DNA from: Thermoanaerobaculia bacterium
GTDB lineage: Bacteria > Acidobacteriota > Thermoanaerobaculia > Multivoradales > UBA5704
Direction of reading: 5' to 3'
DNA length: 33,678 nucleotides
Assembly: GCA_044226625.1 (NCBI GenBank)
Contig: JBGAGQ010000068.1
Coordinates: forward strand, 1-33,678
A program made the translations under genes and the position numbers. The notes under the pieces were generated by a model. The model saw nothing but the letters and a program-made list of their open reading frames with translations. It was not told where the DNA came from and did no database searches. Below, piece by piece: positions 1-33,678 of the stretch (position 1 is its first letter; each line of letters opens with the position of its first letter).

Positions 1-22
1 GAGAAGGATCCGATAGACTCCT

Positions 23-51
23 GGGACGAAAACCTGCGGGAGGGGACGAAA
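23..51 (+). promoter_or_regulatory. Tandem direct repeat GGGACGAAA (23-31, 43-51), candidate LytTR-family regulator binding site
   Basis: Exact 9-bp repeat with an 11-bp spacer upstream of the TonB receptor-LytS kinase genes; TATCAT -10-like hexamer at 101-106 with no good -35. Confidence 0.5.
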
Positions 52-124
52 CGTCGGTGCCTCGGGATCGGGGTCCGCGGAGCGTTGGGCGAGGCGCGGG
101 TATCATCCGAAGGGCGGTTTCTCG

Positions 125-3100
125 ATGCTCAACTCTCCATTGCGACGCGCGGCGTGGGCGCTGCTGGTGCTCGCCGGTTGTCTGCACGGCACCGGAAACG
201 CGCAGCAGTCCGGAAGCCTCGACGGGTTCGTCCTCTCCGCCGACGGCGATCCCCTGCCCGGAGTGGTGGTGACTCTCTCGGGGCGGAACGCGAACTATCG
301 GCTGGTGAGCGACGGGCGCGGCGCGATCGGGGTGCTCGGGATGGAACCCGGCAATTACTCGCTCCGGGCGGTCCACGACGGATACCAGCCGGCGAACTAT
401 CCCACGGTCGAGATCCTGGTCGGCCGGACCACTTCGATTCAGATCAAGATGAGCGCGATTCCCGGCGAAACGCTGGTCGTCACCTCCGAGCCGCCGTTGC
501 TCTCCTCCCGGCCGGAAGCCCAGGGAATCCGCCTCGGGTCCTTTGAGCTCGATTCGATCCCGACCACGCGCGACCCGTGGGCGGTCGTAGCCCAGGCGCC
601 CGGCGTGATCCTGGATACGGTCAACGCCGGCGGTAACAAATCGAACTTTCAGCCGACCTTCGTCGGCGGCGGCGCCGGGCGGGCGCAGAACAACTTCGTG
701 CTCGACGGCGTGCAGGTGACGGACATGGCCGCGGCCGGAACCTCACCGCTCACCTACGACTTCGACCAGATCGAAGAGGCGCGGGTGACGCTCGGCGGAC
801 CCGACGCCGCGGCGGCGAGCTCCGGCGTCTTGGTCGACCTGGTGACGAAGCGTGGCACCAGCGTCTGGCGCGGCTCGGCGCGCGATTTTTCGACCGACGA
901 GCGATGGCAGTCGGCGCCTCGCCAACCTTCGATCCTGCGGCCGACCGAGCCGGGACCGATCGATCCGCGCGACGTTCCCCCGCGGCACGCCGGACCCGGG
1001 GGCCCGAGAGTCGATTCGTTCTCGACCACGGGTGCTCCCAAGAACCGGGGACAGGAGCCGCCAGGAGCCGCCGGACCGCGCCTCGTGACCGGTTCGGCCA
1101 CGGGTGGCGGCACCGCTACGCCCGGGGAATCGCTCGCGGCCGGTCGGATCAAAGGGATCGACGACTACGGTTTCGAAACCGGCGGCCCCCTGCTGCCCGA
1201 GCGGGTGTTTGGCTGGTTCTCCTACGGCGCCACCAACGCCCGGCAGATCGCCGTCGGCGGGGCACTCGACCGGGCGGAAGCGCACAACTTCGCGTCGAAA
1301 GTGAACGCGCAGATCGGATCGGGGAACTCCTTCTCCTTCGCCTACCACCGCTCGAGCAAGATCCGGCACGACCTCGGCGCCGGTCCGGAGCGGGCGCCCG
1401 AGACGCTCCAGGACGTCAACGGCCAGACCACGATCTGGAAGGTCGAAGACTCCCTGCTCCGTCACGACCTCTACCTGTCGGCGCTCGCGTCGGACCTCTC
1501 CGGCGACGTTCACGCCGAGCCTTTGAGCGGCGACTTCACCGAGCCGGTGCTCGACCCCGACGGCATCTGGCGTGGCGGCTTCTCGTCGTTTTCCGATCGA
1601 CGCACGGCGCGCCAGATCCAGTTGGATCTGCGCACCTTCCTGGCCGCCCGGCCGGGCAGCCATGAGCCGCGGCTCGGCATGTCGCTTCGCGACTTCGGCT
1701 CGGAGAGCGCGGAGCGCTGGGGACCGCGAGATCTGATCCAGATCGCCGGCGAGAACACCGGCACGCTCTACGACGTGGTGCGCGCGTTCCGGCCGGGCCA
1801 GATCGGCTCGAAGCAGCGCTATAAGTCGCTCTGGGCGCAGGACGAGATGCGCTCCGACCGGCTCACCTTGACCGCTGGGCTCCGCTTCGACGAGCAGACG
1901 GGAACCAGCGAGGCGACCGACATCGGCGCCAGCCCGGCATTCCCCGAGCTGCTGCCGGCGGTCCGCTTCGCGGGCGCCGGACCCGGTTTCCGCTGGCGCA
2001 GCGTCTCGCCGCGCCTGGGCGCCTCCTACGCGGTCGACTCCGACCGGCGCGTCACCGTGCGCGCTGGCTACTCGCGATTCGCTTCGCAGCTGCACACGAC
2101 GCTGGTCGATCGCCTCCATCCGCTCGACGCCTCGTCGGCGACGTTCGGCTTCACCGACCGCGACGGCGACGGGATCTACGATCCGGGCGAGCCGATGTTC
2201 CTCCTGTCCACGCAGGGGATCGACCCGAGCAACCCGACCGCGCTCAAGAGCCCGAACCAGACCGACTCCGGGCTCGCCCCGGAGATCACCGACGAGCTGA
2301 CGCTCGGTTTCGAACGCCTGGTCCGCCCCGATCTCGTGGTCACCGGCCAGCTCACCGCGCGCCGGGTCACCGGCGTACTCGAAGCGCGCCGCCTGGTGCG
2401 CGACGCCGCGGGCAACGTCAGGATGGCGACCGCCGCGGACTACACGCTCTGGGACGTGCGGGCCACCAAGCTGCCGAACGGACGGCTCTACCGGGTGCCG
2501 ATCTACACGCTCGACCCGTCGCTCACCCCCACGGGCGGCCGGCGCCTAGTCAACGGCGACCGGAAGCAGGACTATCGCTCGCTCTCGCTCGGGCTGACGA
2601 AGCGCCTGTCGAACGGGTGGATGTTGCGCGGCAACGCGACCTGGAACGACTGGCGCTGGCGCACGGGTCCGGAGTTCCGCCGCTACGACGATCCGACGAA
2701 CCTCGCTCCCGGAATCGGCTTCGACAGCTTCGACGGCGATTCCGATCACGAGGCGGTGGCCGAGCAGGCGCCCGGCTCAGGCGGCTTCGAGGGGGCGTTC
2801 CTGAACAGCCGCTGGGTGTTCAACCTGAACGGTCTGGTCCAGGTGGCGCCGAGCCGCAAATGGGGCTTCCATCTCGCAGGGAACCTCTCGGCGCGCCAGG
2901 GCTATCCGGTGGCCTACGCGCTCCGGGTGACGCCGCCCGACGGCATCGCGCGCAACGTCCAGGTCACCGACCTCACCGACGCCGTCCGCTACGACGATCC
3001 GGTGGTGCTCGACCTGCGCTGCGAGAAGGAGTGGATCTTCGGTGAGATGAGCGCCGTCCTTTCGATCGACGGCTTCAACGTCCTCAATCGCGATACCGCG

Positions 3101-3202
3101 CTCGTCCGCGAGCGCTTCGTCAACTCGCCCCAGGCCGGCGCTCTGCGCGAAGGGATCGGCCCGCGGGTTTTTCGGCTGGGAGTACGCCTCCGCTGGCGCT
3201 GA
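125..3202 (+). CDS. TonB-dependent receptor (Oar-like) with carboxypeptidase-regulatory-like N-terminal domain
   Basis: Signal peptide; GDPLPGVVVTL N-domain; plug motifs (IPTTRDPW, NNFVLDG, VDLVTKRGT); amphipathic beta strands; C-terminal strand PRVFRLGVRLRWR. Confidence 0.9.
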   Translation: MLNSPLRRAAWALLVLAGCLHGTGNAQQSGSLDGFVLSADGDPLPGVVVTLSGRNANYRLVSDGRGAIGVLGMEPGNYSLRAVHDGYQPANYPTVEILVGRTTSIQIKMSAIPGETLVVTSEPPLLSSRPEAQGIRLGSFELDSIPTTRDPWAVVAQAPGVILDTVNAGGNKSNFQPTFVGGGAGRAQNNFVLDGVQVTDMAAAGTSPLTYDFDQIEEARVTLGGPDAAAASSGVLVDLVTKRGTSVWRGSARDFSTDERWQSAPRQPSILRPTEPGPIDPRDVPPRHAGPGGPRVDSFSTTGAPKNRGQEPPGAAGPRLVTGSATGGGTATPGESLAAGRIKGIDDYGFETGGPLLPERVFGWFSYGATNARQIAVGGALDRAEAHNFASKVNAQIGSGNSFSFAYHRSSKIRHDLGAGPERAPETLQDVNGQTTIWKVEDSLLRHDLYLSALASDLSGDVHAEPLSGDFTEPVLDPDGIWRGGFSSFSDRRTARQIQLDLRTFLAARPGSHEPRLGMSLRDFGSESAERWGPRDLIQIAGENTGTLYDVVRAFRPGQIGSKQRYKSLWAQDEMRSDRLTLTAGLRFDEQTGTSEATDIGASPAFPELLPAVRFAGAGPGFRWRSVSPRLGASYAVDSDRRVTVRAGYSRFASQLHTTLVDRLHPLDASSATFGFTDRDGDGIYDPGEPMFLLSTQGIDPSNPTALKSPNQTDSGLAPEITDELTLGFERLVRPDLVVTGQLTARRVTGVLEARRLVRDAAGNVRMATAADYTLWDVRATKLPNGRLYRVPIYTLDPSLTPTGGRRLVNGDRKQDYRSLSLGLTKRLSNGWMLRGNATWNDWRWRTGPEFRRYDDPTNLAPGIGFDSFDGDSDHEAVAEQAPGSGGFEGAFLNSRWVFNLNGLVQVAPSRKWGFHLAGNLSARQGYPVAYALRVTPPDGIARNVQVTDLTDAVRYDDPVVLDLRCEKEWIFGEMSAVLSIDGFNVLNRDTALVRERFVNSPQAGALREGIGPRVFRLGVRLRWR

Positions 3203-3224
3203 GCGCCGTAGGTAAAACCAGGAC

Positions 3225-4388
3225 GTGAACGGGTCGACCACCTTCTCCACGCCGACTTCGGCCGCCAAGCTGCCGGGCAGGAATGCCCCGGCGGCCGCCG
3301 GACCGCGCCCGAACGGCGGCGCGCGCGAGCCGAAAAGCGTTCGGCCGATCGCGATCGGCTTCGCGATCATCCTCGCGGTATCGATCGCGCCGTCCTGGAT
3401 CTATTACGAGCTGCACGGCCAGCCGGTGCCGTGGAGCCGGCTCGCCTCCGAATCGCTCTCCTGGGCGTTGTGGGGCCTGGTCCTGCCCGGCATCATCTGG
3501 GCCGCCCGGCGCGTGCCGGTCGATCGCTCGACCTGGGCCTGGGCTCTGCCCGCGCATCTGGGCCTCGGAACGGCCGCCGTGCTCGGGATCACGGCGCTCA
3601 CCCTGGTCAAGAACCAGCTGGTGATCGCGAGCCAGACCGGCATCTTGGCCCCGGGATTCCTCGCGCGGCTTCCCGAATACCTGGTCACCAACTTCCAGGC
3701 CGCGCTGGTGATCTACGGCGGCATCGTGACGGCCGTCCACACGTTCGACGCCTTCCGGCGTCTCAAGGATCGCGAGGTCAAGGCGAGCCAGCTCGAAGCC
3801 GATCTCGCGCGCGCGCAGCTTACCGTGCTCAAGATGCAGCTCGAGCCGCATTTCCTGTTCAATACGTTGAACGCGATCTCGGCGCTGGTACGCGGCAATC
3901 CCGACGGCGCCGAGCGGATGGTGATCCGCCTGTCCGAGCTGCTTCGGCTCTCGCTCGCGAGCGCCGAGAAGGATGAAGTGCCCCTCGAAGAAGAGCTCCG
4001 GTTCCTCGGCGTCTATCTGGACATCCAGAAGACCCGATTCGGCGACCGGCTGCGCGTCCGCCAGGAGATTCCGGACAACACTCGAGCGGCTTCGGTCCCC
4101 ACGCTGCTGCTCCAGCCCCTGGTCGAGAACTCGATCCGCCACGGCCTCGAGCGGCGTGCCGCGCCGCTTACGATCACCCTGCGCGCGACGAGGTTGGGCA
4201 ACCGGCTGCGGGTCGAGGTCGAGGACGACGGTCCGGGCCTGCCCGAGGAGGCGGCGCGCCGGAACGGCGTCGGCCTCGCCAACACCCGCGCGCGCCTGGA
4301 GCGGCTCTACGGCGCCGAGCAGGAGATGACGCTGGCGAACCTCCCCGACGGGGGGACGCGGGTGACGATGGAGCTGCCGCAACGCTGA
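3225..4388 (+). CDS. LytS/YehU-type membrane sensor histidine kinase
   Basis: About four N-terminal TM helices; LKMQLEPHFLFNTLNAI H-box; LQPLVENSIRHG, VEDDGPG and GVGLANTRARL ATPase motifs; GTG start uncertain. Confidence 0.92.
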   Translation: MNGSTTFSTPTSAAKLPGRNAPAAAGPRPNGGAREPKSVRPIAIGFAIILAVSIAPSWIYYELHGQPVPWSRLASESLSWALWGLVLPGIIWAARRVPVDRSTWAWALPAHLGLGTAAVLGITALTLVKNQLVIASQTGILAPGFLARLPEYLVTNFQAALVIYGGIVTAVHTFDAFRRLKDREVKASQLEADLARAQLTVLKMQLEPHFLFNTLNAISALVRGNPDGAERMVIRLSELLRLSLASAEKDEVPLEEELRFLGVYLDIQKTRFGDRLRVRQEIPDNTRAASVPTLLLQPLVENSIRHGLERRAAPLTITLRATRLGNRLRVEVEDDGPGLPEEAARRNGVGLANTRARLERLYGAEQEMTLANLPDGGTRVTMELPQR

Positions 4389-4404
4389 GGAAACGAAGCG
4401 GGCC

Positions 4405-5592
4405 GTGGCAGAATCCGTCGCTCGGATGCCGGCTCCCCTCCCGATCTCCCGCGCCGAGGCGCGCGAATACCTGCTCGGCCATCTCGGTCTCAAGGCGGTG
4501 ATCGACCCACCGGGTGCCGAAGGGGCGCGCGCCCTGCTGCGCCGCATGCGCGCGATCCAGCTCGACCCGCTCGATCCCATCGGCACCAACGCGGACTTGG
4601 TCGCGATGGCCCGCGTGGACGGCATCCGGCGCGGCGAGCTCCCGGGGATGCTCATGCCCGGGCATGCCTTCGAGCACTTCGCCAAGGAGCGGTGCATCCT
4701 TCCGGCCGCGGCGTTTCCCTACTACCGCGACCGCTTGATGGAATCCACCTGGTGGCATTTTTCGACCCGGATCGAGCGACTGCCGGAAGGGGTGGTCGAG
4801 GCGGTGTACGCCGAGATCGAGGCGCACGGTCCGCTCACCGCCGCCGATCTGTCCGACCATGGCGCGGTCGAGCCGATCGACTGGTCGGGCTGGAAAGGCA
4901 CCCAGAAAGCCGCCTCGATGGCCATCGAGGTCCTCTGGTCGCGCTGCCGGATCGTGGTCGCGGGGAGGACCTCGCGCGGGAAGCTCTGGGACCTTCCCGA
5001 ACGGGCGCTCGGTCCGATCGCCAAGGCTCCCGGCGGCGACTTCGCGCGATTTTCGATCGCGGAGCGTGCCGAGGCCGCCGGCCTCCTGTCGCGCAACATG
5101 GGGCCGTGGTGGGCGATGCTCACGGAGGTCCGCACCTCGCCGCTCGTCGACGAGATGATCGCCGAAGGCTCGGTGGTCGAGGTCGCGGTAGAGGGAATCC
5201 CACGCAAGTTTCTGGCGCCCCCCGATTTCCTGGATCGCCGCTTTCCGGAGAACGACGGTCGGCTGCGCATCCTCGCGCCGCTCGACCCGATCCTCTGGGA
5301 CCGCAAGCTGGTCCAGCACCTTTGGGGATTCGAATACCTCTGGGAGGTCTACAAACCGGCCGACCAACGCCGTTGGGGCTGGTACGTCCATCCCCTTCTC
5401 CATCGCGGTGAATTCGTCGGTCGCCTCGAAGGCCGGGTCGAAGGCAAGACCCTGGCGATTCATCGCATTTGGGGCGAGCCCGAGCGGGAGCTCGACCGCG
5501 ACGCGCTGAAGACCGCCCTGGAGCGCCACGCCGAGCTGTGCGGAGCGAGCCGGATGAAGCTGCCGAAGCGGGTGCTCAAGGGTCGGCGGTAG
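4405..5592 (+). CDS. YcaQ/AlkZ-family (HTH_42) crosslink-repair DNA glycosylase
   Basis: N-terminal IQLDP (QxD) motif; C-terminal LAPLDPILWDR and WEVYKP..RRWGWYVHP motifs typical of YcaQ-like proteins. Confidence 0.85.
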   Translation: MAESVARMPAPLPISRAEAREYLLGHLGLKAVIDPPGAEGARALLRRMRAIQLDPLDPIGTNADLVAMARVDGIRRGELPGMLMPGHAFEHFAKERCILPAAAFPYYRDRLMESTWWHFSTRIERLPEGVVEAVYAEIEAHGPLTAADLSDHGAVEPIDWSGWKGTQKAASMAIEVLWSRCRIVVAGRTSRGKLWDLPERALGPIAKAPGGDFARFSIAERAEAAGLLSRNMGPWWAMLTEVRTSPLVDEMIAEGSVVEVAVEGIPRKFLAPPDFLDRRFPENDGRLRILAPLDPILWDRKLVQHLWGFEYLWEVYKPADQRRWGWYVHPLLHRGEFVGRLEGRVEGKTLAIHRIWGEPERELDRDALKTALERHAELCGASRMKLPKRVLKGRR

Positions 5593-5616
5593 CTCGCACT
5601 CGAAGCGCGAAACGCC

Positions 5617-5650
5617 GGCCCAGACCCGGCTCGCGATGTCGGGTGGGGCC
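5617..5650. terminator. GC-rich hairpin between convergent genes, possible terminator
   Basis: GGCCC..ACCCGGC / GTCGGGT..GGGCC inverted repeat; no clear U-tract. Confidence 0.35.
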
Positions 5651-6444
5651 TACGAAAAAACCGGCTGGGCGAAGCGAGTCCCAGGAGGGAAGGAGAGGCC
5701 GAAGCGATCGCTGAGGACCTCTAGCAGGTGCTCCGGATCGCGGATCGTCTCGGTCTCGATGCCGCCCTTCTCGCGCAGAACGAGATCCCGATTCCGCAGG
5801 ATCCATCGACGCTCGGGCCAGGTTCGCTGCACCGTGAGGTTGTTGACGAACGGCGAGAGCGGAAACGTGCTCGTGAAATGGTTCGCCATCACGTAATCCG
5901 CGGACGCCTGCGGCTCGAGGGTGAAGGCGTAGAGGTCCACCCATAACCCCTCGAGGTTCCCCTCGAGCACCCAAACCCGCTCCTCCCGTCGTAGCCGGTG
6001 GCCGAACGGACCGACGAACGTCTCCCGCCCTTCGATCATCGGCAAGGGAATCACCGGCCCGTCGCCGCCGAAGCCCACGTCGGCGAGATACTTCTCGCCT
6101 TCGACCTCGACCCGCAGCAGCTTGTGGGTCCGTGGCCGGACGGCCAGCGTTCCTACCTGCACCCGAGCGGCCAGCGGCGTCACGGGGAATCCCAAATCGC
6201 GGAGCGCGGCCTCGAACAGGGTGTTCTGCTCGAAGCAGTACCCGCCCCGGCGGCCGGCGACCAGCTTCCGCTCGAGAGCCGCGAGATCGAGATCGATCCC
6301 GCGCCCGAGCAGAATGTCCAGGTTCTCGAACGGAATCGCCTCCTCGTGCGCGACGTGCAACGCCGTGAGCACCGAAAGCGTCGCCTCGCGGGGGCCGACA
6401 TAGCCGAGGCGGTCGAGGTAGGCGTCGAGGTCGAGCAGGGGCAC
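5650..6444 (-). CDS. Arylamine N-acetyltransferase family protein
   Basis: IPFENLD and RRGGYCFEQN (catalytic Cys), RTH (His) and LADVGFG (Asp) form the NAT triad. Confidence 0.95.
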   Translation of the reverse strand: MPLLDLDAYLDRLGYVGPREATLSVLTALHVAHEEAIPFENLDILLGRGIDLDLAALERKLVAGRRGGYCFEQNTLFEAALRDLGFPVTPLAARVQVGTLAVRPRTHKLLRVEVEGEKYLADVGFGGDGPVIPLPMIEGRETFVGPFGHRLRREERVWVLEGNLEGLWVDLYAFTLEPQASADYVMANHFTSTFPLSPFVNNLTVQRTWPERRWILRNRDLVLREKGGIETETIRDPEHLLEVLSDRFGLSFPPGTRFAQPVFS

Positions 6445-6456
6445 CGAGCGATCCGG

Positions 6457-6747
6457 TCAGGTAGACGCCAAAGCCGTCGACTGGGCGAGCTCTTCGCGGA
6501 CCCGGTCCGCGAGGTAGGTCTTGAGGAGCGACTGGTAAGGCACGTCTCGTTTGTTGGCCAACAATTTGAGCTCGGCGATCAGAGAGACGGGCAGACGAAG
6601 AGAGATCGTCTTGAGCGTTGGCTTCAGCTCCGGCAGCGTCACGACCTCCGCCTTCGACCAATCGATGTGATCCACCGAATCGGCTTGCGACCAGTACCGC
6701 CGCTCTTCCTTCTCCGAGGCAAACTTAGGGATGGGTGCCTTTTTCAT
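6457..6747 (-). CDS. BrnA/CopG-type ribbon-helix-helix antitoxin
   Basis: IPKFASEKEERRYW N-terminus and TISLRLP..LKLLANKRDVPYQSLLK RHH C-terminus; overlaps the 3' end of a BrnT-like frame. Confidence 0.9.
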   Translation of the reverse strand: MKKAPIPKFASEKEERRYWSQADSVDHIDWSKAEVVTLPELKPTLKTISLRLPVSLIAELKLLANKRDVPYQSLLKTYLADRVREELAQSTALAST

Positions 6748-7045
6748 GGTGTCGGTAAGCCGCGACCTCGCGACGTGTCATGTCCCGGGTCGAGATAACC
6801 CGGATCAGAGTCCCGCGTACTGTAAACGCGACGAAGAGACGCCGCCCGGCATCGGTGCGTCCGAGGGCATAGAACCGGGGCTCAGAGCTCGAATGAGCCT
6901 CGTCGATTCGAATGACGAAGGGGCGATTGAAAAACGTCTCTTCGGCTTCCCAGAAGGCGACGTCGTGTTTTTCAAGGTTCTTTTCGAGGTCGCCCTCGTC
7001 TCAATCGAAGCCTGAAGCCGTGGCCAGTTGCCGCCGGATGTCCAC
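6725..7045 (-). pseudogene. BrnT-family toxin interrupted by an in-frame TGA at codon 15 (7001-7003)
   Basis: Manual translation: MDIRRQLATASGFD*DEGDLEKNLEKHDVAFWEAEETFFNRP..HSSSEPRFYALGRTDAGRRLFVAFTVRGTLIRVISTRDMTRRE..HP; the stop replaces the conserved Trp of F-x-W-D; absent from the ORF track. Confidence 0.85.
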
Positions 7046-7051
7046 CCCGCA

Positions 7052-7071
7052 AGTATACGCTCAGCGTATAC
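7052..7071 (-). promoter_or_regulatory. Palindromic operator overlapping the -10 of the toxin-antitoxin promoter
   Basis: Perfect inverted repeat GTATACGCT-C-AGCGTATAC (7053-7071); minus-strand TATACT (7057-7052) lies 6 nt before the brnT GTG. Confidence 0.65.
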
Positions 7072-8065
7072 GCTCGCGTGCAGCCACCTCCGTCCGTTCC
7101 ACCTCGCTCAGGAACGCCGCATCGAGCGCGTTTTCTTGGAGCCGGCGCAGCTCGGCCTCCGACAGCCCCAAATCCTCCGCCGCGACCCGGTACTCGTGCG
7201 CGAGATCGATGCCGCTGATCGAGGGGTCGTCGGTGCTCAAGGTGGCTTTGATGCCGCGGGCGAGGAAGAACGGCAGCGGATGCTCGGCGAGCGAGCGGAC
7301 GGTGCTCGTCTGGACGTTGCTCGTCGGGCAGATCTCGAGGGCGATGCCGCGCTCGGCGATCAGATCGAGGAGCGATTCGTCTTCGACCGATCGAATGCCA
7401 TGGCCGATACGCTCCGCCCCCAGCTCTTCGATCGCCTGGCGGACGCTTTCGGCGCCCGCCGCCTCACCCGCGTGGGCGATCGTGCAGAGGCCGGCTTCTC
7501 GCGCCTCCCGGAAGTGATCGACGAACAACGCGCCGGGAAAATTCGCCTCGTCCCCCGCGAGGTCGAGCGCCACCACGCCCTTGTCGCGACAGGCAATTGC
7601 GGCGGCGAGCTCGATCCGTCCGATCTCCGGCCCGTAATTGCGCGAGATGATGCCGATCAGCTTGGCGCTCACGGCCGGATGCCGAGCGAGCCCCTCGGCC
7701 ACTCCGTCGCAGACCGCCTCGGCCACGGCGAGCGGATCGAGCTCGTGCCGTTCGGCCATGAAATAGGGGCTGAAGCGGAGCTCGACGTGATCGATCCCTT
7801 CGCGAGCGGCGTCCTCGACGTTCTCTCGGGCGATCCGGCGACAGGCGTCGAGGTCGACCATCACCCGGCGCAGGATGTCGAACTTGGCGAGGAAACCGAG
7901 GAGATCGGGCTCGGGGCTCATCACCTGGACGTGCGGCCGCAGCGCCGGCTCGGTCGCCGCGGGGAGGTAAACCCCATGCTCGCGGGCCAGGGCGAGGACG
8001 GTCGAAAGCCGGACGTTGCCATCGAGATGGCGGTGCAGCTCGACGAGCGGGTAGCCGTTGCGCAT
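7061..8065 (-). CDS. add: Adenosine deaminase
   Basis: ELHRHLDG, DLAGDE, HAGE, RIGHG, EICPTSN and STDDP motifs; start moved to MRNGYPLVELH. Confidence 0.9.
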   Translation of the reverse strand: MRNGYPLVELHRHLDGNVRLSTVLALAREHGVYLPAATEPALRPHVQVMSPEPDLLGFLAKFDILRRVMVDLDACRRIARENVEDAAREGIDHVELRFSPYFMAERHELDPLAVAEAVCDGVAEGLARHPAVSAKLIGIISRNYGPEIGRIELAAAIACRDKGVVALDLAGDEANFPGALFVDHFREAREAGLCTIAHAGEAAGAESVRQAIEELGAERIGHGIRSVEDESLLDLIAERGIALEICPTSNVQTSTVRSLAEHPLPFFLARGIKATLSTDDPSISGIDLAHEYRVAAEDLGLSEAELRRLQENALDAAFLSEVERTEVAARERIR

Positions 8066-8215
8066 GGGCGTGGGATCCCTGGTCGGTGCGGGTCGACTGC
8101 ATGGTACGCCACCTCCCCCTTCGCAGGTGCCCATTCTTTGTTAGAGTCCCCCCTCGCTCGACGCCAGAACGGCCGATTCCCCGGCGCGGCTCGCGAGAGG
8201 AGGCCCGAACCTGAA

Positions 8216-10129
<1,914 letters not shown>

Positions 10130-10142
10130 GGAGGAGCGATCG

Positions 10143-10730
10143 ATGCAAGCGACGATGGCCGGCCCTGTCCTCGAACAGAGCGTTCACACCCTGGTGGGCT
10201 GCCTCGACGAGGCCGTTCGCCTGCGCCGGGTCGACGAGATCACCGAGAAGGTGAAATGCGAGCTCTGCCGCCTGATCGGGGAGCGGCGCCTCCTCCTGCC
10301 CGAGCGCTGCTTGCGGCCGAGCACCGACCGTTACGCGCGCCACCTGCTCCACCGCTCGCAAGAGCTCGGCTATACCGCCGTGGTGATGGTCTGGGGACCC
10401 GGCCAGCGGACGGGACTGCACGACCACTCCGGGCTCTGGTGCGTCGAAGGCGTGGTCGAAGGAGAGCTCGAGATCACGCGCTACGAGCGCCTGGGCGACG
10501 GCGAGGAGGCGGTCCGCTTCGAGGAGTGCGAACGGATCCACGCGAGCGCCGGCTCTTCGGGGTCGCTGATCCCGCCCCACGAGTATCACGTCCTGGCCAA
10601 CGACAGCGCGGAGCAGACGGCGATCACGCTCCACATCTATGGGGGCGAGATGACCACCTGTTCGGTGTTCGAACCCCAGAACGACGGTTCGTACGTTCGC
10701 CGAGAACGGGCTCTCTCGTACGACGACTAG
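10143..10730 (+). CDS. Cysteine dioxygenase family (3-His thiol dioxygenase)
   Basis: YARHLL, WGPGQRTGLHDH, YHVLAN and TLHIY motifs; SD GAGGAG directly after the speA stop. Confidence 0.88.
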   Translation: MQATMAGPVLEQSVHTLVGCLDEAVRLRRVDEITEKVKCELCRLIGERRLLLPERCLRPSTDRYARHLLHRSQELGYTAVVMVWGPGQRTGLHDHSGLWCVEGVVEGELEITRYERLGDGEEAVRFEECERIHASAGSSGSLIPPHEYHVLANDSAEQTAITLHIYGGEMTTCSVFEPQNDGSYVRRERALSYDD

Positions 10731-10740
10731 GAGTCCCGGT

Positions 10741-11829
10741 TTGAACCGCAAGGGCAAACATCCCGAATTCATCGACCGCAGCGAGAACCCCTGGAACGGC
10801 GGACCGCCGCTCGGCGAGCTAGGCGCTTCGCAGCGCACGCCGGTCGATCGCTTCTTCGTCCGCAGCCATGGCGACATCCCGAAGCTCGACGCGACGGCTT
10901 GGCGGCTCAAGGTTAGCGGGCTCGTCGATAGGCCTTTGGAGCTTTCCCTGCGCGACCTTTCGAGCAACTTCCGGCGCCATTCGGTCGTCGCGGCGCTCGA
11001 GTGCGCCGGCAACCGCCGGAACGAGCTGATCGCCGTAGCTCCCATCCCCGGTGAACTCGAATGGCATGCCGACGCGATCGGCAACGCGGCCTGGAGCGGC
11101 TGGTCGCTCGCCCAGGTGCTCGCCACCGCCGGACCGAGGCCGGAGGCGCGGCACGTCGAGCTGATCGGCGTCGACACCACCGAGCGGCTCGGCAGGACTT
11201 TCGCGTTCGGTGGCTCGGTGCCGATCGAAAAGGCGCTCGCCCCCGAGGTGCTGCTCGCCGATACGATGAACGGCGAGGAGCTTGCCCCCGAGCACGGCTT
11301 TCCGGTACGCGCCGTGATACCCGGCTACCTGGGCGCCCGGAGCGTCAAGTGGCTCGCCGAGATCCGGCTGCGTGAAGAGCCCTCCGAGAACTATTTCCAG
11401 GCTCACGCCTATCGTCTCTTTCCCCCCTGGATCGACTCGCGCAACGTGGTCTGGGAGAGCGGGCTGATGCTCGGCGACATGCCGGTGACCTCGGTGCTCA
11501 CCTCACCCTCGAAGGACTCGGTGGTCTCGGCCGGCGAGGTCAAGGTGCAGGGATATGCCTACGCGGGCGGCGGACGCGGCATCGACCGGGTAGACCTCTC
11601 GATGGACGGGGGCCGATCTTGGCGGGCGACCGAGCTCGGCGTCGAAGAAGGACCCTGGAGCTGGCGGCTCTTCTCCGCCCGAGTCGACGTTCCAGCCGGA
11701 TCCCACGAGCTCGTGGTCCGCGCTTTCGACCGCTCGGCGCAGACCCAGCCGAGCGACGTGGCGGAGGTCTGGAACTTCAAGGGCTACGCCAACAACGCCT
11801 GGCACCGGGTGCGGATCGAGGCTCGCTAG
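10741..11829 (+). CDS. Sulfite oxidase family molybdoenzyme (Moco and dimerisation domains; no heme domain, no signal peptide)
   Basis: FFVRSHG, LECAGNRR (Mo-ligand Cys), HGFPVRAVIPG..GARSVKWL, WNFKGYANNAWHRV; AGGAG SD before the TTG start. Confidence 0.9.
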   Translation: MNRKGKHPEFIDRSENPWNGGPPLGELGASQRTPVDRFFVRSHGDIPKLDATAWRLKVSGLVDRPLELSLRDLSSNFRRHSVVAALECAGNRRNELIAVAPIPGELEWHADAIGNAAWSGWSLAQVLATAGPRPEARHVELIGVDTTERLGRTFAFGGSVPIEKALAPEVLLADTMNGEELAPEHGFPVRAVIPGYLGARSVKWLAEIRLREEPSENYFQAHAYRLFPPWIDSRNVVWESGLMLGDMPVTSVLTSPSKDSVVSAGEVKVQGYAYAGGGRGIDRVDLSMDGGRSWRATELGVEEGPWSWRLFSARVDVPAGSHELVVRAFDRSAQTQPSDVAEVWNFKGYANNAWHRVRIEAR

Positions 11830-11856
11830 AAGACTCTCGCCTATAATTTCGCTCCA

Positions 11857-12240
11857 ATGAGCGATCGCATCACCCAGGGAATCCGGGTGCAGGTCCAGAG
11901 CTACTACGACTCCGAGAGGAGCGCGCCGCAGGAGAACTATTACTTCTTCGCATACCGGGTCCGGATTTCGAACCTCGGCGAAGAGACCGCCCAGCTACTA
12001 TCGCGTCAGTGGATCATCACCGACGCGGACGGCCTGGAACAGCGGGTGAGCGGCTCCGGAGTCGTCGGCGAGCAGCCGATCCTCGCGCCCGGAGAGATGT
12101 TCGAGTACACCAGCTTCTGTCCGCTCACCACCCCGGTCGGGGCAATGCACGGCACCTACCGGATGGCGACCGAGACCGGCGCGCAGTTCGACGCCGAGAT
12201 CGCGCCGTTCTCCCTCGCCGTCCCCCACTCGCTCAACTGA
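11857..12240 (+). CDS. apaG: ApaG protein
   Basis: YFFAYRVRISN, QLLSRQWIITD, GVVGEQP, FEYTSFCPLTTPVGAMHGTY, FDAEIAPF. Confidence 0.96.
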   Translation: MSDRITQGIRVQVQSYYDSERSAPQENYYFFAYRVRISNLGEETAQLLSRQWIITDADGLEQRVSGSGVVGEQPILAPGEMFEYTSFCPLTTPVGAMHGTYRMATETGAQFDAEIAPFSLAVPHSLN

Positions 12241-12247
12241 GAGACCG

Positions 12248-12283
12248 TTTCTGCCCGAGCAGCCGCAAGGCCTCGGGCCGAAA
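12248..12283. terminator. Hairpin with GCAA tetraloop between convergent apaG and MgtC genes
   Basis: GCCCGAG-CA-GCC-GCAA-GGC-CTCGGGC flanked by TTTC/GAAA. Confidence 0.5.
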
Positions 12284-13549
12284 CTAGGGCAAGGCGGCGC
12301 CGAAAGCGAGCAAAAGCGCTCCAACCGCGAGCGCCAGCGAGAAGGGTCCGGTGATTCGGGCGACGAGGCGCCGGCTACCGAGCACCGCGATCGCTATCCC
12401 CTTGAACAGCAGGTTCGAGAGCAGGGCCACCAGGATCACCCGCCATCCGATCTCCGGATCGAGCCCCGAGGTGCGCACGAGTCGTGCGGTCGAGAGCGTG
12501 ATCGCATCGACGTCGGTCAGACCGGACAGGGCGGAGACGGCGTACAGGCCGCGCAGGCCGAGGGTCTCTCGGGCCGCGGCGGCGGCGAACAGGACCACGC
12601 CGTACAACAGGCCGAACAGCAGCGCGGGCTTGAGCTCGCTCGGATTCTCGTGCTCCGCGACCGGCTCCGGATCGCGCCGGCGACGGGACCACAGCAAAGC
12701 GGAGACCAGCAGGAAGAGGAGAAGCAACGCGCCGAGAGGCAGCGCCGCGACACCGAGGAAATCCGGCGCCGCCACCGCGATTTCGAGCAGAACCCGGAAG
12801 AAGACGACCCCGGCGGAAAGACAGATGATGATCGCGGCAGCCGGCGAAGCATCTGAATTCCCGGCCGTCCGTCGCGCGGCAGCGACCGTCGTGGCCGTGC
12901 TCGAGATCACACCGCCGAGCAGGCCCGCCACGATCGTGCCGCCGCGGGCGCCGAGCAGCTTGTAGCCCACGTAGGCCGCAAGCCCGATCCCGACCACCAG
13001 CACCACCATCCACCAGATCTGCTGCGGATTGAGGACGGCGTACGGTCCAAACGTCCGGTTCGGCAGAATGGGCAAGATCACGCCGGAGATCAAGACGAAC
13101 TGCATGATCGCGCGGAAGTCCTGCTCGCCGATGCGGCCCGCCAGGTCGTGCAGCTGCGGCTTCGCCCAGAGGAGAACGGCGGTCCCAGCCCCGACCGCGA
13201 TGGCGATGGCCGCCGGGCCGACCGCCAAGTACGCGCCGACACCGTAGGTCAATAGCAAAGCGACCTCGGTCGTCTGCCCGGTGTCGGCGCCGGGATCGCG
13301 CATCCGGAGCAGGCCTCCCGCCACGATGATCCCGACCAACCCGAGCAGCCCGGCCACGACGATCCAGCCTCCGAGGACTCCCGCGAGTTGAGCCGTGATC
13401 GTTCCAAGCACCGCCACCAGCGCGAAGGTCCGGAAGCCGGCGAGCGGCGCGGCGACCCGCTCGCGCTGGAGTCCGATCAGGAGTCCCAGAGCGAGCGAGA
13501 TGCCGAGCTGTTGGAAAGCGGTTCCGAGATCCGCGGCCGGCGGGTGCAT
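12284..13549 (-). CDS. MgtC/SapB family membrane protein with DUF4010 domain
   Basis: GLLIGLQRE..AGFRTFAL, GQTTEVA, ILPILPN, GLLGGVISSTATT, SGLTDVDAITLS. Confidence 0.9.
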   Translation of the reverse strand: MHPPAADLGTAFQQLGISLALGLLIGLQRERVAAPLAGFRTFALVAVLGTITAQLAGVLGGWIVVAGLLGLVGIIVAGGLLRMRDPGADTGQTTEVALLLTYGVGAYLAVGPAAIAIAVGAGTAVLLWAKPQLHDLAGRIGEQDFRAIMQFVLISGVILPILPNRTFGPYAVLNPQQIWWMVVLVVGIGLAAYVGYKLLGARGGTIVAGLLGGVISSTATTVAAARRTAGNSDASPAAAIIICLSAGVVFFRVLLEIAVAAPDFLGVAALPLGALLLLFLLVSALLWSRRRRDPEPVAEHENPSELKPALLFGLLYGVVLFAAAAARETLGLRGLYAVSALSGLTDVDAITLSTARLVRTSGLDPEIGWRVILVALLSNLLFKGIAIAVLGSRRLVARITGPFSLALAVGALLLAFGAALP

Positions 13550-13719
13550 GGGCTCAGTCTACCCCTGCGGCCGATGGCTGCGTCGCTGAGCATCTCTTAC
13601 GGATCCCCCGCTACGTCGCAGTCGAGGCGCAGGCTGGCAGATTCGACAAGCACGCCGCTCATCCCGTGAGGCGATCGTCGGCCCAGCGCGAGGGTTCGCG
13701 GAGTAGGATCGCCGCCATC

Positions 13720-15102
13720 ATGCCGGAAACCGGAGCTCCCTCCCTTTCCCGTACGCTCTCGGCGCGCGACGGTGCGCTGCTCACGGTCGGTTCGATCATC
13801 GGCACCGGGATCTTCCTGACCACGGGTTACATGGCCAGCTCCCTACCGCATGCGGGGCTGATCTTGCTGGCCTGGATCGTCGGCGGGCTGCTCACCATCG
13901 CGGGCGCCCTCACCTACGGCGAGCTCGGTGCGATGTTCCCTAGCGCCGGCGGTCTCTACGTCTTCCTCAAGGAGGCCTACGGTCCGATCTGGGGATTTCT
14001 CTACGGCTGGACGGCTTTCCTGGTGATCATGACCGGGGGGATTGCGGCGATCGCGGCCGCGCTCGGCAACGTCTTCGGAGGATTCTTTCCTTACTTCTCG
14101 TCGAGCCATCGGTTGGTGGCCGTCCCTCTGTTCGGCTGGACCTGGACGCTTTCCGGCGCCCAGGTGATCTCGGCCCTCGCAATCCTCCTGCTCACCGCGG
14201 TCAACCACCGCGGCCTCAGAGCGGGAGCGGGGCTGCAGAACGCACTCACCTGGATCAAGATCGGTGCGATCTTCTTTCTCGCGGCCTTCGGACTCCTCGC
14301 GGCGGCGCCGGCCATGCCGCGCTACCTGGCGCCCCTCCCCACGCATCTGTCCGGCTTCGCGATGATCAGCGCCTTCGGCGTCGCGATGATCGCGGCGCTC
14401 TGGACCTTCGACGGCTGGTACGGCCTGACCTTCTCGGCCGGCGAGATGAAGAACCCGGCCCGCGACCTGCCATGGGGGCTCCTGGTCGGGACCTGCGTGG
14501 TCACCGGGATCTATCTCCTGGTCAACGTCGCCTATCTCCGAGCGCTGCCGATCGAGCAGATGGCCGGCGTCGAGAAGGTCGGCGAGGCGGCCGCCACCGC
14601 ACTTTTCGGTTCCATGGGAGGACGCGTGCTAGGCGTCGCGGTCTTCTTCTCCTGTCTCGGCGCCCTCGCTTCGACGATCCTCTACAGCTCGCGGATCTAC
14701 CAACCGATCGCCGCCGACGGCTTGTTCTTCCGGCGCCTGGCGGCAATCGACCCGAAAACCCAGGTCCCGGCGGCGAGCCTTTGGGCGCAGAGCGGCTGGT
14801 CGATCGTGCTCGCGCTCTCCGGGACGTTCGAGCAGCTGTACACCTACGTCATCTTCGCCACGATTCTGTTCCAGATCGGCGTCGGCGCCGCCGTATTCGT
14901 CCTCCGCGCGAAGCGACCCGAGCTACCCCGTCCCTACCGGACTTGGGGATATCCGGTGGTTCCGGCGCTCTTTCTGCTCGCTTCGCTCGCGTTGGTGGCG
15001 ACCACCCTTTCCGAAAAGCCGACGGAATCGCTCTGGGGCCTCGGTCTCGTGGCCCTGGGCCTGCCCGCCTACGCGATCTGGAAAAGGCGGTCGACGGTCT
15101 AG
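13720..15102 (+). CDS. APC-family (LAT/SteT-like) amino acid/polyamine permease
   Basis: GSIIGTGIF, YGELGAMFPSAGGLYVFL, WTFDGW, EMKNPARDLP, RPYRTWGYP; about 12 TM helices. Confidence 0.93.
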   Translation: MPETGAPSLSRTLSARDGALLTVGSIIGTGIFLTTGYMASSLPHAGLILLAWIVGGLLTIAGALTYGELGAMFPSAGGLYVFLKEAYGPIWGFLYGWTAFLVIMTGGIAAIAAALGNVFGGFFPYFSSSHRLVAVPLFGWTWTLSGAQVISALAILLLTAVNHRGLRAGAGLQNALTWIKIGAIFFLAAFGLLAAAPAMPRYLAPLPTHLSGFAMISAFGVAMIAALWTFDGWYGLTFSAGEMKNPARDLPWGLLVGTCVVTGIYLLVNVAYLRALPIEQMAGVEKVGEAAATALFGSMGGRVLGVAVFFSCLGALASTILYSSRIYQPIAADGLFFRRLAAIDPKTQVPAASLWAQSGWSIVLALSGTFEQLYTYVIFATILFQIGVGAAVFVLRAKRPELPRPYRTWGYPVVPALFLLASLALVATTLSEKPTESLWGLGLVALGLPAYAIWKRRSTV

Positions 15103-15114
15103 AATCGTTCCGTC

Positions 15115-16506
15115 ATGCGGCGGTTCGCTCTCTTCGCCTTCGCGCTTTTCGCCGTTTTTCGACCCACCGAGGCTCGTGCCGAGAACGCGCCGTTCGCCTT
15201 CTCCGGCCCCTTGTCTTCGTTGCTGCCCGCCGGCCGCGAGGTTGCTCCTCATGCGGCCGGAATCCCCTTCGCGATCGAGATCTCGGCGGGCGGCCAGCGG
15301 ATCGAAGCCGGTCCGTTCGCCCTGTTGGTTCCGGGAGCGACGAAGCCGTTCCGCCTGACTCTCACGGGCGCGGCGTTCTCGGACGGGAAGCTCACCGCGA
15401 AAGCGACGCTCACGAACGCCTCCGGCGCCGCGCTCGAGGGGCTGCGGCTCGATCTGACGCAGGCTACCGAGACGTTTAACGCGAAGGACGCCCAGGGGAA
15501 GCTCCAGAGCTCGAAGCGTCCGCGGACGGTCGTCGCGACACCTCTCCACTTCGGAGACCTCGGTGCCGAAGAGACGAGCGATTCCCTGCCGCTCGAGGCC
15601 ACCGGTCTCTCGTTCTCTCCCGAAACCGTGCGGATCACGGTGCGCGGCGTCGTGTCCGGCCTTCGCTACGAGAAAACCCTCTCGAACCCTTCCGCTTGCG
15701 GGGCCGGGCAGATCGAGGTCGACGAGCGCGGCTCCGTCTATCTCGCGGACGTCTGCGCACGGCGAATCGCGCGTATATCTCCGACCGGGGAAGTGTCCGG
15801 CATCGAGCTTCCCGCCAACGCCAAGGGCTTCGCCCGCGATCCCAGGAGCGGGCGGCTCGCCGCGACCTACGGGCACTTTCGCGAAATCCAGCTGATCGGT
15901 GCCGAGGAGCAGGTGCTCGGTACGCTCGGCGACGTCCAGGGGCTCGACGCCCTGCCGGATTTCCTCAGGTTCGACTCGCTCGGCAGGCTCTGGGTCGAGG
16001 CCGACGGCACGATCCTCCGCTTCGGCACCACCGGCCGGCGGGAGCAGCGCATCCGCACGATCGGCGACTTCGGCCTCGGCGGAGTCCTCTCTTTCGATCT
16101 CGCGCCGAGCGGCGCGCTCTGGGTGGTCGCCCGGGGAGCGCTCTACGTCCTGCCGGCCGACGGTCGCCCCGGCTCCCGCGTCGTCGAGCCGGGTCTCCGT
16201 CCCGGAGAGCTCACCTCCCCCGAAGCGCCGCGGGCCGCCTCGGATGGAAGCGTCTGGGTGGTCGAAGGAGCCGACCCGACCCATGGTGCGCCGGAGCGGA
16301 TTTCCGTGTTCGATCGCGCGGGGCGCCTGGTCCGTATCTTCGGGCGCGGTGCCAAGGCGCCGCTTCCGGGATTTCCTGCCGCCTACCACGAGGCGCAGAT
16401 CTTCCAGGCCAAGGATCTCGCCTTCGGCCCGGAGAATCGCGTCTACGTCGCGGGTCAAAGGCCGGGGAAGGACGGCGAGGTCGTGGTCGTGTTCCGCAGC
16501 TTCTAG
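15115..16506 (+). CDS. Secreted NHL-repeat beta-propeller protein
   Basis: Signal peptide; beta-rich N-domain; repeated blades (VDERGSVYLAD, FDSLGRLWV, LAPSGALWV, AFGPENRVYVA). Confidence 0.7.
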   Translation: MRRFALFAFALFAVFRPTEARAENAPFAFSGPLSSLLPAGREVAPHAAGIPFAIEISAGGQRIEAGPFALLVPGATKPFRLTLTGAAFSDGKLTAKATLTNASGAALEGLRLDLTQATETFNAKDAQGKLQSSKRPRTVVATPLHFGDLGAEETSDSLPLEATGLSFSPETVRITVRGVVSGLRYEKTLSNPSACGAGQIEVDERGSVYLADVCARRIARISPTGEVSGIELPANAKGFARDPRSGRLAATYGHFREIQLIGAEEQVLGTLGDVQGLDALPDFLRFDSLGRLWVEADGTILRFGTTGRREQRIRTIGDFGLGGVLSFDLAPSGALWVVARGALYVLPADGRPGSRVVEPGLRPGELTSPEAPRAASDGSVWVVEGADPTHGAPERISVFDRAGRLVRIFGRGAKAPLPGFPAAYHEAQIFQAKDLAFGPENRVYVAGQRPGKDGEVVVVFRSF

Positions 16507-17234
16507 ATCGGACCGATTCGGGCGAGTACCCCTGCCACCACGCGGTCGCAGCGTTCGGCGGCGAAGCTAAAGGCTTCCCGGGCCGCGATCCCCAGACGCC
16601 GTTCGAGATCTCCGCGGAGGCGGGTTCGGGCGCGGTGGAGGCGAACCTTCACCGCTTCGGGCGAAAGGTCGAGACTCTCCGCGGTCTCCGCCGTCGACAA
16701 CCCCTCGACCTCGCGCAGCAGGAAGACCGCGCGATAACGGTAGGGCATCGCACCCACGGCTCGTTCGAGCGCCGCGCGAAGCTCCCGGTTCCAAACGGCT
16801 TTTTCGGGGTCGAGGGTCGCCACCTCGGGCTCTTCGGCGTTGGACTTCCAGGCATTCATCCATGGGTCCTCCACGCCGGCGCTCTCCACCCTCGAGAGAC
16901 CGACGAAGCGGTGCGCGCGCCGCTTTCTCGCGAGCGCCTCGTAGAGCGCGATCTTCGAGAGCCAAGTCGTAAGCTTCGCCTCGCCGCGAAACTCCGCAAG
17001 GTGCTCAAAGGCGCGTACCCACGCGTCCTGCAGGACGTCTTCGGCCTCGAGGTCGCTGTCCACCACACCGCGCGCGATGCGGAAGAGGCGCTGGTTGTGG
17101 CGGCGCATCAGGAGCTCGAACAGCTCCTTTTCCCCCGCGGTAACTCGGCGCGCCAGGTCCTCGTCGGAGAGCTCGGTGGCGAGCGAGAGAGAAGGAGCTT
17201 CGGGAGGAGCCGGCACGGGACGGAGCGCGTTCAT
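16503..17234 (-). CDS. ECF RNA polymerase sigma factor with short C-terminal RCD extension
   Basis: Region 2 (AEDVLQDAW..FRGEAKLTTWL) and region 4 (YRAVFLLREVEGLSTAETA..VKVRLHRAR); tail AFSFAAERCDRVV. Confidence 0.93.
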   Translation of the reverse strand: MNALRPVPAPPEAPSLSLATELSDEDLARRVTAGEKELFELLMRRHNQRLFRIARGVVDSDLEAEDVLQDAWVRAFEHLAEFRGEAKLTTWLSKIALYEALARKRRAHRFVGLSRVESAGVEDPWMNAWKSNAEEPEVATLDPEKAVWNRELRAALERAVGAMPYRYRAVFLLREVEGLSTAETAESLDLSPEAVKVRLHRARTRLRGDLERRLGIAAREAFSFAAERCDRVVAGVLARIGPI

Positions 17235-17241
17235 CGTTTCT

Positions 17242-17270
17242 TACAGAGTCCGTCGCCGAAGAAAGGTTAC
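17242..17270 (-). promoter_or_regulatory. Candidate ECF-dependent promoter of the sigma gene, GTAACC-N14-GACTC-N-GTA
   Basis: The same bipartite motif with the same spacing occurs on the opposite strand at 17293-17321. Confidence 0.65.
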
Positions 17271-17292
17271 GAAGATCTCCGCAAGCCGGTCT

Positions 17293-17321
17293 GTAACCGA
17301 TCGCGGCCCTCCGACTCCGTA
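17293..17321 (+). promoter_or_regulatory. Candidate ECF-dependent promoter of the DoxX-like gene, GTAACC-N14-GACTC-N-GTA
   Basis: GTAACC at 17293-17298, GACTC at 17313-17317, GTA at 17319-17321, followed by the AGGAGG SD. Confidence 0.65.
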
Positions 17322-17339
17322 GGGATAGGAGGATTCGAC

Positions 17340-17747
17340 ATGACTTCGACCGAACAGGGACTCGACCTCGCGCGCCGCCTGCTGCGCGTTGGGTTCGGCC
17401 TGATGGCCTTTCTCGCCGGGCTCGACAAGTTCTTCAACCTGCTCGCCAACTGGGACATGTACCTCGCTCCCTGGATGGCCAACCTGCTGCCCCTGCCTGC
17501 CGCGACGTTCTTCGGCGTGATCGGCGTCGTCGAGATGGGGGCCGGCGTGCTCGTGCTCAGCCGCTGGACGCGCCTCGGAGCTTACATCGTCTCCGTCTGG
17601 CTCCTCGCGATCGCGCTCCAGCTGGTTTCGACGGGCATGTTCTACGACCTTGCCGTTCGCGACACCGTGCTGGCGCTCGGCGCCTTCGCTCTCGGTAAAC
17701 TGACCGAATGGCGCGCGGCCGTCGCCGCCGCGCGCTCCAACCCGTAA
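17340..17747 (+). CDS. DoxX-like membrane protein (135 aa)
   Basis: AGLDKFFNLLANWDMYLAP, GVVEMGAG and YDLAVRD motifs; about four TM helices; strong SD; hidden at the end of ORF 15696..17747. Confidence 0.8.
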   Translation: MTSTEQGLDLARRLLRVGFGLMAFLAGLDKFFNLLANWDMYLAPWMANLLPLPAATFFGVIGVVEMGAGVLVLSRWTRLGAYIVSVWLLAIALQLVSTGMFYDLAVRDTVLALGAFALGKLTEWRAAVAAARSNP

Positions 17748-17762
17748 CCGAAAGGAGATTCC

Positions 17763-18113
17763 ATGACCTACACCTTCCGCAACGCCCTCCCCGTCACTTT
17801 GGCTCTCGCGCTGCTCGCGCTCCCCGCCGCGGCGGCCACCTGGAAGAACGTGTCGCTGATCGATCAGAGCTGCTCGGTCAAAGCCAAGGCGAACCCCGAT
17901 GCCCACGCCCGGGACTGCGCGCTCCAATGCTCGAAGAGCGGCTACGGCATCTACACCTCTGACGGCAAGTATCTGAAGCTCGACGCGGCCGGTTCGGACA
18001 AAGCCCTCGCCGCGCTTAAAGCCTCGACGAAGAAAGACCACTTGCGCGCGGACGTGACCGGCGATGTGAAGGGCGACGTGGTCACGGTGTCGACCCTGGA
18101 GCTCCTGCCGTAA
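17763..18113 (+). CDS. Small secreted Cys/His-containing protein
   Basis: AAGGAG SD; signal peptide; LIDQSC..HARDCALQC..GYGI followed by a short beta-rich C-terminus. Confidence 0.8.
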   Translation: MTYTFRNALPVTLALALLALPAAAATWKNVSLIDQSCSVKAKANPDAHARDCALQCSKSGYGIYTSDGKYLKLDAAGSDKALAALKASTKKDHLRADVTGDVKGDVVTVSTLELLP

Positions 18114-18132
18114 GAACACGCGCGGACCCGGC

Positions 18133-18158
18133 GAAACCTGAACACCCTCCCTTCCGTA
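18133..18158 (+). promoter_or_regulatory. Candidate ECF-type promoter GAAACC-N16-CGTA upstream of the M23 gene
   Basis: Matches the generic ECF pattern of AAC at -35 and CGT at -10. Confidence 0.4.
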
Positions 18159-18227
18159 TCGAGTGCAGCCCGGCCCCCCGCTTCGGCTCTCGCTCCTCGC
18201 CCGGGCCTTTCCCAAGGGAGATTCTTC

Positions 18228-19403
18228 ATGTTCCGCCTCCGCCATGCGTTTGCTCTGTCGTTGCTCCTCTCGTCCGCCGCGGCGTTCGGCGCCGGGCTGG
18301 AAGTCCGCTTCTATCCCGGCAAAAAGCTCTATGCCTACGAGCTGGAAGCCCGTCGCGGCCTGTCGAGCGCGCTCCTGCAAAACGCCGCGATCGTCAACAC
18401 GACGGCCGCGGCGGTCACGCTCGAAAAGATCGAAATCGAAATCCTCCGATCGATCGAGCCGGCCGACGCCATTCAGACCCATCGTCTGAACGCCGCGGAT
18501 CTCGACAAGGCGGCCGCGCGCGGCGCGGCACTCGAGGCGCAGGGGATGCTCGCAGTCCTCGCGTTTCATTTTCGGCCCGACCTGCTGCTCAAGGACGCGA
18601 AGCTCGCTCCGTCTCGCGAGCTTCCCGCCGGAGGCGCTCTCTTGATCGGGCAAAAGCCGTTCGTGTTCGCCGGGAAACCGACCGCTCTTCGCCTTCACGT
18701 TTTCGGGAGGAACGCCGCCGGAGGCGAAGTCGAGGGCTCGGGCGAGATTCCGATCGACGTCGACGGCTCGAAAGTCGAATATTCCTTTCCGCTCGCCGGC
18801 CGCTGGGTCGTCGCCGTAGGCGCGACCTTCCACGGTGGCCATCGTTGGGCGGTGCCGGAGGAGTTCGCGATCGACATCGCGCGATTCGGCGACGGGGGCA
18901 AGTCCTTTCGGGGCGACGGCACCCAGCGCGGCGAATATCTCGCTTACGGCCAGGAGATCCGCGCCGCCGCGGCCGGAACCGTCGTCGCCGCGGTAAGCAC
19001 GATTCCCGAGTCCGACTCCGATTTCCGTCGCCAGGGCGAGGCAATCGAGGCATACCAGCAGCGGGTGCTCGAAAACCAGGCGAAGCTGCTCGAGGCGGGG
19101 ATCGAGAAAGCCGCCGGCAACTACCTCGTCATCGATCACGGCAATGGAGAGTTTTCCTTCTATGCCCACCTGAAGACCGGTAGCCTCAAAGTCGAGAAGG
19201 GAACCAAGGTCGAGCGCGGCCAGCCGATCGCCCAACTGGGCACCTCGGGCAACTCGACCGAACCGCACCTGCACTTCCAAGTGATGGCTGGCGCCGATCC
19301 TTTCTGCTCGACCGGTATCCCGATCCGATTCCAGGGCATCGAGATCCCCTGGGCGGACTCGCCGCGGAACCTCCAGTCGGGCGACGTGGTGGTCGCCAAC
19401 TGA
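18228..19403 (+). CDS. Secreted M23 family metallopeptidase
   Basis: Signal peptide; HRWA..FAIDI, GNYLVIDHG, YAHL and GNSTEPHLHFQ motifs. Confidence 0.9.
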   Translation: MFRLRHAFALSLLLSSAAAFGAGLEVRFYPGKKLYAYELEARRGLSSALLQNAAIVNTTAAAVTLEKIEIEILRSIEPADAIQTHRLNAADLDKAAARGAALEAQGMLAVLAFHFRPDLLLKDAKLAPSRELPAGGALLIGQKPFVFAGKPTALRLHVFGRNAAGGEVEGSGEIPIDVDGSKVEYSFPLAGRWVVAVGATFHGGHRWAVPEEFAIDIARFGDGGKSFRGDGTQRGEYLAYGQEIRAAAAGTVVAAVSTIPESDSDFRRQGEAIEAYQQRVLENQAKLLEAGIEKAAGNYLVIDHGNGEFSFYAHLKTGSLKVEKGTKVERGQPIAQLGTSGNSTEPHLHFQVMAGADPFCSTGIPIRFQGIEIPWADSPRNLQSGDVVVAN

Positions 19404-19454
19404 CGGTCCGGCCGCGTCCGGCCGCGCCCTGCCGCGCCGTTCCCGTTCGAGCGT

Positions 19455-20270
19455 CTAGCGGGCGCCCGGGCTCTTCGCCGAGCCCGGGGCCGCCGGTCCA
19501 GCCGCCTCCGGGGTCACCATGTAGTCGGTGAACTCGGCGACGCTGTCGGTCTTCGACCAGACACCGATCTTGCCGGAGACCGGCGCTTCGAGGGTCCGTT
19601 CGAGGAGTCGCTCGCCGTCATACCAAGCTTCGAGCAGCGTGCCGTGGACGGCGATCTTCATCGTGTGCCACTGGCGCATCGGGATCGGCGCGTTGCGGAC
19701 GCCCTTCTGGACGAAGCTGCGCTTGCCGTTCTCGAACTTCCAAAGCACGAGGTTGTCCTCCTTGGCGTTCACCCGGACGGCGAGGTAGTCGCCGTTGGGC
19801 TTCAAGTTGAACAAAATGCCCGCACACTGGTCGAGCACGCCGCCTAGGAGGCGAAAGCGGATCTCGATCGCGCCGTCGTGAAAGTCCGGGATCTCGTTCG
19901 CCACGGCATAGGGGAAGTAGGCGAACGCCTTCACGTTGTCGATGAACTCCTCGTGGCGCGAGCCGTAGATGGCACGCGCCTTGTCGGCGAGGCCGCCCGC
20001 CGGCTGGCCGTTCTTCCAGGTCCGGCCGTCGACCAACAGCACGGGCTTACCTTCCTCTTTGGCGATCGACCAGTCGCCGACGATCGCAAGGAAGCGCACC
20101 GGATCGCTCCCTTCCTTCTCTTTCGACAAATCGATTCGGATCGGTTGGACCTTCGCCGCGGCCGGCACCTTCGCGGGTTTGGCGGCGGGGGCCTTCTTCG
20201 GAGCGGCGGCGAACGCCGCGGGAGTCGAGACGAGGAGCACGGAGAGCGAGCAGGCGACGAGTCGGTTCAT
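19455..20270 (-). CDS. Secreted protein with DUF1080/concanavalin A-like beta-sandwich
   Basis: Signal peptide and Ala/Pro/Lys linker; AGILF..DYL, QWHTMKIAVHG and SGKIGVWSKTD motifs; ATGA overlap with the upstream permease. Confidence 0.7.
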   Translation of the reverse strand: MNRLVACSLSVLLVSTPAAFAAAPKKAPAAKPAKVPAAAKVQPIRIDLSKEKEGSDPVRFLAIVGDWSIAKEEGKPVLLVDGRTWKNGQPAGGLADKARAIYGSRHEEFIDNVKAFAYFPYAVANEIPDFHDGAIEIRFRLLGGVLDQCAGILFNLKPNGDYLAVRVNAKEDNLVLWKFENGKRSFVQKGVRNAPIPMRQWHTMKIAVHGTLLEAWYDGERLLERTLEAPVSGKIGVWSKTDSVAEFTDYMVTPEAAGPAAPGSAKSPGAR

Positions 20271-21598
20271 GGCGATCTCCAGCGGTCGCGTGTCGAGAAC
20301 GCGAAGCCCGCGACCAACGGCCACGCGAGGTAGAAGAGGAAAGCCGCGCCGCGCGGCGTGGCGGCGAGTGGATAGCCGGAATACGCCGCGTCCGCGGCAT
20401 CCGGAGCGGGTGGTTTCACCCCCGCCAGCTCGTAGATCTGCGCGAGCACGACTGGCTCGATAGTCGATCGCAGCATCGCGCGGTTCTCGCCCACCTGGTA
20501 CCAGACCTCGCCGTACTCGGGCCCTTCGAACAGGCCGGAGCGGCCGGCGGCGGCGAGCTCGACCGAGAAATCGGGAAGCACGCGGCGCAGCTTCGCGAGG
20601 ACATTTCGCTCGAGATCCGTCAGGCGCGGATCTTCCGCCGCGAGGTTCGCCCGGACGCGCACCGGTCGCGTGATCTCCTCGAGCGCCGCTTCGTCGGCGC
20701 GCGAAAACGAGCTGCGGCGATCTTCGGCGAGATCCCAGGCGCCACGGAGATCGGCGACTGCGGCGACGGCACCGGTCGCAATGAGGAGCGCCAGCGCCGC
20801 GCGCAGGTGGCGGCGCGCGGGCGCCTCGTAGAGGTCGAGCTCGAAAGCGGCGAACGCGAGCGCGCCCAGGGTGGCGGCGAGGAGCGCCGCGAGCAGGGAG
20901 AGCGACAGGTCCCCCTGCTCGAAGCGCCGGAGCGCGGCGGCCGGAGTGAGACGTGCGGCCTTGGCGATCCAACCCGAGCGGCCCGCGGCGACGAAATCGA
21001 GCGCCCAGCCCCCGACCGTGAGGCCGAGCGTCGCGATCGCCGCGCTGGCGCTCGACCGGCTGACCGCCGCCGCGGCGAACGCGAGACCGGTCGCGAGCAG
21101 GGCATGGAGCAGATGGCCCAGGAGCACGCTGCCGGTCTCGGGGAGGGCGAGGTGGCCTCCATAGCCGCGCCAGAGCGCGAGAGCGACGAAGCCGGGGACC
21201 GCGGCGGCGAGGCCGCCCAGCCCGAGCACGAGGAGCTTCGAGGCGAGCCGCGCGGGGAGGCCCGCGTGGGTCTGGCCAAGCAGGAGCGCCGCGCCGCTCT
21301 CTCGTTCGGAAGAGAGCATCCGAATCGAGACGAACGGCAGGAGGAAAGTCACCGCGAGATCGTAGGCGCCGAACGTCGGAACGACGATGCCGTCGAGCGG
21401 TGAGAGCCCCTGGGCGAGCGCGGCCGGTCCGCCGCCGGCGCCGCTCATTTCCGCATACGACGCGACCGCCGTACGGAAAGCTTGCCCCACCAACGGACCG
21501 ATCAAGGCGAGAGACAGCCAGAACGAACGGGCGGCGATCAGCTCGCCGAGATCGAGCCGAAGCAGCGTGCGAAAGGTCGGAGCCTCACGTAAGGGCAA
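20267..21598 (-). CDS. ABC-2/GldF-like permease fused to a GldG-like extracytoplasmic domain
   Basis: LLPFVSIRMLSSERESG motif, multiple TM helices, then WDLAEDRRSSFS..EAALEEITRPV. Confidence 0.8.
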   Translation of the reverse strand: MPLREAPTFRTLLRLDLGELIAARSFWLSLALIGPLVGQAFRTAVASYAEMSGAGGGPAALAQGLSPLDGIVVPTFGAYDLAVTFLLPFVSIRMLSSERESGAALLLGQTHAGLPARLASKLLVLGLGGLAAAVPGFVALALWRGYGGHLALPETGSVLLGHLLHALLATGLAFAAAAVSRSSASAAIATLGLTVGGWALDFVAAGRSGWIAKAARLTPAAALRRFEQGDLSLSLLAALLAATLGALAFAAFELDLYEAPARRHLRAALALLIATGAVAAVADLRGAWDLAEDRRSSFSRADEAALEEITRPVRVRANLAAEDPRLTDLERNVLAKLRRVLPDFSVELAAAGRSGLFEGPEYGEVWYQVGENRAMLRSTIEPVVLAQIYELAGVKPPAPDAADAAYSGYPLAATPRGAAFLFYLAWPLVAGFAFSTRDRWRSP

Positions 21599-22334
21599 GG
21601 AAGACCTCCTCGAGCGTCCCCGAGGGGAGGCTCGCCCGCTCCCGCAGCTCGTCGATCGTTCCCTCCCCCACCACCCGGCCGTCGGAGAGCATGATCAGAC
21701 GGTCGCAGACGCGCGCTGCGTCGACCAGCTGGTGGATCGAAAGAAACAGCGTGCGCCCCAGCGCTGCCATCTCGCGCAGAAGCGCCGCCACGTCGCGCGT
21801 CTGGCGCAGATCGAGACCGTCGAACGGCTCGTCGAGCAGCAGGAGCGGCTGAGGCGAAAGCAGGGCGAGCGCGAGGAGAAAGCGCTTCCGCTCACCTTTG
21901 GACAGCGAGCCGGTCCGAGCGGCGGCGAGCCGCCCGAGGTCGAGCCGCGCGAGTAGGCCCTCGAGCGACGGGCCGCGCGAGAGAGTGGCCCCCCAGAGAT
22001 CGCGCCAGCCACCGAGAAGACGGCCGACGCCCTGGTCCGGCCAGGGAAGGATGCCGTCGGGAAGAAAGTACAGCTGGTCTCGGCGGCACCTCGGAGCCAC
22101 AGAGCGACCTCCGCCATCCGCCACGCGGCCGGCATCCGCCGGCAGGAGACCGGCCAAACATCGGAACAGCGTCGTCTTGCCCGCGCCGTTCGGTCCGACC
22201 AGGCCGAGCACCTCGCCCGGCCGGACCGAAAAGCCCACGTCGTCGAGCACGCGCCGCCCTCCGAAGCTCTTGCCGAGCCCGGATACCGCGAGCAGGTCGG
22301 TCGCGGCTTCCGCCGGAGAGGACGGCGCGGTCAT
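21585..22334 (-). CDS. ABC transporter ATP-binding protein
   Basis: Walker A GPNGAGKTT, signature LSKGE, Walker B LLLDEP, H-loop SIH; start moved to MTAPSS. Confidence 0.95.
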   Translation of the reverse strand: MTAPSSPAEAATDLLAVSGLGKSFGGRRVLDDVGFSVRPGEVLGLVGPNGAGKTTLFRCLAGLLPADAGRVADGGGRSVAPRCRRDQLYFLPDGILPWPDQGVGRLLGGWRDLWGATLSRGPSLEGLLARLDLGRLAAARTGSLSKGERKRFLLALALLSPQPLLLLDEPFDGLDLRQTRDVAALLREMAALGRTLFLSIHQLVDAARVCDRLIMLSDGRVVGEGTIDELRERASLPSGTLEEVFLALT

Positions 22335-22338
22335 GAGG

Positions 22339-25200
22339 CTAGAAGCGCAGCCGCGCTCCGAGCTGGAACTGCCGCCCCGGATCGACATTCGCGATCCCGC
22401 CGAGCTCCTGGCCGAACGTAGCGAGCGGTACTCCGTTCGTCGCGTTGCCGTAGACCCCGTTCCTTCCCACCACGTTTTCGTGGTCGGTGACGTTGAACAC
22501 CTCCGCCCGAAGCGTGAGCGTCGCCGCTCCCGACAACCGGAAGGCACGCTCGACGAACAGCGTGAGGTCGTAGAGAGCATCGCCGCGGAACGCGTTCCGG
22601 CCCACGACGTGGCCGTCGATCACCGGACGATCGGCGGTCGAACCGTCGCCGTTGTTGTCGGCTCCGGTGGTCGCGTTGTACGGCCGGCCCGTCGCATAGG
22701 TACCGACGCCTCCGGCGACGAAGCCAAACGGCAGATGGGCCGCTCCGGAAAGAACGACGCGATGCCGCTGATCGAGCAAGCTGTCGCCGAACTCCGAGCC
22801 GAGAAGGCGCGCGTCGCTCGGGTCGCCCCCCGGCGCGTCCGCTTCGAAGTTGTTGCGGGTATGCGACCAGGTGTACGATAGCCGGAGCGTACCCCGCCCC
22901 TGCCACTCATGACGCAGGTCCAGCTGCAGCGCGTCGTAACGACTCTCGCCCTGGTTCACCGTGGTCAGAATGCGGCGATAGCCGTTGGCCACCGGAATGA
23001 TCGGCCGGGTGAGATCGGCCGCGGCAGCGGAACGGGTCTGCCCGGGCGTGGTGCGGAGGAAAGCCGTCGGGGCGTTCAAGTCGATGTTCCGGTCGATGTC
23101 GGTGGTGACGGCGTGCACCACGTCGGCGCTCCCGAACCAGCCGCCGCCGAGATCGCGTTCGACCCCGAGCGTCGCCTGCTCGGTCTTCGGGTTCTTCAGC
23201 TCGCTCGGGTAGCCCGAAAGGCGCGAGACGTCGAAGAACCGGCTGTAGTAGGAGGTGCGCCCGGGCCGGATGGTGATGTCGCGCGGCGGCAGGACCGCCC
23301 CCGGAGGGAAACCCGGGATCGGGTTGAGCGACGTCGGAAAGCCAAGCTGCCCTGGAGCCGCGCTGAAGTTGAAGAACCCTTCGGGTCCGCCGAGCTCCCA
23401 ACCGGCGACGATGTTGGCGCGGATCTCCGAATAGTAGATACCGTAGCCGCCGCGGTACGTCGTCCGGCGCGACTTGTCCGGAGTCCAGGCGAAGCCAAGG
23501 CGCGGCGAGAGGTTGTCGGTCGCGTCGGTCAAGCTCTGCCGGTCGTAACGAAGACCGAGGTTCAGCACCAGATCGGGGCGGATGCGATAGTCGTCCTGGA
23601 CGAACAGCGACCAGAGCGACTCGCTCACCCGGTAGTCGACGTTGCCGAATCCTTGGGTGAACCGCTGGACGTCGGCGAGGGTGAGGCTCGCGGTCGGGAT
23701 CGCGGGCGAGATCCCGGTCTTGAACGTGAACTGGCCGAGCACGAACGGCGAGCCGAACTCCTGGCCGTCGCCGCCCGAGCGCGAACGGACATAGTCGCCG
23801 CCCGCCTTGATCAGGTGATCCCCCGCGACGACCGCGAAGGTGTCGGCGAGCTGGATCTGGCGGTTCGTGAGCTGAGCCGAGCGCGATTCACCCTCGGTCG
23901 AGACGCCCGGCCGGACGAGCTGGACCGACGGATGCGCCGGCTCGAATTCGGTGATCGGGTCGCCGTTCTGCCAGACCAGCCGCGCCTCGTTCGAGGCCGA
24001 GCCGGAGAGCACCCAGCTCTCGGCGAGCTGCACGGCTTCCGCCGCCCGCTTGAAATTGCGCGCGGCGCTCGGCAGCGCGATGCCGCCCACGGCGTCGGCC
24101 GGATTCGAATCGGTGAAGCGGTCGAGGTTGGCCCGGGCCGCGAGATGGTGAGACGAGGAGAGATCGGCGTCGACCCGGCCGAACAGGAGCGTCTGCCGGT
24201 ACTGGCCGGTGAAGACGCCCGGCGCGAGCGCCGAGGTGATCACCGAATCGCGGTCCTGCCGGTTGTATTCGCCGCCGACCGAGAAATAAGCCCGGTCGGG
24301 CACCAGCTGACCGCCCACGAAAAGGCTTCCCTGCCAGAGCTCGTCCTGGGCGTCCTGCTGGGTGACGGGGGTCTCCGTCTGGAGGCCGCCCGGCCGCGCG
24401 ACGAGGTTGAAGTCGCCTCGCAGATCGCGGGTGCCGGCGCGCGTGACCAGGTTGATCGCGCCTCCGGTCGTTCGGCCGTATTCTGCCGAGAACGCGTTCG
24501 TGAGCACCGAGAACTCTTGGATTGCCGCGAGCGGCACGTTGGTGAAAATCGTCTGGCGGCCCCAGGAGTCGTCGGCGCCGCTGCCGTCGATCACATAGGT
24601 CGCCTGGCGCCGGCCGCCCCCTTCGATCACGAACAGGGTGTTGTTCAGGAACAGGTCGCCGGTGCCGCGGGCCGAACGGACCGCCGAGGAGAGAAGCGGC
24701 AGGGACGTCACCTTACCGCCGAGGATCGGTGTCTCCGCGATGCGCTCGGCATCCATCCTCGTGCCGATCTGGGGCGAGTCGGTGCGCACGCCCTCGGTGG
24801 TTCCGAAGACGGTGATCGCATCCTCGACCGCGAGCGGCTGGAGCACCGCGTCGGCCGTGGCGGTTGCCCCGGCGCGGAGGGTGAGACCTGAGCGGGTTTC
24901 GGCGGCGAGACCCTCGTGCGAGAACTTGATCTCGTAACTGCCGGTGAGCGGCAGGCCCGAGAGGGAATAAGCGCCCGAGGCATCAGTCGAGATCGACCGG
25001 CTAAAGCCGGTCTCTGTGTTCGTGACCACGATCGAGGCGCCTGCGATCGGCGCGCCCGAAGCATCGGAGACGCTGCCGCGCAGCGCGCCCAGCCCGGGTG
25101 TCTCGGCCAGCGCCGGAAGAGTGACGAAGAGCAAAGAAAGGAGGATCAGGCTGGCGGCAGCGTGACGCTTCGCGCCGCCCGACGAGAGGGGGGTTCGCAT
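22339..25200 (-). CDS. TonB-dependent receptor (Oar-like) with carboxypeptidase-regulatory-like domain
   Basis: Signal peptide; GSVSDASGAPIAGA, IQEFSVLTNAFSAEYGRTTGGAINLVTRAGT, LNLGLRYD; C-terminal RQFQLGARLRF; SD AAGGA 8 nt before the ATG at 25200. Confidence 0.92.
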   Translation of the reverse strand: MRTPLSSGGAKRHAAASLILLSLLFVTLPALAETPGLGALRGSVSDASGAPIAGASIVVTNTETGFSRSISTDASGAYSLSGLPLTGSYEIKFSHEGLAAETRSGLTLRAGATATADAVLQPLAVEDAITVFGTTEGVRTDSPQIGTRMDAERIAETPILGGKVTSLPLLSSAVRSARGTGDLFLNNTLFVIEGGGRRQATYVIDGSGADDSWGRQTIFTNVPLAAIQEFSVLTNAFSAEYGRTTGGAINLVTRAGTRDLRGDFNLVARPGGLQTETPVTQQDAQDELWQGSLFVGGQLVPDRAYFSVGGEYNRQDRDSVITSALAPGVFTGQYRQTLLFGRVDADLSSSHHLAARANLDRFTDSNPADAVGGIALPSAARNFKRAAEAVQLAESWVLSGSASNEARLVWQNGDPITEFEPAHPSVQLVRPGVSTEGESRSAQLTNRQIQLADTFAVVAGDHLIKAGGDYVRSRSGGDGQEFGSPFVLGQFTFKTGISPAIPTASLTLADVQRFTQGFGNVDYRVSESLWSLFVQDDYRIRPDLVLNLGLRYDRQSLTDATDNLSPRLGFAWTPDKSRRTTYRGGYGIYYSEIRANIVAGWELGGPEGFFNFSAAPGQLGFPTSLNPIPGFPPGAVLPPRDITIRPGRTSYYSRFFDVSRLSGYPSELKNPKTEQATLGVERDLGGGWFGSADVVHAVTTDIDRNIDLNAPTAFLRTTPGQTRSAAAADLTRPIIPVANGYRRILTTVNQGESRYDALQLDLRHEWQGRGTLRLSYTWSHTRNNFEADAPGGDPSDARLLGSEFGDSLLDQRHRVVLSGAAHLPFGFVAGGVGTYATGRPYNATTGADNNGDGSTADRPVIDGHVVGRNAFRGDALYDLTLFVERAFRLSGAATLTLRAEVFNVTDHENVVGRNGVYGNATNGVPLATFGQELGGIANVDPGRQFQLGARLRF

Positions 25201-25314
25201 GGATGGCATCCTTGTCGGCGGCGCGCGGCCGCCAAGAAAGAACATGGCTCTGCGACCCGGAAATCGGGCCGCGGCTTCAGTGTCCGTCGGGCACGACGGA
25301 TGCCATCAAATGCG
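25196..25314 (-). promoter_or_regulatory. Candidate translational attenuator: long-range stem sequestering the SD and ATG of the TonB receptor
   Basis: Minus strand: CGCAT-TT-GATGGCATCC-GTCG (25314-25294) pairs with CGAC-AA-GGATGCCATC-C-ATGCG (25217-25196); competing local hairpins are present. Confidence 0.65.
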
Positions 25315-26031
25315 CAGGGGGCGGGGCCGCGGGACTCGAGCCAACGGCCTCGGGTTCGCTTCGGAGGGGGTGGCGGCAAGCCGCGGAGGCTCATGCCCCC
25401 TCGACGCCGCCGCCGGTCGCCCTAAGCCATCGGGCACCGCGGGATCCGCGAGGATCGACTCGCCCCGGGCGGGATGGTAGGCCGGCTCTTCGGGGGAGCT
25501 CTCGAGGCCCGACAGCGGGGGCGGCTCGCCCTCGCTACCAGCGATGGCGCGATCTACCCACCAGAGCTCGCCGCGAACGGTCCGGATCGCGCCTTCGCCT
25601 TCCCGTGTCGAGAGCGATGAGCTCTTCGGCGGGGTCTCGATCGAGAACGGCGCGCTCCACCCGACCTCGACCTCTTCCCCTTCGATCTTCCCTCGCAACG
25701 CGAGGCGGGCTCCCGCAGCAGGCAGGCGGGGAACGCGCCAGCGGTACGAGGTGGCGTTCCCCTCGAGCTCGTGGGTGAGTCGGACGGGAAAGCTCCGGCC
25801 GCCATCGACGGACAGGAGAAGCTCGACCTCCGACGCCGGAGGCGCTCCGGTCCAGCGAATCAAAACGTCGTCGCCGGGCGCGAAGCGGCTCCCGGAAGCG
25901 GGCTCGAGAAAACGCACCTCGAGCCCCCGCAGGCCCCCGAAGTTTTCCCCGGCGAGGGCGGGCAGGGCGGCGAGGCCGCAGCAGACCCACATGCAGGTCC
26001 GCAAGGGGAGGAGGCGAAACAGCCGATTCAT
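25306..26031 (-). CDS. Secreted leader protein: Ig-like domain, disordered linker, Pro/Arg-rich C-terminus
   Basis: Signal-like N-terminus with CxxxCC; PASGSRF..IRW..LLLSVDGGRSF..YRWRVP beta-sandwich; low-complexity linker; ends RVPRPRPLRI. Confidence 0.75.
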   Translation of the reverse strand: MNRLFRLLPLRTCMWVCCGLAALPALAGENFGGLRGLEVRFLEPASGSRFAPGDDVLIRWTGAPPASEVELLLSVDGGRSFPVRLTHELEGNATSYRWRVPRLPAAGARLALRGKIEGEEVEVGWSAPFSIETPPKSSSLSTREGEGAIRTVRGELWWVDRAIAGSEGEPPPLSGLESSPEEPAYHPARGESILADPAVPDGLGRPAAASRGHEPPRLAATPSEANPRPLARVPRPRPLRI

Positions 26032-26043
26032 CGCGCGCTAGGG

Positions 26044-26072
26044 AGCCTAGGGAAAGCGAACCCCACCGTCAA
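26044..26072 (-). promoter_or_regulatory. Sigma70-type promoter TTGACG-N17-TAGGCT upstream of the leader ORF
   Basis: -35 at 26072-26067, -10 at 26049-26044, ATG 12 nt downstream. Confidence 0.6.
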
Positions 26073-26105
26073 ATCAGCGAATACGCGAGGCCGGCTCGGC
26101 TTCCT

Positions 26106-27404
26106 TTATCGCAGCTCGAAAATTTGCGCCTTGATCGCATTACCCGGGCACCAGGATGCCTGCGGCATGCTCCCCTCCCAGGCGAACAGGACGCGGCCCC
26201 CGGACAGCGCGGCGCCGAACCCGTGCGCGGGGGTGAAATCGAGATCCGGCCGCGCCGACGCGACATCGACGCGCGAACCTCGACGGACGAGGTCGGCCCC
26301 AAGATGGACCGCGAGCAACCGCTCCCCGTCGATCCAAGCGAGGGCGAAGGATCCTCCGCCGTCGCGCAGGAGGACCGGCAGACCGAACGTTCCGACCGGG
26401 CCGAGATCGCGCGCTGCGCCCGCGAGCCGCCCTTCGGCGGACAGGCGGCTCGCGTAGAGCCGAAGCGTTCCGTTTTGAGCCTTCTTCACCCACACCACGA
26501 CCGATTGGCCATCGCCGGTCGAAGCGATCGCCACACCCTCGGCGGCTCTCGTCGCGAGGCGCACCTTCGCCGTTACGGCGTGGCCTGCGGCGTCGAAACG
26601 CTGGCTCCAGAGCTGCGCGAGACGAAGCGGGTTCGGGCCTTCGATCGGCTCGAGCCAGGCGACGGTCGCGATTCCCGCGGCATCGAGGGCCACCGCAGGC
26701 CGGACCTGCAGCTCGCTCCATCGGGGATTGCCGAGGCGCAGAGGCGCGATCGTCGGCGCACCGGCCACGTCGAACCGCAGCAGGTTGTGACGAACGGTCG
26801 GACGCGAGGCGGGAGGGACCGGGCGGGTGATCTCGGGCCAGGCGAGCGCGCTCGCGCCGCCGCCGCCCGCGAGGCTCGGCAGGTCGCCGAAGATTCGGCT
26901 CGAGGCGTCGCTCAGCCGGCGCGGCTCGCCCTCGGCCACACCCGCGGCGAACCACTGACCGAAGACGTCCCGCCCGTCGCTACGATCCTGGGCCCAGGCG
27001 ATTTGGAATCGACCGTCGCCGAGATCGCCGAGCACGGGGCTCGAAAAGCGCCGCAGCCCAGGCACTCCCGGCAGATCGATCAGGAACGAGGTCCCGAAAC
27101 CACCGGAACGGTCCACGAGCTGGCCCTTGATCTGGTTCATCATGACGTCGGCCGGGCTCGGACCGAAGGACTTTTCGTCCCGCCACGCGACGACGAACCC
27201 GTCGCCGACCGCAGCCGCAGCCGGCTGAGATCGGACGACCACCACGTTGGCGGGACCGGGGTCGACCGGCGGCGGGGTGATGATCTCCGGGATGAGGTCG
27301 AACACCGCCGTCACCGGCGCGAGATCGGCGTGACCGGCCGAGGCGACGAACAGGCCGACCGCCCCCAAGAAGAACCCATCGAATTTTCGGCTCGTGGCTT
27401 TCAT
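26106..27404 (-). CDS. Secreted repeat protein (probable beta-propeller), function unknown
   Basis: GGAG SD; signal peptide; repeats of the form P-A-V-A..G-F-V-V-A-W..Q-R-F-D (seen as GFVVAW, FQIAW, ALAW, TVAW, VVVW, ALAW, LFAW). Confidence 0.75.
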   Translation of the reverse strand: MKATSRKFDGFFLGAVGLFVASAGHADLAPVTAVFDLIPEIITPPPVDPGPANVVVVRSQPAAAAVGDGFVVAWRDEKSFGPSPADVMMNQIKGQLVDRSGGFGTSFLIDLPGVPGLRRFSSPVLGDLGDGRFQIAWAQDRSDGRDVFGQWFAAGVAEGEPRRLSDASSRIFGDLPSLAGGGGASALAWPEITRPVPPASRPTVRHNLLRFDVAGAPTIAPLRLGNPRWSELQVRPAVALDAAGIATVAWLEPIEGPNPLRLAQLWSQRFDAAGHAVTAKVRLATRAAEGVAIASTGDGQSVVVWVKKAQNGTLRLYASRLSAEGRLAGAARDLGPVGTFGLPVLLRDGGGSFALAWIDGERLLAVHLGADLVRRGSRVDVASARPDLDFTPAHGFGAALSGGRVLFAWEGSMPQASWCPGNAIKAQIFELR

Positions 27405-27508
27405 CCGCGCTTCTCCATAAGGACCTGCCGCTCCTCGGGCGAGAAGGTGATTACAGCAGACTTCCGCGCGCTCGGCCAACTCGCTCCGACAGGAACCGGC
27501 CGGCGCCG

Positions 27509-29293
27509 TCAGACGAAGATGCGTGGCGGCTCCTGGGTCGAGCGAGCCTTCTCGGACTCGTGGACCTCGCCATCGATCGAGCGATAGGTTCCCTGCCCCA
27601 GGTTCAGGAGCACGCGATTCCTGCCGAGGCGCTTCGCCTCGTAGAGAGCCTCGTCGGCGAAAACCATCAGCTCCGCGGGCGCCTTGACGTGAAGCTCGGG
27701 AAATGCCGCGACGCCGGCGCTCAGCGTGATCGGTACGCGCTTGCCGTCGATCACCAGCTCGATTTCCTCGACCTTCTCCCGCAAGCGCTCGGCGAGCGAC
27801 AGCGCGGTTCCACCGTTGGCCGCTTCGAGCAGGATCGCGAACTCCTCCCCGCCGTAGCGTGCACAGAGGTCGTCCTCGCGGCGGTGCGCGTCGAGCATCG
27901 CGGCGGCCGAGATCAACGCCCGGTCGCCCACGTCGTGGCCATAGGTATCGTTGATCCTCTTGAAGTGATCGAGATCGCACAGGATCACCGCCATCGGCGA
28001 CCCGCCGGTAAGGGCGCGAGCATGCGCCTCCTGGAGCCGGCGTTCGAGGATTCGCCGGACGGCCACCCCGGTGAGAGGATCCGCGCGCGCCTCCCGGTCG
28101 AGCAGCGCGTGCTCGACCGAGGTCGCCATCTGCGGCAGAAGCCGATCGAGCCGCTCGATCGCCGGCGCGTCGACCCGCCGCGGATCACACCAGAGGCGCA
28201 GGTGGACCACCGAGGCGCGCTCGGTCGAAATGCTTCGGTCGACGACTTCCCAGGGGCGCCGTCGATGGAAGCCGAGCAGTGCCGGGGGGTATTCCTCAGG
28301 CTCCGGCGCGCCGTCGAAAATGGCGGCGCCGCCGCGCGGAGCCCACCAGCTCCGCTCCGGCGCGCTCAGCGGGGCGATCTCGAGCTGAAACCAGCCGAAG
28401 TCGAGCACGCGGCCGCATTCGATGGCGATCTGACGCACCACCATCGACAGCTCTCCGGCGCCGAACATGTTCCGGCCGGCAATGCCGATTCGCTCGAGGT
28501 CGTTGGCTCGCTGTTCGTGCCGGTCGGAGGCATGGGCCTGTCGCGCCGCCTCGAGGATCGCGACGGCGAGCAGCAGCAGGATCGCGACCGCCATCGGCCA
28601 GCCGATCGCGAGGCCGATCGCGAGGACGACCGCTCCCCCGATCCAACCGATCGCGTCGAGCGCCAAGGGCTCCAGGATCGGCCGCAGCTCGACCGGTCGA
28701 TCCGGACGCCGCAGCCAGCGATCGAGCGCCTCGAGCGCGAACCAGATCGAGACATAGACGAGAAGACCGGCGAGCACCGCGGCCGCGACCGAGGCCGGGT
28801 CGCCCCAGCTCGGCGGCCGCCGAGACGCCGCAAAGCGAAACGCCGCTCCGGCGGCGAGAACGGCGAGGACGATGCGGCCGGCGCTTTCGAGCGACCGGAT
28901 GGTGCGTCGGCGCTCCACCGTCGTCGACTCCGGACCGGGTGCCCGGCTCGCGAGACGGGCGAGCGATCGGTACGCCCACTCGACCGCGAGGAATGCGGCG
29001 ACCGCGAGCATCGCGACCGAGACCGAACGAGCGCGCAGCAGCAGGAGCGGCAGGGCGAGCGCCCCGAGCCCGAGCGTCCCCGTGCCCGCGAGCGGCCGGT
29101 GCGACGCCGCCAAGGCCAGGGCGAGCGTAGCGAGCAGGAGCTCTCCCCAGCCCGCCGTTCGTGCTCCCCCTCCGGCTATCGCCAGAGCGATCGGCGCGCC
29201 GGCGAGCGACAGCAACGCCGCCCAGACGTCGCGAGGAATCGCGATCGACGGTCGCCCGTGGGCGCGCGGGAGGAGCGGCGGCTGGTCCGGCAT
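27509..29293 (-). CDS. Membrane-anchored diguanylate cyclase (GGDEF)
   Basis: Hydrophobic N-terminal half; DPLTG, CDLDHFKRINDTYGHDVGD, RxxD I-site (REDD), RYGGEEF, ADEALYEAK; start approximate. Confidence 0.92.
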   Translation of the reverse strand: MPDQPPLLPRAHGRPSIAIPRDVWAALLSLAGAPIALAIAGGGARTAGWGELLLATLALALAASHRPLAGTGTLGLGALALPLLLLRARSVSVAMLAVAAFLAVEWAYRSLARLASRAPGPESTTVERRRTIRSLESAGRIVLAVLAAGAAFRFAASRRPPSWGDPASVAAAVLAGLLVYVSIWFALEALDRWLRRPDRPVELRPILEPLALDAIGWIGGAVVLAIGLAIGWPMAVAILLLLAVAILEAARQAHASDRHEQRANDLERIGIAGRNMFGAGELSMVVRQIAIECGRVLDFGWFQLEIAPLSAPERSWWAPRGGAAIFDGAPEPEEYPPALLGFHRRRPWEVVDRSISTERASVVHLRLWCDPRRVDAPAIERLDRLLPQMATSVEHALLDREARADPLTGVAVRRILERRLQEAHARALTGGSPMAVILCDLDHFKRINDTYGHDVGDRALISAAAMLDAHRREDDLCARYGGEEFAILLEAANGGTALSLAERLREKVEEIELVIDGKRVPITLSAGVAAFPELHVKAPAELMVFADEALYEAKRLGRNRVLLNLGQGTYRSIDGEVHESEKARSTQEPPRIFV

Positions 29294-29369
29294 CGGTTGC
29301 GAACGACGAGAGCCGGGCTCGATTCTAGCCCGTGGGGCTGGATATGCTGGCGCCCGGAGGATCCTCGCC

Positions 29370-29741
29370 ATGGAAGTGGTCGATCTCGCCCAGAAGCTCA
29401 GCCGGTTCTCGGATCATTGGCGCCCCCGGATCGTCGGCGAGCTCAACGGCCAGGAGGTCAAGCTGGTCAAATTTCAGGGCGAGTTCGTCTGGCACCACCA
29501 CGACGATGCCGACGAGCTGTTCCTGGTCGTCTCCGGCCGCTTCCGGATGGAGCTGCGCGATCGGACGCTCGATCTCGAAACCGGACAGTTCCTCATCGTG
29601 CCGCGCGGCGTCGAGCATCGGCCCGTCGCCGAGAAGGAGGTCGCGATCCTCCTGTTCGAGCCCGCGGGAGTGGTCAATACAGGCTCGGCCACCGGAGCGG
29701 CCGAAGCCTCCGATTTGACCGCGCCGGAGCAGCGGGCCTGA
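29370..29741 (+). CDS. Cupin domain protein
   Basis: HWRPRIVGELNG, GEFVWHHHDDADELFLV, IVPRGVEHRP; GGAGG SD. Confidence 0.92.
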   Translation: MEVVDLAQKLSRFSDHWRPRIVGELNGQEVKLVKFQGEFVWHHHDDADELFLVVSGRFRMELRDRTLDLETGQFLIVPRGVEHRPVAEKEVAILLFEPAGVVNTGSATGAAEASDLTAPEQRA

Positions 29742-29803
29742 GCGACCTGCCGGCCGGTTCGGGCGCTTCCGGACGCGAGAGTTACCACCGACTTCCACTC
29801 GCG

Positions 29804-31255
29804 ATGGCGTTTGGTGCGGCGTTCCTCGCGATCGCCGCCGCTTGGCTCCAGGTCTCCGGGTTCAACGGGCCCGCCGAGTGGCGATGGGCCTATCGGTCCC
29901 TGGGGCTCGCGCCTTTGCCGGCGTGCGCGGCGCTGCTCGCGGCATCGGTATTGATCCTCCTCCTCCGTTATGGCCCGACGGTGCGCCGAGGCGCCGCGAG
30001 CCTCGCGATCGCCGGATATGCCTTCTCGCTTTCGGTCGTGGCCGCGCAGCCAGCCGGGTTCGAGCGCGTGGTTTCCGTGCTTTCCTCTCGCCACAGCTTC
30101 AGCTATCTGTACGACGCGGCCCTGGCGCCGCCAGCCCCGCTGCTGCTCGCGGACTTCCCCGCCCAAACGGCGAACCTCTCGATGCACAGCCGGACCCATC
30201 CCCCGGGCATCCTGTTGGCGATCCGCGGGCTCGATCGCATCGCGCGGGCGCTCGGTCCGGCAGGTTTGCTCGCCGCCCGGCTCCCCCGCAAAGCCGAAGA
30301 CGCGATGGACGCCGAGATCGCCCGAGCCCGCGAGCGAGGAAAGCCGGCACCCGCTCGGCCCCCGAGCGCGTTCACGGCCGTCTTGCTCGCCTTCCTCCTG
30401 CCGGCCGCGGCCGCGGCAACCGCCCTGCCTCTTCACTCCCTGGCCCTCGTTTGGGGGCTCCGCCCCGACCACGCACGGCTCACCGCTGCTCTCTGGCTCA
30501 CGCTCCCGGCGGCGACGCTGTTCACCCCCTCGATCGATCAGGCGCTGGCCCTAGTCGGCGTCACGGCGGCCGCGTTCGCCGCCGTCGGCGGGGAAGCGAA
30601 TCCAAAGAGAGTGGCCGTCTCCTGTCTTGCAGCTGGATTCGTTTCCGCCTTGGGCTGCCTGGTCTCCTATGGCCTGCTCGTCCTGGTGCCGTTCGTCGCC
30701 TGGATCGCGTTCTCTACACCGAACGACGACGCCTGGCTTTCGGCTCGGCGGCTGTCGCGGCCGGCGATGGTCGCGGCCGGCTTCGCGCTCCCCTGGCTCG
30801 CCCTCATGTTCTTCGGTGCCTACGACCCTTGGAGCGCGTTTCGTACCGCGATCTCGGCCCATCGCGAGATGGCGGTGGCCACCCGTTCGTACGCGACCTG
30901 GCTGGCCGCAAACCCGTACGATTTCGCCCTCTTCACCGGACCGGCGGTCGCCGTGCTCGGCGCCTTCGGTCTCGCCGCGCGCGGAGACAAGGCTCTTCGG
31001 CGCGGCCTGCTCGGCGGCGCCGCGCTCCTCGGCCTTCTTTGGCTCTCGGGCAGCGTGCGCGGCGAGGTCGGCCGGATCTGGCTGTTCGCGATGCCGTTCG
31101 TGGCGCTCGCCGCGGCCGCAGCCGTCCAAGCCCTGTCAGGGGAAAGCACCAGGGCGGAGGCCGACTCCCGACCCGCCCCGATCGCGGGCTTCATCGTCGC
31201 GGCCCAGGCGCTCTCGACCCTCGCGTTCGCCGCGAGCATGATCTTCGTCGACTGA
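29804..31255 (+). CDS. Polytopic membrane protein, probable GT-C-fold glycosyltransferase
   Basis: About 12 TM helices; loop motifs HSRTHPPG, FTPSIDQ and GEVGRIWLF; start approximate. Confidence 0.6.
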   Translation: MAFGAAFLAIAAAWLQVSGFNGPAEWRWAYRSLGLAPLPACAALLAASVLILLLRYGPTVRRGAASLAIAGYAFSLSVVAAQPAGFERVVSVLSSRHSFSYLYDAALAPPAPLLLADFPAQTANLSMHSRTHPPGILLAIRGLDRIARALGPAGLLAARLPRKAEDAMDAEIARARERGKPAPARPPSAFTAVLLAFLLPAAAAATALPLHSLALVWGLRPDHARLTAALWLTLPAATLFTPSIDQALALVGVTAAAFAAVGGEANPKRVAVSCLAAGFVSALGCLVSYGLLVLVPFVAWIAFSTPNDDAWLSARRLSRPAMVAAGFALPWLALMFFGAYDPWSAFRTAISAHREMAVATRSYATWLAANPYDFALFTGPAVAVLGAFGLAARGDKALRRGLLGGAALLGLLWLSGSVRGEVGRIWLFAMPFVALAAAAAVQALSGESTRAEADSRPAPIAGFIVAAQALSTLAFAASMIFVD

Positions 31256-31281
31256 AAATCGATCGATAGGGAGGACGCCCG

Positions 31282-32831
31282 ATGATCGCCATCCTTACCT
31301 CGACCTTGCTCGCCTCGACCCTGGTCGCCGCCGCACCTCCGAGCCAGCCGCCTACGAGTCCCGCTCATGGGGCCGCCGAGGTCGCACGGCATTTTCGAAG
31401 CCGCAACGAGGGGAAGATCGTGCGCGACTTCATCGACCTGTTGTCGATTCCGAACGTGCCGGGCTACCCCGCCGCCCCCGTCGGCCTCGCGAAGAACGCC
31501 GATGAGATCGCCCGCCGGATCGAAAAACGAGGAGTCCGGACCCGCCGGCTCGAGGTTCCCGGCGCGCCGCCCGCCGTCTACGGGGAGCGCGCGACGCCAG
31601 GCGCCACCTCGACCGTCGTCTTCTACGCCCATTACGACGGCCAACCGGTCGATCCCGCACGCTGGACCAACGGCGACCCGTTCCGTCCCTATCTCACCGA
31701 TCGGGCGCTCGCGGACGGCGGGAAACCGATCCCTCTTCCTTCCGACGGCGCGCCGTTTCCCCTCGAGGCCCGCCTCTACGCCCGCTCGGCAGGAGACGAC
31801 AAGGCACCCGTGGTGGCGCTGCTCGCGGCGCTCGACGCCCTCGACGAGGCGGGCATTCGGCCGACCGTGAACCTCAAGTTCTTCTTCGAAGGGGAGGAGG
31901 AGCTCGGCTCGCCCCACCTCGCCCGGATGCTGGCGGAGCATCGCGACCTGCTCGCCGCGGACCTTTGGGTCTTCTGCGACGGCCCGGTCCATCAGAGCCG
32001 AAGGCCGCAGATCGTCTTCGGCGTGCGCGGGATCACGAGCTTCGAGCTCACCGTGTATGGCGCCCGACGCGAGCTGCACAGCGGTCACTACGGCAACTGG
32101 GCGCCGAACCCCGCCTTCGATCTCGCGCGGCTGCTCGCCTCGATGAAGGACGACGACGGCCGCGTCCTGGTCGCCGATTTCGAGCGCGGAATGGAGCCCG
32201 TGGGCGATCTCGAACGCCAGGCGATCGCCGAGGCGCCACCGGTCGACGCCGACCTGAAGCGCGAGCTCTGGATCGACCGGGCGGAGCGGTCGCCCGAGAG
32301 GCTCGAAGAGGCGATCCTGCATCCGTCCCTGAACGTCCGCGGGCTCGCGAGCGCCGCCGTGGGTGCGGCGGCGCGCAACGTCGTCCCGGACCGAGCGACC
32401 GCGGCGATCGACATCCGTCTGGTCAAGGGCTGGATCCGCGGACGATGGTCGATCGAGTGATCGCCCACGTCCGGAAGGAAGGATATTTCGTCACCGAGGA
32501 CGAGCCGACCGAAAGCGAGCGCCTCGCCCACCCGCGGGTCGCGCGGATCGAGCGCGAGCCGGGAGGCTACCGGGCGATCCGGAACGCCCATGGACCTTCC
32601 CGCGGCGCGCCGGGTGGTCGCCGCGCTCGAGGCCGCGCACGGGGATTTGGTCCGATTGCCCACCTTGGGGGAAGCCTGCCGCTCGCCGCGTTCGACGACG
32701 TCCTCGGGGTGCCGCTGCTCATCGTGCCGATCGCCAACCATGACGACAATCAGCACACCCACGACGAAAACCTTCGGCTCGAGAACCTCTGGGACGGAAT
32801 CGAAACCTTCGCCGCGCTCTTTGCGATGTAG
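31282..32831 (+). CDS. Secreted M20/M25/M40 metallopeptidase with three apparent frameshifts (about 32428, 32583, 32670)
   Basis: YAHYDGQP, RSAGDDKAP, EGEEE, HSGHYG; the C-terminal part (DPRTMVDRV.., MDLPAARR..PTLG, GSLP..NHDDNQHTHDENL) is split across frames. Confidence 0.85.
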
Positions 32832-32862
32832 GGCGATGAGCTGCCAGAAGAACGGGGCGATG

Positions 32863-32888
32863 AAAAAGGGCCTCCCGGAGGAGCCCTT
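32863..32888 (-). terminator. Rho-independent terminator-like hairpin
   Basis: Minus strand AAGGGCTCCTCCGGGAGGCCCTTTTT: GC stem followed by a T run, between convergent genes. Confidence 0.6.
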
Positions 32889-32915
32889 CGAGCCGAAGCG
32901 CAGCGGCGCGCGAGC

Positions 32916-33678
32916 TTAGCGGGGCGACACCTTGACCTTCAGGTTCGAGTAGACCCAGCCGAGCGGCGGCGAAGTACGCGCCGTCGGCAATCCCAGTCGT
33001 AGAAATCGAGGATCACCCGTTTGCCCTGGCCGAGGTCGCGCAGGTCGCGGTTGTTGATCTCGCCCGCGAGGGTCTGGACCAGCTGACCGTTCTTGAACAC
33101 GGTGAGCGTCACGCGACGAGCGACCGTGTCGTACCGGAACTTCACGTGGTACTTGTTGCGCTCGCGCCAGGGGCCGGTGTTGCTCTTGATCAGCTCCCCT
33201 TCGCCGGTTCGCGGATCCTTGCCAATGTCGAGGATCGATTTGAATCCGCTGCTGCCGCGAATCAGGAACCCGAGGTAGAGGAGCCGCTGTCGCCGGTCGG
33301 GGTTCGAGCGTTTGAAGCCCATGAGGCCATGGAACAGCGGCGTCCGCCACTTGGCGATCTCGAGGTCGTATTCGATCTCCGCCTCGCCGTACTCGAGGTT
33401 CTCGCGAAGCGGCAGGGTATAGGCCTTGTAGGAGGCGCCCTGCTTGACGCGCAGGAACTCGCCCGGGACCTCCATCGTGAGCGTGCCGTCCGCGGCCACG
33501 TCGGCAGGCGCCACCTCGGCCGCCGCGGCGGAGAGCGCCGACTCGTCCGGTTCGGGATAGGCGTCGCCCTGCGGCAGGTCCGCCGGATCGTCGGCCAGGC
33601 TGGTGATCGAGGGCGCACGCCCCACGGTCGCCGAAGGAGTGACGACCTCCAGCTCGGCCGTACCGGGCTTCTGGATCC
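32916..33678 (-). CDS. 5'-truncated hypothetical protein with beta-rich C-terminal domain and probable frameshift near 32970-33000
   Basis: Frame open to the window edge (IQKPGTAELEVV..); the plausible C-terminus PPLGWVYSNLKVKVSPR is in a different frame from the main ORF. Confidence 0.6.
   Translation of the reverse strand, partial: DPEARYGRAGGRHSFGDRGACALDHQPGRRSGGPAAGRRLSRTGRVGALRRGGRGGACRRGRGRHAHDGGPGRVPARQAGRLLQGLYPAASREPRVRRGGDRIRPRDRQVADAAVPWPHGLQTLEPRPATAAPLPRVPDSRQQRIQIDPRHWQGSANRRRGADQEQHRPLARAQQVPREVPVRHGRSSRDAHRVQERSAGPDPRGRDQQPRPARPRPGQTGDPRFLRLGLPTARTSPPLGWVYSNLKVKVSPR

Follow-up and report, generated by a model that had tools for sequence, protein, structure and literature searches.

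The end of an exported Ig-like leader gene pairs with the ribosome-binding site of a TonB-dependent receptor gene: probable conserved translational coupling

In the window analyzed here, a 33,678-nucleotide stretch of DNA from a Thermoanaerobaculia bacterium, a gene for a putatively exported Ig-like protein heads an operon with a TonB-dependent transporter gene. We propose, with a probability of roughly 0.7, that the ribosome-binding site (RBS) of the receptor is masked until the leader has been translated to its end, a conserved form of translational coupling by unmasking. The leader's last codons and stop codon pair with the region of the receptor SD and start codon and would thereby mask the RBS, which lies beside the stop codon at the helix base; a ribosome reaching the very end of the leader would melt this helix and expose the RBS. 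We observed directly the pairing, its conservation and covariation, the synteny, the amino-acid-level conservation of the leader's tail and the constant length of its linker. From these we infer that receptor translation probably depends on leader translation.

Results

The leader open reading frame (P0001 in the ORF list; 25306-26031, minus strand) encodes 241 amino acids. In agreement with the initial annotation, which described a signal-peptide ORF with a compact beta-sandwich, its N-terminus (residues 1-27), like those of its homologs, resembles a signal peptide under a hydrophobicity heuristic and on visual inspection. AlphaFold2, run with a 122-row alignment as input, predicted a beta-sandwich at residues 40-160 (25552-25914, minus strand; pLDDT >90), an Ig-like domain with a conserved GELWW hairpin. 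Residues 161-241 were predicted with low confidence (pLDDT 41-69) and begin with a low-complexity linker rich in Ala, Pro, Arg, Ser and Gly (residues 161-237; 25321-25551, minus strand). The ORF closes with the codons CCC CTG CGC ATT (P-L-R-I; 25309-25320, minus strand), which are conserved in a comparison of tails across loci, followed directly by the TGA stop (25308-25306, minus strand). ATT is a rare choice, making up 6% of the Ile codons in the window's genome. The full C-terminus reads PRPRPLRI-TGA, and so the 'Pro/Arg-rich end' described earlier is present in this window; it is not family-wide, and the conserved part is PLRI only.

Foldseek searches with the leader fold returned generic Ig/FN3 folds only. 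The best Pfam match of P0001 was Kre9_KNH (PF10342), which stayed below threshold (E 0.0025, 18.9 bits versus a cutoff of 24.6), and PF10342 appeared in 17-39% of the members of the leader's atlas neighbours, with scores below 0.9. An NCBIfam search with the leader protein gave zero matches. The only cysteines of P0001 are residues 13, 17 and 18, all within the signal peptide, and neither DUF2946 homology nor a CxxC metal motif was found in it by Pfam, NCBIfam or inspection of the sequence. Eight residues are invariant across 122 sequences (W60, E68, E70, L73, D76, P101, R113 and E120). Such strong conservation of a folded domain means that the leader product matters as a protein; what had been called a 'uORF' is a conserved folded protein family rather than a disposable leader.

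Downstream lies the TonB-dependent receptor gene (22339-25200, minus strand), which encodes 953 amino acids from an SD-preceded ATG and comprises CarboxypepD_reg, Plug and an OMP_b-brl_4/TonB_dep_Rec barrel. It is followed by an ABC-transporter ATPase, identified from the ORF list and a domain search (21585-22580 as listed, minus strand), whose true start is probably later than the listed one, which overlaps the receptor 3' end. A sigma70-like promoter had also been proposed ahead of the leader, TTGACG (26072-26067) and TAGGCT (26049-26044) separated by 17 nt (26044-26072, minus strand). The letters are present, and their status as a promoter is doubtful: a sigma-70 consensus scan of 25000-26300 found 0 sites, TAGGCT is identical to TATAAT at just 3 of 6 positions, and a transcript started there would have some 5 nt of 5' UTR and no SD. 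We therefore regard this promoter as unsupported.

The claimed complementarity between the leader's end and the receptor SD and ATG, 105 nt apart, is exact. The 5' arm (25294-25314, minus strand) consists of CGCAU (25314-25310), a UU bulge, GAUGGCAUCC (25307-25298) and GUCG (25297-25294), and covers the final two sense codons of the leader, its stop codon and 12 nt beyond. The 3' arm (25196-25217, minus strand) consists of CGAC (25217-25214), AA, GGAUGCCAUC (25211-25202), a C bulge and AUGCG (25200-25196), and contains both the receptor SD, AAGGA (25213-25209, minus strand), and its start codon (25200-25198, minus strand). Both arms were defined from the sequence, the MFE fold and ortholog comparison. 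In the MFE fold of 25180-25330 on the minus strand (-65.9 kcal/mol), the long-range helix is present and encloses three local hairpins of the 105-nt intergenic region (25201-25305, minus strand). Two hundred dinucleotide shuffles gave -54.1 +/- 3.9 kcal/mol (z -3.05), with 1 shuffle equally good.

The helix is also conserved, as a check proposed in the initial annotation had anticipated. Across eight orthologous intergenic regions, 88.3% of 120 pair cells hold standard pairs, and sliding the 3' arm by 1-3 columns in the same eight reduces this to 19-44%. Two helix pairs carry compensatory double changes (G-C to A-U), a result reached in 3 of 500 shuffles.

The intergenic hairpins recur in orthologs as well, and the helix closes a multi-hairpin junction. 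This architecture, and the fact that TonB-dependent receptor genes are common riboswitch targets, would suit an intergenic element of the window's class in which a ligand, rather than leader translation, sets SD access, and whose closing helix includes the stop and SD by happenstance. We consider this very unlikely. Rfam 15 covariance models applied to both strands of 6 loci returned nothing relevant at E<=1, five of the eight orthologs carry a large junction insertion, and many family members have a spacer of just 48-60 nt with a single hairpin and still keep the stop/RBS pairing.

Thermoanaerobaculia/Acidobacteriota MAGs contribute most members of the large unnamed family to which the leader belongs, and searches of Pfam, NCBIfam and the literature yielded no match for it. 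We collected 199 relatives from genome contigs, of which 80 were kept, and 75 loci from metagenome contigs; ORF ends were read at 167 loci (142 unique). Downstream DNA of at least 700 nt was available for 121 unique loci, and in 102 of these an SD-preceded gene for a signal-peptide protein lies no more than 260 nt away (median 98 nt), with receptor starts and signal peptides assigned by our own heuristic, and the downstream genes that were checked are TonB-dependent receptors. The expected synteny with the same receptor operon is thus found.

The partners of the receptor SD window cluster at stop-30 to stop-19 and stop+0 to stop+17. In 102 loci, a fraction of 0.56 of the SD pairing goes to [stop-36, stop+21); dinucleotide shuffles give 0.14, and 494 further same-strand junctions of the same genome give 0.10 (MWU p 8e-35, a value that overstates independence as the loci are phylogenetically related). 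Complementarity is also partner-specific. In leaders with the short tail class described below, the duplex with the leader's own RBS reaches -19.7 kcal/mol versus -14.5 for permuted partners (z -10, 0 of 5000 as good), and the long class gives z -6.4.

Chance complementarity in GC-rich DNA, with leader and receptor as mere neighbours, has two results in its favor. The SD is 0.62 paired even after shuffling, as GC-rich spacers pair promiscuously, and an initial duplex test of simple design gave nearly equal values for the real arm and a control arm within the ORF (-17.5 versus -17.4 kcal/mol). Against it stand the position-specific pile-up of partners near the leader stop, the 4-5-fold pairing excess over shuffles and the 494 genomic junctions, the failure of all 5000 permutations to match the real partners, and the compensatory changes in the helix, which together make it extremely unlikely.

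The leader tail is itself near-invariant. It reads P-x-R-x-stop or R-x-N-[EI]-stop in 134 of the 142 unique loci, 73 in the short (P.R.-stop) and 61 in the long (R.N[EI]-type) class, the classes being defined by the very patterns counted; as a background, 141 of the genome's 33,830 ORF frames match one or other of these patterns. In an independent check on 109 single-domain proteins among the best 150 of 4121 profile hits, 97 carry the strict patterns, and the 12 others are for the most part near variants. The tail always sits exactly at the C-terminus in a fixed register. Its Pro, Leu and Arg are encoded by CCN, CTN and TTR, and CGN and AGR codons, and this synonymous variety indicates selection on the tail at the amino-acid level. 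Leaders of the family are 215-275 aa long, and every one of the 113 family rows having W157 places it 73-90 aa from the C-terminus, while the linker sequence diverges. The tail conservation with a diverging linker that had been predicted is therefore borne out. It also holds that the tail lacks RAPP/RAGP: no RAPP/RGPP occurs at the C-terminal end in 142 loci, and the 17 pattern matches within their last 40 aa are PPP runs or a distant linker RAGP. The tails likewise lack the C-terminal Pro typical of known arrest and termination-stall peptides.

Codon choice at the leader end is biased. Long tails stop at TAG in 49 of 61 cases versus 35% in the genome, and short tails at TGA in 52 of 73 versus 52%. 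Glu-ending leaders use GAA as the final codon in 48 of 52 (usage 23%), and ATT is the final codon in 8 of 8 leaders of the window's genus, versus 6% usage. These rare final sense codons fall where pairing is predicted to be lowest.

The near-invariant tail and the disordered linker of fixed 73-90-aa length are probably parts of the same device. The tail may represent a nascent-chain pause signal of a new kind. More specifically, it could set the ribosome's dwell time at the ORF end, with the Ig domain already outside the membrane, and act as a SecM/CutF-like nascent-chain sensor at or near termination, a reading to which we give somewhat less than even odds. The points that we counted for a dwell role are the fixed C-terminal register, the stop bias, the rare last codons, the constant linker and the presence of three tails in one genome.

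The position of the anti-SD differs among tail classes. In the short class and the VRLLIHRFNE class, it lies mostly within the footprint of a terminating ribosome (shares 0.39 and 0.48). In the 25 loci of the DILLLIQRQNE class, the Leu-Leu-Leu codons serve as the anti-SD; they lie 19-27 nt 5' of the stop and outside this footprint (share 0.62 versus 0.01), and a stall at the stop would therefore not keep that helix open. The DILLLIQRQNE helix is almost invariant, with few compensatory changes, and conservation of peptide and RNA is consequently inseparable in that class. In a thermodynamic model, a ribosome on the stop lowers P(SD paired) from 0.71 to 0.63 only, because the GC-rich spacers supply other partners. 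The points that we counted against a simple arrest at PLRI-stop are the DILLLIQRQNE anti-SD position, this small shift in the model, the folded leader, the lack of a RAPP-like motif and the unsupported promoter.

A role of the tail in the mature periplasmic protein is equally conceivable, and ordinary coupling with such a protein-level role explains the data about as well as arrest does. Under plain translational coupling without a ribosome pause, the tail and linker might dock the protein to TonB, the receptor or some other partner in the envelope, tether it across the periplasm, or act as an export signal or degron. The confidently folded Ig-like domain with its eight invariant residues points to a functional product. 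Docking peptides usually take the form of a short conserved C-terminal motif behind a disordered linker, as the tail does; about 80 residues could span a periplasm; and the long tail, D-I-L-L-L-I/T-Q, has a pattern that we take to resemble a TonB box. The DILLLIQRQNE anti-SD, too, is a misfit for a stall at the stop. However, plain coupling leaves unexplained the stop-codon bias and the rare final codons at bases predicted to be unpaired. Moreover, tail type is not tied to receptor type, with QRQNE tails found before both roughly 945-aa and roughly 710-aa receptors, and one genome carries three different tails ahead of three receptor types, so a common partner would need to read very different peptides. 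On balance, we hold plain coupling without a pause to be a serious contender, if a little short of an even chance.

Discussion

Unmasking of the receptor RBS by leader translation, our preferred reading, has several precedents. In SecM-secA, VemP-secDF2 and MifM-yidC2, the end of the leader's mRNA is reported to sequester the SD of the next gene, and a ribosome there to open it (PMC7897499; PMC10987492). The present leader shares with this class of Sec/YidC monitoring substrates, which also includes ApdA, ApcA and ApdP, an N-terminal export signal and a conserved C-terminal peptide, and the mRNA at its end pairs with the next gene's SD. Unlike them, it precedes a gene for an outer-membrane TonB-dependent receptor rather than Sec/YidC or other localisation machinery, is 215-275 aa long with a conserved Ig-like domain, and carries a putative arrest motif that abuts the stop without RAPP/RAGP. 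In the DILLLIQRQNE class, the masking stretch sits 19-27 nt ahead of the stop.

CutF-cutO of Rhodobacter capsulatus provides another parallel. The preprint describes an exported protein that senses through its periplasmic part while its C-terminal motif has yet to leave the ribosome, and a stem-loop that shields the next RBS, and reports that the CutF motif itself did not stall in a LepB test (10.1101/2022.11.11.516240), which leaves this precedent incomplete as well. The present family resembles CutF as an exported protein ahead of a shielded RBS, with sensing putative here. However, CutF is a small DUF2946-type protein that contains a Cu-binding motif and whose end is proline-rich, whereas the present family has an Ig-like fold, no CxxC and different tails.

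Signal-peptide leaders are also known from TonB-dependent operons. CruR of Bordetella pertussis precedes the transporter gene bfrG and reportedly controls it post-transcriptionally via its C-terminal motif (PMC9426467), and two further reports describe RAPP/RGPP uORFs upstream of TonB-dependent receptors as signal-peptide leaders with C-terminal arrest motifs (PMC12992588; PMC10987492). Like CruR, the present leader lies directly upstream of a TonB-dependent receptor gene, but DUF2946, CxxC and RAPP, all found in CruR, have no counterpart here, the Rho-dependent termination through which CruR acts is improbable, and the conserved RNA feature is SD masking. By the same logic in a TonB-dependent transporter operon, as the CruR paper presents it (PMC9426467), ribosomes at the leader end could shield the intergenic RNA from Rho and so control transcription into the receptor gene. 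The spacers, 40-240 nt of untranslated RNA across loci, would accommodate such polarity. Highly structured RNA is unfavourable for Rho loading, and the window's spacer is predicted to be highly structured; in addition, the conserved, covarying pairing targets the SD and start codon, a feature that Rho control has no need of. Rho-dependent polarity is thus quite unlikely.

TnaC is a termination-stage arrest peptide, and so, reportedly, is PepNL (PMC11890864). As in these, the present motif ends exactly at the stop and stop identity is conserved, which by analogy would fit a termination block. Such a block is putative here, and the tails have neither sequence similarity to TnaC and PepNL nor a C-terminal Pro.

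The long-range pairing between the coat and replicase genes of phage MS2 is the classical case of translational coupling by RBS occlusion. Here, too, the downstream RBS pairs with upstream coding and stop-proximal sequence, and translation of the upstream gene would be required to free it. The present device differs in that its C-terminal peptide is invariant, its linker has a fixed length and its codons and stops are biased, and in spanning hundreds of paralogous leader-receptor pairs.

A more far-reaching possibility, which we regard as rather unlikely, is a large and hitherto unrecognised family of nascent-chain sensors for outer-membrane uptake. The Ig-like domain would be exported co-translationally, and the 73-90-residue linker would act as a ruler spanning the ribosome tunnel and translocon, while P-x-R-x-UGA or R-x-N-[EI]-UAG would stall the ribosome at or next to termination. 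The stalled ribosome would keep the RBS-masking helix open until folding of the periplasmic domain, or ligand binding to it, pulled the chain and ended the stall. If true, the known arrest or termination-stall motifs would be joined by two new ones with release-factor-specific stop codons, and the SecM/CutF principle would reach hundreds of receptor genes, in neighbouring phyla as well as in Acidobacteriota.

The leader's end is complementary to the receptor start

Every element of the finding is on the window's minus strand. The leader, an exported Ig-like ORF of 241 aa (25306-26031, −), has a signal-peptide-like start and ends in ...PRPRPLRI-TGA. The gene for a TonB-dependent receptor with CarboxypepD_reg, Plug and OMP_b-brl_4/TonB barrel domains follows 105 nt downstream (−), its likeliest start being the ATG at 25200-25198 with AAGGA just before it, and a Pfam search placed an ABC ATPase ORF (−) after the receptor. 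The complementarity that the initial annotation had described between these two ends was matched base for base, with CGCAU-UU-GAUGGCAUCC-GUCG (25314-25294) opposite CGAC-AA-GGAUGCCAUC-C-AUGCG (25217-25196). The leader's last two codons, its stop and the next 12 bases thus face the Shine-Dalgarno sequence (SD), spacer and start codon of the receptor. In the minimum free energy fold, this stop/RBS helix closes a junction of three hairpins, with a fold energy of −65.9 kcal/mol compared to −54.1 ± 3.9 kcal/mol for shuffled sequences (z = −3.05; 1 of 200 shuffles as good). The sigma-70 promoter proposed upstream of the leader was not borne out, as a consensus scan returned no sites.

Elsewhere in the window, an ECF sigma factor (16503-17234, −) lies farthest along the run of genes on this strand, and a GGDEF diguanylate cyclase (27509-29371, −) and an M20 peptidase (31282-32460, +) lie near the leader locus. 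The 624-aa ORF directly upstream of the leader (26106-27980, −) had no Pfam or NCBIfam match. Among public sequencing runs, one DNA run covers nearly the whole stretch, and three RNA-library runs from one study cover small shares of it. The contigs over the locus are single, of low depth and confined to the leader ORF (25304-25592, 25786-25946 and 25771-26030); none of these low-depth contigs spans the spacer or the receptor start. Two RNA-library contig ends, at 25304 (2 nt past the leader stop) and 26030 (1 nt inside the start codon), belong to single, low-depth contigs of one study and are too thin to carry meaning.

The leader belongs to a family of single-domain Ig-like proteins

The leader represents a real protein family. 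AlphaFold2, given a 122-row alignment, predicted a confident beta-sandwich for residues 40-160 and assigned low confidence to residues 161-241; together with the sequence, this recovers the anatomy first proposed for the protein, namely a signal-peptide-like start, a beta-sandwich and a low-complexity linker. Foldseek matched only generic Ig/FN3 folds in the PDB, Pfam gave a sub-threshold match to Kre9_KNH, and four leaders submitted to NCBIfam had no match. The family is also unnamed in the ESM Atlas, which returned only clusters without a name at scores of up to 0.86.

A whole-genome search found leader matches in 39 of 61 related genomes, six of which, from the same genus, encode full-length orthologs at roughly 50% identity. 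A further 80 loci were kept from 199 relatives in public genomes and 75 in metagenomes, and by record title nearly all of these come from Thermoanaerobaculia or other Acidobacteriota MAGs. Among 1.84 billion cluster representatives, a search with the family profile gave 4121 matches at E ≤ 1e-3 and 808 at E ≤ 1e-30, the latter including giant multi-repeat proteins with the same domain. Among the best 150 of the 4121 matches, 109 are single-domain proteins of 190-290 aa, and the others are giant proteins in which the leader's Ig-like domain is repeated up to 36 times. These giants (P0130-P0152 and others) are 2000-6500 aa long and carry the domain in tandem. From this tandem arrangement, the leader family appears to have branched off, as a single domain, from a domain repeated in large surface proteins.

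Leaders precede TonB-dependent receptors

The sequence extends for 700 nt or more past the leader stop in 121 unique loci, and in 102 of these an ORF that has an SD before it and encodes a signal peptide follows within 260 nt (median spacer 98 nt); several of the 19 misses do have such a gene, below the thresholds used. The downstream genes that we inspected encode TonB-dependent receptors, in line with the synteny predicted at the outset. By N-terminal sequence these receptors are of at least four types, and tail type is independent of receptor type. The window's genome has three leader-receptor pairs with three different tails (PLRI-TGA, VRLAIHRFNE-TAG and LLQTLRLNQ-TGA). The two further pairs, at C35 (leader stop 22376, +) and C81 (85954-86508, +), have the latter two tails and other receptor types.

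A few leaders stand without a receptor; the ORF behind them is putatively Cas-like in two cases and putatively glycosyltransferase-like in three. Within about 120 nt of the leader stop, the first two (L077 and L095, ADILLLIQRQNE-TAG leaders) are followed by an ORF starting MNL[LI]HDPWLPVRRRSG, which we take to resemble the N-terminus of type I-E Cse1/CasA; CRISPR-Cas genes may thus have been inserted, or the region rearranged, downstream of a leader left without its receptor. In the other three (L111, L117 and L126, PLRI-TGA leaders), the ORF about 155 nt past the leader stop starts MRALFCSFESPGFLFPAIGLA... and is presumably glycosyltransferase-like rather than a TonB-dependent receptor.

The leader tail is conserved at a fixed distance from the folded domain

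The tail census covered 167 loci with a readable ORF end, 142 of them unique. The window's own pattern, P-x-R-x-stop (PLRI, PLRE, PLRV, PMRV, PQRE and others), ends 73 of the 142, and a longer tail with R at −4 and N at −2 (DILLLIQRQNE, VRLLIHRFNE, DLLLVCSRWNI) ends 61, making 134 in all; eight fit neither pattern. The background for both patterns is 141 of 33,830 ORF frames in the window's genome. In an independent representative set, the 109 single-domain members among the best 150 of 4121 profile matches, 97 carry the strict patterns and the other 12 are mostly near variants such as RLNL or TLRI. Because the classes were defined by these patterns, R−2, R−4 and N−2 are fixed by construction; independent of that definition, the long class conserves L−8 (85%) and L−7 (77%), and conservation beyond −12 is at most 35%, save for a Pro at −16 (56%). 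The tail residues are encoded by synonymous codons of different families (CCN; CTN and TTR; CGN and AGR), so selection acts on the amino acids as well as on the RNA. In the window's genome, a search without a GC3 filter for tail-pattern ORFs before a long signal-peptide protein returned only the window's own locus; the pattern misses the two paralogs, so this result has no bearing on modularity.

The linker that leads to the tail is rich in Ala, Pro, Arg, Ser and Gly. Its sequence is poorly kept, as had been anticipated for a conserved tail behind a diverging linker, and its length is held. Of the 122 alignment rows, 113 have W157, the invariant Trp at the end of the fold, and in every one of them it stands 73-90 residues from the C-terminus, with a median of 83 (80-90 for long tails, 73-85 for short tails).

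The tail may act as a programmed pause signal at the stop codon, a reading that we place a little short of even. The motif always lies directly at the stop in a fixed register, and the stop codons are biased: long tails use TAG in 49 of 61 loci, compared to 35% genome-wide, and short tails TGA in 52 of 73, compared to 52%. The last sense codon is also a rare one: of the 52 tails that end in Glu, 48 use GAA (23% usage), and all eight members of the window's genus use ATT (6% usage). This codon falls on the bases predicted to be least paired. Furthermore, with a linker of this length the Ig domain would emerge from the tunnel and translocon just when the ribosome is at the stop. Precedents are found in reports on CruR, which lies upstream of a TonB-dependent receptor (PMC9426467), on CutF (10.1101/2022.11.11.516240) and on RAPP-type uORFs before TonB-dependent receptors (PMC12992588; PMC10987492). 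However, the tails are unlike any known arrest motif; the RAPP/RAGP absence that was first noted holds for the leader tails, which have no RAPP-type or poly-Pro motif. At long-tail loci, the invariant A-U-A at bases −1 to +1 (GA[A] [UA]G) has the lowest predicted pairing (0.30-0.36), with a well-paired helix on either side of it. In the folding model, Watson-Crick pairing does not explain the fixed GAA and UAG of long tails.

Because the folded domain is conserved, the product can also be argued to work as a protein, which speaks against a pause. On that reading, the tail could serve in docking, tethering, export or degradation, a possibility that we rate equal to the pause, a little short of even. 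A complex prediction that combined residues 23-215 of L032, a leader with a PLRI tail, and residues 25-705 of the 705-aa receptor belonging to it, both entered as alignments, returned 'no answer' (score 0.00) and speaks neither for nor against binding.

The stop/RBS helix is retained and covaries

In the eight spacers of the window's genus, 88.3% of 120 cells in the helix form standard pairs, compared to 19-44% when the 3′ arm is slid. Its arm pairs GAUGGCAUCC/GGAUGCCAUC, GAUGGCGUCC/GGACGCC.UC and GAUGACGUCC/GGACGUCAUC display two compensatory changes from G-C to A-U; 3 of 500 shuffles show as many. In five of these spacers (L003, L004, L005, L007 and L102; columns ~111-187 of the spacer alignment), an insertion of 55-95 nt separates the third hairpin from the SD and contains a palindromic hairpin of its own, GGATCGA...TCGATCC; the insertion is absent from the window and L002, and L006 has only about 13 extra nt there.

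Across the family, the pairing agrees with the stem first predicted, and the arm sequences differ from class to class. Short-spacer members form a single hairpin: the 5′ arm begins 0-8 nt past the stop, the SD makes up the 3′ arm, which often extends to the AUG, and the arm sequences vary with lineage. Members of the VRLLIHRFNE class have UAG-ACCGAGACCUC opposite GAGGUCUCG. In the DILLLIQRQNE class, the receptor's CAGGAGGAG is complementary at every base to the Leu codons CUCCUCCUG, and GAACGA, at the Asn-Glu codons, lies opposite a conserved UCGUUC; RNAalifold found both helices in 19 QRQNE-class spacers, with almost no covariation. This anti-SD would lie behind a terminating ribosome, which counts against a pause at the stop. 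Three loci with QSPN-type receptors (L078, L079 and L083) have a geometry unlike the other classes: the leader stop is part of the loop in a local hairpin, GGAAC-AUCUA-GUUCC, and the receptor start follows only 50 nt later. An Rfam search of six loci, on both strands at E ≤ 1, gave nothing relevant for the spacer RNA.

A simple RNAduplex comparison of [stop−9, stop+23) with [start−24, start+6) in 77 loci proved too blunt as a test (−17.5 kcal/mol, compared to −17.4 for a control arm 40 nt inside the ORF and −14.8 for mismatched partners), and pair-probability metaplots, shuffles, genomic background and partner permutation were therefore used instead. In the 102 loci, the predicted partners of a 12-nt SD window peak at stop−30 to −19 and stop+0 to +17. 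The share of SD pairing aimed at [stop−36, stop+21) was 0.56, compared to 0.14 when the leader end was dinucleotide-shuffled and 0.10 (median 0.00) in 494 other same-strand junctions of the window's genome, called crudely by GC3. A share of at least 0.5 was found in 73% of family loci and 7% of background junctions (Mann-Whitney p = 8e-35, a statistic that ignores phylogeny). The C35 junction, the genome's second family member, ranks among the top 10 of the 494 background junctions in stop-to-SD pairing. In the short class, the post-stop segment pairs with its own RBS at −19.7 kcal/mol, compared to −14.5 for those of other loci; with kinship ignored, this preference reached z = −10 in the short class (0 of 5000 permutations as good) and z = −6.4 in the long class.

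Four unrelated gene junctions of the same genome (C37, −, stop 31524; C47, −, stop 41886; C16, −, stop 25927; C93, +, stop 119305) also aim more than 90% of downstream SD pairing at the upstream stop region, and may be other cases of hairpin-bridged coupling.

Discussion

Judged by sequence comparison, predicted occlusion of the receptor RBS by the 3′ end of the leader cistron is a conserved, covarying feature. The base of the helix would bring the leader stop and the receptor start codon together, and the helix would melt only under a ribosome reaching the leader's end, which would then free the RBS. From this anatomy and its comparison across loci, we consider translational coupling by unmasking the simplest reading and a probable one, at roughly 0.7. 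When a ribosome was modeled on the stop (bases −15 to +14 unpaired), the probability that the SD is paired fell from 0.71 to 0.63, and to 0.58 with two stacked ribosomes. Given this small drop, equilibrium folding does not demonstrate opening, which also weighs against the pause.

The locus resembles SecM-secA and CutF-cutO in its exported leader, C-terminal motif and SD-masking RNA, and CruR-bfrG in its target. However, the leader family is not a member of the SecM, CutF or CruR families. Unlike CruR and CutF, it is without DUF2946 homology, CxxC, or a RAPP or poly-Pro motif, and its downstream gene is not Sec/YidC machinery as in SecM-type systems. Our literature search turned up CruR, CutF, RAPP-type uORFs and PepNL and no description of the Ig-like family, its tails or its RNA; supplementary uORF lists (PMC12992588; PMC10987492; PMC7897499), which were outside its scope, could contain members.

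The leader-receptor module is well defined, widespread and unannotated, and its features are unusual. Of the candidate ribosome-arrest leader first envisaged, the predictions on tail conservation, synteny and the stem stood and the promoter found no support; the interpretation is supported in part. In Gram-negative bacteria, scarce nutrients enter mainly through TonB-dependent receptors, of which Acidobacteriota encode very many. What appeared as one odd stem in one window belongs to a module found across the family, in which an exported Ig-like protein, its linker of fixed length and its invariant tail go together with a stop/RBS helix. Should the tail be a pause signal, the known arrest peptides would gain new motifs acting at the stop codon, along with regulated targets of a new class. 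If it is not, the module would still be a clean natural case of hairpin-bridged translational coupling, and TonB-dependent receptors would have in the leader a new partner in the periplasm, one whose C-terminal tag is unexplained.
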